Sequence record: MT682710.1
Strand: one strand, 5' to 3'
Length of the DNA: 64,000 nucleotides
Origin: Escherichia phage vB_EcoM_FT
Made by a program: the position numbers and the translations under genes. Each line of letters opens with the position of its first letter. The stretch's first letter is position 1. Positions 1 to 64,000 of this stretch are shown here, in pieces. The notes under the pieces are model-generated. The model was not told where the DNA came from. It was given only the letters and a program-made list of their open reading frames with translations, and ran no database searches.

Positions 1-1796
1 ACCATCAATCCACGCGGTAGAATAACTTCAGCTTCTGTTGCTATTCCGAGACTTCCTGGATATACAACATTAACTTTATGAGCTCCATCAATTGCCCATC
101 CTATTTGAACTTTAACGTATTCAGGATTTTCTTTATACGCTCTTATTTCGTTTGGATTAATAGTTATTCCTTCTTCATTTTTATCAACTGTTAATTCATT
201 GCGAGCTTCTGGTTCTAAAAGACCAATACCAGCATGTGTGATTCCAAAACGTCCAAAAATGATAGGAGTTAAAGAAGTAGATACAAAATTTCTGAAGTAG
301 AACACTTTATTTTTAACTAACGCTTCATATATAGGAGCAGTCATACTTTGAGCACGATAAACTGTAATGCCTTCTGGTATACGGTCACCATTTTCAAAAG
401 CTGAATCTAAGTTATTTATAGCAGATTCAATTTCTTTTTCACTCATTACATCATATCGTTCTGGATTGTAACGACCTAAAAGAAGATTATTGATGTCAGT
501 ATATCCTGAACCACAATATTCTCTAATGCCGCGCTTTTGTGATGGAGTATATTTAGAACCATCACGGGTAATAGTAATATCAATCATTGGACCAGCACCA
601 ATTCCAGAAAAACTGTAAATCATTCGTTTGAGGAATTTAGTTTTTGCTGCGTTCCAGGAATTTTTAGTTATTTCTTCCCAGACTTCATCTGGTTGTCCTT
701 TACGATTTTTATTATGATTAGCAAGCCATTTATCTTTATAATCTTCAAAGAATTGATTTACAGCTGCTGCGTATTTCTCTAAACATTTTATTGAAGTAGT
801 TGGTTCATTTTTAATTGCATTAAAAATTACTTCTTTAATTTTTTCTGAAACTTCACCGACTTGACTCATTGGAAAGAATTTATAATCATAGTGAAGTTCA
901 TCTGCCGTTCCTTCAGCAATAATTTTTGCTGCCTTTGTTTTAGAAGCTAATGAATTAATTCCAATTTTCATTTCTTCTGCTTCGGGAATTAAAGGTGCAG
1001 TAGCTGGTTTATTAAAATTAGCTGCTGTAGATTCATACTTCTGGAATAATTCACTTTCAAATCTAGAAGATTCCAATGACTGACTTTGTGCAATTGCTCT
1101 ACGGGAAATTTTAACTTTAACGATTACGGCTTGGTCAGAACGTTTATCATTTTCTTGTGCAATAGATGCTGCAATTGCCTCATTTTTAGTTACTTGGGCT
1201 CCAGTATCTTTATTGATATAAACATCGCCGACTTTCGATTCAACTTTAGTAAAGAGTTCAGTGCTAATTTCTGGAACTCCTGGAATGTTTTCTAGTGATA
1301 CATTTTTACGATGTATAAGAATATATGCATACTTTTTATCGTAATCCCAGAGTTCCTTAAGAAGGACGTATCTGCCACCTGAACGACTACGGATAAGTCT
1401 ATCAGCAATAACTTGAATTTGCCGAGCTTGACCAGCGGTTTTAGACTTAAGAATACGAAGCATGCAGGCATCAATTTTATATTGACGCATAGTTTGCATT
1501 GCAACAGTAAAAACTGAATTGATATAATTAATTGGGCTTGGACCAAGACCTTTTAATTTAGCAATTGAACCTTTAGCAGTTAATGTAAAAGGAACAATAT
1601 GCATCATTTTATCGCCCATCTTTAAATCGCGATTAGTATCACCTCCAGATGTATAGGTACATAAACGAAAGCCTGGTTGTTCAATTGCGTCATCGACATG
1701 AACTGAAAAAATTTGTGGTATTTTCTTCTTTGGATTTAAGTTTGTAATCGGAAGAGTAGTATCTTCGTCAAATAATTCTGTAATAAGTTCCATCAT
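1..1796 (-). CDS. alt: ADP-ribosyltransferase Alt, N-terminal part (3' end runs off window start)
   Basis: Own translation from ATG at 1796 gives MMELITELFDEDTTLPITN..., matching recalled T4 Alt N-terminus; no stop before position 1; SD GAGAGG and late-promoter motif upstream. Confidence 0.85.
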   Translation of the reverse strand, partial: MMELITELFDEDTTLPITNLNPKKKIPQIFSVHVDDAIEQPGFRLCTYTSGGDTNRDLKMGDKMMHIVPFTLTAKGSIAKLKGLGPSPINYINSVFTVAMQTMRQYKIDACMLRILKSKTAGQARQIQVIADRLIRSRSGGRYVLLKELWDYDKKYAYILIHRKNVSLENIPGVPEISTELFTKVESKVGDVYINKDTGAQVTKNEAIAASIAQENDKRSDQAVIVKVKISRRAIAQSQSLESSRFESELFQKYESTAANFNKPATAPLIPEAEEMKIGINSLASKTKAAKIIAEGTADELHYDYKFFPMSQVGEVSEKIKEVIFNAIKNEPTTSIKCLEKYAAAVNQFFEDYKDKWLANHNKNRKGQPDEVWEEITKNSWNAAKTKFLKRMIYSFSGIGAGPMIDITITRDGSKYTPSQKRGIREYCGSGYTDINNLLLGRYNPERYDVMSEKEIESAINNLDSAFENGDRIPEGITVYRAQSMTAPIYEALVKNKVFYFRNFVSTSLTPIIFGRFGITHAGIGLLEPEARNELTVDKNEEGITINPNEIRAYKENPEYVKVQIGWAIDGAHKVNVVYPGSLGIATEAEVILPRGLM

Positions 1797-1816
1797 AGCC
1801 TCTCTAGTGTTTATTC

Positions 1817-1824
1817 TATTTATA
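1817..1824 (-). promoter_or_regulatory. T4-type late promoter (TATAAATA) upstream of alt
   Basis: Plus-strand tatttata = TATAAATA on minus strand, about 20 nt upstream of alt ATG. Confidence 0.6.
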
Positions 1825-1832
1825 AAATTAAA

Positions 1833-1844
1833 GGCCCGAAGGCC
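1833..1844 (-). terminator. GC hairpin with UUCG-type loop between ligase-distal ORF and alt
   Basis: ggcccgaaggcc inverted repeat flanked by A/T runs on both sides. Confidence 0.55.
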
Positions 1845-1845
1845 T

Positions 1846-2034
1846 TTAGTAATCTAGTGGTAAGAGAGTACGATATATTTCAAACTTTGGTCCTTTTTCA
1901 TAGGCATCAAATGTTTCTGTAAATTTATTATAAGCGTATGCATCTACAAATTCGAGAATGACTTGTGATACAGAAGTAGAAACATCTCCACCTTCTTTTT
2001 GAGCAATGACAATTGTTTCTAAGTAAGCTTTCAT
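1846..2034 (-). CDS. hypothetical small protein (62 aa) downstream of ligase
   Basis: ORF track; start overlaps ligase stop. Confidence 0.5.
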   Translation of the reverse strand: MKAYLETIVIAQKEGGDVSTSVSQVILEFVDAYAYNKFTETFDAYEKGPKFEIYRTLLPLDY

Positions 2035-3494
2035 AAACCAGTTACCTCATGAAAATTACCAAATACATCCTCGAATGTATTAGCTTTAGTTTTATCTTCA
2101 CGCAAACGAATCGCAATCGGAAGAAATAATTTAACGTAATCAGTGCGGCCATCAGATTTTAACCAACCGTTGCATTCGCACTCTAGAATTTTTCCAATAT
2201 AATAATTTTGGTTTTCCATAATGCGAGTACGGTCAAGTTCATGCGATTTTACACCAGCTTTATCTTTTAAGCCTGAACCAGCATTTACTTTAATTTTTCC
2301 ACACTCTGACTCAAGAATAAATCCACCCGCTTTAGTAGGGTCTTTACGGTGAGGATAAATTCCTACAATTTTTAAATCAACATCAATTACTTCTTTAAAT
2401 TTATAAAGATTTTTTGAACGAGCATTTTCCCATAATCCATCGATATTTTTGAGAATAATACCTTCAAAACCTTGGTCAATATACTTTTTGTAAATTACCT
2501 TAGCTTCATCTAGGTTATTTACTACTTGGTTTTCAATTAAAATTACTTTATCATAGCCTGATGTCATTTGTTCTAGTTTAGAAAAACGTACATCATATTT
2601 TAAACGAAATGCTGGAAGACCATATATTTCTACTAATGGAACATAATCCCAGACCTGAAACTTCATGCATTGTGCTTCTTTTTCAGAAATGGTTCCCTTT
2701 AAAGATTTATTGGCGATGCCATTAGATGCAGTACGTGATTCAGCTACTTCGGCGAATTCTTTAGCTTTACTAATTTCGGGATAAGCATCAAAAAGAAAAT
2801 CTAGGCCTTCTGGTTCCTTTTCAACTTGCTCATGGTATACCAATTCGCCATCAATTAACACACCTTCTGGATGAATCTGGCGGGCTTCAGCAGTCATTTT
2901 GATTAACTCTTCCTTAAGAAGATCTAATCCTAGATATTCATTGCCAGCTCGTGATAAAAGACGAACATCATCTAATTCATCACCTCTGACTTCGGCAAAG
3001 CACCGAGCTCCATCAGCTTTTAACTGGGCAAAAGCTGGAAATTTGATATTCTTATTAATGCCTTTTTCATCATAAGAACTTGCCAGCATTTGAGGTTGTT
3101 CAGGAATTAAACCTGGCCAAACTTTGTTTGCAATAGATACTGATGCACCGCATTCAAGGTCTCGCATCATCACCCGACGCAAAACTTCAACATCATCTTT
3201 TTTACCGTCAGTAATATATCCAGTTAATTCCTCAATTGCCGCATTTCCGGTCAATTTCCGAGTAGCTAACGTGAATTCAATGAAGTCAAGCATATCGGTA
3301 AGAGTCAACATTCCAAAACTCTGTGTAGCAATACCCGGTTTAGGCCATTTCTTGATATAATACTGTAACCCACGAGAATAAGTCAGACGATATACTCGTT
3401 TAAGCAATTCATTATCTTTATTCTTTTCAAGAATTGCTTGCTTCTGCTTAGTTGAACCAATAGATGCTATTTCGTTCAGAATTTTAAGAATCAT
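2031..3494 (-). CDS. 30: ATP-dependent DNA ligase
   Basis: 487 aa, KADGAR adenylation motif, near-identical to recalled T4 DNA ligase. Confidence 0.97.
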   Translation of the reverse strand: MILKILNEIASIGSTKQKQAILEKNKDNELLKRVYRLTYSRGLQYYIKKWPKPGIATQSFGMLTLTDMLDFIEFTLATRKLTGNAAIEELTGYITDGKKDDVEVLRRVMMRDLECGASVSIANKVWPGLIPEQPQMLASSYDEKGINKNIKFPAFAQLKADGARCFAEVRGDELDDVRLLSRAGNEYLGLDLLKEELIKMTAEARQIHPEGVLIDGELVYHEQVEKEPEGLDFLFDAYPEISKAKEFAEVAESRTASNGIANKSLKGTISEKEAQCMKFQVWDYVPLVEIYGLPAFRLKYDVRFSKLEQMTSGYDKVILIENQVVNNLDEAKVIYKKYIDQGFEGIILKNIDGLWENARSKNLYKFKEVIDVDLKIVGIYPHRKDPTKAGGFILESECGKIKVNAGSGLKDKAGVKSHELDRTRIMENQNYYIGKILECECNGWLKSDGRTDYVKLFLPIAIRLREDKTKANTFEDVFGNFHEVTGL

Positions 3495-3760
3495 TGTTCA
3501 TCCTTTAGAGTTTGGTTTACAGCTCTATTATAAATCAATTCATCATTAAGCTCAGTCAAAGACCTGTGGTACGTGGTTCTAACTTTATTTCCTTGCATCC
3601 AGTGCTTGACGTAAATGAAACCTTGCTCTACACATTTTTTAAAAATTCGTTCGTCTTTTTGAGCTCGGAATTCTGGATTGCATCTAAAAAATTGATTTAC
3701 GTGACCGTAATCACGTGTAGTATTACCTTCATTTTCATAAATAGTGTGAACAACAAACAT
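3491..3760 (-). CDS. hypothetical protein (T4 30.1 position)
   Basis: ORF track, 89 aa, start/stop overlap with neighbours. Confidence 0.6.
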   Translation of the reverse strand: MFVVHTIYENEGNTTRDYGHVNQFFRCNPEFRAQKDERIFKKCVEQGFIYVKHWMQGNKVRTTYHRSLTELNDELIYNRAVNQTLKDEQ

Positions 3761-4614
3761 TAGAATGCTCCTTGGAAAATATTATCACCACTACCACTAG
3801 TAAGTCTATTAAAATACCCTGCATCGCCAGGCTTAATATAACTCCACGTATGGAATGGATGCATCTGATGTGAGTGTGTATAATATGGATGATATGGATT
3901 ATAAGGATTTAATCCAGGAGTTCTCCAGGTAGTATTCCAACGAAAAGAATCGTTTTTGATCATCTTCTCAATTACATCTTTTATAACTTTTTCACTATCA
4001 AAACTTTCTTTATTTTCCTTCGATGGAAAAAGCTTATTCTCTACATCATTCCATGTATAAACTCGCTGTGCAGTTTTTGGAATACTGTCACGCTCTCCTC
4101 GAGCCATCCAATAAACTGGAACATTTAATATTTCACTCGCATGATCGCAATGGTGAGCGAGATCGTCAATATAACAAATTACGTTATATTTCTCTTTTGC
4201 CTTTTTGAACAACTCTTCTTTTGAAGAATCATGGCCACACATCAATACTTCTGAGAAGGCACCAGGAAAAAGAGCATTCAAATTAAATTGACGATTCAGC
4301 AGAGCGTCAATAGAATCACCCAATGCTGTAACAGCTACAAAATTATAATCTTCTTTTAATTTATTAATTACACACAGGGCATCTTTATATGGAGACAAGT
4401 AACGAATAAAATCTGAACGATTATATTTTTCAATTAACTTGACACCAAGTTCTTCATCGCAATTAAAGAGCTTACCAGGAGAAATAAATTTTTCATCTTG
4501 GATCATTTTTAAAATATGTTCCAACGGAAGATTATATTTTTGGGCAAAATAAGGAAGGCCGGATTGCCAGCTTAAACACACCCCGTCAATATCAGTCAAA
4601 ATAGTAGGCTTCAT
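3760..4614 (-). CDS. HAD-superfamily phosphatase-like protein (T4 30.2 position)
   Basis: 284 aa; N-terminal LTDIDGV resembles HAD motif I (DxD). Confidence 0.65.
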   Translation of the reverse strand: MKPTILTDIDGVCLSWQSGLPYFAQKYNLPLEHILKMIQDEKFISPGKLFNCDEELGVKLIEKYNRSDFIRYLSPYKDALCVINKLKEDYNFVAVTALGDSIDALLNRQFNLNALFPGAFSEVLMCGHDSSKEELFKKAKEKYNVICYIDDLAHHCDHASEILNVPVYWMARGERDSIPKTAQRVYTWNDVENKLFPSKENKESFDSEKVIKDVIEKMIKNDSFRWNTTWRTPGLNPYNPYHPYYTHSHQMHPFHTWSYIKPGDAGYFNRLTSGSGDNIFQGAF

Positions 4615-5075
4615 AGAGAGTCTCTTAATAGGTTTAACACATCAATAAATTCAGCTTCGGTTAGTATTGTATCATCTTTTGTTAGACCACTAGCCATGCT
4701 GTGCTTCAAAACTTTTCCTTTTGAGGCTTGTAAGGCATCACGAAACCCCTTGTTTTGAATCGCTGCTTCAAAATATGCATTTGTATACAACTCTTTCCAC
4801 GCTGGGGAGTATCTTGAAAATGGAACTCCCAGCCAGAAGAGGGTCCCACGGTCCTGAGCTCTAGCATAAGACCTTCCAGCTTGTTGGGCGGCAATCCCGG
4901 ATAACCCAAATATACGACGTTGTTGTTCAGCATTTTTCACCTTGCATCCTTGGAGGAATCCTTCAAGACCTCCGAATTGAATACCATCCATGACGAAAGG
5001 CCATTGGGCGAAATTACTTAATGCACACGATGGCCATCTAAAATTGCTTCTAATCTCTAACTCAGACATTTTCAA
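4611..5075 (-). CDS. NADAR/YbiA-like domain protein (T4 30.3 position)
   Basis: 154 aa; sequence character resembles YbiA/NADAR (DUF1768) proteins. Confidence 0.6.
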   Translation of the reverse strand: MKMSELEIRSNFRWPSCALSNFAQWPFVMDGIQFGGLEGFLQGCKVKNAEQQRRIFGLSGIAAQQAGRSYARAQDRGTLFWLGVPFSRYSPAWKELYTNAYFEAAIQNKGFRDALQASKGKVLKHSMASGLTKDDTILTEAEFIDVLNLLRDSL

Positions 5076-5268
5076 TACTTATAATTTCAACATCAGCCCA
5101 ATGACCATAGCAAGGAAGACGAAATTCAACTGGCCAGTTAGGGTCCTTTTCTAATATAATAGACTTAACTTGTGGTTCTTCATGTTCATCAGTATATGGA
5201 TTTTTATCTGTTACTTTATATGTGACCTTAATGTACTGAATTCCAAAAATCTTATTAATTATATTCAT
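5062..5268 (-). CDS. hypothetical protein
   Basis: ORF track, 68 aa, tightly packed in operon. Confidence 0.5.
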   Translation of the reverse strand: MNIINKIFGIQYIKVTYKVTDKNPYTDEHEEPQVKSIILEKDPNWPVEFRLPCYGHWADVEIISIENV

Positions 5269-5462
5269 ACTAATTCCTTTAATCCGTAAATAGGAGATAA
5301 TTCATCACCCATACGAAGGTCTTCATTTCCATCTACCCAGGAAACAATATAAGCCTCTTTTATTTGAATACCACTCCATTTAAATGGAGGTAGAACCTTA
5401 GAAATTAATCCAGGTATACCAACTCCCTTTAATTCAACAGTTTGACCTAAAAAGAATTTCAT
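5265..5462 (-). CDS. hypothetical protein
   Basis: ORF track, 65 aa, start overlaps upstream stop. Confidence 0.5.
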   Translation of the reverse strand: MKFFLGQTVELKGVGIPGLISKVLPPFKWSGIQIKEAYIVSWVDGNEDLRMGDELSPIYGLKELV

Positions 5463-5782
5463 TAGAACCTCATCTGAAAACCATGCGATTTAACATTACC
5501 ACCGCCAATATCAGAAATGTTAATTTCACTCGCAATCGAAGGATCGATGTCAATTTCGCGATTGAGTTTAGTGATAGCTAAAGTATCACGCCCATTTACT
5601 GTACGGAATTCTAAAGGACAAACCACATCAACGTAATTTTTAATCGATTCACTGGTAGGTTGCAAATGAGCAGGAAGGTCTTTGGGCGCCTTTGAGAAAA
5701 CCACTTCACAGAAATTTTTACGGGTATCAAAATAAGTAGTCATAAACATGGTATTTTCCTCAGTAAGGGGCCGAAGCCCCAT
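5462..5782 (-). CDS. hypothetical protein
   Basis: ORF track, 106 aa; start codon immediately followed by GGGGCUUCGGCCCC hairpin. Confidence 0.55.
   Translation of the reverse strand: MGLRPLTEENTMFMTTYFDTRKNFCEVVFSKAPKDLPAHLQPTSESIKNYVDVVCPLEFRTVNGRDTLAITKLNREIDIDPSIASEINISDIGGGNVKSHGFQMRF
5767..5780 (-). other. C(UUCG)G hairpin at 5' end of the ORF starting at 5782
   Basis: ggggccgaagcccc inverted repeat directly 3' of the AUG on the mRNA strand. Confidence 0.55.
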
Positions 5783-5788
5783 TTTATT

Positions 5789-6154
5789 TTAAATATCAAA
5801 TTCATTAAGAACTACATCAAAGATTGCTTCGAGATGTTCAGGTTTAGCTCTGTTACTCAGAATATGACGAATCCAAGTTTTAACCAAAAGCTTGCGATTA
5901 GCACCATTCCAACAAGGATGAGTCCCTAAATCGCGTTGACGAAAATCATCATCCAGAGCGATTTTAAAGTTGGAACCTTCCATTGTGATTGAAACCGTGA
6001 TGCCATTTTCAAATCGCATATAAACGTAATTAGGAGTCATATACTGTTCAATTTCGCATACTGATCCATTTTGATGTTTCCAAAGGCAAATAGTATCAAT
6101 AGAACCTGCAATACCATTAGAAACATATTTACGTTCAAAGTTGATGTAGTTCAT
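5789..6154 (-). CDS. hypothetical protein
   Basis: ORF track, 121 aa. Confidence 0.55.
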   Translation of the reverse strand: MNYINFERKYVSNGIAGSIDTICLWKHQNGSVCEIEQYMTPNYVYMRFENGITVSITMEGSNFKIALDDDFRQRDLGTHPCWNGANRKLLVKTWIRHILSNRAKPEHLEAIFDVVLNEFDI

Positions 6155-6191
6155 TTTTATTCTCCAAGATGTTTAATTGCGGTACAGGTAT

Positions 6192-6220
6192 ATAATATCA
6201 TATCCTGTACCAAAGTAAAC
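6192..6220 (-). promoter_or_regulatory. T4-type early promoter
   Basis: minus-strand GTTTAC, 17 bp, TATTAT upstream of ORF starting 6154. Confidence 0.5.
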
Positions 6221-6222
6221 AA

Positions 6223-6555
6223 TTATTTTACTACTTTCCAATGCTGCATGTCAAGTTTACCAACTTTTTTCATCTTCTCAATTAAGCGTTCTGCACGTTG
6301 GCGAGCTGTAACATAATGCCATTCGCCTAATTCATTTTGTTCAATTTTTCCAACGATTACTGTATTCAATTCATAAATCCAACCAGTAAAGAAATTATGA
6401 ACTTGAATTGTAAAGGTGAAATCTGTTCCCATACCTTCTGTTGTTTCTACTTCAATAATATCACCTTCAACTGCCATTAAGAACCACATAGTTTCGTTAT
6501 ATTCACCATTGAAGCATTTAGCTTTAACTGCAGCGTTCAGATTAATCGTTTTCAT
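6223..6555 (-). CDS. hypothetical protein
   Basis: ORF track, 110 aa. Confidence 0.55.
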   Translation of the reverse strand: MKTINLNAAVKAKCFNGEYNETMWFLMAVEGDIIEVETTEGMGTDFTFTIQVHNFFTGWIYELNTVIVGKIEQNELGEWHYVTARQRAERLIEKMKKVGKLDMQHWKVVK

Positions 6556-6642
6556 TTTATTCTCCTTTGTTTGTGTAAGATAATACTATCACAAAGGAAC
6601 CATACTGTAAACAACTTTATGCAATCTTTGGAAAATAAAAAA

Positions 6643-6660
6643 GGACTCCCGAAGGAGTCC
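6643..6660 (-). terminator. intrinsic terminator hairpin (UUCG loop) followed by U-run
   Basis: ggactcc-cgaa-ggagtcc with A-run on plus strand (U-run on mRNA); identical 24-mer recurs at 59437-59460. Confidence 0.65.
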
Positions 6661-6665
6661 TCAAC

Positions 6666-6842
6666 TTATGCTTTCTGCTTACCAAAACGAGAAGCATCAT
6701 CTCGAAGAACCGCACGTGCTCGGCGCATGATCTTCTCAACAGTTTGATTGATACGAGAGTTCGACCCACGCTTGTAGCCAGCGCGTTTAGAATCACCAAC
6801 TTTCTTTTCAACTGCTTTCTTTGCTTTAACTTGTTTTGCCAT
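6666..6842 (-). CDS. small highly basic protein (58 aa; T4 30.9 position)
   Basis: Internal Met of 72-aa track ORF chosen; MAKQVKAKKAVEKK..., Lys/Arg-rich. Confidence 0.5.
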   Translation of the reverse strand: MAKQVKAKKAVEKKVGDSKRAGYKRGSNSRINQTVEKIMRRARAVLRDDASRFGKQKA

Positions 6843-7086
6843 TATAAATTCTCTTTTAAATGAAAATGCAGGACTTATTGGCATTGCCTGCGAAAGCCCT
6901 CAAAGGGGTACTTAGGTTTTGAATATTTACCGACAGGATAACCATAAACCCGTCATCATTCACATTCAAGAGGTACACCATAAAACTGCCGGGGTCTTAA
7001 AACTATAATGATTCGCAAATCATTAATCAGACAGTTCGATGGCTCCTCGATTTTAGCTCACACTAAGGCAGTGAATCTCCAATAAA

Positions 7087-7335
7087 TTACTTCAGTGTTA
7101 CCACAAAGTGACGAACTGCTTTTCGTGCAGCAGAAGCCAGAGGCTTAGCATACTTAAGTTCATCTTTTTCCTGAAGCTCAGCGGCTAATGCAGTTTGAGC
7201 AGGATTTAGATGTTTGAAATAACGCAGGATTTCAAGAGCTTCGGCTTCAACATCAATAGATGCGCCATAGTTTTCGTGACCATTATTCCATGCGTTTCGT
7301 TGCAGTTCAAGAGCGTGTTGTAATTGTTTAATCAT
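7087..7335 (-). CDS. rIII: lysis-inhibition accessory protein rIII
   Basis: 82 aa, position between gene 30 block and gene 31, matches recalled T4 rIII. Confidence 0.85.
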   Translation of the reverse strand: MIKQLQHALELQRNAWNNGHENYGASIDVEAEALEILRYFKHLNPAQTALAAELQEKDELKYAKPLASAARKAVRHFVVTLK

Positions 7336-7482
7336 TTAAAAATTCTCGTTAGAGATTAAAACTCGGTAGTCACGTTCTTCTGAATTTCATCTTCTTTCGA
7401 CAGATCTCTCAGTTGTAGACTACCACATAGAATTGTTCGGTTAACTTATTATTCCGACACCCAATTCATATTATTATTTATA

Positions 7483-7818
7483 TCACTTATAAAGACACGG
7501 AATAGCTTTATAATGACAGGTAACGAATTTTTGTTTAATTTCTTTTGGCTGCTTAAGACCCAGAGCTACAAAAGGATGCGGAACGTTTCGAATTTGACCA
7601 ACTGGAAGAGAAGTCAAATCACCAACTTCGCAGAAACCTTCAGGAACATCAGGACCGACAGAGTGAATTACACACAGTTCAGGAACTTCACCTTGAACAC
7701 GTTTACCGATAATAAGTCCTGATTCTGTAACTTCTTCATCACCAGCCTGTGCAGGTTCAGAAACTAAAATAACATATTCACCGACAGCACGAATTGGTAG
7801 CTGTTGTACTTCAGACAT
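7483..7818 (-). CDS. 31: co-chaperonin gp31 (GroES analogue)
   Basis: 111 aa, matches recalled T4 gp31 sequence and length. Confidence 0.9.
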
Positions 7819-7874
7819 CGTTTTTCCTTTTTGTTAATAGATGAATTAATAATAACAAATAATTCTTAAAGCAT

Positions 7875-8183
7875 TTATTTACCAATAAATTGGAGCAAAT
7901 GCTCAACTTTCATACCATTAACGGAAATCAATTTGTCAATAGAAAAACCTCGCCATGCGCCAAGTTCAACATCAAATACTGGAATCATGTCAGTAGATTC
8001 TTTCCGAGTAGATTCAGTCAATTTACCAGTTTGCATGGTTGGCATAAAGTCTGCATCACGAGTACCTTTCATAGTACGAATAGTACCATCAGACTTTTCA
8101 AAAACTACGTTTGAAACACCCATGGACAATTTAGTTTTCAAAATTTCGCGAATTGCTACTTTCTGCTCAGTTGTCAGTTTCAT
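7875..8183 (-). CDS. hypothetical protein (31.1 position)
   Basis: ORF track, 102 aa. Confidence 0.55.
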   Translation of the reverse strand: MKLTTEQKVAIREILKTKLSMGVSNVVFEKSDGTIRTMKGTRDADFMPTMQTGKLTESTRKESTDMIPVFDVELGAWRGFSIDKLISVNGMKVEHLLQFIGK

Positions 8184-8420
8184 TTATTTACCTATTACAG
8201 TTTTAATATGAGTTGTTCCACGTTCTTTAAGGGTGGAAAGTAATTTTTGGCATTTTTCTAAATCAGATTTCCAACTATATGGTCTATCAATACAAACCCA
8301 ATTTGTCTTATAATACTGTTTCCATTTAGAGAAAAAATATTTCTTATACTCTACAGCAAACGAGATGTTCTCATTAGAATAAGAACTAATTGCTGTGAGC
8401 TTTACCAAACGAAATTTCAT
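8184..8420 (-). CDS. hypothetical protein (31.2 position)
   Basis: ORF track, 78 aa. Confidence 0.55.
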   Translation of the reverse strand: MKFRLVKLTAISSYSNENISFAVEYKKYFFSKWKQYYKTNWVCIDRPYSWKSDLEKCQKLLSTLKERGTTHIKTVIGK

Positions 8421-9001
8421 TATTCACCACAGAATTCGTTGATATTTTCCCAGTTTAACTTATTCAAGTTTTTCTTAGGAACATTAAACACTTCAATACC
8501 TGCATTTCGCAGAATATCATCCCAGCCAGGTTTATTTTTATCGTATGTTTCGCAATAAACCAGCTTTTTAATACCAGATTGAGCTATTGCTTTTGCACAA
8601 TCTGGACAGGGAGAAAGTGTTACATACATAGTAGCACCTTCAATAGAAGAACCATTTCGTGCAGCAAACAAAATTGCATTTAGTTCAGCATGAATTTCAT
8701 TTTTAGACGACCATTCAGAGTGAGCGCTACGGTGTTCTTTCGCCAAGACAAAACGATCAGTTGAACCAAATGATACACATTCAGGCTTATGGCCTTGAAT
8801 GATAGTGTGTTTAGGCTTATTCAACAACCATCCTTGCTCAGCAGCATAATCACAACAGTTCACACCCCCTGCGGGGGAACCATTATATCCGGTAGAAATA
8901 ATACGTCCATTCTTTTCAATTACTGCTCCTACCTTCCAGGAGCAACACTTTGATTCTTGTGATACTAAATATGCAATTTGAAGTACTGTACTCGCTTTCA
9001 T
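8420..9001 (-). CDS. cd: dCMP deaminase
   Basis: 193 aa; HAE...PCxxC zinc-binding deaminase motifs. Confidence 0.93.
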   Translation of the reverse strand: MKASTVLQIAYLVSQESKCCSWKVGAVIEKNGRIISTGYNGSPAGGVNCCDYAAEQGWLLNKPKHTIIQGHKPECVSFGSTDRFVLAKEHRSAHSEWSSKNEIHAELNAILFAARNGSSIEGATMYVTLSPCPDCAKAIAQSGIKKLVYCETYDKNKPGWDDILRNAGIEVFNVPKKNLNKLNWENINEFCGE

Positions 9002-9336
9002 TTCATAATCACCAGATAAGCAGATTTAGCAGTTTCAACACGATAAATTTCGTGACGAAGTTTAGTTATACTTTTAATAACAGAACTAATTATATTCTGT
9101 CCGTCTTTAAAGCGGTTTTTCTTATCAATAAAAATTGCACCAACCATCTTTTTGTGAAGCTCAACTGGATACTTCGTCACAATAATAGCATCATACACAG
9201 AAGGATGAATACTATTTACTAGAGTGTCATTCATTAAAGTTATTCTAATGAACTGTGCTGTTTCAGAGTCAAGCGCTCTATGATCGCCAGTATCATTTTC
9301 AAGACAATTATCAATTATATCAGTTAAATTCATCAT
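8998..9336 (-). CDS. hypothetical protein
   Basis: ORF track, 112 aa. Confidence 0.55.
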   Translation of the reverse strand: MMNLTDIIDNCLENDTGDHRALDSETAQFIRITLMNDTLVNSIHPSVYDAIIVTKYPVELHKKMVGAIFIDKKNRFKDGQNIISSVIKSITKLRHEIYRVETAKSAYLVIMK

Positions 9337-9569
9337 AGTACGCCATACACCCTTTGTGCTTCAACTAATCCATCAAAATCCAATTTGAGATGTGTTATTT
9401 GGTCACCATCACCTGGATTCACAATTACTAATACTGAACGAGGAGTTTCGGTAATAACACGAACCGATGTTTCAGGAAATCGTTCAGAAACCTTATTTAC
9501 CAATTCCTGCGCAAATAGCTTAACTTTTTCTTGGAATTCTTTAACAGTAATTGGTTTTTCACTTAGCAT
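9333..9569 (-). CDS. hypothetical protein
   Basis: ORF track, 78 aa. Confidence 0.55.
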   Translation of the reverse strand: MLSEKPITVKEFQEKVKLFAQELVNKVSERFPETSVRVITETPRSVLVIVNPGDGDQITHLKLDFDGLVEAQRVYGVL

Positions 9570-10105
9570 GTTGATCCCAGCTCCTTACTTTCAACGTTTT
9601 TAACTAATTTGACAGAAACTAATTCAGCATCTTGAGTAATCATTACCGGGCCTTCTTCATACTCTTCAAGATATTCTAGAGCTTTCTTTTTAGCTTCTTC
9701 CTTCGTATCAGTTTGAGCATAGATATAAAACATACAACCAGTAATACCTACTACTTTCCACTTAATTTCTTTATCAGTTTTAATTTCAAATTTACTTACA
9801 GAATCATCTTTTTGAACTTCTTCGAAAAAAGAATATTCTAACATATAAGCAATTGAAAATAACGGGCTAACTTTATAGGATTCACCCATTACATCAACAG
9901 CTTTATACCAACAATCATCAATTTCGCGTTTAATGCTAATAACATTTTTCGCAGGATCTATTTTTACTTTAAATGAATTTTCCCCAATAAACTGGGCAAT
10001 TCGTTTATTAGCCCCGCAAGTTTCATTAAAAATATCTTTATATCCAGCTTTAAAGCGATAAACCTTATCTTCTTCAAACCATTCGCTCATTTTCAATTTC
10101 CTCAT
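9563..10105 (-). CDS. hypothetical protein
   Basis: ORF track, 180 aa, preceded by early promoter. Confidence 0.6.
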   Translation of the reverse strand: MRKLKMSEWFEEDKVYRFKAGYKDIFNETCGANKRIAQFIGENSFKVKIDPAKNVISIKREIDDCWYKAVDVMGESYKVSPLFSIAYMLEYSFFEEVQKDDSVSKFEIKTDKEIKWKVVGITGCMFYIYAQTDTKEEAKKKALEYLEEYEEGPVMITQDAELVSVKLVKNVESKELGSTC

Positions 10106-10120
10106 TTGTTTGGTAGAGCT

Positions 10121-10150
10121 ATAATATCACAACTCTACCGTAAAGTAAAC
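10121..10150 (-). promoter_or_regulatory. T4-type early promoter
   Basis: minus-strand GTTTAC, 17 bp, TATTAT. Confidence 0.5.
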
Positions 10151-10152
10151 TA

Positions 10153-10428
10153 TTAAATCGCTTTGAATTCCGCAGTTTGAGATTCAAAGCGAATGTCGCC
10201 TTTGATAACTAGCTCAGCATCAAGACCAAATACGACAATGATATGCGCGGAACCTGGATACAACGTGATGGCAACAGAATCCACCTGGTCTGGAAGCAAA
10301 GTATTCAATACATGAGTCACTTGAGCATGGATTCGAAGCTCAGCTGCATTATCAAGTTTTTCAAACATATTATTAGCGATAATTTGACTAAACACTACTT
10401 CTACGATTTTAGAATAAGTCGGAAACAT
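10153..10428 (-). CDS. hypothetical protein
   Basis: ORF track, 91 aa. Confidence 0.55.
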   Translation of the reverse strand: MFPTYSKIVEVVFSQIIANNMFEKLDNAAELRIHAQVTHVLNTLLPDQVDSVAITLYPGSAHIIVVFGLDAELVIKGDIRFESQTAEFKAI

Positions 10429-10430
10429 AT

Positions 10431-10623
10431 TTACCTCACATAATTTTCTTCAAGCCAATCAATAACATCCAAAGCGTTATCAAAAGTTGAACCATCTACT
10501 CTGTCTTCTGTTTTATAATCAAGAACATCTAAGCCTACTCTTCCATCAACAATAGGCCATAAACAAAATAGATATTTCTTTTCTTTTTCAATTTTATCAC
10601 AAAGACGATAAATCTTTTCTAGG

Positions 10624-10631
<8 letters not shown>
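10431..10631 (-). CDS. hypothetical protein
   Basis: ORF track, 66 aa. Confidence 0.5.
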
Positions 10632-12021
<1,390 letters not shown>

Positions 12022-12025
<4 letters not shown>

Positions 12026-12252
12026 TTATTTTTCTCAACTAATGATTGAATATAATCATATAGGTCTTTAGATGCTTTGCCCCACTTATTTTGATATTCA
12101 TTTTTAAGATTAGCACGTGATTGAGCTAATAAAACATCATTAGTTGGAGGTAAAGATTCTAACCGCTGAATCTGGCGTCCATAAATCATTGCAGCCATCT
12201 CGGATTCATAAATCAATCCTTTGAGATGTTCAAATTGATGCCATGAAATCAT
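12022..12252 (-). CDS. hypothetical protein
   Basis: ORF track, 76 aa. Confidence 0.55.
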
Positions 12253-12548
12253 TTACATTTATCCTCTTTTAACTCTTGACGATAATAACATATCATAGTT
12301 TTCTGGTCATGTACATATCGTTTTACGTCATTAAGCCAAATACGAAATTCCTGAGAATCTTCAAATGGCATACCTACCCAAGCTTTACCATCAATAACTT
12401 TAACTTGCCAAGATAGTTTAGCTTCGTCATATGACTTTATTTGTACAGGCCAATTAGGATGAACTGTTTCTTTCTTTACTTCTAGAGGCTTTGTCGAACA
12501 ACCAACTAGAAGACCAATAGATAATATTACTGCTGATAGTTTAATCAT
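12249..12548 (-). CDS. putative lipoprotein
   Basis: 99 aa; N-terminal signal peptide with lipobox LLVGC. Confidence 0.6.
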   Translation of the reverse strand: MIKLSAVILSIGLLVGCSTKPLEVKKETVHPNWPVQIKSYDEAKLSWQVKVIDGKAWVGMPFEDSQEFRIWLNDVKRYVHDQKTMICYYRQELKEDKCK

Positions 12549-12898
12549 TTAGAAAGGTCCTGGATGTCTTCTGCGAACTTATTGAAGGAGTTGTTGATTT
12601 GTTTTTCAACCAATCCTGGCTTATGAGCCACCACATCCGCCTTCTTTGCATCTTTGCGCAGTTTTTCATTTTCACGCTCAATAGCAGCAATTGCCTCACG
12701 ATTTTTATTATTCATCGCATCAATATAATTATACTGAATTCGCAAATTATTTAATGCTAAGGCGTTTTCATTGGCCGTTTTTGTAATTTCAGTAACTGAT
12801 GTTTCTAATCTTTCTACCTTATTTTTTAAAATAATAGATGTTCCGCCAAATGCTATTACAAGTAATAGCAATCCAGCTGTAAAATTACTTACATGCAT
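12545..12898 (-). CDS. putative membrane-anchored coiled-coil protein
   Basis: 117 aa; N-terminal hydrophobic helix then charged helical region. Confidence 0.55.
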   Translation of the reverse strand: MHVSNFTAGLLLLVIAFGGTSIILKNKVERLETSVTEITKTANENALALNNLRIQYNYIDAMNNKNREAIAAIERENEKLRKDAKKADVVAHKPGLVEKQINNSFNKFAEDIQDLSK

Positions 12899-13395
12899 AA
12901 AGTTTTAATAACCTCTATAATATCGTCTTGAGAAAGACTGTTAATTAAAATATGATGTTCAGCTGGAGATTTAGAAATTTTAAAACATGCCTCAACATCT
13001 TCTGCCATATCCGATGCGCTACGATTTGGATTACTAATCCCAAGGCGGTGTTTTCCCGTCAAAGGATTAACGATGATATAGCATTTACAACTATTGATAT
13101 GAACATTAGGCTGAGTCTGATTAATGAACACTTCACAATCATACTTAGCGAGTTGATTTTCTAAAAAGACTTTCATCTCCTCAACCGCATCGGGAAGCAT
13201 ATCACGGGCTTGCTCAAGACGACGATTTCGATATTCTTTAACGGTCGTTTTCCGCTTGACTTGCTTAGCTAAATCTTTCTTAAGATCGGTGATATATCCA
13301 ACTCGACGATTTCCTTTGAATACAGAAATCCCATCTGTAGTATCACCGTATGCTTCAACGACCATTTCAGTAGTAATAAGCTGCAAATCCATCAT
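12889..13395 (-). CDS. alc: Alc, inhibitor of host transcription
   Basis: 168 aa ORF at T4 alc position and size. Confidence 0.8.
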   Translation of the reverse strand: MMDLQLITTEMVVEAYGDTTDGISVFKGNRRVGYITDLKKDLAKQVKRKTTVKEYRNRRLEQARDMLPDAVEEMKVFLENQLAKYDCEVFINQTQPNVHINSCKCYIIVNPLTGKHRLGISNPNRSASDMAEDVEACFKISKSPAEHHILINSLSQDDIIEVIKTLCM

Positions 13396-13423
13396 AAAGT
13401 CCTCATGTTATGTCAGTAAGACT

Positions 13424-13453
13424 ACTATAACACAACATGAGGGACTTGTAAAC
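13424..13453 (-). promoter_or_regulatory. T4-type early promoter upstream of alc
   Basis: minus-strand GTTTAC, 17 bp, TATAGT. Confidence 0.5.
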
Positions 13454-13456
13454 AGC

Positions 13457-15044
<1,588 letters not shown>

Positions 15045-15052
15045 AATAAAAT

Positions 15053-15066
15053 GGGCCTTGCGGCCC
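15053..15066 (-). other. GC hairpin (GNRA-type loop) between nrdB and denA
   Basis: gggccttgcggccc inverted repeat. Confidence 0.5.
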
Positions 15067-15071
15067 ACTCC

Positions 15072-16250
15072 TTAAAAATATTTTTTAAAACTCATCATAA
15101 CTTTATCATCAACATCATTATCAATCTGTGCAACAAGATAAGATGACAGTTCTACTTCTTGCGGCGCGGATTGAACATTATCAGAATTAAGGTATTCACG
15201 AATCCAAGGATATGGATGTTTAACCGGAGCATCGGTAATTGGGCATGGAAGACCACACTGTTTCATACGAGATACAGTTAAGTAATCAATAAAGCTCCAC
15301 ATGCTATTTGTATTTAATCCAGGAACATCGCCATCTTTAAATAAATGAACTGCCCAATCTTTTTCTTGGCGGTTAACTTCCATGAAAATATCAACTGCTT
15401 CTTGTTCACACTCTTGAGCAATTTTAACCCATTCATCACCATCCGTGCCAAGTTGAAGTTGACGAATAATATATTGTGTACCTTTAAGATGAAGCTGCTC
15501 ATCACGTGCAATGAACTTCATAATCTTGGCATTACCTTCCATGATTTCCATGTTCTTATGGAAGTTAAAGGTACATGCGAAAGATACATAAAAACGAATA
15601 GCTTCCAATGCGTTGATTACATGCAAGCAGAGGTAAAGACATTTCATTAAAGCACGTTTAGCTTCGACTTCTTGTTTAATAGCTCGGTTTAAACGAAAGT
15701 CGGCATCAGGAGATTCTTTAGCTAGTTCTACAAATTCTTTAGCATTTTCCCATTCACGGGTTTTAATCAAAACATCATCATAATAACGTCCAATAGATTC
15801 GGCTCGTTTCATAATAGCTTCATCTAATACAATTTCATCAAATACCTTCGATGGATCAGTATAAAGATTTCGCATGATATGTGTATATGAACGACTGTGA
15901 ATAGTTTCACTAAAAGTCCATGTAGCAACCCATGTATCAAGACTTGGGTCTGAAATTAATGACATAAGTACAGCAGATGGCGCACGACCCTGAATGCTAT
16001 CCAAAAGTGATTGATACTTCAGGTTGTTAGTAAAAATATTTTGCTGGTACTGAGGAAGCTTATTAAACTGTGCAGCATCCATCATTAAGTTTACTTCTTC
16101 GGGACGCCAGAAAAATGATAATTGCTTTTCGGTCAAATCTTCAAAAACTTTATGGCGTTGAATATCATAACGCGCAATACCAAGACCTGAACCAAAAAAC
16201 ATAGGTTCTTTTAAAACATCAACTGGATTTGTATTAAAAACTGTGCTCAT
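15072..16250 (-). CDS. nrdB: ribonucleotide reductase small subunit, intronless
   Basis: 392 aa continuous ORF with diiron RNR R2 character. Confidence 0.95.
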   Translation of the reverse strand: MSTVFNTNPVDVLKEPMFFGSGLGIARYDIQRHKVFEDLTEKQLSFFWRPEEVNLMMDAAQFNKLPQYQQNIFTNNLKYQSLLDSIQGRAPSAVLMSLISDPSLDTWVATWTFSETIHSRSYTHIMRNLYTDPSKVFDEIVLDEAIMKRAESIGRYYDDVLIKTREWENAKEFVELAKESPDADFRLNRAIKQEVEAKRALMKCLYLCLHVINALEAIRFYVSFACTFNFHKNMEIMEGNAKIMKFIARDEQLHLKGTQYIIRQLQLGTDGDEWVKIAQECEQEAVDIFMEVNRQEKDWAVHLFKDGDVPGLNTNSMWSFIDYLTVSRMKQCGLPCPITDAPVKHPYPWIREYLNSDNVQSAPQEVELSSYLVAQIDNDVDDKVMMSFKKYF

Positions 16251-16301
16251 AAATTTTCCACTTAGTTAATAGATAGTGACTCGTCCATGAGTCAAATTAT
16301 A

Positions 16302-18566
16302 TCATAATTTACAGGATGAACAATCTTCAGCTTTTGGAGTTTCTATTTCATAATCATCAGTACCAGAACCATCGCGGGTATTATGATAATAGAAATTTTT
16401 TCCGCCAAAATACCAAAAATACAAAAGGTCATCAATCATTATTGACATTGGAACCTTTCCTTTTGGAAAAATCTGCGGGTCATAATATGTATTCGCCGAA
16501 GCTGATTGACAAACCCATTTCAGCATAATAGCTACCTGTGTAAGATAAGGTTTATTACCTTTCTTAGCTAATTTCCATGTATAATCATAGAGGTCTATGT
16601 TATGCTCAATATTGGGCACGACTTGATTAAAGGAGCCCTCTTTTGATTCTTTAACAGAGACTGGTCCACGTGGAGGCTCGATACCGTTTGTACTGTTAGA
16701 AACTTGGGAAGATGACTCACATGGCATAAGTGCTGATAATGTGCTATTACGGATGCCAAAGAGCTTAAGGTCTTCCCGCAGCGACGACCAGTCACAAACG
16801 TATTTTGGAGCTGCGATTTGGTCAATCTTTTTATTGTACCAGTCGATAGGTAATTCGCCTCGAGACCAACGAGTGTCTGAATAATATTCACAAGGTCCTT
16901 TTTCTTTGGCGAGCTTAATGGATGCTTTAATGAGTCCATACTGTAATCTCTCAAATAGTTCATGTGTTAAATCGTTAGCATCTTCATAAGAAGCAAAGTT
17001 ACTTGCCAGCCAAGCTGCATAGTTAGTAACACCTACACCGAGGTTACGACGCTTTTTAGCTTTTTCTGCTTCAGGAACTGGATATCCTTGGTAATCCAAA
17101 AGATTATCAAGAGCACGAACTTGAACTTCTGCCAATTCATTAATTTTATCTTGGTCTTGCCAGTCAAAATTATCTAGTACGAATGCAGAGAGAGTACACA
17201 ATCCAATTTCAGCATCAGGACTATTCACATCATTTGTTGGAATAGCAATTTCACAGCACAAGTTACTCTGACGAATAGGCGCCTTTTCACGAATAAACGG
17301 AGTATAGTTATTCGTATTATCAATGAACTGCACATAAATCCTTGCGGTTCCTGAACGTTCAGTCATGAGCAATTCAAATAGTTCACGGGCTTTAATACGC
17401 TTTTTACGAATATTAGGGTCTTTTTCTGCTGCTTCGTATAATTCACGGAAACGGTTTTGGTCTTTAAAATAAGAATAATAAAGCTCGCCACCCATTTCAT
17501 GCGGACTGAACAAAGTAATGTAATCGTTCTTTCCGAATCGTTCCATCATCAAATCATTCAGCTGAACACCATAATCCATATGACGAATGCGGTTTTCTTC
17601 TACGCCTTTGTTATTTTTCAAAACGAGAAGATTTTCAACTTCCAAATGCCAAATAGGATAATAAGCAGTAGCAGCGCCGCCACGAATTCCACCCTGTGAG
17701 CATGATTTAACTGCAGTCTGAAAATGTTTCCAAAAAGGAATAACACCAGTATGGCGTACTTCACCCATGCCAATCTTAGAACCTTCAGCACGAATCATAC
17801 CAACGTTAATACCAATTCCAGCGCGTTTAGAGATATATTCAACAATTGAAGCGGAAGCCTTGTTGATAGACTTTAATGAATCACCTGCCTCAATAACAAC
17901 ACATGAACTAAACTGTCGAGTCGGAGTACGACAACCAGCCATAATAGGAGTTGGTAATGAAATCTGTCGAGTAGATACTGCTTCATAAAAACGAATAACG
18001 TGTTTTAATCTATCAACAGGTTCATCTTGATGCAAGGCCATTCCAATAGTCATAAATGCAAACTGTGGAGTTTCATAAATTTGACCAGTGGTTTTATCTT
18101 TAACTAGATATTTTTCTTTTAATTGCATCGCCCCGGAATAAGTAAATTCCATATCCCGTTCGTGCTTAATTTTTGATTCTAAAAATGTAATTTCTTCTGC
18201 TGAATATTTTGACAACAGTTCAGGGTCGTATTTACCTTCATTTACACAGTAAGAAATATGGTCAATAAATGAACGCGGTTCATACTGCCCATAAACATGC
18301 TTACGAAGAGCGAACATTAGACAACGTGCAGCTACATATTGATAATCAGGCTCTTCAACCGAAATAGAATTCGCAGCGGCCTTAATGACAATAGTCTGAA
18401 TATCATCAGTTGTCATTCCATCACGGAGATAAGATTTAATATTTTCATATAATTCATAAGGATCTACTGATGTTCCCTCAGCTGCCCAAGATAAAACTTT
18501 AATAATTTTTTGTGGGTCAAAGCTCTGAGAAACACCACTACTTTTGATAACATTAATTAATTGCAT
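16302..18566 (-). CDS. nrdA: ribonucleotide reductase large subunit
   Basis: 754 aa, class I RNR alpha subunit, length as T4 NrdA. Confidence 0.97.
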   Translation of the reverse strand: MQLINVIKSSGVSQSFDPQKIIKVLSWAAEGTSVDPYELYENIKSYLRDGMTTDDIQTIVIKAAANSISVEEPDYQYVAARCLMFALRKHVYGQYEPRSFIDHISYCVNEGKYDPELLSKYSAEEITFLESKIKHERDMEFTYSGAMQLKEKYLVKDKTTGQIYETPQFAFMTIGMALHQDEPVDRLKHVIRFYEAVSTRQISLPTPIMAGCRTPTRQFSSCVVIEAGDSLKSINKASASIVEYISKRAGIGINVGMIRAEGSKIGMGEVRHTGVIPFWKHFQTAVKSCSQGGIRGGAATAYYPIWHLEVENLLVLKNNKGVEENRIRHMDYGVQLNDLMMERFGKNDYITLFSPHEMGGELYYSYFKDQNRFRELYEAAEKDPNIRKKRIKARELFELLMTERSGTARIYVQFIDNTNNYTPFIREKAPIRQSNLCCEIAIPTNDVNSPDAEIGLCTLSAFVLDNFDWQDQDKINELAEVQVRALDNLLDYQGYPVPEAEKAKKRRNLGVGVTNYAAWLASNFASYEDANDLTHELFERLQYGLIKASIKLAKEKGPCEYYSDTRWSRGELPIDWYNKKIDQIAAPKYVCDWSSLREDLKLFGIRNSTLSALMPCESSSQVSNSTNGIEPPRGPVSVKESKEGSFNQVVPNIEHNIDLYDYTWKLAKKGNKPYLTQVAIMLKWVCQSASANTYYDPQIFPKGKVPMSIMIDDLLYFWYFGGKNFYYHNTRDGSGTDDYEIETPKAEDCSSCKL

Positions 18567-18883
18567 AAGTCCTCAACTTGAAAATCGTCTTTAAACAATC
18601 GGTTAACTATATGAGCTATTATATCACCATGACACGGCTTTGGTTTACATGTGCATCCTAGCCTCATTCCACGTAAAGGCTCTAAATGTGCTTTAGTTAT
18701 TTCTCCGGATTTAATTCGACGTATAAAATCTTTTTTGAATAATTCAATGGCAGCCTCCCGGCTGCCAGCATCTTTACCGACGTAATTTCCCCAAAATGTA
18801 CCGCGGTGAATATTAACATCAAAGTCGGATTTATATTTATTCACTACCTGGCATAGACGGCCCGCGCGGTGATAATTCGTCAT
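18557..18883 (-). CDS. hypothetical Cys/His-motif protein (DUF4326-like)
   Basis: 108 aa; [11 protein letters not shown] motif. Confidence 0.55.
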
Positions 18884-19112
18884 ATTGTTTTTCCGTTAAA
18901 ACAGTAATATCATAGTAACAATCAGAAGAAGTTTTAACTGTAGAAATTTTATTATCAAAATACTCACGAGTCATTTTATGAGTATAATATTTTTTGCCAT
19001 AAATGATAATAGGCTGATTTGGTCCTGGAACTTCTAGCTCACTTGGATTAGGAAGTGTAAAAAGAACTGCACCAGAAGTATCTTTAAATCGTAAAATCAT
19101 ATATCCTCGCAA
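18837..19112 (-). CDS. hypothetical protein
   Basis: ORF track, 91 aa; 47 nt overlap with next ORF. Confidence 0.5.
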
Positions 19113-19120
19113 TAATAAAA

Positions 19121-19980
19121 TTACACCGCCATTTTTCCTTTAATTGGCGGATGAGATACATAGTTGTTAAGAACAAAATTATGCGGCTTTGCAAATTGAC
19201 TCAACCAAAATACCTGCGATTCTGTGTCCCATTCATCAAATTCATCTGGAAATTTTAATTGTAATTCGCATAAATCCATAGGTTCACGACGTAAAATTTC
19301 TTTACATTGTTCTACGTGATTCATATAGATATGAGTATTACCACCAGAAAATATCAAATCTCCCGGAATAAGATTACACATCTTAGCTACAATATGAACT
19401 AACGCAGCATATGATGCAATATTAAATGGAAGGCCGAGAAAAACATCTACTGATCGTTGATACCACTGCAAATCTAAATAGCCATTACGCACATTAAACT
19501 GATAGAACATATGACAAGGTGGTAATGCCATATATTTAAGTTCAGCTGGATTCCACGCCGACACAATTTGACGCCTATCATTTGGCAGTTTTTTAATACG
19601 ATCAATAACTTCTATAATTTGGTCTACACCACCAAAATCACGCCACTGTTTTCCATAAATTGGACCAAGTTCACCGCTATGGTATCCTAAATCTTTTGCT
19701 TGATTTTCGTAATTTTCATCCCAAACTGTTTTGCCTTGGATTAACGAATCATGTTGAATTAATCGCAAATCATTGACATTTGTGCTTCCCGATAAAAACC
19801 ATATTAGCTCAGCAATGCAAGCTTTCCAGGCGAGCTTCTTAGTTGTTACTGCAGGAAAACCTTTAGTTAAATCCCAGCGTAATTTAGTACCGAACAAAGC
19901 AATTGTTCCTGTGCCTGTTCGGTCATCGGTTTCGTAGCCATTTTCCAGGATATCTTTAATTAAAAATTGGTATTGTTTCA

Positions 19981-19981
<1 letters not shown>
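19121..19981 (-). CDS. td: thymidylate synthase, intronless
   Basis: Start at MKQYQ gives 286 aa as in T4 Td; continuous coding, no group I intron. Confidence 0.95.
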
Positions 19982-21010
<1,029 letters not shown>

Positions 21011-21021
21011 ATTATCTCCTA

Positions 21022-21354
21022 TTAAAAAGGATCAGGAACATATCCGCTAGCTTTAATCATTTTAATTAACGTTAACATTCCTTTGTTAACTGCTCGTGAG
21101 ATTTCATCAAAAACTTCATCACTAAAAAGTTCTAACACGCCCTTCTGAACTTTTAATTTACAGCCAACAATTTCTTCATCGCCTATAGTAAATTCATTAC
21201 CACCAATTCCACCGAAAAACTTAATTACACCAGTTAACTGTCTTCCACGAGAATATGGGTCGTGTGATAAAGTAATATGAGTCACCCCGGGTACAGTTTT
21301 AAATTGGCAGCGAATATTTACTTGTGAAATTCCAGTTACATGAATGTCAGACAT
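21022..21354 (-). CDS. hypothetical protein
   Basis: ORF track, 110 aa. Confidence 0.55.
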   Translation of the reverse strand: MSDIHVTGISQVNIRCQFKTVPGVTHITLSHDPYSRGRQLTGVIKFFGGIGGNEFTIGDEEIVGCKLKVQKGVLELFSDEVFDEISRAVNKGMLTLIKMIKASGYVPDPF

Positions 21355-21364
21355 AATATTTTCC

Positions 21365-21607
21365 TCAAATAGACTTTTTCACAATTTTCCAATCAGCTTT
21401 AAACTGATCGACGTCAGAGTGATAAATCCAAAATCCTGCGCTTTCACCGTCTTCATAAAGCGGACACCCATCACATTCATCTTCCCATCCCATGCCACGT
21501 AAAAGGTGTTCAGCTTTTTCAACAAGTTCAGAATCTTTACCGATGATATTAAAATACCATTTACCTCTAACTTCTGAATCTTTGATGCTCTGGCGTTGTA
21601 ATCTCAT
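21365..21607 (-). CDS. hypothetical protein
   Basis: ORF track, 80 aa. Confidence 0.55.
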   Translation of the reverse strand: MRLQRQSIKDSEVRGKWYFNIIGKDSELVEKAEHLLRGMGWEDECDGCPLYEDGESAGFWIYHSDVDQFKADWKIVKKSI

Positions 21608-21716
21608 TTTATTCTCCTTAGCAAGCTTTAATCAAAAGATATAAACAGACCAACATAACTGCTGCCATAATATAAGGTGCGAACATTTTCTTTTCTCCAT
21701 TAGTTTTGATAGGGTA

Positions 21717-21746
21717 ATAGTATCACACTACTACCCTTCTGTAAAC
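21717..21746 (-). promoter_or_regulatory. T4-type early promoter
   Basis: minus-strand GTTTAC, 17 bp, TACTAT. Confidence 0.5.
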
Positions 21747-22111
21747 TACTTTTTGAAAGTTTTTCGCAAAAGTTCAATGATTTCATCTACATTGTTTTCG
21801 TCAACAATGCAGTGAATTTTTGTTACGCCAGAAACTTTGTCTTTGACTTCATCTTCTTCAGAAGTCGGTTCTTTATACTCACGAAAACAATGAAATTCGT
21901 CTTCACAAACGTTAAAGTAAAAATGCTTTCCATTTGCGCATTCAATGTGTTTTATTACTCTAAATCCATCAACAAAGAAAGCTTCTTTAACTTCAAACCA
22001 TCCGCCATTTTCTTGAATAATTTTAACTATTGCTGAATTAGAACGTGGGCGATAATTAATAAATGTATCAATAAGTCTTGGAACAAGTTCATACTTTTTA
22101 CCGATATACAT
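21746..22111 (-). CDS. hypothetical protein
   Basis: ORF track, 121 aa. Confidence 0.55.
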   Translation of the reverse strand: MYIGKKYELVPRLIDTFINYRPRSNSAIVKIIQENGGWFEVKEAFFVDGFRVIKHIECANGKHFYFNVCEDEFHCFREYKEPTSEEDEVKDKVSGVTKIHCIVDENNVDEIIELLRKTFKK

Positions 22112-22155
22112 TATGTTTTCCTCATTTTAACGGGGCTGTAATAGCCCCTTGATAA

Positions 22156-22386
22156 TTATTGTTCAATCAATCCCATGTAAAATTCTGCGTCTTCAGAATC
22201 CATGCCATCACAATATTCATTAGCCATAAAGCGGGTGAGGTCTTCAAGAGGACCTTCAATGACAATAGAAAAATTGCAATAATTGGGATCATCGTGAATA
22301 CTTGTGATACTAAGTTCAGGATAACGATTACGAATAATTTCTTCGATATATTCAAAATCAACGATGTCAATATCAACTTTAGCCAT
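22156..22386 (-). CDS. hypothetical acidic protein (76 aa)
   Basis: Internal Met of track ORF chosen because early promoter lies upstream of it; SD AGAGGA. Confidence 0.5.
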
Positions 22387-22429
22387 ATTATTTTCCTCTT
22401 TAATCATCAGCAGTATTGCCGATAGTTGT

Positions 22430-22459
22430 ATAGTACCATGGAAGGACAAGGATGTAAAC
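22430..22459 (-). promoter_or_regulatory. T4-type early promoter (member of repeated promoter cassette)
   Basis: minus-strand GTTTAC, 17 bp, TACTAT; 40-nt block identical to 39282-39321. Confidence 0.55.
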
Positions 22460-22490
22460 CGTTTTGTGAAAAAATTTTTGAAATAAAAAA

Positions 22491-22509
22491 GGGGACCCTA
22501 GAGGTCCCC
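22491..22509 (-). terminator. intrinsic terminator downstream of gene 32
   Basis: ggggaccc-ta-gaggtcccc hairpin with U-run on mRNA strand. Confidence 0.65.
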
Positions 22510-22531
22510 AATTAATTAGTAATATAATCTA

Positions 22532-23440
22532 TTAAAGGTCATTCAAAAGGTCATCTAGGTCCGTGTCATCAGCACTAGATGAACTGCCAGAGCTTGAGCT
22601 CATAAAATCATCTTCAGTTTTTGTATTGAAGTCATCAACATTGAATGCATCCAAATCATCAGCAACTTTATCAGCTTTCTTAGCAGCAGTTGCAGCGGCA
22701 CCGCCCATCACAGCAGTTCCCATAACTTGACCGAATTTAGTGCTCAGTTCTTCAAACGATTTGAATTTATCTTTAGAAGTCATTTCAGAAAGGTCAACCA
22801 TTTGTTCGAACAGTTCTTTCTGGAAAGATTCATCGTCAATGTTTGGAATCGCAGATTGATTCAGGAATTTAGATTCGTCGTAGTTACTAAATCCAGAAAC
22901 CTGTTTAACTTTCAGTACAAAGTTAGCACCTTCCCACGGACAAGTTACATCAACCGGAGTTTCACCCATTTCAACATCAACCGCAATCATCGCGTTGATT
23001 TTATCCCAGATTTTCTTACCGAAACGATATTTAAATACTTTACCTTCATTTTCTGGAGCAGCTGGGTCTTTTACAACAAGAATATTAGCCCAGTAAGAAG
23101 TTTTACGTTTAACAAGACCATACTCTTTATTGTCAGTGTTGTACAGATCATTTTTACTGATGTATTGACATACTGGGCAAGAATCGTAATCACCGTGGGT
23201 AGATGAACAGTTTTCAATATACCATTTACCATTTTTCTTGAAACCGTGATTTACAAGAATTGCGAATGGTGCTTGTTCATCATTTTTAGACGGAAGAAAA
23301 CGAATTACTGCTTGACCGTTACCCGCATTATCGAGTTTCAGTTTCCACTCGCCTTTATCTTCAGAAGAAAAACCACCTTTATTTCCAGCCAGTTTAGCCA
23401 TTTGTGCAGCGAGTTCAGCAGTAGATTTACGTTTAAACAT
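22532..23440 (-). CDS. 32: single-stranded DNA-binding protein gp32
   Basis: 301 aa, essentially the recalled T4 gp32 sequence ([13 protein letters not shown]...). Confidence 0.97.
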
Positions 23441-23500
23441 TTTTATTTCCTTTTTTAATTTAATTAACAGTTGGTGCTATGACGATGTATGACCTCATAG
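23441..23500 (-). promoter_or_regulatory. gene 32 translational operator / autoregulatory leader
   Basis: mRNA leader ends ...UUAAAUUAAAAAAGGAAAUAAAAAUG, the A/U-rich gp32 binding region recalled from T4. Confidence 0.6.
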
Positions 23501-23515
23501 CTGGTCAGTGAGATA

Positions 23516-23542
23516 ATTATAATCTATTTATAATAAGCAATT
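23516..23542 (-). promoter_or_regulatory. overlapping middle (MotA box + TATAAT) and late (TATAAATA) promoter elements for gene 32
   Basis: minus strand reads TTGCTTAT-TATAAATA-GAT-TATAAT. Confidence 0.5.
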
Positions 23543-24194
23543 AATACTTGCAGGATTTCACAGTTTCAATAAAAACTTTTTTAGCTTCCTGTGAATCAAT
23601 ATTTAAAATTTTTCTATAAGCCTTTAACTTTATAGAATAATTATTCCAGACTAAATTATCAGTCTGTTCATCATGTTTATCAATTATATTTAAAAACGAA
23701 TCAAGCAAGATAAACGTCTCAAACGAAATTATGTTCGACTGAAGCAGTTTAAAAATATAACTTGATTGAACTTTTGGATTATATTCAAAGATTTCTTTAA
23801 AAGCAGAAACTTCAACTTTTTTACTAAAATAATAAATGTTGCGAATATCTTCTTCAAACTTAAATTTAATTTGCTTTAAGCGTCCGATATATTCACGATA
23901 AAACACAAGTGCATCAGCGTCAGAGATGTCGCCAATCCAAGCATCTTGGTTAGCAACCAAATTACTTATAAAGATTAAAGCAAGTTCCTTTAATTTATAT
24001 TTTTCTGATAACTTCTGGAAAAAATACTTATCCCTTCGCTTTTGATAAGCGGCATCAGACACCCGCATGCACCAATTATACTTAATAACATCATACTTTC
24101 CATTCATATGTTGTTTTATCATTAAGTATAATTTATAAACTGATTTACCATCAATGTATCTTTCACCACCAGCAGGCATGCGGAGTTTAATCAT
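23541..24194 (-). CDS. 59: helicase loader gp59
   Basis: 217 aa at T4 gene 59 position and length. Confidence 0.9.
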   Translation of the reverse strand: MIKLRMPAGGERYIDGKSVYKLYLMIKQHMNGKYDVIKYNWCMRVSDAAYQKRRDKYFFQKLSEKYKLKELALIFISNLVANQDAWIGDISDADALVFYREYIGRLKQIKFKFEEDIRNIYYFSKKVEVSAFKEIFEYNPKVQSSYIFKLLQSNIISFETFILLDSFLNIIDKHDEQTDNLVWNNYSIKLKAYRKILNIDSQEAKKVFIETVKSCKY

Positions 24195-24529
24195 AGTAGA
24201 AAATCTAATGTATTAGTTTTTTCACAACGAACAACAGAAGGACGTAAAAGATTTTCGTCAATAGCTTCCGACTGAATTTTTTCAATTATACCCGAAGGAA
24301 TAAATTTAGCAAATTGAGTTTCAGGAATAGAGTTTTCTTCCAAGAATGCTGTCGTAGCTTCAAGATAACTCATTCCAAATTCTTCTACCATTTTTTCAAT
24401 AATAAATCCATTTTCTTGGCGGTCAAGAAGCTTTGCAATTTCATCCTTTTCTTTCTTAATTGAAAGTTCTTTTTCTGAAAGCCCGGCCTCATCGACCGGG
24501 CGAATATCATTTAGAGAAAACTGTGTCAT
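24191..24529 (-). CDS. 33: late transcription co-activator gp33
   Basis: Start at MTQFSLNDIRP gives 112 aa as in T4 gp33. Confidence 0.9.
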   Translation of the reverse strand: MTQFSLNDIRPVDEAGLSEKELSIKKEKDEIAKLLDRQENGFIIEKMVEEFGMSYLEATTAFLEENSIPETQFAKFIPSGIIEKIQSEAIDENLLRPSVVRCEKTNTLDFLL

Positions 24530-24776
24530 AAAGTTCAACTACCTCTTCAGTTTCAGCTTCAAACACATCACGGTTATCTTTATGATACAAAGCTAATAGA
24601 CGATTAAACATCTTACCATCAACGCCAAGTTCATCTTTAGCACGAATTCGAATATCTTTAATCAGTTCATTATAACCGGAAATTTTCAGTTTATGATCAG
24701 ATGCTTCTTTAATAAATTTAGCCAAGTCTTCGCCATGGATAGCTTCATCAAATTCAACCATTTCTTTTTTAGCCAT
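24507..24776 (-). CDS. dsbA: double-stranded DNA-binding protein DsbA
   Basis: 89 aa at T4 dsbA position and length. Confidence 0.88.
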   Translation of the reverse strand: MAKKEMVEFDEAIHGEDLAKFIKEASDHKLKISGYNELIKDIRIRAKDELGVDGKMFNRLLALYHKDNRDVFEAETEEVVELYDTVFSK

Positions 24777-24784
24777 TATTCACC

Positions 24785-25702
24785 TCAAAATTCATTAATG
24801 CTATTAGTTAATTTAGAAAGACCCGCTTTTACAAAATATGAATAAATTTTGCCACGCGGTGGTAATTTATATGAATTATAGTAATTCACAATGTTTGAAG
24901 CAATATTATCAGGAATATAATCAAAATCAATTAGAACTAAATTTTCTTTATAACGATTATATTCAGATTCTGTGAGAAGCACCTTAGCTTGCTCACGGTC
25001 ATTAGCAATAGCTTCAACGATTGAAGTTTTCATTGAAGGAGTTCGTTCACCTTCAACTCTGGTAAACCAAAAGTCAGATCGTACTTTAACTGAAGCAACG
25101 TTATCCTTTTTGTCGCCCTTAAGGATTTTAGTCATACAGTCAATTTCAGCAGAACCGCTTTTAATTTTAACCCATTTCTTGTGCATCGGTGACCATTGCT
25201 TAACATTTGGATATTTGTGAAGTTGAGTAAAGTCACCATCCGATGAAATGATTAAAATCTTGTGTCCTTCTAAAGAGAACTTTTTAACAAGAACAGCAAT
25301 GTGGTCATCTGCTTCATACTTATCAATATCCATAACAATGTATGGCATATAAGCTTTTAATTCATCTATAACTTTATGACTGGATTCAAAATAACCTTCC
25401 CAGTCCCAAGTAGATTCTTCTCGTGCTTTTCCACGGTTTTTCTTGTAATAGTAAGCAAAATCACGACGCCAGTATCCAGATTTCGCGTTATCAATACACA
25501 GTACAATTTTAGTGTATCCAAGCGTTTTTGCTTTTTTGACATTAAACTTAATTGAGTTCAATATCAAATGACGAACCATTGATAAATTAATTTTTTCTTT
25601 ATCTGGGAAGTTTACTAAAGCAGTTGAAAGCGCAATTTGACTAAAGTCAATAAAGCAAATTCCTTCTTTGTAATCTTCATCCAGCATCATTTCTAAATCC
25701 AT
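24785..25702 (-). CDS. rnh: RNase H (5'-3' exonuclease)
   Basis: Start at MDLEMMLDEDY gives 305 aa as in T4 RNase H. Confidence 0.93.
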   Translation of the reverse strand: MDLEMMLDEDYKEGICFIDFSQIALSTALVNFPDKEKINLSMVRHLILNSIKFNVKKAKTLGYTKIVLCIDNAKSGYWRRDFAYYYKKNRGKAREESTWDWEGYFESSHKVIDELKAYMPYIVMDIDKYEADDHIAVLVKKFSLEGHKILIISSDGDFTQLHKYPNVKQWSPMHKKWVKIKSGSAEIDCMTKILKGDKKDNVASVKVRSDFWFTRVEGERTPSMKTSIVEAIANDREQAKVLLTESEYNRYKENLVLIDFDYIPDNIASNIVNYYNSYKLPPRGKIYSYFVKAGLSKLTNSINEF

Positions 25703-25730
25703 ATGAACCTCGTTCAATTAGTGAGATTTC

Positions 25731-25760
25731 TATTATATACTATCTAAATCTTAAAGTAAA
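25731..25760 (-). promoter_or_regulatory. T4-type early promoter upstream of rnh
   Basis: minus-strand GTTTAC, 17 bp, TATAAT. Confidence 0.55.
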
Positions 25761-25764
25761 CAGG

Positions 25765-25772
25765 TATAAATA
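25765..25772 (+). promoter_or_regulatory. late promoter TATAAATA for gene 34
   Basis: exact TATAAATA 35 nt upstream of gene 34 ATG, followed by SD GGAG. Confidence 0.7.
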
Positions 25773-25806
25773 CTTATTATTGAAAACACAATAGGAGCCC
25801 GGGAGA

Positions 25807-28800
25807 ATGGCCGAGATTAAAAGAAAGTTCAGAGCAGAAGATGGTCTGGACGCAGGTGGCGATAAAATAATCAACGTAGCTTTAGCTGATCGTACCGTAG
25901 GAACTGACGGTGTTAACGTTGATTACTTAATTCAAGAAAACACAGTTCAGCAATATGATCCAACTCGTGGATATTTAAAAGATTTTGTAATCATTTATAA
26001 TAATCGTTTTTGGGCAGCAACGGATAATATTCCAAAACCTGCTGGAAATTTTAATAGAATTCGTTGGAAAGCATTACGTACTGATGCCGTATATACAACC
26101 GTATCATCTGGACCATATCAATTAAAATCCGGAGAAGCAATTTCAGTAGATACATCAGTTGGCAATGACATTGAGTTTACTTTACCACCTTCTCCGCTTG
26201 ATGGAGAAACCGTAATAATTCAAGATATCGGTGGAAAACCTGGCATAAATCAGGTTAAAATAAATTCTTCAAATCAGAGTATTGTTAATTTTAGAGGTGA
26301 ACAAGTACGTTCAGTTTTAATGACTCATCCAAAGTCACAGATGATATTCATTTTTAATAATCGTTTGTGGCAAATGTATGTTGCTGATTATAGCAGAGAA
26401 GCTGCGATTGTTACTCCATCGACTGCATATCAAGCACAATCTAATGATTTTATCGTGCGTAGATTTACTTCCGCTGCGCCGATTAATATTAAACTTCCAA
26501 GATTTGCCAATCATGGAGATATCATTAATTTCGTTGATTTAGATAAATTAAATCCACTTTATCATACAATTGTTACGACATATGATGAAACGACGTCAGT
26601 GCAAGAAGTTGGAACTCATTCCATTGAAGGCCGTACATCGATTGACGGTTTCTTGATGTTTGACGATAATGAGAAATTGTGGAGATTGTTTGACGGGGAT
26701 AGTAAAGCACGTTTACGCATTATAACAACTAATTCAAATATTCGTCCAAACGAAGAAGTTATGGTATTTGGTGCGAATAACGGAACAACTCAAACAATTG
26801 AGCTTCAGCTTCCTACTGATATCTCTGTTGGTGATACTGTTAAAATTTCCATGAATTACATGAGAAAAGGACAAACAGTTAAAATCAAAGCTGCCGGTGA
26901 AGATAAAATTGCTTCTTCAGTTCAATTGCTGCAATTTCCAAAACGTTCAGAATACCCACCTGAAACTAAATGGGTGACTGTTCAAGAATTAGTTTTTAAT
27001 GGCGAAACCAATTATGTTCCAGTTTTACAGCTTGCTTATATCGAAGATTCCGATGGAAAATATTGGGTTGTACAGCAAAACGTTCCAACTGTAGAAAGAG
27101 TAGACTCTTTAAATAATTCTACTAGAGCAAGATTAGGCGTAATTGCTTTAGCTACACAGGCTCAAGCTAATGCAGATTTAGAAAATTCTCCACAAAAAGA
27201 ATTGGCAATTACTCCAGAAACGTTAGCTAATCGTACTGCTACAGAAACTCGTAGAGGTATTGCAAGAATAGCAACAACTGCGCAAGTAAACCAGGATACC
27301 GCATTCTCTTTTGCAGATGACCTTATCATCACTCCTAAAAAGTTGAATGAAAGAACTGCTACAGAAACTCGTAGAGGTGTCGCAGAAATTGCTACGCAAC
27401 AGGAAACTAATACAGGTACTGATGATACTACAATCATTACTCCTAAAAAGCTTCAAGCTCGTCAAGGTTCTGAATCATTATCTGGTATTGTAACTTTTGT
27501 ATCTACTGCAGGTGCTACTCCGGCTTCTAGCCGTGAATTAAATGGTACGAATGTTTATAATAAAAACACTAATAATTTAGTTGTTTCACCCAAAGCTTTG
27601 GATCAGTATAAAGCTACTCCAACACAGCAAGGTGCAGTAATTTTAGCAGTTGAAAGTGAAGTAATTGCTGGACAAAGCCAAGAAGGATGGGCAAATGCGG
27701 TTGTAACGCCAGAAACGTTACATAAAAAGACATCAACTGATGGAAGAATTGGTTTAATTGAAATTGCTACGCAAAGTGAAGTTAATACAGGAACTGATTA
27801 TACTCGTGCAGTCACTCCTAAAACTTTAAATGACCGTAAAGCAACTGAAGGTTTAAGTGGTATAGCTGAAATTGCTACGCAAGTTGAATTCGACGCGGGC
27901 GTCGACGATACTCGTATCTCTACACCATTAAAAATTAAAACCAGATTTAATAGTACTGATCGTACTTCTGTTGTTGCTCTATCTGGATTAGTTGAATCAG
28001 GAACTCTCTGGGACCATTATACCCTTAATATTCTTGAAGCAAATGAGACACAGCGTGGCACACTTCGTGTGGCTACACAGGTTGAAGCTGCTGCAGGAAC
28101 ATTGGATAATGTTCTAATAACTCCTAAAAAGCTTTTAGGTACTAAATCTACTGAAGCGCAGGAAGGCGTTATTAAAGTTGCAACTCGGTCTGAAACTGTA
28201 GCTGGAACGTCAGCAAATACTGCTGTATCTCCAAAAAATTTAAAATGGATTGTGCAGAGTGAACCTACTTGGGCAGCTACTACTGCGATAAGGGGCTTTG
28301 TTAAAACTTCTTCTGGTTCATTAACGTTTGTTGGTAATGATACGGTAGGTTCAACACAGCCATTAGAATCATATGAGAAAAATGATTATGCAGTATCACC
28401 ATATGAATTAAATCGCGTATTAGCAAATTATTTGCCATTAAAAGCAAAAGCTGTAGATAGTAATTTATTAGATGGTCTAGATTCGCTCCAGTTCATTCGT
28501 AGGGACATTGCACAAACAGTTAATGGTTCACTAACCTTAACCCAACAAACGAATCTGAGTGCCCCTCTTGTATCATCTAGTACTGCTACATTCGGTGGAT
28601 CAGTTTCAGCAAATAGTACATTAACTATTTCTAATACTGGAACGGCAACTCGTCTGATTTTTGAGAAAGGATCTCAAACTGGAACAAACCCGGCTCAAAC
28701 GATGACAGTCAGAGTGTGGGGAAATCAATTTAGCGGGGAATCAGATACAACACGTTCTACCGTATTTGAAGTTAGTGATGAAACGTCTAGTCATTTTTAT

Positions 28801-29676
28801 TCTCAGCGTAATAAAGCTGGAAATATAACATTTAATATCAACGGTACAGTAACACCGATAAATGTTAATGCTTCAGGAACATTGAATGCAAATGGTGTAG
28901 CAACATTTGGTAATTCAGTCACTGCAACTGGTGAAATTATTTCTCGAAGCGCAAATGCTTTCCGTGCTATTAACGGAAATTATGGTTTCATTGTTCGCAA
29001 TGATGGATCAGTAACGAATTTTATGCTTACTGCATCGGGTGATCAGACTGGTGGATTTAATGGATTACGTCCAGTATCAATTAATAATCAATCTGGTCAG
29101 GTTACAATTGGTGAAAGCTTAATCATTGCAAAAGGTGCTACTATAAGTTCAGGCGGTTTAACTGTTAACTCGAGAATTCGTTCTCAAGGTACTAAAACTT
29201 CTGATTTATACACTCGCGCACCAACATCTGATACAGTAGGATTCTGGTCAATTGATATTAATGATTCAGCCACTTATAATCAATTCCCTGGTTATTTTAA
29301 AATGGTTGAAAAAACTAATGAAGTGACTGGTCTTCCATATTTAGAACGTGGCGAAGAAGTTAAATCTCCTGGTACATTGACTCAGTTTGGTAACACGCTT
29401 GATTCTCTTTACCAAGATTGGATTACTTATCCAACAACTCCAGAAGCGCGTACCACTCGTTGGACGCGTACATGGCAGAAAACCAAAAACTCTTGGTCAA
29501 GTTTTGTTCAGGTATTTGACGGAGGTAACCCTCCTCAACCTTCAGATATAGGAGCAATCCCATCTGATAATGGAATAATAGGTAATCTTACTATTCGCGA
29601 TTTCTTGCGAATTGGTAATGTTCGCATTATTCCTGACCCAGTGAATAAAACTGTTAAATTTGAATGGATTGAATAA
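25807..29676 (+). CDS. 34: long tail fibre proximal subunit gp34
   Basis: 1289 aa, same length as T4 gp34, internal TATETRRG repeats. Confidence 0.97.
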   Translation: MAEIKRKFRAEDGLDAGGDKIINVALADRTVGTDGVNVDYLIQENTVQQYDPTRGYLKDFVIIYNNRFWAATDNIPKPAGNFNRIRWKALRTDAVYTTVSSGPYQLKSGEAISVDTSVGNDIEFTLPPSPLDGETVIIQDIGGKPGINQVKINSSNQSIVNFRGEQVRSVLMTHPKSQMIFIFNNRLWQMYVADYSREAAIVTPSTAYQAQSNDFIVRRFTSAAPINIKLPRFANHGDIINFVDLDKLNPLYHTIVTTYDETTSVQEVGTHSIEGRTSIDGFLMFDDNEKLWRLFDGDSKARLRIITTNSNIRPNEEVMVFGANNGTTQTIELQLPTDISVGDTVKISMNYMRKGQTVKIKAAGEDKIASSVQLLQFPKRSEYPPETKWVTVQELVFNGETNYVPVLQLAYIEDSDGKYWVVQQNVPTVERVDSLNNSTRARLGVIALATQAQANADLENSPQKELAITPETLANRTATETRRGIARIATTAQVNQDTAFSFADDLIITPKKLNERTATETRRGVAEIATQQETNTGTDDTTIITPKKLQARQGSESLSGIVTFVSTAGATPASSRELNGTNVYNKNTNNLVVSPKALDQYKATPTQQGAVILAVESEVIAGQSQEGWANAVVTPETLHKKTSTDGRIGLIEIATQSEVNTGTDYTRAVTPKTLNDRKATEGLSGIAEIATQVEFDAGVDDTRISTPLKIKTRFNSTDRTSVVALSGLVESGTLWDHYTLNILEANETQRGTLRVATQVEAAAGTLDNVLITPKKLLGTKSTEAQEGVIKVATRSETVAGTSANTAVSPKNLKWIVQSEPTWAATTAIRGFVKTSSGSLTFVGNDTVGSTQPLESYEKNDYAVSPYELNRVLANYLPLKAKAVDSNLLDGLDSLQFIRRDIAQTVNGSLTLTQQTNLSAPLVSSSTATFGGSVSANSTLTISNTGTATRLIFEKGSQTGTNPAQTMTVRVWGNQFSGESDTTRSTVFEVSDETSSHFYSQRNKAGNITFNINGTVTPINVNASGTLNANGVATFGNSVTATGEIISRSANAFRAINGNYGFIVRNDGSVTNFMLTASGDQTGGFNGLRPVSINNQSGQVTIGESLIIAKGATISSGGLTVNSRIRSQGTKTSDLYTRAPTSDTVGFWSIDINDSATYNQFPGYFKMVEKTNEVTGLPYLERGEEVKSPGTLTQFGNTLDSLYQDWITYPTTPEARTTRWTRTWQKTKNSWSSFVQVFDGGNPPQPSDIGAIPSDNGIIGNLTIRDFLRIGNVRIIPDPVNKTVKFEWIE
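27220..27390 (+). repeat. intragenic tandem-like repeats in gp34
   Basis: actgctacagaaactcgtagaggt recurs at about 27236 and 27356. Confidence 0.6.
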
Positions 29677-29684
29677 GAGGTATT

Positions 29685-30800
29685 ATGGAAAAATTTATGG
29701 CAGAGTTTGGACAAGGATATGTTCAAACGCCATTTTTATCGGAAAGCAATTCAGTAAGATATAAAATAAGTATAGCGGGTTCTTGCCCGCTTTCTACAGC
29801 AGGACCATATGTTAAATTTCAAGATAATCCTGTAGGAAGTCAAACATTTAGCGCAGGTCTTCATTTAAAAGTTTTTGACCCTTCTACAGGAGCATTAGTT
29901 GACAGTAAATCATATGCTTTTTCTACTTCAAATAATACTACATCAGCTGCTTTTGTTAGTTTCATGAATTCTTTGTCAAACAATAGACTTGTTGCTATAT
30001 TAACTAGCGGAAAGGTTAATTTTCCTCCTGAAGTGGTATCTTGGTTAAGGGGAGCAGGAACTTCAGTTTTTCCATCAGATTCAGTATTGTCAAGATTTGA
30101 CGTATCATATGCTGCTTTTTATACTTCTTCTAAAAGAGCTATTGCATTAGAGCATGTTAAACTAAGTAATAGAAAAAGCACAGATGATTATCAAACTATT
30201 TTAGATGTTGTATTTGATAGTTTAGAAGACGTCGGAGCGACAGGATTTCCAAAAAGAACTTATGAAAGTGTAGAGCAATTCATGTCAGCAGTTGGTGGAA
30301 CTAATAACGAAATTGCGCGATTGCCAACTTCAGCTGCTATAAGTAAACTTTCTGACTATAATTTAATTCCTGGTGATGTTCTTTATCTTAAAGCACAGTT
30401 ATATGCTGATGCTGATTTACTTGATCTTGGAACTACAAACATATCCATTCGTTTTTATGATGCATCAAATGGATATATTTCCTCTACCCAAGCTGAGTTT
30501 ACTGGGCAAGCTGGGTCTTGGGAATTAAAGGAAGATTATGTAGTTGTTCCTGAAAATGCAATCGGATTTACTATATATGCACAGAGAACTGCTCAAGCTG
30601 GTCAAGGCGGAATGAGGAATTTAAGCTTTTCTGAAGTATCAAGAAATGGCGGCATTTCAAAACCTGCCGAATTTGGCGTCAACGGTATTCGCGTTAATTA
30701 TGTCTGTGAATCGGCTTCACCTCCAGATATAATGGTACTTCCTACACAAGCCTCTTCTAAAACTGGCAAAGTGTTTGGGCAAGAATTTAGAGAAGTTTAA
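29685..30800 (+). CDS. 35: long tail fibre hinge connector gp35
   Basis: 371 aa at T4 gene 35 position. Confidence 0.92.
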   Translation: MEKFMAEFGQGYVQTPFLSESNSVRYKISIAGSCPLSTAGPYVKFQDNPVGSQTFSAGLHLKVFDPSTGALVDSKSYAFSTSNNTTSAAFVSFMNSLSNNRLVAILTSGKVNFPPEVVSWLRGAGTSVFPSDSVLSRFDVSYAAFYTSSKRAIALEHVKLSNRKSTDDYQTILDVVFDSLEDVGATGFPKRTYESVEQFMSAVGGTNNEIARLPTSAAISKLSDYNLIPGDVLYLKAQLYADADLLDLGTTNISIRFYDASNGYISSTQAEFTGQAGSWELKEDYVVVPENAIGFTIYAQRTAQAGQGGMRNLSFSEVSRNGGISKPAEFGVNGIRVNYVCESASPPDIMVLPTQASSKTGKVFGQEFREV

Positions 30801-30804
30801 ACTA

Positions 30805-30830
30805 AGGGAGCCTTTGGGTTCCCTTTTTCT
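30805..30830 (+). terminator. intrinsic terminator after gene 35
   Basis: gggagcc-tttg-ggttccc hairpin followed by tttttcttt. Confidence 0.6.
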
Positions 30831-30831
30831 T

Positions 30832-30839
30832 TATAAATA
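30832..30839 (+). promoter_or_regulatory. late promoter TATAAATA for gene 36
   Basis: exact TATAAATA 24 nt upstream of gene 36 ATG. Confidence 0.7.
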
Positions 30840-30862
30840 ATATTAAAATAAAGGGGCATATA

Positions 30863-31513
30863 ATGGCTGATTTAAAAGTAGGTTCAACTGTTGGTGGATC
30901 TGTCATTTGGCATCAAGGAAATTTTCCATTGAATTCAGCCGGTGACGATGTACTCTACAAATCATTTAAAATATATTCAGAATATAATAAACCGCAGGCA
31001 GCTGATAACGATTTCGTTTCTAAAGCTAATGGTGGTACTTACACCGGTCCAATTACTATTAATTATGGGGTAAATAGTTATCTTCAATTAAGTAATAATG
31101 AAACCCCTATCCGAATTCGTTCTGGTGGCGGCACCGGTAATACTCTTATAGTTGGTGGCTCTTCTGGCGGTATTAGTTTTAGACCAGCAGGTAGTGAAAT
31201 CACTACTGGACAAATTACTATTACGCCAGAAGGTTTGACAACATTTACCAAAGCTGTAACGGCTCCATCTGTAACTGTCACATCTACTCCTTCCGCAGCA
31301 TCTGATGCTACTCGTAAAGATTATGTTGATGGAGCAATAAATACTGTTACAGCAAATGCAAACTCTAGGGTATTACGCTCTGGAGACACTATGACAGGAA
31401 ATTTAACTGCGCCAAACCTTTTTTCACAGAATCCTGCATCTCAACCTTCACACGTTCCACGATTTGACCAAATCGTGATTAAGGATTCTGTTCAAGATTT
31501 CGGCTATTATTAA
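30863..31513 (+). CDS. 36: long tail fibre distal connector gp36
   Basis: 216 aa at T4 gene 36 position. Confidence 0.92.
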
Positions 31514-31521
31514 GAGGACTT

Positions 31522-34467
31522 ATGGCTACTTTAAAACAAATACAATTTAAAAGAAGTAAAACTGCAGGTCAACGTCCTGCCGCTTCAGTATTAGCCGAAG
31601 GTGAATTGGCTATTAATTTAAAAGATAAAACAATTTTCACAAAAGATGACTCGGGCAGTGTTATAGAATTAGGTTTAAAATATGGAGGAACAATTGATGG
31701 TTCTTTAACTGTTAATGGAAATATAACTGGAACTTTAATTGGAAATTCTAGCACAGCTACTAAATTGCAAACACCTAGGAAAATTAATGGTATATCCTTT
31801 GACGGGTCAAAGGATATCACGCTAACTCCATCTGACATAAATGTCAATAGCACAACGTTTATAAAAAATAACGGCGAATTACCTGTTGATGCTAATTTAG
31901 ATGAATACGGGCCCGTTGAAGAATATCTTGGCGTTTGGTCGAAATCTACTTCAACAAATGCGCAACCGGCAAATAAATTCCCAGAAGAAAATGCCGTAGG
32001 TGTACTAGAAGTATTTGTGGCCGGTCAATTTGCTGGTACTCAGAGATATACTGTAAGATCTGGTAACGTATATGTTCGATCTTTGTCTGCTAAATGGAAC
32101 GGTGTTAACGGTCCGTGGGGAGTTTGGCGTAATGTTCAAGCGTCAACTCGTCCACTTTCACAAACGATTGACCTTGATAGCTTGGGAGAATTAGAACATT
32201 GCGGCTTATGGCGAAATAGTTCAAGTTCTATCGCATCGTTTGACCGTCATTATCCAGAAGAAGGATCAGCCGCACAAGGATTTTTGGAAATTTTTGAGGG
32301 TGGTTTATACGCAAGAACTCAACGTTATACAACTAGATTTGGTGTTGTTTATACTCGCTGTCTTGCTGCTGCATGGGATGCATCTGCGCCTAAATGGGGA
32401 CCGTGGCAACAAGTCGGTAATGTCACACCGGCGACTTTCTATGACGGAGACTTGAATGATTTTAAAGCTCCTGGGTTATATAACATTTTAGGCACTGATG
32501 CCGTTATTAACTGTCCTACTGGTGAAGGTTTACCAGCCGTTATTGTTGGTTTGCTGGAAGTTAAACAGCGTGCTTCTGGTGGTGCTATTTTCCAAAAATT
32601 TACTACTGCCGGAACGGGTGAAACTACTCGCGATCGTATTTTTGAGCGTGCATATACTGGTGGTGCGTGGGGTGCATGGAACGAAGTATATACATCTTAT
32701 TCTCTTCCAATTACTTTGGGTATGGGTGGTATTAAAGCTCAATTAGCGGAGTTAGATTGGCAAACCTTTGATTTTGTTCCTGGTAGTATGTTTAGCGTTC
32801 CTTTGAACAAAATAAAGAACATGCCAGCAAATATGGATTGGGGGACGATTGACGGAAACTTGGTTATGTTTTCCGTTGGTCCTAGCGAACACACTGGCAC
32901 AGGGCGTACTGTTCAGGTTTGGCGCGGTACTGTATCCCAGACAAACTACCGTTATTTCGTTGTTCGTATCGCTGGTAATCCAGGAAGTAGGACTAATACT
33001 TGTCGCCGTGTTGTTCTTGAAGACGGATCACATACTTGGACTGCTCAACAAAACTTTAGGGGATTGCTGAATATCACTGCTGCTGTTAATCTTGGTGCTA
33101 ATCAGAAAATTTCACTTGCTCCAGGAGCATATATTCAAGCCCCTGCTAGCGGTTCTGGTTCTAATACTTACGCAAATCAGAATACTACCATTGCGCCATT
33201 ATATCAGGCTATTGACGATTCAAATAAAAACCAGTTTGCGCCAATTGTTAAACAGAAAAATACTGTAAGTAATATCACCTTTGCCACTGGTATGGCTATA
33301 GGTACATCCGAATATAAGATCATTGCTCAGGGTGATTTATCCGCTGATGGAACAGCAGATGGGTTAAAACAGTGGACTTTCATGCCGTCAGGTTATTTTA
33401 AATCTCCAGGGCGTGTATATGTCGGTGATGCGTTCCTTAATACAGATGGTAACATTGCTGGTTCAATCTGGAAGAAATACAACGATGCAACCAATTTAGA
33501 TGCTGCCTTGAATACTCGCCTAGGTAAAGGCGGTGATACGATGACAGGTCGGTTAACAATCAATGCACCTAATGATTCTATTGTATTATCAACGACTGCT
33601 AGTAATTCTTTGCATATTCGTGGTGACATAGACGGGACTGGTAACTGGTATATTGGTAAGGGTGGTGCTGATAATTCGCTAGCATTTTATAGCTATGCTT
33701 CTCAGGCGGCAGTACATATCACAAACAATGGTGAGATTGCGTTAACCCCGCAAAATACCGCAATGGTTAACGTTAACCGTGACCGTGTACACATTAACGG
33801 TTCTGGATGGATTGCTAGACAACCGGGTGATTGGGGCAACCAATGGCGAGTAGAAGCTCCATTATTCGTTGATCATGGTTATGTTTCACAGGATTGTTAT
33901 TATCCTATTCTTAAAGCAAGAAGCGTTATAACCAATCAAGGATATAGCACCGCTGTTGACTTTGGTATGCGTCGTATTCCATCACAGTGGGGGCAAGCAA
34001 TCATTCGTGTCGGATCCACGGAGGCTTCTCCTGATGCTGGACACCCACAAGCTGTGTTTGAATTCCATCATGATGGATTCTTTTATACACCAGGAAATGG
34101 TAGCTTTAGCGATGTGTATATTCGTTCTGACTCCCGTCTCAAGATTAATAAAGAAGAATTAGAATATGGAGCGGTCGAAAAAGTTTGCCGACTGAAAGTT
34201 TATATTTACGATAAAGTTAAGTCTATTAAAGACCGTAGTGTTATTAAACGTGAAGTTGGTATTATTGCTCAGGACCTTGAAAAGGAATTACCGGAAGCTG
34301 TATCTAAAGTTGAAGTTGATGGATCTGATGTTCTGACAATTTCTAACTCTGCTGTGAATGCTCTTTTAATTAAGGCTATTCAGGAAATGAGTGAAGAAAT
34401 TAAAGAATTGAAAACGCCTCTCTTTACTAAAATTGCTCGCAAAATTAGTAAATATTTTAAATTCTAA
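31522..34467 (+). CDS. 37: long tail fibre distal subunit gp37 with C-terminal intramolecular chaperone domain
   Basis: 981 aa; N-terminus [13 protein letters not shown] as T4 gp37; C-terminus carries S-DSRLK motif. Confidence 0.95.
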
Positions 34468-34470
34468 CAA

Positions 34471-34490
34471 CAAGGGGGAAATGCCCCCTT
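34471..34490 (+). terminator. hairpin after gene 37
   Basis: ggggg-aaatg-ccccc followed by ttt. Confidence 0.45.
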
Positions 34491-34503
34491 TGGAGTATAA
34501 ATT

Positions 34504-35304
34504 ATGGCAGTAGTTGGTGTTCCTGGTTGGATTGGAAGTTCAGCCGCAAATGAAACAGGACAGCGCTGGATGAGTCAAGCGGCTGGTCAATTAAGATTGG
34601 GTGTTCCTTGCTGGATGAGTCAATTTGCAGGTCGCTCACGAGAAATTATTCACACGCTTGGAGCAGACCATAACTTCAATGGTCAATGGTTCCGAGATAG
34701 ATGTTTTGAGGCAGGTAGTGCACCTATAGTGTTTAATATTACCGGAAATTTGGTATCATATTCTAGAGATGTTCCTTTATTCTTCATGTACGGAGATACA
34801 CCGAATGAATATGTTCAATTAAATATTATTGGGGGCGCTCATATGTGGGGTAGAGGTGGACAAGGTGGATGGACTCATTCCGGTGGAGATGGTAATGGAC
34901 AACAAGGCGGGCATTGTATTCAAAATGACATTGGCGGACGATTAAGAATTAACAACGGTGGAGTAATTTGCGGTGGAGGTGGAGGTGGAGGTGGTATCGC
35001 TTATCGTCCTCACTCTGGCGCAAACTGGCAAGATATTGGTGGTGGCGGTGGAAGACCATTTGGCCCAGGAGGTGGCGGCGGTTACTCGGGTGGCGCAGCT
35101 TCATACGACGGTCCAGGAGGTGGTTATCAATACGGAAATGCTCATTCTGGCCAGGGTGGCGATGCCGGAGGAAATGGACAAAATGCCTGGTCGGATGGCG
35201 GTAAAGTTCTAAAGGTTGGTGCAGGAGGAGCAGCAGGTTATGCTGTCATAGGGTCTGCTCCAACGTGGCAAAATGTTGGAGCAATATATGGTCCAAGAGT
35301 ATAA
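34504..35304 (+). CDS. 38: tail fibre adhesin gp38 (T2-type, glycine-rich motifs)
   Basis: 266 aa; conserved N-terminal domain then poly-Gly segments (GGGGGGGG, GGGGG). Confidence 0.88.
34972..34995 (+). repeat. (GGTGGA)n codon repeat encoding poly-glycine in gp38
   Basis: ggtggaggtggaggtggaggtggt. Confidence 0.8.
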
Positions 35305-35334
35305 TGTGAATAAATACCCTTAAAAGGAGGGTCT

Positions 35335-35991
35335 ATGGCAGCACCTAGAATATCATTTTCGCCCTCTGATATTCTGTTTGGTGTTCTAGATCGCTTGTTC
35401 AAAGATAACGCTACCGGGAAAGTTCTTGCTTCCCGGGTAGCTGTCGTAATTCTTTTATTTATGATGGCGATTGTTTGGTATAGGGGAGATAGTTTCTTTG
35501 AGTACTATAAGCAATCAAAGTATGAAACATACAGTGAAATTATTGAAAAGGAAAGAAATGCACGCTTTGAATCTGTCGCCCTGGAACAACTCCAGATAGT
35601 TCATATATCATCTGAGGCAGACTTTAGTGCGGTGTATTCTTTCCGCCCTAAAAACTTAAACTATTTTGTTGATATTATAGCATATGAAGGAAAATTACCT
35701 TCAACAATAAGTGAAAAATCACTTGGAGGATATCCTGTTGATAAAACTATGGATGAATATACAGTTCATTTAAATGGACGTCATTATTATTCCGACTCAA
35801 AATTTGCTTTTTTACCAACTAAAAAGCCTACTCCCGAAATAAACTACATGTACAGTTGTCCATATTTTAATTTGGATAATATCTATGCTGGAACAATAAC
35901 CATGTACTGGTATAGAAATGATCATATAAGTAATGACCGCCTTGAATCAATATGTGCTCAGGCGGCCAGAATATTAGGAAGGGCTAAATAA
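35335..35991 (+). CDS. t: holin t
   Basis: 218 aa, matches recalled T4 holin sequence and length. Confidence 0.95.
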   Translation: MAAPRISFSPSDILFGVLDRLFKDNATGKVLASRVAVVILLFMMAIVWYRGDSFFEYYKQSKYETYSEIIEKERNARFESVALEQLQIVHISSEADFSAVYSFRPKNLNYFVDIIAYEGKLPSTISEKSLGGYPVDKTMDEYTVHLNGRHYYSDSKFAFLPTKKPTPEINYMYSCPYFNLDNIYAGTITMYWYRNDHISNDRLESICAQAARILGRAK

Positions 35992-36264
35992 TTATTTGTT
36001 CGTATACATCTCTAGATATCGATATACACCCTCAAAACCCTCGTTGAATTCGTCGATGAGGGTTTTCTTATCTTCTTGAGTTAATTCAGAAACAATTTTA
36101 CGAAATGAATTCTGATTTAACTTTCTATCTTCATGCGTTACTCCAATCTCATTCAGAAATGCAATAAAATTAGCACGATTCTCAACAATATCTTCTCTGG
36201 AAAATTTAATCAAAATAGACGCAACAGTAATAATTTCACGAACTGTATCAATGTTTTTATTCAT
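35992..36264 (-). CDS. asiA: anti-sigma70 factor AsiA
   Basis: 90 aa, matches recalled T4 AsiA. Confidence 0.95.
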   Translation of the reverse strand: MNKNIDTVREIITVASILIKFSREDIVENRANFIAFLNEIGVTHEDRKLNQNSFRKIVSELTQEDKKTLIDEFNEGFEGVYRYLEMYTNK

Positions 36265-36276
36265 TAACTATACCAC

Positions 36277-36429
36277 TCAATTAGTTGACTTTGTTATAAT
36301 ATCATCAGACGTTTGATTTGTAAACTGGTCTGTGTTATTTTCTTCAAAAATTTTTTCTACGAATTCCTTGAACGACTCACGTTCCTGAGCTACATTATGC
36401 TCGATTACCATTTCAAGATTATAACTCAT
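36277..36429 (-). CDS. small hypothetical protein (50 aa)
   Basis: Own translation; ATGA coupling to arn stop. Confidence 0.4.
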   Translation of the reverse strand: MSYNLEMVIEHNVAQERESFKEFVEKIFEENNTDQFTNQTSDDIITKSTN

Positions 36430-36704
36430 TCGAAATAATCTTCAATTTCATAATCATGGACATAAATCATTATAGTTTTTAATACATCATCAATACTTTT
36501 TCCTGGAGCTGGAATTACGTAAAAATATCCTGCTTTTGAGAGGTCTTTATAAGTTCCAATCAAGAAATCATTATTCTCAAGATGTAGTTCTTCAACTAAT
36601 TCATTAACAATTGAGTGGTATAAATTTGGTAGAAACTTATATAGCTTTTCTAGAATATCAATTTTGATTGTATATTGAACCACAGATTGAGAATCAATAA
36701 TCAT
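36426..36704 (-). CDS. arn: Arn, anti-restriction inhibitor of McrBC
   Basis: 92 aa, matches recalled T4 Arn. Confidence 0.9.
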   Translation of the reverse strand: MIIDSQSVVQYTIKIDILEKLYKFLPNLYHSIVNELVEELHLENNDFLIGTYKDLSKAGYFYVIPAPGKSIDDVLKTIMIYVHDYEIEDYFE

Positions 36705-36787
36705 AGACCTTCCCCTTATGTTTCTGTTTGCGATTAGATTCTTTAAACGCTTTCTTCTTATCTTTATGGACAGAAGCTTTATTAAAA

Positions 36788-37006
36788 TTATGTTTTGCGA
36801 CTAAATTGTTCATAATGCTGAATTACCTCTCTTAAACATTTGCATGTGAATGAAAACTTTTTAGCTACACCACATTCAAATATATGTTCTCTTAAATCAC
36901 GTGTATCAGTATATCCCATCTCAACAATAAAATGCCGTATTAGATTTTTATCTTTATCATTGAGAGAATTAAAATAATCAGATTTTGAATTAATTTCCCT
37001 GGCCAA
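36788..37006 (-). CDS. hypothetical protein
   Basis: ORF track, 72 aa. Confidence 0.5.
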   Translation of the reverse strand: MAREINSKSDYFNSLNDKDKNLIRHFIVEMGYTDTRDLREHIFECGVAKKFSFTCKCLREVIQHYEQFSRKT

Positions 37007-37286
37007 ATTGAATCACCTTCAGTTGACGTTTTAATTCTTTTATCATTTCTTCGTTCATCGCAATATAAAGATCGCGTAAAGCAGGTTTTAGCATTCCATT
37101 TACCGGAAAACTAAATGGGCATACATAATCTTTTCCTACGAGCTTTTTAGTGAATTCCATATCACAGAACTGAAATGCCGGTTCATTTGTATAAATTCCC
37201 CAATTAGTTGACATCATTTTATTGGCATATTCCAACGCCTGGATTTGATTCTTAATTCCATCAATTTGAAACTTTTTAATATTCAT
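36990..37286 (-). CDS. hypothetical protein
   Basis: ORF track, 98 aa. Confidence 0.55.
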   Translation of the reverse strand: MNIKKFQIDGIKNQIQALEYANKMMSTNWGIYTNEPAFQFCDMEFTKKLVGKDYVCPFSFPVNGMLKPALRDLYIAMNEEMIKELKRQLKVIQFGQGN

Positions 37287-37753
37287 TAGTAAAGGTCCTC
37301 AGAGTAAAGTTCTTTTTCACTACCACCACGTTCAATACGCACTTGTCCAGCGTAAGTTGCAATAATCATTGCTTCTTCACGTGTCCAGTAATTGCTATAC
37401 TGGTCAATAAATCCTTGGTCTTCACCACAAACATGGTCTGATACAAGTTTATCACTTACCTGGTCAAGAACTTCAGCCATATCTTTAGAATAATGACGAG
37501 CACCAGGAATAACCAGAGTCCCACCATCTTTTAACTTAAAGCGGTTGGCTGCACACACAATTCGACGTTGATATTTTTCATTATTGTTCCAATGAGCTAC
37601 TTGCCAACAGATTTCAGGAACCTCTTCTAAAACATCCTCTTCCGTATATTCGGTGTAGTCGCCATAGGCCTGTAATTTAGCTGCTAGACTTTCTGGAGTT
37701 TCACGTAATAAAGCCAGGTCTAATAATTCAAGACGCTCTTTGAAGGTTTTCAT
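37286..37753 (-). CDS. hypothetical protein
   Basis: ORF track, 155 aa. Confidence 0.6.
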
Positions 37754-37905
37754 TTGGTTTCCTCAACACTTTTAATTTTTATAGCTTGTTTAGAACTTTC
37801 AAAGCATTGACAATATACTCTTACCGCATCAAACTGGTTGGCCGCTTTAAGATGGACTACACCTTCGCCGTTATAAAATTCTACGACAATTTTAAATGTT
37901 TTCAT
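37750..37905 (-). CDS. small hypothetical protein (51 aa)
   Basis: Own translation; ATGA overlaps at both ends. Confidence 0.45.
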
Positions 37906-38231
37906 TTAAACCATCCTTTAATACGTTGCCATAAAGTTTTCTGTTGAGCTTTGTTAACACCAATTGAGCGAATAACTGGTTGAGATTCATGGAATTCTTT
38001 ATAATCAGCAAGGTAAATTTCGTAAGCTGAATCCATAAAGGAACTTATAGCTGCCATGAAATTATTGCGAATACCTACTGGAGCATCTTTACTTTCACGA
38101 ATAATCATGTATTTGCCAGTCTTAATCTTTACGATAGTTCCAAGATAAGCTCCATGGTACCAGATGTCCCAACCCTCTTGAGTAGGTTCTACACAACGAC
38201 GAAGTTCATTGACAATTTCTAACTTGTTCAT
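37902..38231 (-). CDS. hypothetical protein
   Basis: ORF track, 109 aa. Confidence 0.6.
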   Translation of the reverse strand: MNKLEIVNELRRCVEPTQEGWDIWYHGAYLGTIVKIKTGKYMIIRESKDAPVGIRNNFMAAISSFMDSAYEIYLADYKEFHESQPVIRSIGVNKAQQKTLWQRIKGWFK

Positions 38232-38241
38232 TATTTATTCC

Positions 38242-38877
38242 TCACAGTTCAGATGCTACAGTGATTACAGCTTCAATGTTTTCTGCCGAACGTTTAATGT
38301 CAAGATACACATTACCGTTTTTAGCGATTTTACATGACATTCCGATGTCAGTAAATTTCTGAATATGATGTTCCATCATTTTGTATCCAAAAATTCGCAT
38401 ATTTCCATTGTTGTTAATTTCAAAATTACGAATTCCGTGAGTGCGTTTTTCTAAAATAGCGAGATAGTTACTGCGGTAAGTTTCAACCTTTTTAAGAACA
38501 AATCCATTTTCATCTAAAAGTTTTAACATGAAGTCTTTATCTTCTTCCATATCAGAAGTAATTTCGCGAGCTTTACGAGTTGCTCGTTTTTTCAGCAGTT
38601 CCGGAGCGTTTTCCTGTGCGTATAAAGTTGCTGCATTTGAAATAATATCCTGAGCTTCACCAGTAATGATTAATCCATCACCAGATTTCTCCACCAGGCC
38701 TTTTTTAATCAATACCCCAATATTACTATTAACTACTGCATTGCCTAAATCTGGATGCACCTCACGAACTTCTGCAGCTGTAATGAAATCTTTCTTAGCA
38801 ATGGTAATTAAAATCGCAGCAGTTTTTTCATTCAGAATATCGTTAGAAGCTTTGATGATGTAAGTTACTTTAGACAT
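38242..38877 (-). CDS. motA: middle transcription activator MotA
   Basis: 211 aa, matches recalled T4 MotA. Confidence 0.95.
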   Translation of the reverse strand: MSKVTYIIKASNDILNEKTAAILITIAKKDFITAAEVREVHPDLGNAVVNSNIGVLIKKGLVEKSGDGLIITGEAQDIISNAATLYAQENAPELLKKRATRKAREITSDMEEDKDFMLKLLDENGFVLKKVETYRSNYLAILEKRTHGIRNFEINNNGNMRIFGYKMMEHHIQKFTDIGMSCKIAKNGNVYLDIKRSAENIEAVITVASEL

Positions 38878-38914
38878 TTTAATCTCCGTTTCAGTTCATT
38901 TATTTGATAGGTCT

Positions 38915-38944
38915 ATAGTATCATGTTTAAAGCAGAAGTAAACA
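38915..38944 (-). promoter_or_regulatory. T4-type early promoter upstream of motA
   Basis: minus-strand GTTTAC, 18 bp, TACTAT. Confidence 0.55.
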
Positions 38945-38982
38945 CTTTTTTGCACTCTTTTTCAAGAGCTCTAATAAAGTAC

Positions 38983-39210
38983 TTACTTAATGTTCAGATT
39001 ACGAACTTCGATTTCGTCTTCATGGGCAAAATCAAACTGTTTGAATTCTGTGTCACCTTTAAATTTAAAAATCATTGTGAAGAAAGTCAGAACACCAGGT
39101 TTTTCTTCACGAACTCCACAGATATCATATTCAATACCATCTACAACCAGTTTGTTAGCAGTCAGAGCATTTTTAGCTTTAACGATTTCGTTTTCGATTT
39201 TAAATTTCAT
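38983..39210 (-). CDS. hypothetical protein (motA.1 position)
   Basis: ORF track, 75 aa. Confidence 0.6.
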   Translation of the reverse strand: MKFKIENEIVKAKNALTANKLVVDGIEYDICGVREEKPGVLTFFTMIFKFKGDTEFKQFDFAHEDEIEVRNLNIK

Positions 39211-39258
39211 TTTTTGTATCTCCGGGTTGTTTGTTTCAGTTCATTTATTTGATAGTTG

Positions 39259-39289
39259 TATAGTACCACAGTATGCTTTGGTTGTAAAC
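39259..39289 (-). promoter_or_regulatory. T4-type early promoter (repeated cassette)
   Basis: GTTTAC...TACTAT; shares identical blocks with 22453-22492 and 42896-42935. Confidence 0.55.
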
Positions 39290-39320
39290 CGTTTTGTGAA
39301 AAAATTTTTGAAATAAAAAA

Positions 39321-39340
39321 GGGAGAGCCGAGGCTCTCCC
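39321..39340 (-). terminator. intrinsic terminator after gene 52 operon
   Basis: gggagagc-cgag-gctctccc hairpin with U-run on mRNA. Confidence 0.65.
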
Positions 39341-39345
39341 TAAAA

Positions 39346-39495
39346 TTACTGCATGACTGTGATAACTGTCATGATAACACGTTGAATTCCGAACGCAAGA
39401 AGACCTCCTGCTACGGCAGGAACAACACCTAAACCCGCCAGTAAAATGCCACCAGATACTAATGCAGCGCTTGTGATACCAATGAATGGACTCAT
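39346..39495 (-). CDS. small glycine-zipper membrane peptide (49 aa)
   Basis: Own translation MSPFIGITSAALVSGGILLAGLGVVPAVAGGLLAFG... Confidence 0.4.
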   Translation of the reverse strand: MSPFIGITSAALVSGGILLAGLGVVPAVAGGLLAFGIQRVIMTVITVMQ

Positions 39496-40820
39496 TTGAT
39501 TTCCTCTAAATCTTTGGTGTATTCTGTAACTACATCAGTAGTTTTCCAATATTCGTTTTCTTCTTTTTTGGCTTTAGCTTCTTCAGCAAGTTTCTTTGCT
39601 TCGTCGGAAGTCATATGAAAAATGTTCATTCCAACTAGTTTATCAACATAAGAAGAATACATATCAATTTTAGAAAGTTCTTCGGTCAGTTCTTTGCGAG
39701 TTTTACCTTGTACAACAATTTCACCTGAAATTACTTTCTTAATGAAATGTGCCTTGGCAAAAGCTAAACGAAATGCTGATTCAGTTTCTTTGATTTTGTT
39801 ATCAATTCGTTTTTGGACATAAGTTTTACGAACTTCAACGAAGTCTTTGATTAAATCAACTACATTATCGTAAACTTGCAGCTTTCCTTTCTCATTAATG
39901 ACGGTAATATTCTGGGAACGACGCTCAATCAACCCGAAGTCTTTCATAATTTTTGCATGGCGTTCTTCTTCATTATCGCTCAAAGAGTATTCTTTTCGGA
40001 ATTTAACTTTGAAGCCAAAGCCATGCTCACCACAAGCATCATCCCATGTAATGAAGCCTTTATCTTCAAGCGGGTCTAAGATTTTACTCACATAAGTTTC
40101 ACGATCATACTTATATGGAATCTCAGTGATATGCATTTGAGTTCGTGAAGTAAACTTATATGTTCCACGAATTTCATATTGCCCATCAATTTCAACGACT
40201 TCACCACGAAATTCTGGGAATTCTACCTTCGGTTTAGTTACTTTCTTTCCTTGAAGAGCTTGCAGTACAGCTTTCTTGACAGAAGAAACACTATGAGGAA
40301 GAATGTAAGTTGCATAACCAGTTGCAATACCGGAAACGCCATTAAGAAGAACAGTAGGAATAATAGGCAAATAGAAAGCAGGCGGAATGTGTTCTTTATC
40401 TTGATGTACTGGAGCATATTCAGTATCTTTATATACGTTATAGAAATTTTTACTTACACGAGCAAAAATATAACGACTTGCTGCTGCCTTTTGGACAGTA
40501 CGAGAACCAAAGTTTCCTTGACCGTCTAACAGAGGAAAGTTATTATTCCAAGTGTTAGCCATCAAAGCACCTGCGTCTTGCGCAGAGTTTTCACCATGAT
40601 GATATCCAAGGTCCGCTACACCGCCTGCGATAGAAGCGAGTTTGTGAAACTTATCTTTATTTCCTCGTGCCAAATCAAGAGCTCGAGCAATAACAAATCG
40701 TTGAACTGGCTTAAATCCGTCAATCATATTTGGAATGGCACGATTTTCAACCGTGTACATAGCATAAGCCAATGCTTCATTATCAATGATACTTTTTAAA
40801 TCACGATTATTCAGTTGCAT
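39492..40820 (-). CDS. 52: DNA topoisomerase II medium subunit gp52
   Basis: 442 aa as T4 gp52; GyrA-like. Confidence 0.95.
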   Translation of the reverse strand: MQLNNRDLKSIIDNEALAYAMYTVENRAIPNMIDGFKPVQRFVIARALDLARGNKDKFHKLASIAGGVADLGYHHGENSAQDAGALMANTWNNNFPLLDGQGNFGSRTVQKAAASRYIFARVSKNFYNVYKDTEYAPVHQDKEHIPPAFYLPIIPTVLLNGVSGIATGYATYILPHSVSSVKKAVLQALQGKKVTKPKVEFPEFRGEVVEIDGQYEIRGTYKFTSRTQMHITEIPYKYDRETYVSKILDPLEDKGFITWDDACGEHGFGFKVKFRKEYSLSDNEEERHAKIMKDFGLIERRSQNITVINEKGKLQVYDNVVDLIKDFVEVRKTYVQKRIDNKIKETESAFRLAFAKAHFIKKVISGEIVVQGKTRKELTEELSKIDMYSSYVDKLVGMNIFHMTSDEAKKLAEEAKAKKEENEYWKTTDVVTEYTKDLEEIK

Positions 40821-40824
40821 AAAT

Positions 40825-40965
40825 TTACCATACTAGTGAATGTAGTGCCATAATAACATCAGAAATGAAAAGCACGACTTGAATTAATCCGAACATTATT
40901 CCGTAATATAATGCTATCAATAAAATAGCAAGGGCTAATGAATAGCCCAAGATTTTCTTAATCAT
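40825..40965 (-). CDS. small hydrophobic peptide (52.1 position)
   Basis: Own translation, 46 aa, overlaps ac end. Confidence 0.4.
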   Translation of the reverse strand: MIKKILGYSLALAILLIALYYGIMFGLIQVVLFISDVIMALHSLVW

Positions 40966-41116
40966 TAGTAGATAACAACACAAATGTTAAATATGCACAC
41001 ATACCCTGAGCTAAAGCTTGCGAAAACACACTGCTGGCATCAATACAGATAGTTAAAACACATGCTACTATCCAACAAATAAATGAAATAACTCCTAATA
41101 ATTTTGCGATATTCAT
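40958..41116 (-). CDS. ac: acriflavine-resistance membrane peptide
   Basis: Own translation MNIAKLLGVISFICWIVACVL..., position between 52 and stp. Confidence 0.7.
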   Translation of the reverse strand: MNIAKLLGVISFICWIVACVLTICIDASSVFSQALAQGMCAYLTFVLLSTND

Positions 41117-41123
41117 ATTTTCC

Positions 41124-41204
41124 TCACTGGCGTCCGAAGACGCCTTTAGTTTTAAGATTATTACGATAAAACTGCATCACGTGTTCGTTGTGGAAATTAC
41201 TCAT
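41124..41204 (-). CDS. stp: Stp peptide (modulator of host EcoprrI/PrrC)
   Basis: Own translation [26 protein letters not shown] (26 aa) matches recalled T4 Stp; TAATG coupling to ndd. Confidence 0.85.
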
Positions 41205-41662
41205 TAATATGCCTGCAAAACGAATTTAAAATTATCAGCCAACATACGGTTCATTTCTTCAAGTGTTTGATACTCAGAATGATGATTACGAGTAAACGCT
41301 AAAGCTAACTGTCCTTTTCCAAATCCCGTCGTCAGAGGTTTCATCTTAGAAGCAGGCAGATAAAATACTGTGTATACCATATTGTTATTTGCAATAGTAC
41401 GTGCAAGCTGAGACCGACGTTGACGAATATGACTTAGAACTGCACTGAATCCTTGCTTAGAACGCTGATTACCTACATAAAATCGTGCAGACACACATGG
41501 ATTACTAAATGGACGACCATCTAATTTACTTACTAAAAAGTAAAATCCAGGTTTAGATAAAATATCTTTATGCGGAGTTCCCAAAAACCACTCACCACCC
41601 TTGATTGTACCAATAACAGTTGCGCCTGCATTGTTCAGATCAGTAACAGTCATGTATTTCAT
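41204..41662 (-). CDS. ndd: nucleoid disruption protein Ndd
   Basis: 152 aa at T4 ndd position and size. Confidence 0.82.
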
Positions 41663-41721
41663 TTTAATTTCCTCTAATTATTTTCTACTCCAAGGCCGCA
41701 TGAATACACGCGGCCATTAAA

Positions 41722-41937
41722 TTAATCGTCACAGTCGACGCTCAATTCCCAAAACTCTTCTACAGTATAAGTTTCAGTATCATTTTCAATACAGAAACGT
41801 TCATTACTGTTATTTACTAAAGTAGCGTTAACTGTCATTTTCTCGCTGGTGCTCTTAAGAGGCGAAATACGAATTAACTGATCACCGTTATCTAAACAAA
41901 AAATTTCACCAACTTTTACATCTTTAAAGATTTTCAT
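41722..41937 (-). CDS. hypothetical protein
   Basis: ORF track, 71 aa. Confidence 0.55.
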   Translation of the reverse strand: MKIFKDVKVGEIFCLDNGDQLIRISPLKSTSEKMTVNATLVNNSNERFCIENDTETYTVEEFWELSVDCDD

Positions 41938-42398
41938 AATTCACCTCAAGGAGTATAAAATCCGAATGCAGTTGTTGACCATCCCATCCAATATGGAAAA
42001 TTTGCACCAATGTAAAACATAAGAATATAAAACCAACCGCTCAACAAATTCATCATTTTACACCATTCCAAATTGTTTCAACTACGGATTTTAAGCCATT
42101 TTGATGAATATCCATTCCGACTACCGCCATCAAATAGATTCCAACTACAACTGAACCTAAGGCAAAAATCAGCATAAAAATGAATAAAGCCGGAAAATAT
42201 TATCGAAAAACCATTCAATAAATGTAAAAGCACTGCGTTTACGCTTCATATTTTCCTCACATAAATCCAAAGTAAACGTTTAATACATCAATCATTAAAA
42301 CGATTGGGAATATACTCAAAACTATTAGTATTATAACTACATTCCATATAGCTTTAACAATCTTTTTCATTTTCTGTTCCTCCGTAGTTGATAGGGTA

Positions 42399-42429
42399 AT
42401 AGTACCACGGAAGAACAGTCTTGTAAACA
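42399..42429 (-). promoter_or_regulatory. T4-type early promoter
   Basis: GTTTAC...TACTAT on minus strand. Confidence 0.5.
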
Positions 42430-42613
42430 ACTTTTTTAAAAATATTCGTAATAAATGTGAATACCAACTACTACCGCTGAAACCTGTGCAACCCACCACG
42501 CACAAGCAATAAGTACAGAATTCATAATTTTCATAATAACCTCATTACAAAAGTAAATGTTAAACAAATTACTGGAATACTAATTAACCAAACAAAACAC
42601 CACCATAGTGAAC

Positions 42614-42877
42614 TCATAGCTCAATCTCAGCGATTTTCATTTCATTACTATTAATAGCCGCTTTAAGACTATCTGAAAGAATTACATTCCAATGGTCATT
42701 CATATGACCACTAACTAAGCGTGTAATTTCTTCGGGAGTTGAAAAATAAGGCGTATCAGACTCCCAATGCGATAATCCTAAGCGAGTATAAATCATACCT
42801 TCATCATCGCTAGAATATTCAACTGACACAAACTCATCAGTTATTTTATGTTTAGCGTAATAAAATTTAAATTTCAT
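42614..42877 (-). CDS. hypothetical protein
   Basis: ORF track, 87 aa. Confidence 0.55.
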   Translation of the reverse strand: MKFKFYYAKHKITDEFVSVEYSSDDEGMIYTRLGLSHWESDTPYFSTPEEITRLVSGHMNDHWNVILSDSLKAAINSNEMKIAEIEL

Positions 42878-42904
42878 TTTCCGCTCCTCCGTAGTTGATA
42901 GTTG

Positions 42905-42935
42905 TATAGTACCACAGTATGCTTTGGTTGTAAAC
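42905..42935 (-). promoter_or_regulatory. T4-type early promoter (repeated cassette)
   Basis: 40-nt block identical to 39249-39288. Confidence 0.55.
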
Positions 42936-42951
42936 AGTTTTGTGAAAATTT

Positions 42952-43509
42952 TTAAATGGAAAGATACCAGCCGTTGTAATTGCTTTTTCTTACAACCTTA
43001 CGAAGGTCTTCTCTATCACCGATGAACTTCGGAGTGTACTGGATGACACCTGGATGAATTTCTTTAGTGTTGAATATAATTATACAGTCAGCGACTTGAT
43101 GATTTAGAATGGGCCCTAGATTTATTCCAGAACCATATGGATACTCTCCGCTGCATCCCGTTGTTACCGAAATCCAACGCGAGTCAGTTTGATGTGTCTT
43201 AACTTCTACACGGAGCCCACAGTATTTTGGATGTGCCAAAACATCCCATGCATATGTGTACGGATCATCGACATCTTCTTGACCTTTGTTAACATATCCA
43301 CTCAACCAATCTGCTACCACATACTCGGCATACACAGCAATACGGCATCTTTCGATAACTTCTGCCTTATCCTGATTTGGGTTTTGTTTTAAAGAGTATC
43401 TTGCAGTATCAGCAATTTTGGCCTTCATTTCACTAGTCAAGTCACTGTTAGATAGTGTAAATGACGGAATCTGAAATAGTCTCTGCAAACCCGGATTCGT
43501 TTTCTGCAT
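42952..43509 (-). CDS. denB: endonuclease IV
   Basis: 185 aa at T4 denB position and length. Confidence 0.82.
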   Translation of the reverse strand: MQKTNPGLQRLFQIPSFTLSNSDLTSEMKAKIADTARYSLKQNPNQDKAEVIERCRIAVYAEYVVADWLSGYVNKGQEDVDDPYTYAWDVLAHPKYCGLRVEVKTHQTDSRWISVTTGCSGEYPYGSGINLGPILNHQVADCIIIFNTKEIHPGVIQYTPKFIGDREDLRKVVRKSNYNGWYLSI

Positions 43510-43555
43510 TTAAACTTTCCTTTATGTCGGAATCATAATTTCTCTTAAAACAAAA

Positions 43556-43567
43556 GGGCCGAAGCCC
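43556..43567 (-). terminator. C(UUCG)G hairpin with U-run
   Basis: gggccgaagccc followed on mRNA strand by UUUUGUUUU. Confidence 0.6.
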
Positions 43568-43572
43568 TTATT

Positions 43573-43767
43573 TTATTTGAATTGTGCAATTCTTTTCTCT
43601 AGACATTCAGCATAAGATTTCATTGAGATGAATTGTGAAAGCAGCAGTTCTTGCTCAACTGCACTAACCGTTAGAAACTTTGTGCTTTCTAAAAATTTGC
43701 TCAGTGCATTAATTTTGAGCATTAATTGATCGTATTCTTCTTTTACTCGTGCTTGATAACCTAACAT
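43573..43767 (-). CDS. hypothetical protein
   Basis: ORF track, 64 aa. Confidence 0.55.
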   Translation of the reverse strand: MLGYQARVKEEYDQLMLKINALSKFLESTKFLTVSAVEQELLLSQFISMKSYAECLEKRIAQFK

Positions 43768-43783
43768 AATTTTCCTTAGTTAA

Positions 43784-43795
43784 GGGCCGAAGCCC
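43784..43795 (-). other. C(UUCG)G hairpin just upstream of the SD of the 43767 ORF
   Basis: gggccgaagccc. Confidence 0.55.
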
Positions 43796-44734
43796 TTATT
43801 TAAATTGCTCAGTAACGTCTTCAACTACTTCGTATTGGCAGGTACGCATTTTAGCATCGTTGTAATCAATCGGAATTGATACTACATCACGCGGATGTAC
43901 TTTAACTTTTACAACTCGGCTAGTTGAACTACCAAAGTGACGAATATAAGATTTAGAACACACATGCAGACCACGAGAACAAGTTTGTGTATCATCGTCA
44001 TTCACACGAGTACGTGGCATTTTAACTACTTTACCAGGACTGTTATCAAAGGTGTTTGAGTGACAGTCAAAGTAATTGCTGCGAACTACTTTCCAAGCAT
44101 AGAAGTAACCATCTTCTGTAATTTCAATATCGTTTGCTACCAAGAAATCAAAGAGTCGAGATACCGCTTTCTGGCTTGGGTTTTCCAGCAGATTTTCCAA
44201 GAACGGAAAATAAAATTCAAAGTTTTCGCCTTTTTCCATCGAGTCAAGAATACGATCAACCAAACCAGACCGCAATTCAATATTTTGATAGAATAAGCTT
44301 CCACCTTCAATTCGAACATCGCCGGAAATATATTTTTCAACAGCGCGACGAACATTAATTTTTTGTGCCGCTTCTTCTAACTTATCTGCTACGAGCAGAT
44401 TAAGAATTTCCTGGAAGTTTGAATGTGTATTAGGAGTTGCGTTATAAGTTACACCGTCAACAGTAATTGAAATGAATTTTTTAGAAGCATTCCAAATAAT
44501 GTCAGATTTAGCAACTGGAGCAATAATTGCATCGCTATTAACTTTAACTGTAATATCACCGCTAATAGTAACTTTAGAGCGTTTAGCTTCTTCAGCATTT
44601 TTCAAAACACGACGGATTGTGTCAACCGATACACCTTGCCAATCAGCCAATTCCTGTTGGGTGTAATTACCACTTGAATACAATTTAACAATTTCAGCTT
44701 GTTCGTTTTTGGTCAGGCATTTAATATTGTACAT
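43796..44734 (-). CDS. rIIB: rapid-lysis protein rIIB
   Basis: 312 aa as T4 rIIB. Confidence 0.95.
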   Translation of the reverse strand: MYNIKCLTKNEQAEIVKLYSSGNYTQQELADWQGVSVDTIRRVLKNAEEAKRSKVTISGDITVKVNSDAIIAPVAKSDIIWNASKKFISITVDGVTYNATPNTHSNFQEILNLLVADKLEEAAQKINVRRAVEKYISGDVRIEGGSLFYQNIELRSGLVDRILDSMEKGENFEFYFPFLENLLENPSQKAVSRLFDFLVANDIEITEDGYFYAWKVVRSNYFDCHSNTFDNSPGKVVKMPRTRVNDDDTQTCSRGLHVCSKSYIRHFGSSTSRVVKVKVHPRDVVSIPIDYNDAKMRTCQYEVVEDVTEQFK

Positions 44735-44745
44735 AATTTTCCTTA

Positions 44746-46923
44746 TTAGGCCGCAAGGGCCTTCATAGTTTTAGCGATTTGGGAAACTTCATCATCACTT
44801 AAAGAGTTGCGATAACCGATGAAGTCGGAAACAATACGGAATTTCTTGGTAAACTCAGCAACCATTTTATCACTGTTTTTTGAAGCATTATTTGATAATA
44901 CATCAAAAAGATTAGTTACTGTCCAGATGTCATGACCGATGGTATCTTTTCCACCATTAAAATATACACCGCGCAATGAACTAACTATATTAGCGAGTCG
45001 TGTATATTCTTCAGAAACTTCATCTGTACTGAAGTACTTCATCATAAAATCTAGTTCAGGATACTTGATAATTTTATCAATATATCGTTGAGCTGAACTT
45101 GAATAACCTACATACTTATCATAATCTACATCATCAAAAGCATCTACATATAAATCACGCAAAGCTTCAAAAATACATTGGCACTGACCGAGCTCTTTTA
45201 CCTTTTTCTGCAAAAGCGGACGAATAACATAAAATTCATTAATGCCAATAAGATTAGCCATACGAATCAAAATATTCATAGATGGATGACAAAGTGATGT
45301 AGTACCATCCATAGAGAAAATATCAGAACGATGCATATACGCTACATAACCAGTAATTTCATCTGCTTCTGACGTAAGTGTAAATAGTTCCTCTTTTTCC
45401 CATCGCCCATCTTTAATTTCAAATTTAAATGCTGTAGCAGCTTTAGGACGAGGAGCTTTACTTTTAACTACCTTTGGAATATAGCTTTTAACCAAAGCTT
45501 CAATTTCTGACAAATAATGAATGTTAACTTCATCACTTTCAAACATTGCCATAATATCAGGTAGTAAATCAATCTGCGATTCTACTTCCGGATTAATAAA
45601 CAGAAGACGCTCATTGTGATGAATATTTAAAGTGTTATTAAATTCACTATCATCTAACGCATGTGCTAATCCACGGACAATATTAACACGATTTTTAATA
45701 TTATCAATAACGATATTAATTTTTGCTGTATTAATACCAAACAGACGATAACTTGATGCAACAGCTGAAGTTTCATGACTTTGCTTAATGCGTTTCAGTC
45801 GAGGGTCAAGATTTACTTCATACACAACCCCTGCATTGCATAACTTACTGTCAGGTTCAAACATGCTCTGCATCTTCTTATATGACAGATTTTTAGTCGT
45901 GAATTTGACTGAATTACTAATCATATAATCTCGAGCAGAATACCCCATCTTCATCAATTCACGATATGTGTGACGAGGAGACGTAGATTCTTTAAATCGT
46001 TTTACATCTTCATTAAATGCCTTTTCACTGAGTTCTTTAACACGCTCAATAATATTTTTACGAGTACGATCGTCTAATGAAAGAGCTTCGCGTGATGGAG
46101 CAATATCAAGCGAACCCATTGGAAATTTAATGTAATTCACTTCATTGCGAATGCTTAACCAGTTACGGTCTCTAATAACACCATCGATAGGATAAACGAT
46201 ACCGCCGTAGATAGCATATAATCCACCACGATCAGGCCAGTATCTTTCTGGATTTACACCGTAATAGTCATCAAAATCCGGAAAATAATCAATTTCGCGG
46301 TCAAGACCATTAATGATAGCCAAATCTTTGAATGGTCGCATGATATAAGAAACTTCATAAGCAAAGTTTCTAAAGTCTTTTTCTTCAACTGGAACTACGA
46401 TTTCAATACCAGTTTTATCATCTGGACCCATTTCTTTTACGAATGTAGGTTTAATTTGTGGACCATCGCCATCCATGTAAGCTACATAACCACGAATTTC
46501 ACCTTTATGGTATGAAGTAATACTAAACGTATCAGTATAACTAAACGGAGATTTAGAACCTAAACCAAATCCACCAATGAAATCATTAGATTCAGCCTTA
46601 GATGAACTGAAGTATGAATTATACAGCCCAGGAGAATTATCATCACCCTGAATATCAAAATCGCTCATACCCGGACCAAAATCTCGGCAAACAAATCGCG
46701 GATCTAATCGTCCTGGAACTTGAATGATAAATTTTTCAGGATTTCCATTGAGAGCATGGGCATCAATCATGTTGGTAATCAATTCACGGACTACTGCACG
46801 AATCTTGTTTGTATACAAATCAGATGACAGAATTTTAAATACTTTAGGAGATGCTGTGATGCTAAATGCTTTTGATTTAGAACCATTACCAAGAATTGTT
46901 TCTTTTTCAGTGGTGATAATCAT
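44746..46923 (-). CDS. rIIA: rapid-lysis protein rIIA
   Basis: 725 aa as T4 rIIA. Confidence 0.95.
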
Positions 46924-46933
46924 AATTTCCTCA

Positions 46934-47137
46934 TTAATTTATATTACGCTTAATAACTTCAGCAACTTCTAGTAGTTCATCTTTAGTTGCGGTGTCGGAT
47001 TGAATTTTATCTCTAATATCCTTAAAGCGGTTTTTAAATTCTTCGGCTTCTCCCATATCGAAAAAGCGTTGAATGATTCTATATTCTCGATGAACTGCTT
47101 TATCAAAAAGTTCTAAATTTACTTTATATGATTTCAT
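46934..47137 (-). CDS. hypothetical protein (rIIA.1 position)
   Basis: ORF track, 67 aa. Confidence 0.6.
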
Positions 47138-47162
47138 TCCAATATCCTCATTTGCCCAATTA

Positions 47163-47192
47163 ATTATACCACATCCTTGTGGTAAAGTAAAC
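47163..47192 (-). promoter_or_regulatory. T4-type early promoter
   Basis: GTTTAC, 18 bp, TATAAT on minus strand. Confidence 0.5.
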
Positions 47193-49012
47193 TACTGGCT
47201 CATCCATTCTTTACGAAGGTCAGCATTATCTCCCATGAGCATTTCAAAAAGCTCTTTCCAGTTCTCAGGAAGTTTAACAACATCATATACTGGGTTTTGA
47301 ATCATCTCACGATATTCAGATTTTTCCAAAGAGCCAAGTCCCTTAATATAACGGATGCTATGTTTAGGTAGAGCATCTTTAGCACTCTCATATTCAGCGA
47401 CTGTATAAAACCATTCTTGTTTTTTACCGACCTGAGCGATGATTACAGGAGTTTTGACAAAACGAATTCGTCCTTGCTCAAACAATTCTGGCCAATTACT
47501 AAAAAATCCGAGCAGAGAAGGATAAATGCTTCCTAGACCATCATGGTCAGCATCAGTCATAATAGCAATATTATGATAATTCAAGTTTTCAGCTTTTTCA
47601 CCAAGAACTAATCCAGTGATTGCGCAAATATCAAATAGTTCTTTGTTTTTAAGCATATCAGCATATGACATACCCCAACTGTTGAGAACTTTACCACGTA
47701 ATGGATAACCACCATGAAGTTCTTTATCACGAACATCAATAAGATATCCGATAGCCGAATCACCCTCAGTCAAGAAAAGAGTAGTGTCAGCATCTTTACC
47801 ACAAAGATTCGCTTTGATATGTTTATGAACCTTAGCTTTAGAAGCCTTTTTAGCTGCTTTAGTTTCTGCTGCTTTTTCTGCCGCCAATTTACGAGCTAAT
47901 GCTGCTTCAATAATCGGCATTAAAATTGCTTCATTATTCAAAATAGCACGTGAAATCTTTTTAGCATCAAGTTGAATATGACTACGGATTTCACCAAATG
48001 GAGAAGTCAAACGCTCTTTAGTTTGAGAATCAAATCGCATGTTTTTCATATCACGAACAAACATAACGATAGTCAAACATTCTTTAACGCGTGCTTTAGT
48101 TACATCAATTTTGAACTTGCGTTTGATTTGTGGAATAAGGTCTTCACAAATATCATCCATAACACAGTCAATGTGATGGCCACCATTCTTAGTGTGAATG
48201 TTATTCACATAAGTTAATTGACGAAAACCGTCGGGTGAACGACCAACCGCAATAGAACAATTTTCTTGTTCTTGAACGATAGCATGTTCATCATACTGTC
48301 GTGCATATTTCTTAAAATTGCCCTGAACCTTTTTACCATTAAAGGTAAATTGAATATCAGGATAAACTACTGCAAGTGTCTGGAGACGATCTAGTGTAAT
48401 GTCAAGATAAACTTGGGACAGTTCATTAGTTTCAAATGACATAAAATCAGGAATGAAAGTAACACGTGTTCCTTTCCATTTTCCAGGAATAGTTTCCCAT
48501 GATTTATTTTCCATGCCATTTGAACAACGAACTACAATATTATTTTGACCGTCGCCAGTTTCACCGACAAACATCACAGAAAAAATGTTTGTCAAACTAG
48601 AACCAACACCGTTCATACCGCCAGTGACGCGTTCTTTATCATCACCGAAGTTACCACCTGCTTTTGGAATAGTCCATGCAGCAACAGGACCAGGAATTTC
48701 TTCACCTGTAGGTGTTTTAACCATCGCCTGTGGAATACCACGACCGTTATCTTCAACTGTTACTTGATTGTTTTTAATAGTAACATTAATTTTATTTGCG
48801 AATTTAAACTTAGTACGAATACCTTCATCTACTGAGTTATCGATAATTTCATCAATAAGCTTAACAAGACCAGGTACATACTGAACACTTTCCCATTTAC
48901 CAAACAGAAAGCGCTCATGCATTTCATTAGCAGAAGAGCCAATATACATGCCGCTACGCTTTTTGATATGTTCAATATCGCTCAGAATTTTAATTTCATT
49001 CTTAATCATCAC
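47192..49012 (-). CDS. 39: DNA topoisomerase II large (ATPase) subunit gp39, unsplit
   Basis: 606 aa single ORF with GyrB-like character; no gene 60 split. Confidence 0.95.
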   Translation of the reverse strand: MMIKNEIKILSDIEHIKKRSGMYIGSSANEMHERFLFGKWESVQYVPGLVKLIDEIIDNSVDEGIRTKFKFANKINVTIKNNQVTVEDNGRGIPQAMVKTPTGEEIPGPVAAWTIPKAGGNFGDDKERVTGGMNGVGSSLTNIFSVMFVGETGDGQNNIVVRCSNGMENKSWETIPGKWKGTRVTFIPDFMSFETNELSQVYLDITLDRLQTLAVVYPDIQFTFNGKKVQGNFKKYARQYDEHAIVQEQENCSIAVGRSPDGFRQLTYVNNIHTKNGGHHIDCVMDDICEDLIPQIKRKFKIDVTKARVKECLTIVMFVRDMKNMRFDSQTKERLTSPFGEIRSHIQLDAKKISRAILNNEAILMPIIEAALARKLAAEKAAETKAAKKASKAKVHKHIKANLCGKDADTTLFLTEGDSAIGYLIDVRDKELHGGYPLRGKVLNSWGMSYADMLKNKELFDICAITGLVLGEKAENLNYHNIAIMTDADHDGLGSIYPSLLGFFSNWPELFEQGRIRFVKTPVIIAQVGKKQEWFYTVAEYESAKDALPKHSIRYIKGLGSLEKSEYREMIQNPVYDVVKLPENWKELFEMLMGDNADLRKEWMSQ

Positions 49013-49064
49013 TTATCCTCGTTTGGTTTCGGGAATATTATACTCCAATAATCATAAAGCTAAA

Positions 49065-49076
49065 GGCCCGAAGGCC
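49065..49076. terminator. bidirectional GC hairpin
   Basis: ggcccgaaggcc followed by ttttattt on plus strand. Confidence 0.55.
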
Positions 49077-49078
49077 TT

Positions 49079-49348
49079 TTATTTAAAACGAATAGTCGAA
49101 TCCTTGAAGAATAGACCAGAACATACTGTTCCTTCTACTTTCTGCCCAGTAGGTCCAATAGCACGAAATCCAGTATGCTGGAAATCATTTTCAGAGCAAC
49201 CAAACCAATTGTATCCAGTGATTTCAATATTAGTAAAACCACTTGAAGACAAAACTTTGGTTGCATTATCAGCATCAGTACATCCTACTAAAGATACTGC
49301 TAATACTAATGCTGCAATAGAACGATTAATATATTTCATAATTTTCAC
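49079..49348 (-). CDS. putative lipoprotein (89 aa)
   Basis: Signal peptide with lipobox LVGC. Confidence 0.65.
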   Translation of the reverse strand: MKIMKYINRSIAALVLAVSLVGCTDADNATKVLSSSGFTNIEITGYNWFGCSENDFQHTGFRAIGPTGQKVEGTVCSGLFFKDSTIRFK

Positions 49349-49716
49349 TTAAATTTAATGGCTTGAAGAAGACTAATAATTCTCAAACGGCTTCTTTCAT
49401 CTTTAACTGTAAAAGAAAGAGGGTCGCCAGATTTCATAGTAATAGTGCATTCAAAATCAAAATCTTCTGTGACTTCTTCGAAGAAGTCAAATTCTTCATC
49501 ATAAATTAGAACATTACTCTGAAAACTGTGAAGAATTTTTCCATCATTTCCAGATGCTGTACCAATCATTGTAACATTATTACCTTTCATATCTTCAACG
49601 ATAAATTCGTTTGTCAATATTACAGCATTAATAGAACCATTCCTATAAATAGCAGAAAATAGATATTTCTTTTCTTCACCTTCGCGAATACGATACTTCT
49701 TACCGATTTTAAACAT
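49345..49716 (-). CDS. hypothetical protein
   Basis: ORF track, 123 aa. Confidence 0.6.
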   Translation of the reverse strand: MFKIGKKYRIREGEEKKYLFSAIYRNGSINAVILTNEFIVEDMKGNNVTMIGTASGNDGKILHSFQSNVLIYDEEFDFFEEVTEDFDFECTITMKSGDPLSFTVKDERSRLRIISLLQAIKFK

Positions 49717-49718
49717 AA

Positions 49719-49895
49719 TTATCCCTTAAGTAAGTCGTAAAATCCACCATTCACATGCTTAGGGGCAGAGACTAACCGAATAGCAATCCGATGACAATCA
49801 GGACATACATCAGTATCTCTTTCAGAAATTTTCTTGATTTTTTCGTATTCTTTTGCGCAGTCTTTGGATTGACATTTATAATCATAAAGCGGCAT
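49719..49895 (-). CDS. small zinc-ribbon protein (58 aa)
   Basis: Own translation MPLYDYKCQSKDCAKEYEKIKKISERDTDVCPDCHRIA...; two CxxC pairs. Confidence 0.5.
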   Translation of the reverse strand: MPLYDYKCQSKDCAKEYEKIKKISERDTDVCPDCHRIAIRLVSAPKHVNGGFYDLLKG

Positions 49896-49897
49896 AA

Positions 49898-50311
49898 TTA
49901 TTCCTTAAAGTGAGCTTTCAACATCTGATACAAGGACCATGCCTGTTCATTATTTTCAATAGTAACTTTCATGATCGGGAATTCAGATGGTTCAGTTACT
50001 GGTGCAGGGTCTTCCTGCTCTTCAGCAGCCTGATATGGATTTTCCACTTCATTAAAGAACCCAGCTTCGTTAGTAGAGAGCCAGATAAAGTTTTCGTCAA
50101 GGATATCACCACCGGCACAACGTTTGAGTACACCTATGGATGTCATAATTTTAGTAGGACGCCCAAGATAATCAGCATCTAAAATTTTAAAAGGTTCCAT
50201 ACCTAAACGCCGCGCATAGATTCCGTTATCAGTATGGTCTTTAATAAAATTTTCTTGAGCTTGTTTATTTTTAAATTGATACCATTTATTAACTTCAAAT
50301 TTAATAGCCAT
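49898..50311 (-). CDS. hypothetical protein (T4 goF position)
   Basis: Track ORF trimmed to Met with TAATG coupling to upstream stop. Confidence 0.55.
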
Positions 50312-50526
50312 TAATAAATTTCCTTCCAATAAGTTGTGCCATTTTCAGTAATTTCACGAAATACACCATAAATTGGTTGTTTATCACCGACTTTCTCATA
50401 CACATAAACAGAAGTCAAGTGAGTAAACTTGCTAGTATGTTCCTTTTGAACTACTACCAAATTTGGATCAAATAATACATCTTCAAATTCATCATTAGTG
50501 CAGTTCTGAACAATTTTACGTTTCAT
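50311..50526 (-). CDS. hypothetical protein (T4 cef position)
   Basis: ORF track, 71 aa. Confidence 0.55.
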
Positions 50527-50697
50527 TACAATTTCCTCATTAATTAAACATTGGAGCGATGCGTTTCAGAAGAGTATCAGCACCTTTAGCGAATTTCCAT
50601 TTTATTCTCCAAGTTGTTTTCTGTATCAGTAGTTGATATTGATATAGTACCATAATCAACTACTGATGTATATAGTTTTATGAAAAAATTTTAAACT

Positions 50698-51186
50698 TTA
50701 TGCATAGAGAGCATTGCTATAGTGTTTAATCCAACTTTCAGGAATGACTTTGTATGTTCCTAAAAATACCACATTGTACAGCTTAACACCATCTTCTACC
50801 CATTGATCGGTAATGTATCCACACATAGCACGAGTATAAACAACCCTTCCATCGTCTTTGATAAAGTTAAATTCACAAGGAGCAACGAACTTGATAGCTT
50901 GACCGAGTTTCCACTTAAAGTCTACACCTACATGCGAAGTATCAATCGTTTCAATTCCTTTAGCGGGAACAGCTTTCAAAAACGCAGATTCAAGAAATTT
51001 CGCGCGAACATAACCAAACTGAGGTTTAGACTTTCCATCTTTAGGAATGATACGCACTTTTACTTCAGAATCTTCATCTTTAACGCCGTGTTTAAGCTGA
51101 ATGCTTACAATTTCGACCAATTTTCCTGCTGCTTTAGAACGGGATTTATCAGACACACGAGCAATTTCACCAATATTAATAATCAT
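50698..51186 (-). CDS. motB: MotB-like DNA-binding protein
   Basis: 162 aa at T4 motB position and size. Confidence 0.7.
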   Translation of the reverse strand: MIINIGEIARVSDKSRSKAAGKLVEIVSIQLKHGVKDEDSEVKVRIIPKDGKSKPQFGYVRAKFLESAFLKAVPAKGIETIDTSHVGVDFKWKLGQAIKFVAPCEFNFIKDDGRVVYTRAMCGYITDQWVEDGVKLYNVVFLGTYKVIPESWIKHYSNALYA

Positions 51187-51230
51187 AGTTATCTCTCACT
51201 TGTTAAAAAGATTTTATACTCCACAGGACC

Positions 51231-51260
51231 ATTATACTCTGGTCCCAAGAGTTTGTAAAC
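51231..51260 (-). promoter_or_regulatory. T4-type early promoter upstream of motB
   Basis: GTTTAC, 17 bp, TATAAT on minus strand. Confidence 0.55.
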
Positions 51261-51262
51261 TA

Positions 51263-51805
51263 TTAATTCAAAATAGCTACCACTGCACTACGAGGTACTA
51301 CGCTAAAATCACCCGCATGAACAACGTTCAGAAGTTCAACACCATCTTCAATCCATTGGTCTGTTACCCAACCACAGACCGAAATAAATGGGGTCTTAAT
51401 AGCTACCGCATGAGTCAAAAGGTCAGTAGGATCAACTTCTTTGAAGAGGATAAGCTCTGCTTCAAAGACTATAGTTTTAATTACTTCATCATTATCTAAA
51501 CGGTGTACTCGAATCACGTAAGCTTTATTCTTATCATACCAGTTACTTTTTGAAAAACTTTTAACCACAAACTCGCCTTCACCAAAAGCATTAGTCAATG
51601 CTTTATAACCCAAATTTAGTTCAGTAGTTTTAATTTCAGTTTCAACCAGTTTGTAGGTTTTGCCAATTTCGATGGTCCGAGCAGTCATAAATGTTTCCTT
51701 AATTTCTAATGGTTTAACAAGAGTGCCGTACATGCTTGCTATATCCATATCAAACGGTTTAGCTACCGGATTTGGTATGTATTCAGGATTATAATTAAAT
51801 TTCAT
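51263..51805 (-). CDS. MotB paralogue
   Basis: 180 aa; C-terminal GWVTDQWIEDGVELLNVV parallels MotB GYITDQWVEDGVKLYNVV. Confidence 0.65.
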   Translation of the reverse strand: MKFNYNPEYIPNPVAKPFDMDIASMYGTLVKPLEIKETFMTARTIEIGKTYKLVETEIKTTELNLGYKALTNAFGEGEFVVKSFSKSNWYDKNKAYVIRVHRLDNDEVIKTIVFEAELILFKEVDPTDLLTHAVAIKTPFISVCGWVTDQWIEDGVELLNVVHAGDFSVVPRSAVVAILN

Positions 51806-51807
51806 AA

Positions 51808-52308
51808 TTATCTCATTTCAATAAAATCTACGAGTTCAGCATGCGATTTGCGGAACATTACTTGGTGCCCACCAATGATAACTTCATCTTCAGGAACTTC
51901 GTATACAGCGAGATAAAATCCTTTAGAAGATAATTCTTCCCGCTCTTCTCGCGTGAACCATCTCATCATATCATATTCGCTAGCGAAAGCAAAATGATAA
52001 AGACCTATAAACCATCCTGGAATATGATATTCTACTCCAACATAATCTTTCTTGAACTTAGTATTAATTACTTTATTAGCGTTTTTAACTAATAGTTTAT
52101 CTTCGTGTGGTAAAGGAATTCTTTTATTATTATCGCTATGATGCATAAAATTAGGTCTGTCATAACCTACGTGTAATAACCACTCTTCGCTCCATGAATC
52201 TATTATACTCCTGTATGGCGTTATTTGAACACAAAGATTTCGACGTATTGTTATAGCATCTTCATAATCAAGAATACTAAACGATGATTCAACGCGATAA
52301 ATTTTCAT
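51808..52308 (-). CDS. hypothetical protein
   Basis: Start at MKIYRV with SD GAGGA and early promoter upstream. Confidence 0.55.
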   Translation of the reverse strand: MKIYRVESSFSILDYEDAITIRRNLCVQITPYRSIIDSWSEEWLLHVGYDRPNFMHHSDNNKRIPLPHEDKLLVKNANKVINTKFKKDYVGVEYHIPGWFIGLYHFAFASEYDMMRWFTREEREELSSKGFYLAVYEVPEDEVIIGGHQVMFRKSHAELVDFIEMR

Positions 52309-52332
52309 TTTATTATCCTCAGTAGCTATGAT

Positions 52333-52365
52333 GTTATAATACCACAACTAACCGAGGAAGTAAAC
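52333..52365 (-). promoter_or_regulatory. T4-type early promoter
   Basis: GTTTAC...TATTAT on minus strand. Confidence 0.5.
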
Positions 52366-52371
52366 AACTTT

Positions 52372-53055
52372 TTATCGTTTTGTTGGAAGAGACAGAGGAT
52401 CGCACTCTTCCTCTGACGGGGCATCTTCAAGACCCATAGCATATCGCAAAGCATACTTCATCATCAGGATGTCTTTCGCACAGTCATGAATAGAATCATG
52501 TGCAACGAATCCATCTAAGGTTCCCTTTGGAAGAGGACATGTGGTCATATCACGAACAAGCAGAAGTGCTTCAATTCTGGTACGAATATCACGCTGATTC
52601 CAGAATTTACAAGGTTCTAACTTAAATGTATCAAGCTCATTCTCGGAAACGCCGTTAAGACGTTGAATATCGCGAATGAGATCGACTAAAATTGGAAAAT
52701 CAAACGACATTCCACGGCACCAACCTTGAGATTTCCAAGGATCGATGTTATGTGCATTGATGTAATCATTAAATTTTGCAATACCATCGATAGTGCTTAC
52801 ATCTTCATCTGATGGTGCAATATTTTTTCTAGCTTCAGGTGATTGATTTTTCCACCATTCGATAGTGCTTTTAGTAAAAAGACGATGTCCTTTTTGGCTT
52901 TTTAAATCAAACTTGATTTTAATGCCACGTGAAACTAATTCATCAAATGTTTCAACGACTTCTGGATTAGGGTCAAAAGCAATTACAGCCAAATCAATAA
53001 CAGCTGCTTTTTCACCACTTCCCATTGTTTCAAAATCTATAATAAAATCAAACAT
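52372..53055 (-). CDS. dexA: exonuclease A
   Basis: 227 aa as T4 DexA. Confidence 0.88.
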   Translation of the reverse strand: MFDFIIDFETMGSGEKAAVIDLAVIAFDPNPEVVETFDELVSRGIKIKFDLKSQKGHRLFTKSTIEWWKNQSPEARKNIAPSDEDVSTIDGIAKFNDYINAHNIDPWKSQGWCRGMSFDFPILVDLIRDIQRLNGVSENELDTFKLEPCKFWNQRDIRTRIEALLLVRDMTTCPLPKGTLDGFVAHDSIHDCAKDILMMKYALRYAMGLEDAPSEEECDPLSLPTKR

Positions 53056-53312
53056 TAAATTTTCCTTGCTAAATCGCGAATTTGACCTACAGTATAGTCT
53101 TGAATATAAACTTTATTAATAGGCTCATCAATAAATTTTGCCATAGATTCAATATCTTTTTGTATTTCTTCAAGACTGTATACTATCTTTAAAGCTTTTT
53201 CGCGAATAGTAATATTTTCAGGACCCTGATTTTCTTGAATGACAGCTTTAACATTTGTCATAAGAGATTTAAACTGGTACCAACTTAATTCAATCATTAA
53301 TAATCGCCTCAT
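53055..53312 (-). CDS. hypothetical protein
   Basis: ORF track, 85 aa. Confidence 0.55.
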   Translation of the reverse strand: MRRLLMIELSWYQFKSLMTNVKAVIQENQGPENITIREKALKIVYSLEEIQKDIESMAKFIDEPINKVYIQDYTVGQIRDLARKI

Positions 53313-53550
53313 AAAGATAGCTAATTTCGCCTAAAACGTAATCATTGATTGTAACAGTTTTCACTTCACCACAAAAGAATTCTAACGCAATTAAATCTCG
53401 TTCAATTTCTTCTAATTGAAGCATCAACTTACTAGATTCAATTTTTACAGTTTCACGATTTTTACCATGAGCAATTTCATAAATTTCGCTCACTTTATCT
53501 TGAAGCAGATAAAACTGATCTTTAGTTATTTCCACGAATAGCTTCCTCAA
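53290..53550 (-). CDS. hypothetical protein
   Basis: ORF track, 86 aa. Confidence 0.55.
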   Translation of the reverse strand: MRKLFVEITKDQFYLLQDKVSEIYEIAHGKNRETVKIESSKLMLQLEEIERDLIALEFFCGEVKTVTINDYVLGEISYLYEAIIND

Positions 53551-53556
53551 ATTTAA

Positions 53557-54876
53557 TCATACATAAAATACATCATAACGACCACGGGTAACACCAACAT
53601 AAAGAAGTTGTTGAGCTAATTCAGCATCTGCATAATGAATACAAGGCGTATAAATGAAAGCACGGTCTACGGACATACCCTGAGCTTTATGGAATGTTGA
53701 TGCAGGAAGTGCTTTCACTTTACTAAACTGTGATTTAGCATCCCAAAAATCACTCCACGGGGCTTTTCCGCCTTTATTCCAATTTTTATAAGTTTCTGCC
53801 GTTTTACCTAAAAATAAATTAAACTTATATAGCTCTTCATCAGATGAAATTATTTTAATCTTTTCACGATAATATTCATCATCGCCGTAAGTTTCTACTG
53901 TTAAATCCCAATGACGAATTAAGTATTCTCCAGAAACACCACGAGCTTTAACAAAGGTTGATGTATACTCTGCTTCTATAATACGAACTAATTGTCCGTT
54001 ATTAAAAATAATTTCTGACACAGGCTTTCCATCAATTTTATATGTTTTAATTAATGGTTCCTGCATTACAATAATTTCACCGACAATAAAATCTTTATCA
54101 GTTTCAAAAATCTTTTTGCGAATAATGCTATTTAACTTGTCAACAGATTTATTCGTAAATGCCATTACGCGATTTTCAAACAAATCATCTAATGATTTTA
54201 CGATTGAAAAATAATTTACCATAAAATCGCGTAAAGCGGTATCACCAGTAAATCCACGTACTCCATGCCCGTCAACAACTTTATCATAAATCCACTTACC
54301 GTTGCGAACATCAGTAGCTACATCAATAATAGGAGCATTACTGCGTTTAACTTCAGTGAGTTCACACTGATAAAAATCTTTATGTGTAAAGAATGGACTG
54401 ATATAAGCGGTGTTTTCTCCTGGGTCAACAGGTCTAATTTGCTTATTATCGCCTATTCCAATTATAGTACACCACGGCGGGATAGTTGAAAGCAGAATTT
54501 TGAATAGCTTTCTATCATACATTGACACTTCGTCGCAGATTAATACCCTGCATTTAGCTAAATCCGGTACTTCCTTCTGTTCAAAAAGAACGTTTTCTTC
54601 ATATGTTACCGGGTTAATTTTAAGAATACTGTGAATAGTACTCGCTTCTTTCCCCGACAGTTTTGAAAGAATCTTTTTAGCTGCATGTGTAGGAGCTGCC
54701 AAAATGATACCAGTTTCACCCGTAGATATTAAAGCTTCAATGATGAACTTAGTAAGAGTAGTCTTACCGGTACCAGCAGGTCCATTAATAGTTACATGAT
54801 GTTTCTTTTCTTTAATAGCCTTCATAACAATGTTAAAGGCATTTTTCTGGCCTTCGGTCAAATCATCAAATGTCAT
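53557..54876 (-). CDS. dda: Dda DNA helicase (SF1B)
   Basis: 439 aa; Walker A GPAGTGKTT; matches recalled T4 Dda. Confidence 0.97.
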   Translation of the reverse strand: MTFDDLTEGQKNAFNIVMKAIKEKKHHVTINGPAGTGKTTLTKFIIEALISTGETGIILAAPTHAAKKILSKLSGKEASTIHSILKINPVTYEENVLFEQKEVPDLAKCRVLICDEVSMYDRKLFKILLSTIPPWCTIIGIGDNKQIRPVDPGENTAYISPFFTHKDFYQCELTEVKRSNAPIIDVATDVRNGKWIYDKVVDGHGVRGFTGDTALRDFMVNYFSIVKSLDDLFENRVMAFTNKSVDKLNSIIRKKIFETDKDFIVGEIIVMQEPLIKTYKIDGKPVSEIIFNNGQLVRIIEAEYTSTFVKARGVSGEYLIRHWDLTVETYGDDEYYREKIKIISSDEELYKFNLFLGKTAETYKNWNKGGKAPWSDFWDAKSQFSKVKALPASTFHKAQGMSVDRAFIYTPCIHYADAELAQQLLYVGVTRGRYDVFYV

Positions 54877-55184
54877 CGTAAATTCCCTGCAATTGGAATA
54901 CTAACAATACGCCCAGTATCTAGAATTCGCTGATATAATCTTTGTGTGTCTACATCAGGCTTAACATGTTTAACTTCTATTTTATTAAACCAAAATTTAC
55001 GTGGAGTCTCAACTAATCTTGGAATTCCCTTGCCTAAAGCTAGTTGATACTGCTCTTTAAGAGTAGTAAATACTTTATCAGCAATATTCCATTCAAAAAA
55101 TACAGCAGGACGATGTTCATCAAGTGGAACTGGCGTTGTAAATCCGTCTTTGTCTCGGTAAACTATCGCATATACATAAACCAT
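54873..55184 (-). CDS. hypothetical protein
   Basis: ORF track, 103 aa. Confidence 0.6.
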   Translation of the reverse strand: MVYVYAIVYRDKDGFTTPVPLDEHRPAVFFEWNIADKVFTTLKEQYQLALGKGIPRLVETPRKFWFNKIEVKHVKPDVDTQRLYQRILDTGRIVSIPIAGNLR

Positions 55185-55185
55185 A

Positions 55186-55932
55186 TTATCCTCGGATAAG
55201 TTTAAAAATTGAACAATTTAGCGGGTATCCTCTTTTTAATTTGAGTTTATCAATAAATGACAAGTTTTGAAACCGCTCTACACCTTGAATAATTTTATCA
55301 CACATATCATATTGCATTTCTGCTTCTGACAACTTTTTCACAGTTTTCCAATCCGAGCCTTTAAGAAGAACGTTCAGTTTAACAACTTCAGCGCCTTCTG
55401 CTATGCGAGAACCATCAATACGAGCTTTAAGTGCTATAATCATCAGCTTAATGTCAGAGGTCTGTTTTGATTTAGAAAGCTGAGAAATGTGCTCAATTCG
55501 GTTTTCACGTTTTTTCTGTATAGCTTTAATTTGATTATAAGTCTTTTTGATTTTAGCCCATTTCTTTTCATCTAAATTTAGTTTATGAACTTTTTTCGCA
55601 GATGAACGACCAATTCGCAAAGCAAACAAATCACGCTTTTCAATCAACTCTTCTAAAGTATAATCAGAACGAAATGTATTATACTTTTTCTTTACTGCAA
55701 TAACATTCCCTTTAATGTATCCAACGTTATTATCAAAACGTTCTAATGATAATTTCTCTCCTTCAATACGATTATCAAAAGGTTCTCCCGAGTAAGCACA
55801 AACTTTCTGATCTAAAATGTTCTTAATGTAATTGAAGTCTAAGTTAAAATCTTTAGAACGTCTTTTTGCAGATGCCTGGGTATGCTCTAGACGACGTTTA
55901 ATTTTACGAATTTGATTATTAGACAGTTTCAT
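55186..55932 (-). CDS. srd: Srd-like protein (sigma70-like decoy)
   Basis: 248 aa at T4 srd position. Confidence 0.65.
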   Translation of the reverse strand: MKLSNNQIRKIKRRLEHTQASAKRRSKDFNLDFNYIKNILDQKVCAYSGEPFDNRIEGEKLSLERFDNNVGYIKGNVIAVKKKYNTFRSDYTLEELIEKRDLFALRIGRSSAKKVHKLNLDEKKWAKIKKTYNQIKAIQKKRENRIEHISQLSKSKQTSDIKLMIIALKARIDGSRIAEGAEVVKLNVLLKGSDWKTVKKLSEAEMQYDMCDKIIQGVERFQNLSFIDKLKLKRGYPLNCSIFKLIRG

Positions 55933-55962
55933 ATTTTTCTCACATCTTACGGACGGTTAACT

Positions 55963-55998
55963 ACTTATACTATAACATTTTTACCTTAACTTGTAAAC
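55963..55998 (-). promoter_or_regulatory. T4-type early promoter upstream of srd
   Basis: GTTTAC...TATAGT on minus strand. Confidence 0.5.
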
Positions 55999-56013
55999 AA
56001 CTTTATGTAAAAA

Positions 56014-56038
56014 TGCTTTAAAACTTTCATGGTATAAT
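56014..56038 (+). promoter_or_regulatory. candidate MotA-dependent middle promoter on plus strand, antisense to modA
   Basis: aaaTGCTTTA, 12 bp, TATAAT read on plus strand. Confidence 0.35.
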
Positions 56039-56055
56039 GAATCTAAGTCCTTCCA

Positions 56056-56658
56056 TTATAGATTAAATCCTTCAAAATCAAGAGTATAGATAGTGTATGT
56101 TGAATACTTTTTGTACTCATATCTATCTGCAATTCTAAATACACTTCCAGCTGGTATCATTACTTCTTGTTCATCTGAAACTAATTCCATATTACGATAA
56201 CGATGACTATCCGGAAACTTAAAGTTTGGATTGTATTCTTTACAGCGTAGAGCTTTTATAGCATACTCCTGGAAATTGAATACCATAGGAGCTTTGAATT
56301 CAAAAATAACCTGTGTGTTATACTCTAAACCGGAAGCAAAATGTAGAGCTATATTTTTATCATATGAAGCTGATACTACTTTATCAAATGTAATAATATC
56401 AATTCCTTGATTTAACACTTGCTTAGTCTCGACTGGAACACCTCTCCAAAGAGGTTTATCGTTTGGAACCAAACGAGATTTGATTATTTCATTTAACCAA
56501 GTATGGTCATCTGGCTTATTGGTAATACAATGAATTAAAAGTTCAATTTCAGATAAATTAAACCCTTCAGAAAGCAATTCTTCACGAATAGAAGCACGCA
56601 CCGATGCATCCATTGATTTTATTTTAAAATCTTTTAGTTGCATTACTGAGTATTTCAT
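56056..56658 (-). CDS. modA: ADP-ribosyltransferase ModA
   Basis: 200 aa; R / S-x-S / E-Q-E ART motifs. Confidence 0.85.
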   Translation of the reverse strand: MKYSVMQLKDFKIKSMDASVRASIREELLSEGFNLSEIELLIHCITNKPDDHTWLNEIIKSRLVPNDKPLWRGVPVETKQVLNQGIDIITFDKVVSASYDKNIALHFASGLEYNTQVIFEFKAPMVFNFQEYAIKALRCKEYNPNFKFPDSHRYRNMELVSDEQEVMIPAGSVFRIADRYEYKKYSTYTIYTLDFEGFNL

Positions 56659-57278
56659 TCAACTACCTCAATATCATAAACTTTAAATGTTCCAAATGAA
56701 TCGTGTAATTTTTCTTTTGAAATAGAAGTTATTCTATACTTTCCAATTGGAATCATCCATTCTTGTTCACGCACAATCATCATTAAGTTATCAGTACGCT
56801 CTGAATCTAATCCATCAGTATCTTCATACGTGTACTTAAACTCAGTATTAGGAGAAGAAAGTATAATATCGCTGATATGGTCAGAATAATTAAAAGCTTT
56901 ATTAGTTTTTAAGCGAAGTATTATTTTAGTAAAATATTCAGCGTAAGAAAAAGAACATGCTGTGAGCAAACTAGTAGTAAATGAATCTACCCTGTTCGTT
57001 GAAAACACTTCTCCAACTTGTAAATCTTTAATAAGTTCTTCTGTTGATTTTGATATACCACGATATAACTGATAAGGTGATTTAGTTAAATGCTTTTTAA
57101 TGATTTTATTCAATTGCCGATGAAGAGCTTCATTCTTTTTAGCTTCCATACATTGCCAAAGAACAGACTGCTCAAAGTCAGTAAATTTTTCACAGACCTT
57201 TTTATACATATCATATTGAAAATCAACGCTTTCAGCTTTTATAGATAACTGTTCAACATCTGCAAGATTAATAATCAT
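56655..57278 (-). CDS. modB: ADP-ribosyltransferase ModB
   Basis: 207 aa; ART motifs; overlaps modA. Confidence 0.85.
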   Translation of the reverse strand: MIINLADVEQLSIKAESVDFQYDMYKKVCEKFTDFEQSVLWQCMEAKKNEALHRQLNKIIKKHLTKSPYQLYRGISKSTEELIKDLQVGEVFSTNRVDSFTTSLLTACSFSYAEYFTKIILRLKTNKAFNYSDHISDIILSSPNTEFKYTYEDTDGLDSERTDNLMMIVREQEWMIPIGKYRITSISKEKLHDSFGTFKVYDIEVVE

Positions 57279-57304
57279 GATAGCCTCCGTATACTTCAGA
57301 AGCT

Positions 57305-57334
57305 ATCATATCATCGTTAGAAAGGAAAGTAAAC
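57305..57334 (-). promoter_or_regulatory. T4-type early promoter upstream of modB
   Basis: GTTTAC, 17 bp, TATGAT on minus strand. Confidence 0.45.
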
Positions 57335-57345
57335 AACTTTTTGAA

Positions 57346-57528
57346 TTATTTTGCCCAGGGAGCCCAGGGCGGAGGGTCAAGATGGTATGAAGCTAGTTCT
57401 TCTAGAAGAGCATCTGGGGCTTCAATTCCATAATTCTGTAATACTATACGGTACTCTTTCTTATAATCACTAGAATCATTCTGGATATTCGTAGAATGAT
57501 TATCTTCTAACATCTCAAATAAATCCAT
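57346..57528 (-). CDS. hypothetical protein
   Basis: ORF track, 60 aa. Confidence 0.5.
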   Translation of the reverse strand: MDLFEMLEDNHSTNIQNDSSDYKKEYRIVLQNYGIEAPDALLEELASYHLDPPPWAPWAK

Positions 57529-57536
57529 ATTAATTC

Positions 57537-58007
57537 CTAGCGATAAAAACCAAAATGACGATTAGCTTCAGCAATCTTTCTTTCTTCTTCGGACATTCTC
57601 CAGCGTAGTCCAACATCAAAATGAGCCCAGACCATCCTAACAAATGCATTTATATCTTTAATATCTTCAATAATGAATGTTTTACTTTTAGAAGGTTGAC
57701 TCGCTAATTTAACTTTATCGTCTTCAAACATGTCAAAAAGACCATATTCATGAGCTCTTTTATAGCCTTTAATAGTTAAAGCTTCAGAAGAAGAAAACGG
57801 TGAATCAGTATTCTGCAAAATATCTTCAGTATGCTTTATAATTAGAATAACATTTTCTGGATATTTTCTTTCTTTTATATCTTTAATTAAAATATCCGGA
57901 TTTTCTGCTAAAGGAATAATTAATGAACATTTTTTATCAAGTGTATTTACTGATTTACCTTCTTTGGACATAAATTCTATTGAATAGTGTTTTGCTACTT
58001 CAATCAT
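57537..58007 (-). CDS. hypothetical protein
   Basis: ORF track, 156 aa. Confidence 0.6.
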
Positions 58008-58160
58008 GTGATTTCCTTTTGCCTACTAATGGACCATCAGGAATTTTGTTTTCCTGAATGTATTTCTCATTTTCTTCCATCATTTTACTGCCAATTTTAA
58101 GAAGCAAATCCATTGCTTCATTTGCTTTAGCTTTAGCCTCTTCTAACGTCATATCTCTGT

Positions 58161-58364
58161 TCATGATTTATCCCCATAGATGTCTCTCATTAATTTAAGC
58201 GCTGAGCGTTCTAATTTCTTTTCTTTCTCAGCTTTAATCATAGATTTCATCCATTCTTCTGATTCGTTCTGCATTTCTTTATTTGCTTGTTCAACCCAAC
58301 CGTCATCAATATACATTGAGTTTGGTCTATTGAACCATTCAAGCATTTTCTTCAGAACTTTCAT
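58161..58364 (-). CDS. hypothetical protein
   Basis: ORF track, 67 aa. Confidence 0.5.
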
Positions 58365-58824
58365 TTATTTTACCTAAAACAACAGTAGGAGCATCATCAA
58401 ATTCATGAATTTTTAGCAAATTTGGGTTTAAATTATTCCATACATAATAAATAAAGTATGATAAAGCATCTTCACTCGCAATTATAAATTTATTTCCTTC
58501 ATTTATTTTCCAGTCATATACTGAATCGTACGAATAAAAAGATAAAGGATTACCATTATATTGTTCTGCGCTAACATTAATGTATTCGGATTTAGTAAAT
58601 GCTTCAATTGCTCTAAACGGACTATTTGGCACAGTTTCAATAATTCCGATCTTTTTAAGTTTTATTTCAACATCTTCTGGAACTGGCATTGAAACGAAAT
58701 TTTCTACGAGATACATAGGGTTACAATAACCCTTATCAATCACTACGGCTACAGTAATTGGAACATCTTTAGCAAACGACATGCTATTACTGCTAATATA
58801 CATTTCAAACAAAATCGCTTCCAT
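58339..58824 (-). CDS. mrh: Mrh-like protein
   Basis: Start at MEAILFEM gives 161 aa, the length recalled for T4 Mrh. Confidence 0.65.
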
Positions 58825-58832
58825 AATTTTCC

Positions 58833-59165
58833 TCAATCGCAAGATGTAGATGAACAACCAGAATCACAAGAATTTCCGCATGAATCACCTGCCCATACAT
58901 GAACAGGGACATTTGTATCATATGAATCAGAACTAGACTGTGTATTAGATGATGTAGTAGGTACTGACCAGCGCCAAGGATTTTTATAATATTCTTGGGC
59001 TTCTTCATAAGTCATAGTAACTGCTTCTACTGTTCCATCTCCCATATAAACATATTCAACTACAGTTAAAGGGAGGTAGTCATTTGAAATAGGAACTACA
59101 CCTTCTCCGGGAGTTGTAGAGAAAAAATCCGTAAAGAAACTTTTAAACCAATTAAAGATAAACAT
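58833..59165 (-). CDS. hypothetical protein with Cys/Ser-rich C-terminal tail
   Basis: 110 aa ending [18 protein letters not shown]. Confidence 0.55.
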
Positions 59166-59371
59166 TACAAAAAGCCTCTCTTGAATTCGACTTGCTTTTC
59201 GCCATAATCATATCGAATCTCTGCATTAAATTCGACAGAACCATCTGCGTACATCATAAATGAATGCACAACAACTTCTGTAGACCATGGCTGTAGTTCA
59301 TATTTCTTCATTACATGTCGTGAAATGATAATATCTAAATCTTCATTTGGTTTAATCCAGCGATTTAACAT
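59165..59371 (-). CDS. hypothetical protein
   Basis: ORF track, 68 aa. Confidence 0.55.
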   Translation of the reverse strand: MLNRWIKPNEDLDIIISRHVMKKYELQPWSTEVVVHSFMMYADGSVEFNAEIRYDYGEKQVEFKRGFL

Positions 59372-59397
59372 AGTGCTCTCCTCTATAAGATAATTCT

Positions 59398-59427
59398 ATT
59401 ATACCATACTCATTTTGGAAAGTAAAC
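59398..59427 (-). promoter_or_regulatory. T4-type early promoter
   Basis: GTTTAC, 18 bp, TATAAT on minus strand. Confidence 0.5.
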
Positions 59428-59442
59428 CATTTAAATGAAAAA

Positions 59443-59460
59443 GGACTCCCGAAGGAGTCC
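59443..59460 (-). terminator. intrinsic terminator after soc
   Basis: ggactcc-cgaa-ggagtcc with U-run on mRNA. Confidence 0.65.
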
Positions 59461-59466
59461 TTGAAT

Positions 59467-59712
59467 TTATTCACCAGTTACTTTCCACAAATCTTCATTT
59501 GCAGCAATCCATTCAGTACGTTGATTTTCTTCATATACTGTAGAATATGCTGCTTTTTCTGAAGGGAATGTCTGATAATGAGCACCAGAAATTTTGTGAA
59601 CGTCAGAATAAAGAGGGAAAGCTACAGAAATTTCCTTTCCTTCAATTTTCTTATTTCCATCTAATTTCTGCTCAAATGTTTTGATATTAACATAACCGCG
59701 AGTACTAGCCAT
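59467..59712 (-). CDS. soc: small outer capsid protein Soc
   Basis: 81-codon ORF MASTRGYVNIKTFEQKLDG... matches recalled T4 Soc; late promoter and SD AAGGAGA upstream. Confidence 0.95.
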   Translation of the reverse strand: MASTRGYVNIKTFEQKLDGNKKIEGKEISVAFPLYSDVHKISGAHYQTFPSEKAAYSTVYEENQRTEWIAANEDLWKVTGE

Positions 59713-59728
59713 GTAATTCTCCTTTTAT

Positions 59729-59938
59729 TTAAATTACATGATTATTTATAATAAATTCTCGCGGAACGTTAAAATACCCAATTTTAGTTAATATAACAAC
59801 ATCGCCGTTAATAATTACCGGAGAATAATCTTCTGGAGCATTAAATTTCCAATGGGCTCTAATATTATATCCATCAGAACCAAATGCTCGACTAGCCGGT
59901 CTCCCGGCTTTTTGCCATGCATAAAAATCAAATTTCAT
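59729..59938 (-). CDS. hypothetical protein (soc.1 position)
   Basis: ORF track, 69 aa. Confidence 0.55.
   Translation of the reverse strand: MKFDFYAWQKAGRPASRAFGSDGYNIRAHWKFNAPEDYSPVIINGDVVILTKIGYFNVPREFIINNHVI
59743..59750 (-). promoter_or_regulatory. late promoter TATAAATA for soc
   Basis: plus-strand tatttata 31 nt upstream of soc ATG. Confidence 0.65.
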
Positions 59939-60132
59939 TTTGAATGCTCTATAATTAATTTTAAAGCTTCTTCACTGACAAAAATTTCGTCAGGACCTTC
60001 TATAACTTCAACCATATGAAGTTGATTAGTTAAGAGCTCACACACGAGCTCTTTGTTATAATCTTTAAATAGCTGGTCAATACGTTTCTTATGGGCTTTC
60101 TTGAGCTGGCGTTTATTTAAACTAGCCATCAA
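59935..60132 (-). CDS. hypothetical protein (soc.2 position)
   Basis: ORF track, 65 aa. Confidence 0.55.
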   Translation of the reverse strand: MMASLNKRQLKKAHKKRIDQLFKDYNKELVCELLTNQLHMVEVIEGPDEIFVSEEALKLIIEHSK

Positions 60133-60647
60133 TAACCTCGGTCTTGACGAGCGAAGTTTTCAGCATTTTTCAGATAATAAAGTTTAAAGATTTCTTCAGC
60201 CGACATTCCAAGAGCAATAAATTTATTCATGAAAAAGTGAAATTGATCAATCAGTTCAAATTTAATTTCAAGCTGATCTTCGGGAGATAAATCTTGAATT
60301 TTCTTGGATTGCATTTCAGAATAACGTTTCTTCCAAGGTTTCCATACAGCAGAAGCTTCTTTTTCACCATTACTCATACCACCAAGAGAAGTATATAGCT
60401 CGCGAGTTTCATCTGCGATATAATCGTCTTGGTTTCGCAACCAAGCAAGAACTTCTCCTGCAGTTTCAAGTGAATCAGGATGACGATTTGTTTCTGGCTT
60501 ATCATTAGCCAAACGAATCTGTAAATGCCGCTGCATGTCAAGCATAACCTGCAATGGGTCAATACTGTGCATAATATACTCAGCATATGCACGATTTGCT
60601 TTATCAACACCTTCGATCAAATGAGCACATTCATTAAAGTGAGCCAT
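60129..60647 (-). CDS. 56: dCTP/dUTP pyrophosphatase gp56 (MazG-like)
   Basis: Start at MAHFNECAHLIEG with SD GAAAGGA; matches recalled T4 gp56. Confidence 0.92.
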   Translation of the reverse strand: MAHFNECAHLIEGVDKANRAYAEYIMHSIDPLQVMLDMQRHLQIRLANDKPETNRHPDSLETAGEVLAWLRNQDDYIADETRELYTSLGGMSNGEKEASAVWKPWKKRYSEMQSKKIQDLSPEDQLEIKFELIDQFHFFMNKFIALGMSAEEIFKLYYLKNAENFARQDRGY

Positions 60648-60707
60648 TATTTTTCCTTTCAATTCATTAATAAGTTAAATAATTATATCATTTGAGTATG
60701 TAAGCAA

Positions 60708-62047
<1,340 letters not shown>

Positions 62048-62072
62048 TATATCATCCTCAGCAATTTATTTT

Positions 62073-62102
62073 ATAATACCATAACAAGCTGAGAAAGTAA
62101 AC
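62073..62102 (-). promoter_or_regulatory. T4-type early promoter for the 186-aa ORF
   Basis: GTTTAC, exactly 17 bp, TATTAT on minus strand. Confidence 0.55.
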
Positions 62103-62137
62103 AAATTTGTGATAAATATTAATTTAAAGGAGGACAT

Positions 62138-62338
62138 ATGGTACAAAAATTAATGGCACTTGTTAATGCCATAAAAGGTAATAAAAAACGTATAGCTTTT
62201 ACTATTTCTGCTATGGTAGGAATTTTACTCTGGAACTTTATTTTATCACCAATTGCAATTGCGCATGGTGTTAATATTCCAGTAGTTACTCTTGATACAT
62301 TCGTAGATCTAGCATTTGCTTTAGTTGGGTTAATTTAA
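62138..62338 (+). CDS. small two-helix membrane peptide (66 aa), divergent from the 186-aa ORF
   Basis: Strong SD AAAGGAGG 7 nt before ATG; two hydrophobic segments; stop abuts gene 61 stop. Confidence 0.5.
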   Translation: MVQKLMALVNAIKGNKKRIAFTISAMVGILLWNFILSPIAIAHGVNIPVVTLDTFVDLAFALVGLI

Positions 62339-63363
62339 ATCTTGGCATATTTAGATAGCCGCATTTTAGCCATCAACCCCTGGGCAATATTATTTTTCAT
62401 ATATTCCATAATTTGTTCAGGGGTTGCACCTTCCTTTCTAATCATATCATTAACATCTTTTGATTTCCAGGGAGATTTATCCCAAAACATAACCCTTTCT
62501 CCTGCATCAACTAATTTAGTCATTCGTTTAATAGTGTCAGGGTGACGAGGTTCATTATCTAAAACCCACACTCGTCTATCTTTAAATGGAACAACTTCTA
62601 GGTCTAATTGACCACCCGTAATAGCTATACCATTTTCAATAAAAAGTGAATCTATAGGTCCTTCTAGAACATATACATCACCATCTTTAACTCGTTCGAC
62701 TCCATAGATTTTTGTTGCTTCAGGATAAGCTTTGATAGTGATATATTTTTGGGGAGCATCTTTCTTTAATGCACGTCCTTGAAACGACTCAGCTTTTCCA
62801 TTAGCATTATAAATTGGAATAACAAGACGAGGCTCAGAAATTTCCTTTTTATATGTTCCCGGTGCTATGCTATTAACCAATTTAGGCCATTCAGTTGTAA
62901 ACCAAAGATATTTCCATTTATCCTTTGGAATACAACGAGCTTTTACATATTTTATAATTGGATGGTCTTCCGCCAATTTATCTAATCTGATGCATGACGG
63001 AAGAGATTTAATTATTTTCTTCTCAGGTTGTTTAGGAAGTTCTTTAGGTTTTTCTACTGGACGACTTTTACCTTTTTCTTTTCTTATTTCAAAGATATAC
63101 TCACGATATAAATCAGGTTCAAACTCCTTTAAATATATTCCGATTGGTGCATGATAGTTACAGTTATAACAATGAATATTTCCTTCATTATTATCGCCAT
63201 AATACCATCCACGGGCTTTATTTTGATCGGTTTTTGAATCTCCACAAACGGGACATCTAAACCGTAATTTAAAAGTTGAACTATTATTTACTTGTGCGAA
63301 TTTAGGTAAATGAGCCAATGCACGGTATGCAAACTCATTATCAATCCAAGGTATTGATGACAT
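62335..63363 (-). CDS. 61: DNA primase gp61
   Basis: 342 aa; CPVCGD zinc ribbon and TOPRIM VLEGPIDSLF; matches recalled T4 gp61. Confidence 0.97.
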   Translation of the reverse strand: MSSIPWIDNEFAYRALAHLPKFAQVNNSSTFKLRFRCPVCGDSKTDQNKARGWYYGDNNEGNIHCYNCNYHAPIGIYLKEFEPDLYREYIFEIRKEKGKSRPVEKPKELPKQPEKKIIKSLPSCIRLDKLAEDHPIIKYVKARCIPKDKWKYLWFTTEWPKLVNSIAPGTYKKEISEPRLVIPIYNANGKAESFQGRALKKDAPQKYITIKAYPEATKIYGVERVKDGDVYVLEGPIDSLFIENGIAITGGQLDLEVVPFKDRRVWVLDNEPRHPDTIKRMTKLVDAGERVMFWDKSPWKSKDVNDMIRKEGATPEQIMEYMKNNIAQGLMAKMRLSKYAKI

Positions 63364-63365
63364 TT

Positions 63366-63530
63366 TTACTCTTCTTTTTCTTTAGATTCCTCTTTTTTCT
63401 TTTTAGGAATCTGTTCAGGACCTTTATTTACTACAGCACCTGACGTTGTTCCAGTGGAGATATTTTCAGGATTACCACCTGAATCTCCAGCTACCATATC
63501 TTCTTTAATAAATTCTTTATATGTTTTCAT
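63366..63530 (-). CDS. small low-complexity hypothetical protein (54 aa)
   Basis: Own translation MKTYKEFIKEDMVAGDSGGNPENIS...; stop 2 nt before gene 61 ATG. Confidence 0.4.
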   Translation of the reverse strand: MKTYKEFIKEDMVAGDSGGNPENISTGTTSGAVVNKGPEQIPKKKKEESKEKEE

Positions 63531-63531
63531 A

Positions 63532-64000
63532 TTAACCTCTATTCATAAAAGCATTAAAAATTTGGTCATCAATAGAAACATCTACTTTAGACTGTTTTTC
63601 TGATGGTAATTCATATCCACATATTACAATTTTGTGATCAATATCAAAATACACAGAAGCAATATGATTAATGATGTTTTCAGTAAAGTCTAAATCAACA
63701 TCAATATCTTTTTGACCACAGCCCAAAGGATAAATAATGCGAGTAATTCGATTATCTTTAACAAAGATTCCACCGACATACTCTGTGCTGCGTTTAAAGT
63801 CTACACGCCAACGAAATGAAAAATATTCAGGCTCTTTATGAGCTCTGCTCATAGGACACAACGAGTAACTAGAATAAGAGATGTCAAATCCTACGCCTTC
63901 AATATGAGCCAAAGTATCATGATTAAACCAATTATAATCGTACGCCAAATCCATTAGATTATAATATGTAAAAGGCACCGGATTAACGTCATTAATCACA
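63532..64000 (-). CDS. hypothetical protein, C-terminal part (5' end beyond window)
   Basis: ORF runs to the window edge with no in-window ATG start; lacks helicase motifs so probably not gp41. Confidence 0.5.
   Translation of the reverse strand, partial: VINDVNPVPFTYYNLMDLAYDYNWFNHDTLAHIEGVGFDISYSSYSLCPMSRAHKEPEYFSFRWRVDFKRSTEYVGGIFVKDNRITRIIYPLGCGQKDIDVDLDFTENIINHIASVYFDIDHKIVICGYELPSEKQSKVDVSIDDQIFNAFMNRG

Follow-up and report, generated by a model that had tools for sequence, protein, structure and literature searches.

The only structurally characterised gp37 is that of S16, a Salmonella phage of the genus Gelderlandvirus which is said, from work by Marti et al. in 2013, to use OmpC as its receptor. 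In S16, genes 37, 38 and t follow one another, gp37 ends in a 113-residue S74 chaperone that is cut off before a conserved serine, and gp38 combines N-terminal tryptophan prongs with a glycine-rich sandwich (6F45); in a later account of this complex (PMC7917993, citing Dunne 2018), the tip left by gp37 cleavage has pockets that receive the gp38 tryptophans. The gp37 proteins of T2 and T6 are likewise reported to be cut proteolytically and then capped by gp38 (PMC3157838). Whereas the receptor of T2 is FadL (PMC3157838), that of RB32 gp38 was identified from deletion strains and chimeras as OmpA plus LPS, its specificity mapping to a 400-bp segment with four variable segments (Trojet 2011; PMC3157838). 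The chaperone of endoNF (3GW6) and the ICA domain of MyRF (7DC3) share the fold and the S-x4-K dyad spacing, and cleavage needs this Ser/Lys dyad in both (S911/K916 in endoNF, S587/K592 in MyRF; PMC8326128); their passengers differ, being a sialidase beta-propeller plus triple beta-helix or a transcription factor, and identity to the domain examined here is ~20% or less. By contrast, T4 gp37 lacks the S74 domain that T2 and T6 gp37 possess, carrying its own receptor-binding tip with Collar and Phage_fiber Pfam domains, and its gp38, a protein of 183 aa, is an unrelated chaperone of assembly that is absent from the virion.

We analysed a 64,000-nucleotide stretch of the genome of Escherichia phage vB_EcoM_FT (MT682710.1; hereafter the window), a Tequatrovirus (T-even) segment with ~97% identity to deposited coliphages. 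Its genes 37 and 38 very probably encode the receptor-binding distal end of a long tail fibre of T2/T6 rather than T4 type, in which gp37 would shed a chaperone domain and be capped by gp38. This architecture is already textbook knowledge—known from the genetics of T2 and T6 and from structural work on S16—and involves no new biology; the sole local particulars are a mosaic gp37 and the combination of its T6-like tip with an RB32-like gp38.

Gene order and make-up of the locus

The window contains the long-tail-fibre operon in the order gp34, gp35, gp36, gp37 and gp38, followed by holin t (Table 1). Gene 38 is flanked downstream by t and, immediately upstream, by a gene 37 whose product terminates in an S74 domain, a layout identical to that of RB32, T2, T6 and S16; the bare order 37-38-t is common to these four phages and T4. 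Apart from operon position, the module shares with T4 no more than gp37 residues 1-66 (the gp36 junction, 79% identical) and a weak mid-region match, and BLASTP of window gp38 against T4 gp38 found no relationship (E 0.79). Given this unrelated gp38, and a gp37 with S74 where T4 has Collar, a T4-type tip is ruled out for the module, which a preliminary description of this DNA had already called T2-like rather than T4-like. Its term 'T2-type' holds at the level of the family and gives way at that of the allele, gp38 being of RB32 type (97% identity) and the gp37 tip of T6 type (98%).

Table 1. Features of the distal tail-fibre locus, in window coordinates
Feature	Coordinates	Strand	Basis
Gene 37, long tail fibre distal subunit, 981-aa precursor	31522..34467	+	ORF; PHROG 1699, Pfam
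Predicted mature gp37 (residues 1-868)	31522..34125	+	S16 cleavage-site alignment, DVYIR^SD motif
Intramolecular chaperone / Peptidase_S74 auto-processing domain, Ser869-Phe981, 113 aa	34126..34464	+	Pfam PF13884, conservation, fold
Stem-loop, 37-38 intergenic gap	34471..34492	+	MFE; covariation among relatives
Gene 38, T2-type tail fibre adhesin, 266 aa	34504..35304 (stop included)	+	Pfam, PHROG 2056, PDB
gp38 N-terminal attachment domain, residues 1-42, with Trp9, Trp22 and Trp37	34504..34629	+	Pfam Gp38_N
gp38 glycine-rich motifs and hypervariable segments, residues ~116-245	34849..35238	+	Gly counts, T6 differences
Holin t	35335..35991	+	Pfam Phage_holin_T, 391 bits

The gp37 precursor matches PHROG 1699 (E 1.5e-203), annotated as 'long tail fiber protein distal subunit', and Pfam gp37_trimer over residues 692-737. 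It is a mosaic: the first 524 residues have 90-91% identity to T6 (AP018814; 91%) and RB32, residues 525-675 found no match in either T6 or RB32 on comparison, and the stretch 676-981 has 88% identity to T6. The last 182 residues, comprising the tip and chaperone domain, account for the 98% identity to T6, whose gp37 has an equal Pfam S74 score. The tip is 61% identical to RB32's own gp37 tip and 35% identical to that of T2 (AP018813); T2 gp37 is longer, at 1341 aa, and shares with the window a C-terminal S74 domain (56.5 bits), an NVYIR^SD motif and a partner adhesin of the GP38 family. Although S16 provides the one solved gp37 structure, identity to it over the last 182 residues is low, at 23%.

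Genes 37 and 38 are 36 nt apart, and the gap holds a stem-loop (MFE -14.7 kcal/mol, z -2.6) followed by the gene 38 Shine-Dalgarno sequence GGAG (34492-34495). A hairpin stands at the same position in RB32, T6, T2 and S16 with differing stem sequences; five of its eight pairs are changed on both sides with pairing kept. The window hairpin is trailed by only three T, and a consensus scan of 34000-36100 detected, by its own criteria, no terminator on the + strand within this gap. Over the same interval, a sigma-70 consensus scan returned four candidates against a shuffled mean of 5.6, not above expectation. We weighed, and rejected, a reading of the heptamer TATAAAT (34496-34502) as a late promoter of T4 type serving gene 38: it ends 1 nt before the ATG, so transcripts would start inside gene 38, and it is absent at the same place in RB32 and T6. 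Searches of the whole window with Rfam at gathering thresholds and for tRNAs gave no matches.

The gp37 chaperone domain and its predicted cleavage site

The C-terminus of gp37 had been described beforehand as an intramolecular chaperone, and Pfam, the conserved dyad and the predicted fold all bear this out. Peptidase_S74 (PF13884) matches residues 869-927 with an E value of 6.3e-10 and 39.6 bits (gathering score 22) and spans profile positions 1-57 of 58, a similarity far above chance level. The domain makes up the last 113 of 981 residues, and among 165 homologues a median of 4 residues remains to the protein C-terminus.

Conservation was read from an exhaustive representative search, since a word-indexed protein search gave 17 close, mostly partial relatives, too shallow a set; the chaperone-domain search returned 2,090 representatives of 50%-identity clusters at E≤1e-3. 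Counting, within the 165 homologues, those that cover each column, Ser869 is kept in 157 of 158, Asp870 in 158 of 158 and Lys874 in 159 of 159. Ser869 (nt 34126-34128) and Lys874 (nt 34141-34143), which have the S-x4-K spacing of the catalytic dyad, are also invariant in a 30-sequence alignment. The residues immediately upstream—D864, V865, Y866, I867 and R868—are each the majority residue, in 92-117 of 166 aligned sequences.

When single sequences were searched against the PDB, full gp37 and its last 120 residues each found a marginal match to S16 gp37 alone (E 0.004 and 0.001, respectively), and a 30-sequence profile was required to reach MyRF and GA-1. The gp37 C-terminal profile matched S16 gp37 (6F45_A, 2.9e-19), tail fibre 8JOV (4.5e-13), the MyRF ICA domain (7DC3, 7.5e-10) and the GA-1 neck-appendage chaperone (CIMCD; 3GUD, 1.4e-5). 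The S74 and chaperone similarity on which the preliminary description had made its reading depend is thus present, both in PF13884 and in solved domains.

An AF2 monomer model of the domain (pLDDT 93.2) comprises two beta-hairpins (model strands 33-39, 47-54, 67-72 and 75-80) and then a terminal helix of 38 residues (82-119). The modelled monomer shows the hairpins and the long C-terminal helix by which this fold is recognised, a helix that in the family builds a trimeric coiled coil. Foldseek returned three PDB matches at E≤0.001, all of them chains of MyRF ICA 7DC3 (best TM 0.72); GA-1 3GUD, endoNF 3GW6 and T5 pb1 4UW8 followed at E 0.05-0.4.

The domain boundary falls within the motif YIRSDSRLK, in which the codon of Asp870 starts at nt 34129. 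The S74 profile opens at conserved Ser869, and the GA-1 chaperone chain 3GUD begins at the homologous Ser of SDERHK. According to PMC7917993, the S16 gp37 cut lies before the conserved Ser (DLNVS^SDRRIKK), and the DVYIR^SD context, identical to that of the window, is discussed and predicted as the cut for the fPS phages. Although the residues preceding the cut differ (DLNVS in S16, DVYIR here), homology with S16 leads us to predict Arg868^Ser869 (DVYIR^SDSRLK) as the scissile bond. With the cut before Ser869, the released fragment would therefore have 113 residues; mature gp37 would end ...SFSDVYIR, with the DVYIR strand as the predicted docking tip for gp38. To judge from S16, T2 and T6, the domain would be released autocatalytically after the trimer has folded.

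The preliminary description had drawn the cut in this same boundary motif, where it belongs, and yet at the bond after Ser869, one residue downstream of the position indicated by S16; its figure of 112 remaining residues is right when counted from Asp870, the coordinate at which its interval started. We regard an otherwise identical architecture that releases a 112-residue fragment from Asp870 as very improbable. Its sole support is that earlier placement of the bar, and conservation cannot by itself locate the bond, since next to no homologue departs from either Ser869 or Asp870; the S16 cut, the prediction made for the identical motif in PMC7917993, and the opening of both the Pfam profile and the 3GUD chain at the serine argue against it. 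Harder still to credit is a degenerate, non-cleaving domain kept on the fibre as a relic, with gp38 serving only as a T4-like assembly factor. Such a reading would have to accommodate catalytic Ser and Lys residues that are intact and near-universal among homologues, a gp38 that is unlike the T4 chaperone and matches over its full length a virion-adhesin family with solved structures, and the cleavage reported for T2 and T6 gp37 (PMC3157838). A chaperone shed by cleavage before Ser869 is the reading that we carry forward.

The gp38 adhesin and its predicted receptor

Two Pfam families account for nearly all of gp38: Gp38_N (PF21721) covers residues 1-42 (70.1 bits, profile 1-40 of 40) and GP38 (PF05268) residues 47-266 (229.7 bits, profile 1-218 of 218). 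The protein further matches PHROG 2056 at 8.4e-113 and, in the PDB, 9V85 at 8.2e-72 and S16 gp38 (6F45_D) at 2.2e-50 across residues 5-263. The GP38, 6F45_D and 9V85 matches support the earlier reading of this 266-residue product of 34504-35304 as a glycine-rich adhesin of the T2 type. Beside the close match to RB32, identity is 75% to T6, 51% to S16 and 49% to T2; gp38 of RB32/RB33 (DQ904452) and the fFiEco06-type adhesins align gap-free at 97-98% over all 266 residues. Of the deposited phages, 47 have a gp38 with 95-99% identity to that of the window, and none has one at 99% or above, an identical gp38 being absent among deposited phages.

The window, RB32, T6, T2 and S16 all keep W9, W22 and W37, and we predict that the N-terminal domain docks on the cleaved gp37 tip. 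Judged from the conserved DVYIR tip and the likewise conserved gp38 N-terminus, a gp37 tip of T6 type would be compatible with an RB32-like gp38.

Glycine contributes 71 of the 266 residues (27%), 54 of them within the 130 residues from 116 to 245, with runs of G8 (157-164), G5 (179-183), G5 (189-193) and G3 (205-207), plus many GG pairs; the glycine-rich stretches lie at 116-122, 157-164, 179-193, 205-207 and 218-223. Across a five-phage alignment the invariant columns are mostly Gly, and the intervening segments differ. Leaving out a 4-residue N-terminal annotation extension, 82 residues differ between window and T6 gp38, 72 of them in residues 105-240 and none beyond 240. RB32 gp38 differs by eight substitutions, about five of which fall in or beside the variable segments (I109G, A112V, N174K, Q209N, G223A, S230H). 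Residues ~116-245 are predicted to form the receptor-contacting polyglycine sandwich, and the examples of T2, T6, RB32 and S16 suggest that gp38 sits at the fibre tip in the virion and determines the receptor. That its variable segments set host range, as had been proposed, agrees with the mapping in RB32 (PMC3157838) and with a survey of 223 adhesins in which closely related gp38 proteins share receptors (Lutz 2025; PMC12032242).

High identity across the hypervariable segments places gp38 in the RB32-type (OmpA/LPS) allele group, and from its overall identity to RB32 gp38 the receptor is most probably OmpA, with LPS-core dependence. This assignment is weaker than the architectural one because of the eight differences from RB32 and because single-residue receptor switches have been reported, T2-type adhesins one residue apart being able to have different receptors (Trojet 2011; PMC3157838). 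The same two considerations, several of the substitutions lying in the variable region, would favour a module built as described that binds something other than OmpA—Tsx, as in T6, or another porin—as would the T6-like gp37 tip and chaperone domain and the phylogenetic closeness of type 1 OmpA adhesins to Tsx binders (Lutz 2025; PMC12032242). We consider such a receptor unlikely: gp38 is far closer to RB32 than to T6, the differences from T6 cluster in the variable segments, in chimeras the variable segment of RB32 is enough by itself to give OmpA/LPS specificity (PMC3157838), and receptor sharing holds among close gp38 relatives in the 223-adhesin survey.

The T6-type tip, the substituted RB32-type gp38 and the extra shaft at residues 525-675 could together shift receptor or host range away from that of RB32, a suggestion that we hold to be unlikely. 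If it were true, the phage might, for instance, engage the OmpA loops differently or have moved to another receptor, and the locus would offer a case of natural host-range change by exchange of gp37/gp38 modules.

A model of tip assembly and its uses

We propose that gp37 is synthesised as a 981-residue precursor whose S74-family intramolecular chaperone, Ser869-Phe981 (113 residues), would trimerise via its long C-terminal helix and nucleate folding of the upstream trimeric fibre. The Ser869/Lys874 dyad would then cut the Arg868-Ser869 bond and the chaperone depart, exposing a DVYIR tip that may be capped by one gp38, docked through Trp9, Trp22 and Trp37 of its N-terminal domain, for a presumed 3:1 stoichiometry of gp37 to gp38. 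From there, the polyglycine sandwich would display its hypervariable loops for binding to a host outer-membrane receptor, probably OmpA with LPS-core dependence on the strength of the RB32 identity. Nothing in the sequence contradicts this explanation. The gene layout, the family assignments from sequence, the conserved catalytic residues and the predicted fold are shown directly, whereas cleavage and its exact bond, the stoichiometry, gp38 attachment and virion location, and the receptor are carried over from homologues.

For annotation, the value of the analysis lies in dividing the gene 37 product into a predicted mature gp37 (residues 1-868) and a chaperone (869-981) that would be shed. 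The predicted use of OmpA, together with the LPS core, through an RB32-type gp38 may in turn help in choosing phages for therapy cocktails and in tail-fibre engineering.

Chaperone domain of gp37 and the position of the cut

The preliminary description had read the end of gp37, the distal subunit of the long tail fibre, as a self-cleaving intramolecular chaperone domain followed by a glycine-rich gp38 adhesin, and the gp37 motif and gp38 features that it cited are all found in the sequence, at the positions it gave. In YIRSDSRLK of gp37, Ser869 is encoded by nucleotides 34126-34128 and Asp870 begins at 34129, where the preliminary description set its start, leaving 112 residues from Asp870 to the stop. 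Pfam places Peptidase_S74 ('chaperone of endosialidase') on residues 869-927 at 39.6 bits (curated cut-off 22 bits), spanning profile positions 1-57 of 58, and searching 1.84 billion cluster representatives exhaustively with HMMER gave 2,090 proteins matching the domain at E<=1e-3. When 165 retrieved homologues were aligned and counted over the sequences covering each column, Ser869 proved to be kept in 157 of 158, Asp870 in 158 of 158 and Lys874 in 159 of 159; Gly913 is kept in all 166 aligned sequences, the window's own counted, and a median of 4 residues separates the S74 domain end from the protein C terminus. The Ser869/Lys874 pair has the same S-x4-K spacing as the dyads of endoNF (S911/K916) and MyRF (S587/K592), which are needed for cleavage (PMC8326128).

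Searched against the PDB, a profile built from a 30-sequence alignment of the domain matches S16 gp37 (6F45_A, 2.9e-19), the tail fibre 8JOV (4.5e-13), the MyRF ICA domain (7DC3, 7.5e-10) and the GA-1 neck-appendage chaperone (3GUD, 1.4e-5). The AlphaFold2 model from the same alignment is confident (pLDDT 93.2), with two beta-hairpins and a 38-residue terminal helix; at E<=0.001, Foldseek against the PDB returns only the three chains of MyRF ICA 7DC3 (best TM 0.72), with GA-1 3GUD, endoNF 3GW6 and T5 pb1 with its chaperone (4UW8) ranking next, within the top eight, at E 0.05-0.4. Pfam, the homologues with their conserved residues, the PDB-profile matches, the predicted fold and the dyad agree, and similarity to chaperone/S74 domains, the lack of which was to have told against the earlier reading, is therefore clear: on every feature that sequence can test, the domain is a true member of the S74 family.

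S16 supplies the only solved tip complex for a gp37 of this type, and there auto-cleavage removes the last 113 residues by a cut between two serines, DLNVS^SDRRIKK (^ marks the scissile bond). In PMC7917993 that site is aligned with DVYIR^SDGRLKI of the authors' own Tequatroviruses, for which a cut between Arg and Ser is predicted. The window's gp37 reads DVYIR^SDSRLKI at the aligned site. Because this alignment, the first residue of the S74 profile match (Ser869) and the start of the deposited GA-1 chaperone chain (3GUD) at the homologous Ser point to the same bond, we predict cleavage at Arg868-Ser869, which would give a mature gp37 of residues 1-868 and release a 113-residue fragment, as long as that of S16. 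The motif in the preliminary description stands, but its cut, set after Ser869, moves to before that residue, where the homologues place it; the correction is of one residue and leaves the interpretation of the domain unaffected.

The gp38 adhesin and its predicted receptor

The portrayal of gp38 as a glycine-rich protein of 266 residues is confirmed by its length, its glycine runs and Pfam. Glycine contributes 71 residues (27%), 54 of them within residues 116-245, as runs of G8, G5, G5 and G3 and many GG pairs; Gp38_N covers residues 1-42 (70 bits) and GP38 residues 47-266 (229.7 bits, the entire profile). Matches among solved structures include a GFP-gp38 fusion (9V85, 8.2e-72) and S16 gp38 (6F45_D, 2.2e-50, residues 5-263). 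Alignment with RB32, T6, T2 and S16 reveals invariant Trp9, Trp22 and Trp37, whose counterparts in S16 gp38 act as prongs, fitting into the tip of cleaved gp37 (PMC7917993). Most glycines are likewise invariant among the five phages, whereas the intervening stretches vary; identity to the window's gp38 is 97% in RB32 (8 substitutions, no gaps), 75% in T6, 51% in S16 and 49% in T2, and T6 gp38 differs from it at 82 residues, 72 of them in residues 105-240 and none after 240.

We propose that the gp37 precursor trimerises with the aid of its own C-terminal chaperone domain and that, after fibre folding, the Ser869/Lys874 dyad would cut Arg868-Ser869, allowing the domain to dissociate. The gp38 N-terminal domain would then cap the exposed DVYIR tip, placing gp38 at the end of the fibre in the virion, and its variable loops on the polyglycine scaffold would bind an outer-membrane receptor. 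In T2 and T6, gp37 undergoes proteolytic cleavage and is capped by gp38 (Trojet et al. 2011, PMC3157838). For the window, what this analysis shows directly is the gene anatomy, the membership of families, how well the catalytic residues are conserved and the predicted fold, whereas the cleavage, the stoichiometry of the two proteins, the place of gp38 in the virion and the receptor are carried over from homologues.

RB32 requires OmpA and is affected by LPS composition, and a 400-bp variable segment of its gene 38, moved into RB5, carries the specificity with it (Trojet et al. 2011, PMC3157838); receptors are common to closely related gp38 proteins (Lutz et al. 2025, PMC12032242). A gp38 95-99% identical to the window's occurs in 47 deposited phages, including fFiEco06, whose adhesin served as reference in Lutz et al. 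2025 (PMC12032242). Given the RB32 results and this sharing of receptors, we predict with moderate confidence that the receptor is OmpA (plus LPS core), with caution because several of the 8 substitutions fall in or near variable segments and single-residue differences can reportedly alter the receptor (PMC3157838).

The fibre operon and the 37-38 intergenic hairpin

The window is a segment of a T-even phage genome of the genus Tequatrovirus; several deposited coliphages, UTI-E4, D5505 and ES19/ES21 among them, match 96-98% of a 24-kb query around gp37-gp38 at ~97% identity, and no deposited record at least 99% identical to this query was found. The gene anatomy established here is canonical, with the fibre genes in the same order as in RB32, T2, T6, S16 and T4, and past holin t lie AsiA, MotA and topoisomerase gp52, all on the opposite strand.

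Genes of the long-tail-fibre operon in the window
Gene	Position	Strand	Remarks
gp34	25807-29676	+	Pfam Gp34 domains
gp35	29685-30800	+	long-tail-fibre operon
gp36	30863-31513	+	long-tail-fibre operon
gp37	31522-34467	+	981 aa; long-tail-fibre operon
gp38	34504-35304	+	266 aa; stop codon ending at 35304; long-tail-fibre operon
t (holin)	35335-35991	+	after gp38 in long-tail-fibre operon

A stable hairpin (34471-34492; -14.7 kcal/mol, z -2.6) lies within the 36 nt that separate genes 37 and 38, immediately past the gp37 stop and adjoining the gene 38 Shine-Dalgarno. RB32, T6, T2 and S16 carry a hairpin at the equivalent place with different stem sequences (loops UUCG in T2, UACG in S16), and 5 of the 8 pairs show pair-preserving changes on both sides. 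Since only three T residues follow it, the hairpin may terminate or attenuate transcription weakly, or protect the RNA 3' end, and may thereby set the gp37:gp38 ratio. Directly before the gene 38 ATG stands TATAAATT (34496-34503), similar to the T4 late-promoter core TATAAATA; as a late promoter for gene 38 it lies too near the start codon, RB32 and T6 lack it there (GGAG--AAAATTATG), and the likeness is probably fortuitous.

Base composition at 32001-36000 stands apart, with GC of 0.41-0.43 against 0.31-0.38 across most of the window, in keeping with the many Gly (GGN) codons of gp38 and distal gp37, and GC skew of +0.12 to +0.20 against negative values in most of the window, a sign that accords with the fibre operon lying on the + strand. 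Residues 58-112 of the hinge protein gp35 match Pfam ILEI (interleukin-like EMT inducer / FAM3 domain, PF15711; 31.6 bits, cut-off 27), a family not expected in the hinge of a phage fibre. Farther on, HATPase_c, DNA_gyraseB and TOPRIM_C domains occur together in a single 606-aa ORF (47192-49012, - strand), which looks like a topoisomerase II large subunit (gp39) left unsplit; in T4 that subunit is divided between gene 39 and gene 60.

Composition of the tip module

The earlier view of the module as T2-like rather than T4-like holds at the family level: T4 gp38 (183 aa) and the gp38 of the window are not similar (best E 0.79), and T4 gp37, which resembles the window's over no more than its first 66 residues (79%) and, weakly, a stretch in the middle, carries Collar and Phage_fiber domains without the S74 that ends both T2 and T6 gp37. 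More precisely, sequence comparison shows that the tip module is a mosaic. Residues 1-524 of gp37 are about 90% identical to T6 and to RB32, residues 525-675 find a match in neither, and residues 676-981 are T6-like (88%); over the last 182 residues, identity is 98% to T6, 61% to RB32 and 35% to T2. This T6-like tip is nonetheless partnered by an RB32-like gp38 (97%, against only 75% for T6), and in DNA comparison with T6 similarity is gone at about 34995-35223, spanning the gp38 variable segments. Six deposited phages align in one piece, at 87-93%, over the entire 3.8-kb gp37-gp38 stretch, and similar allele combinations therefore exist already.

Taken as a whole, the preliminary description reads a well-known system correctly, its architecture already familiar from genetics in T2 and T6 and from structure in S16, and the alleles in the window are 97-98% identical to deposited ones. 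That their gp37/gp38 pairing changes the receptor used or the host range is plausible though rather unlikely, and such a shift would be unremarkable in the T-even phage group.
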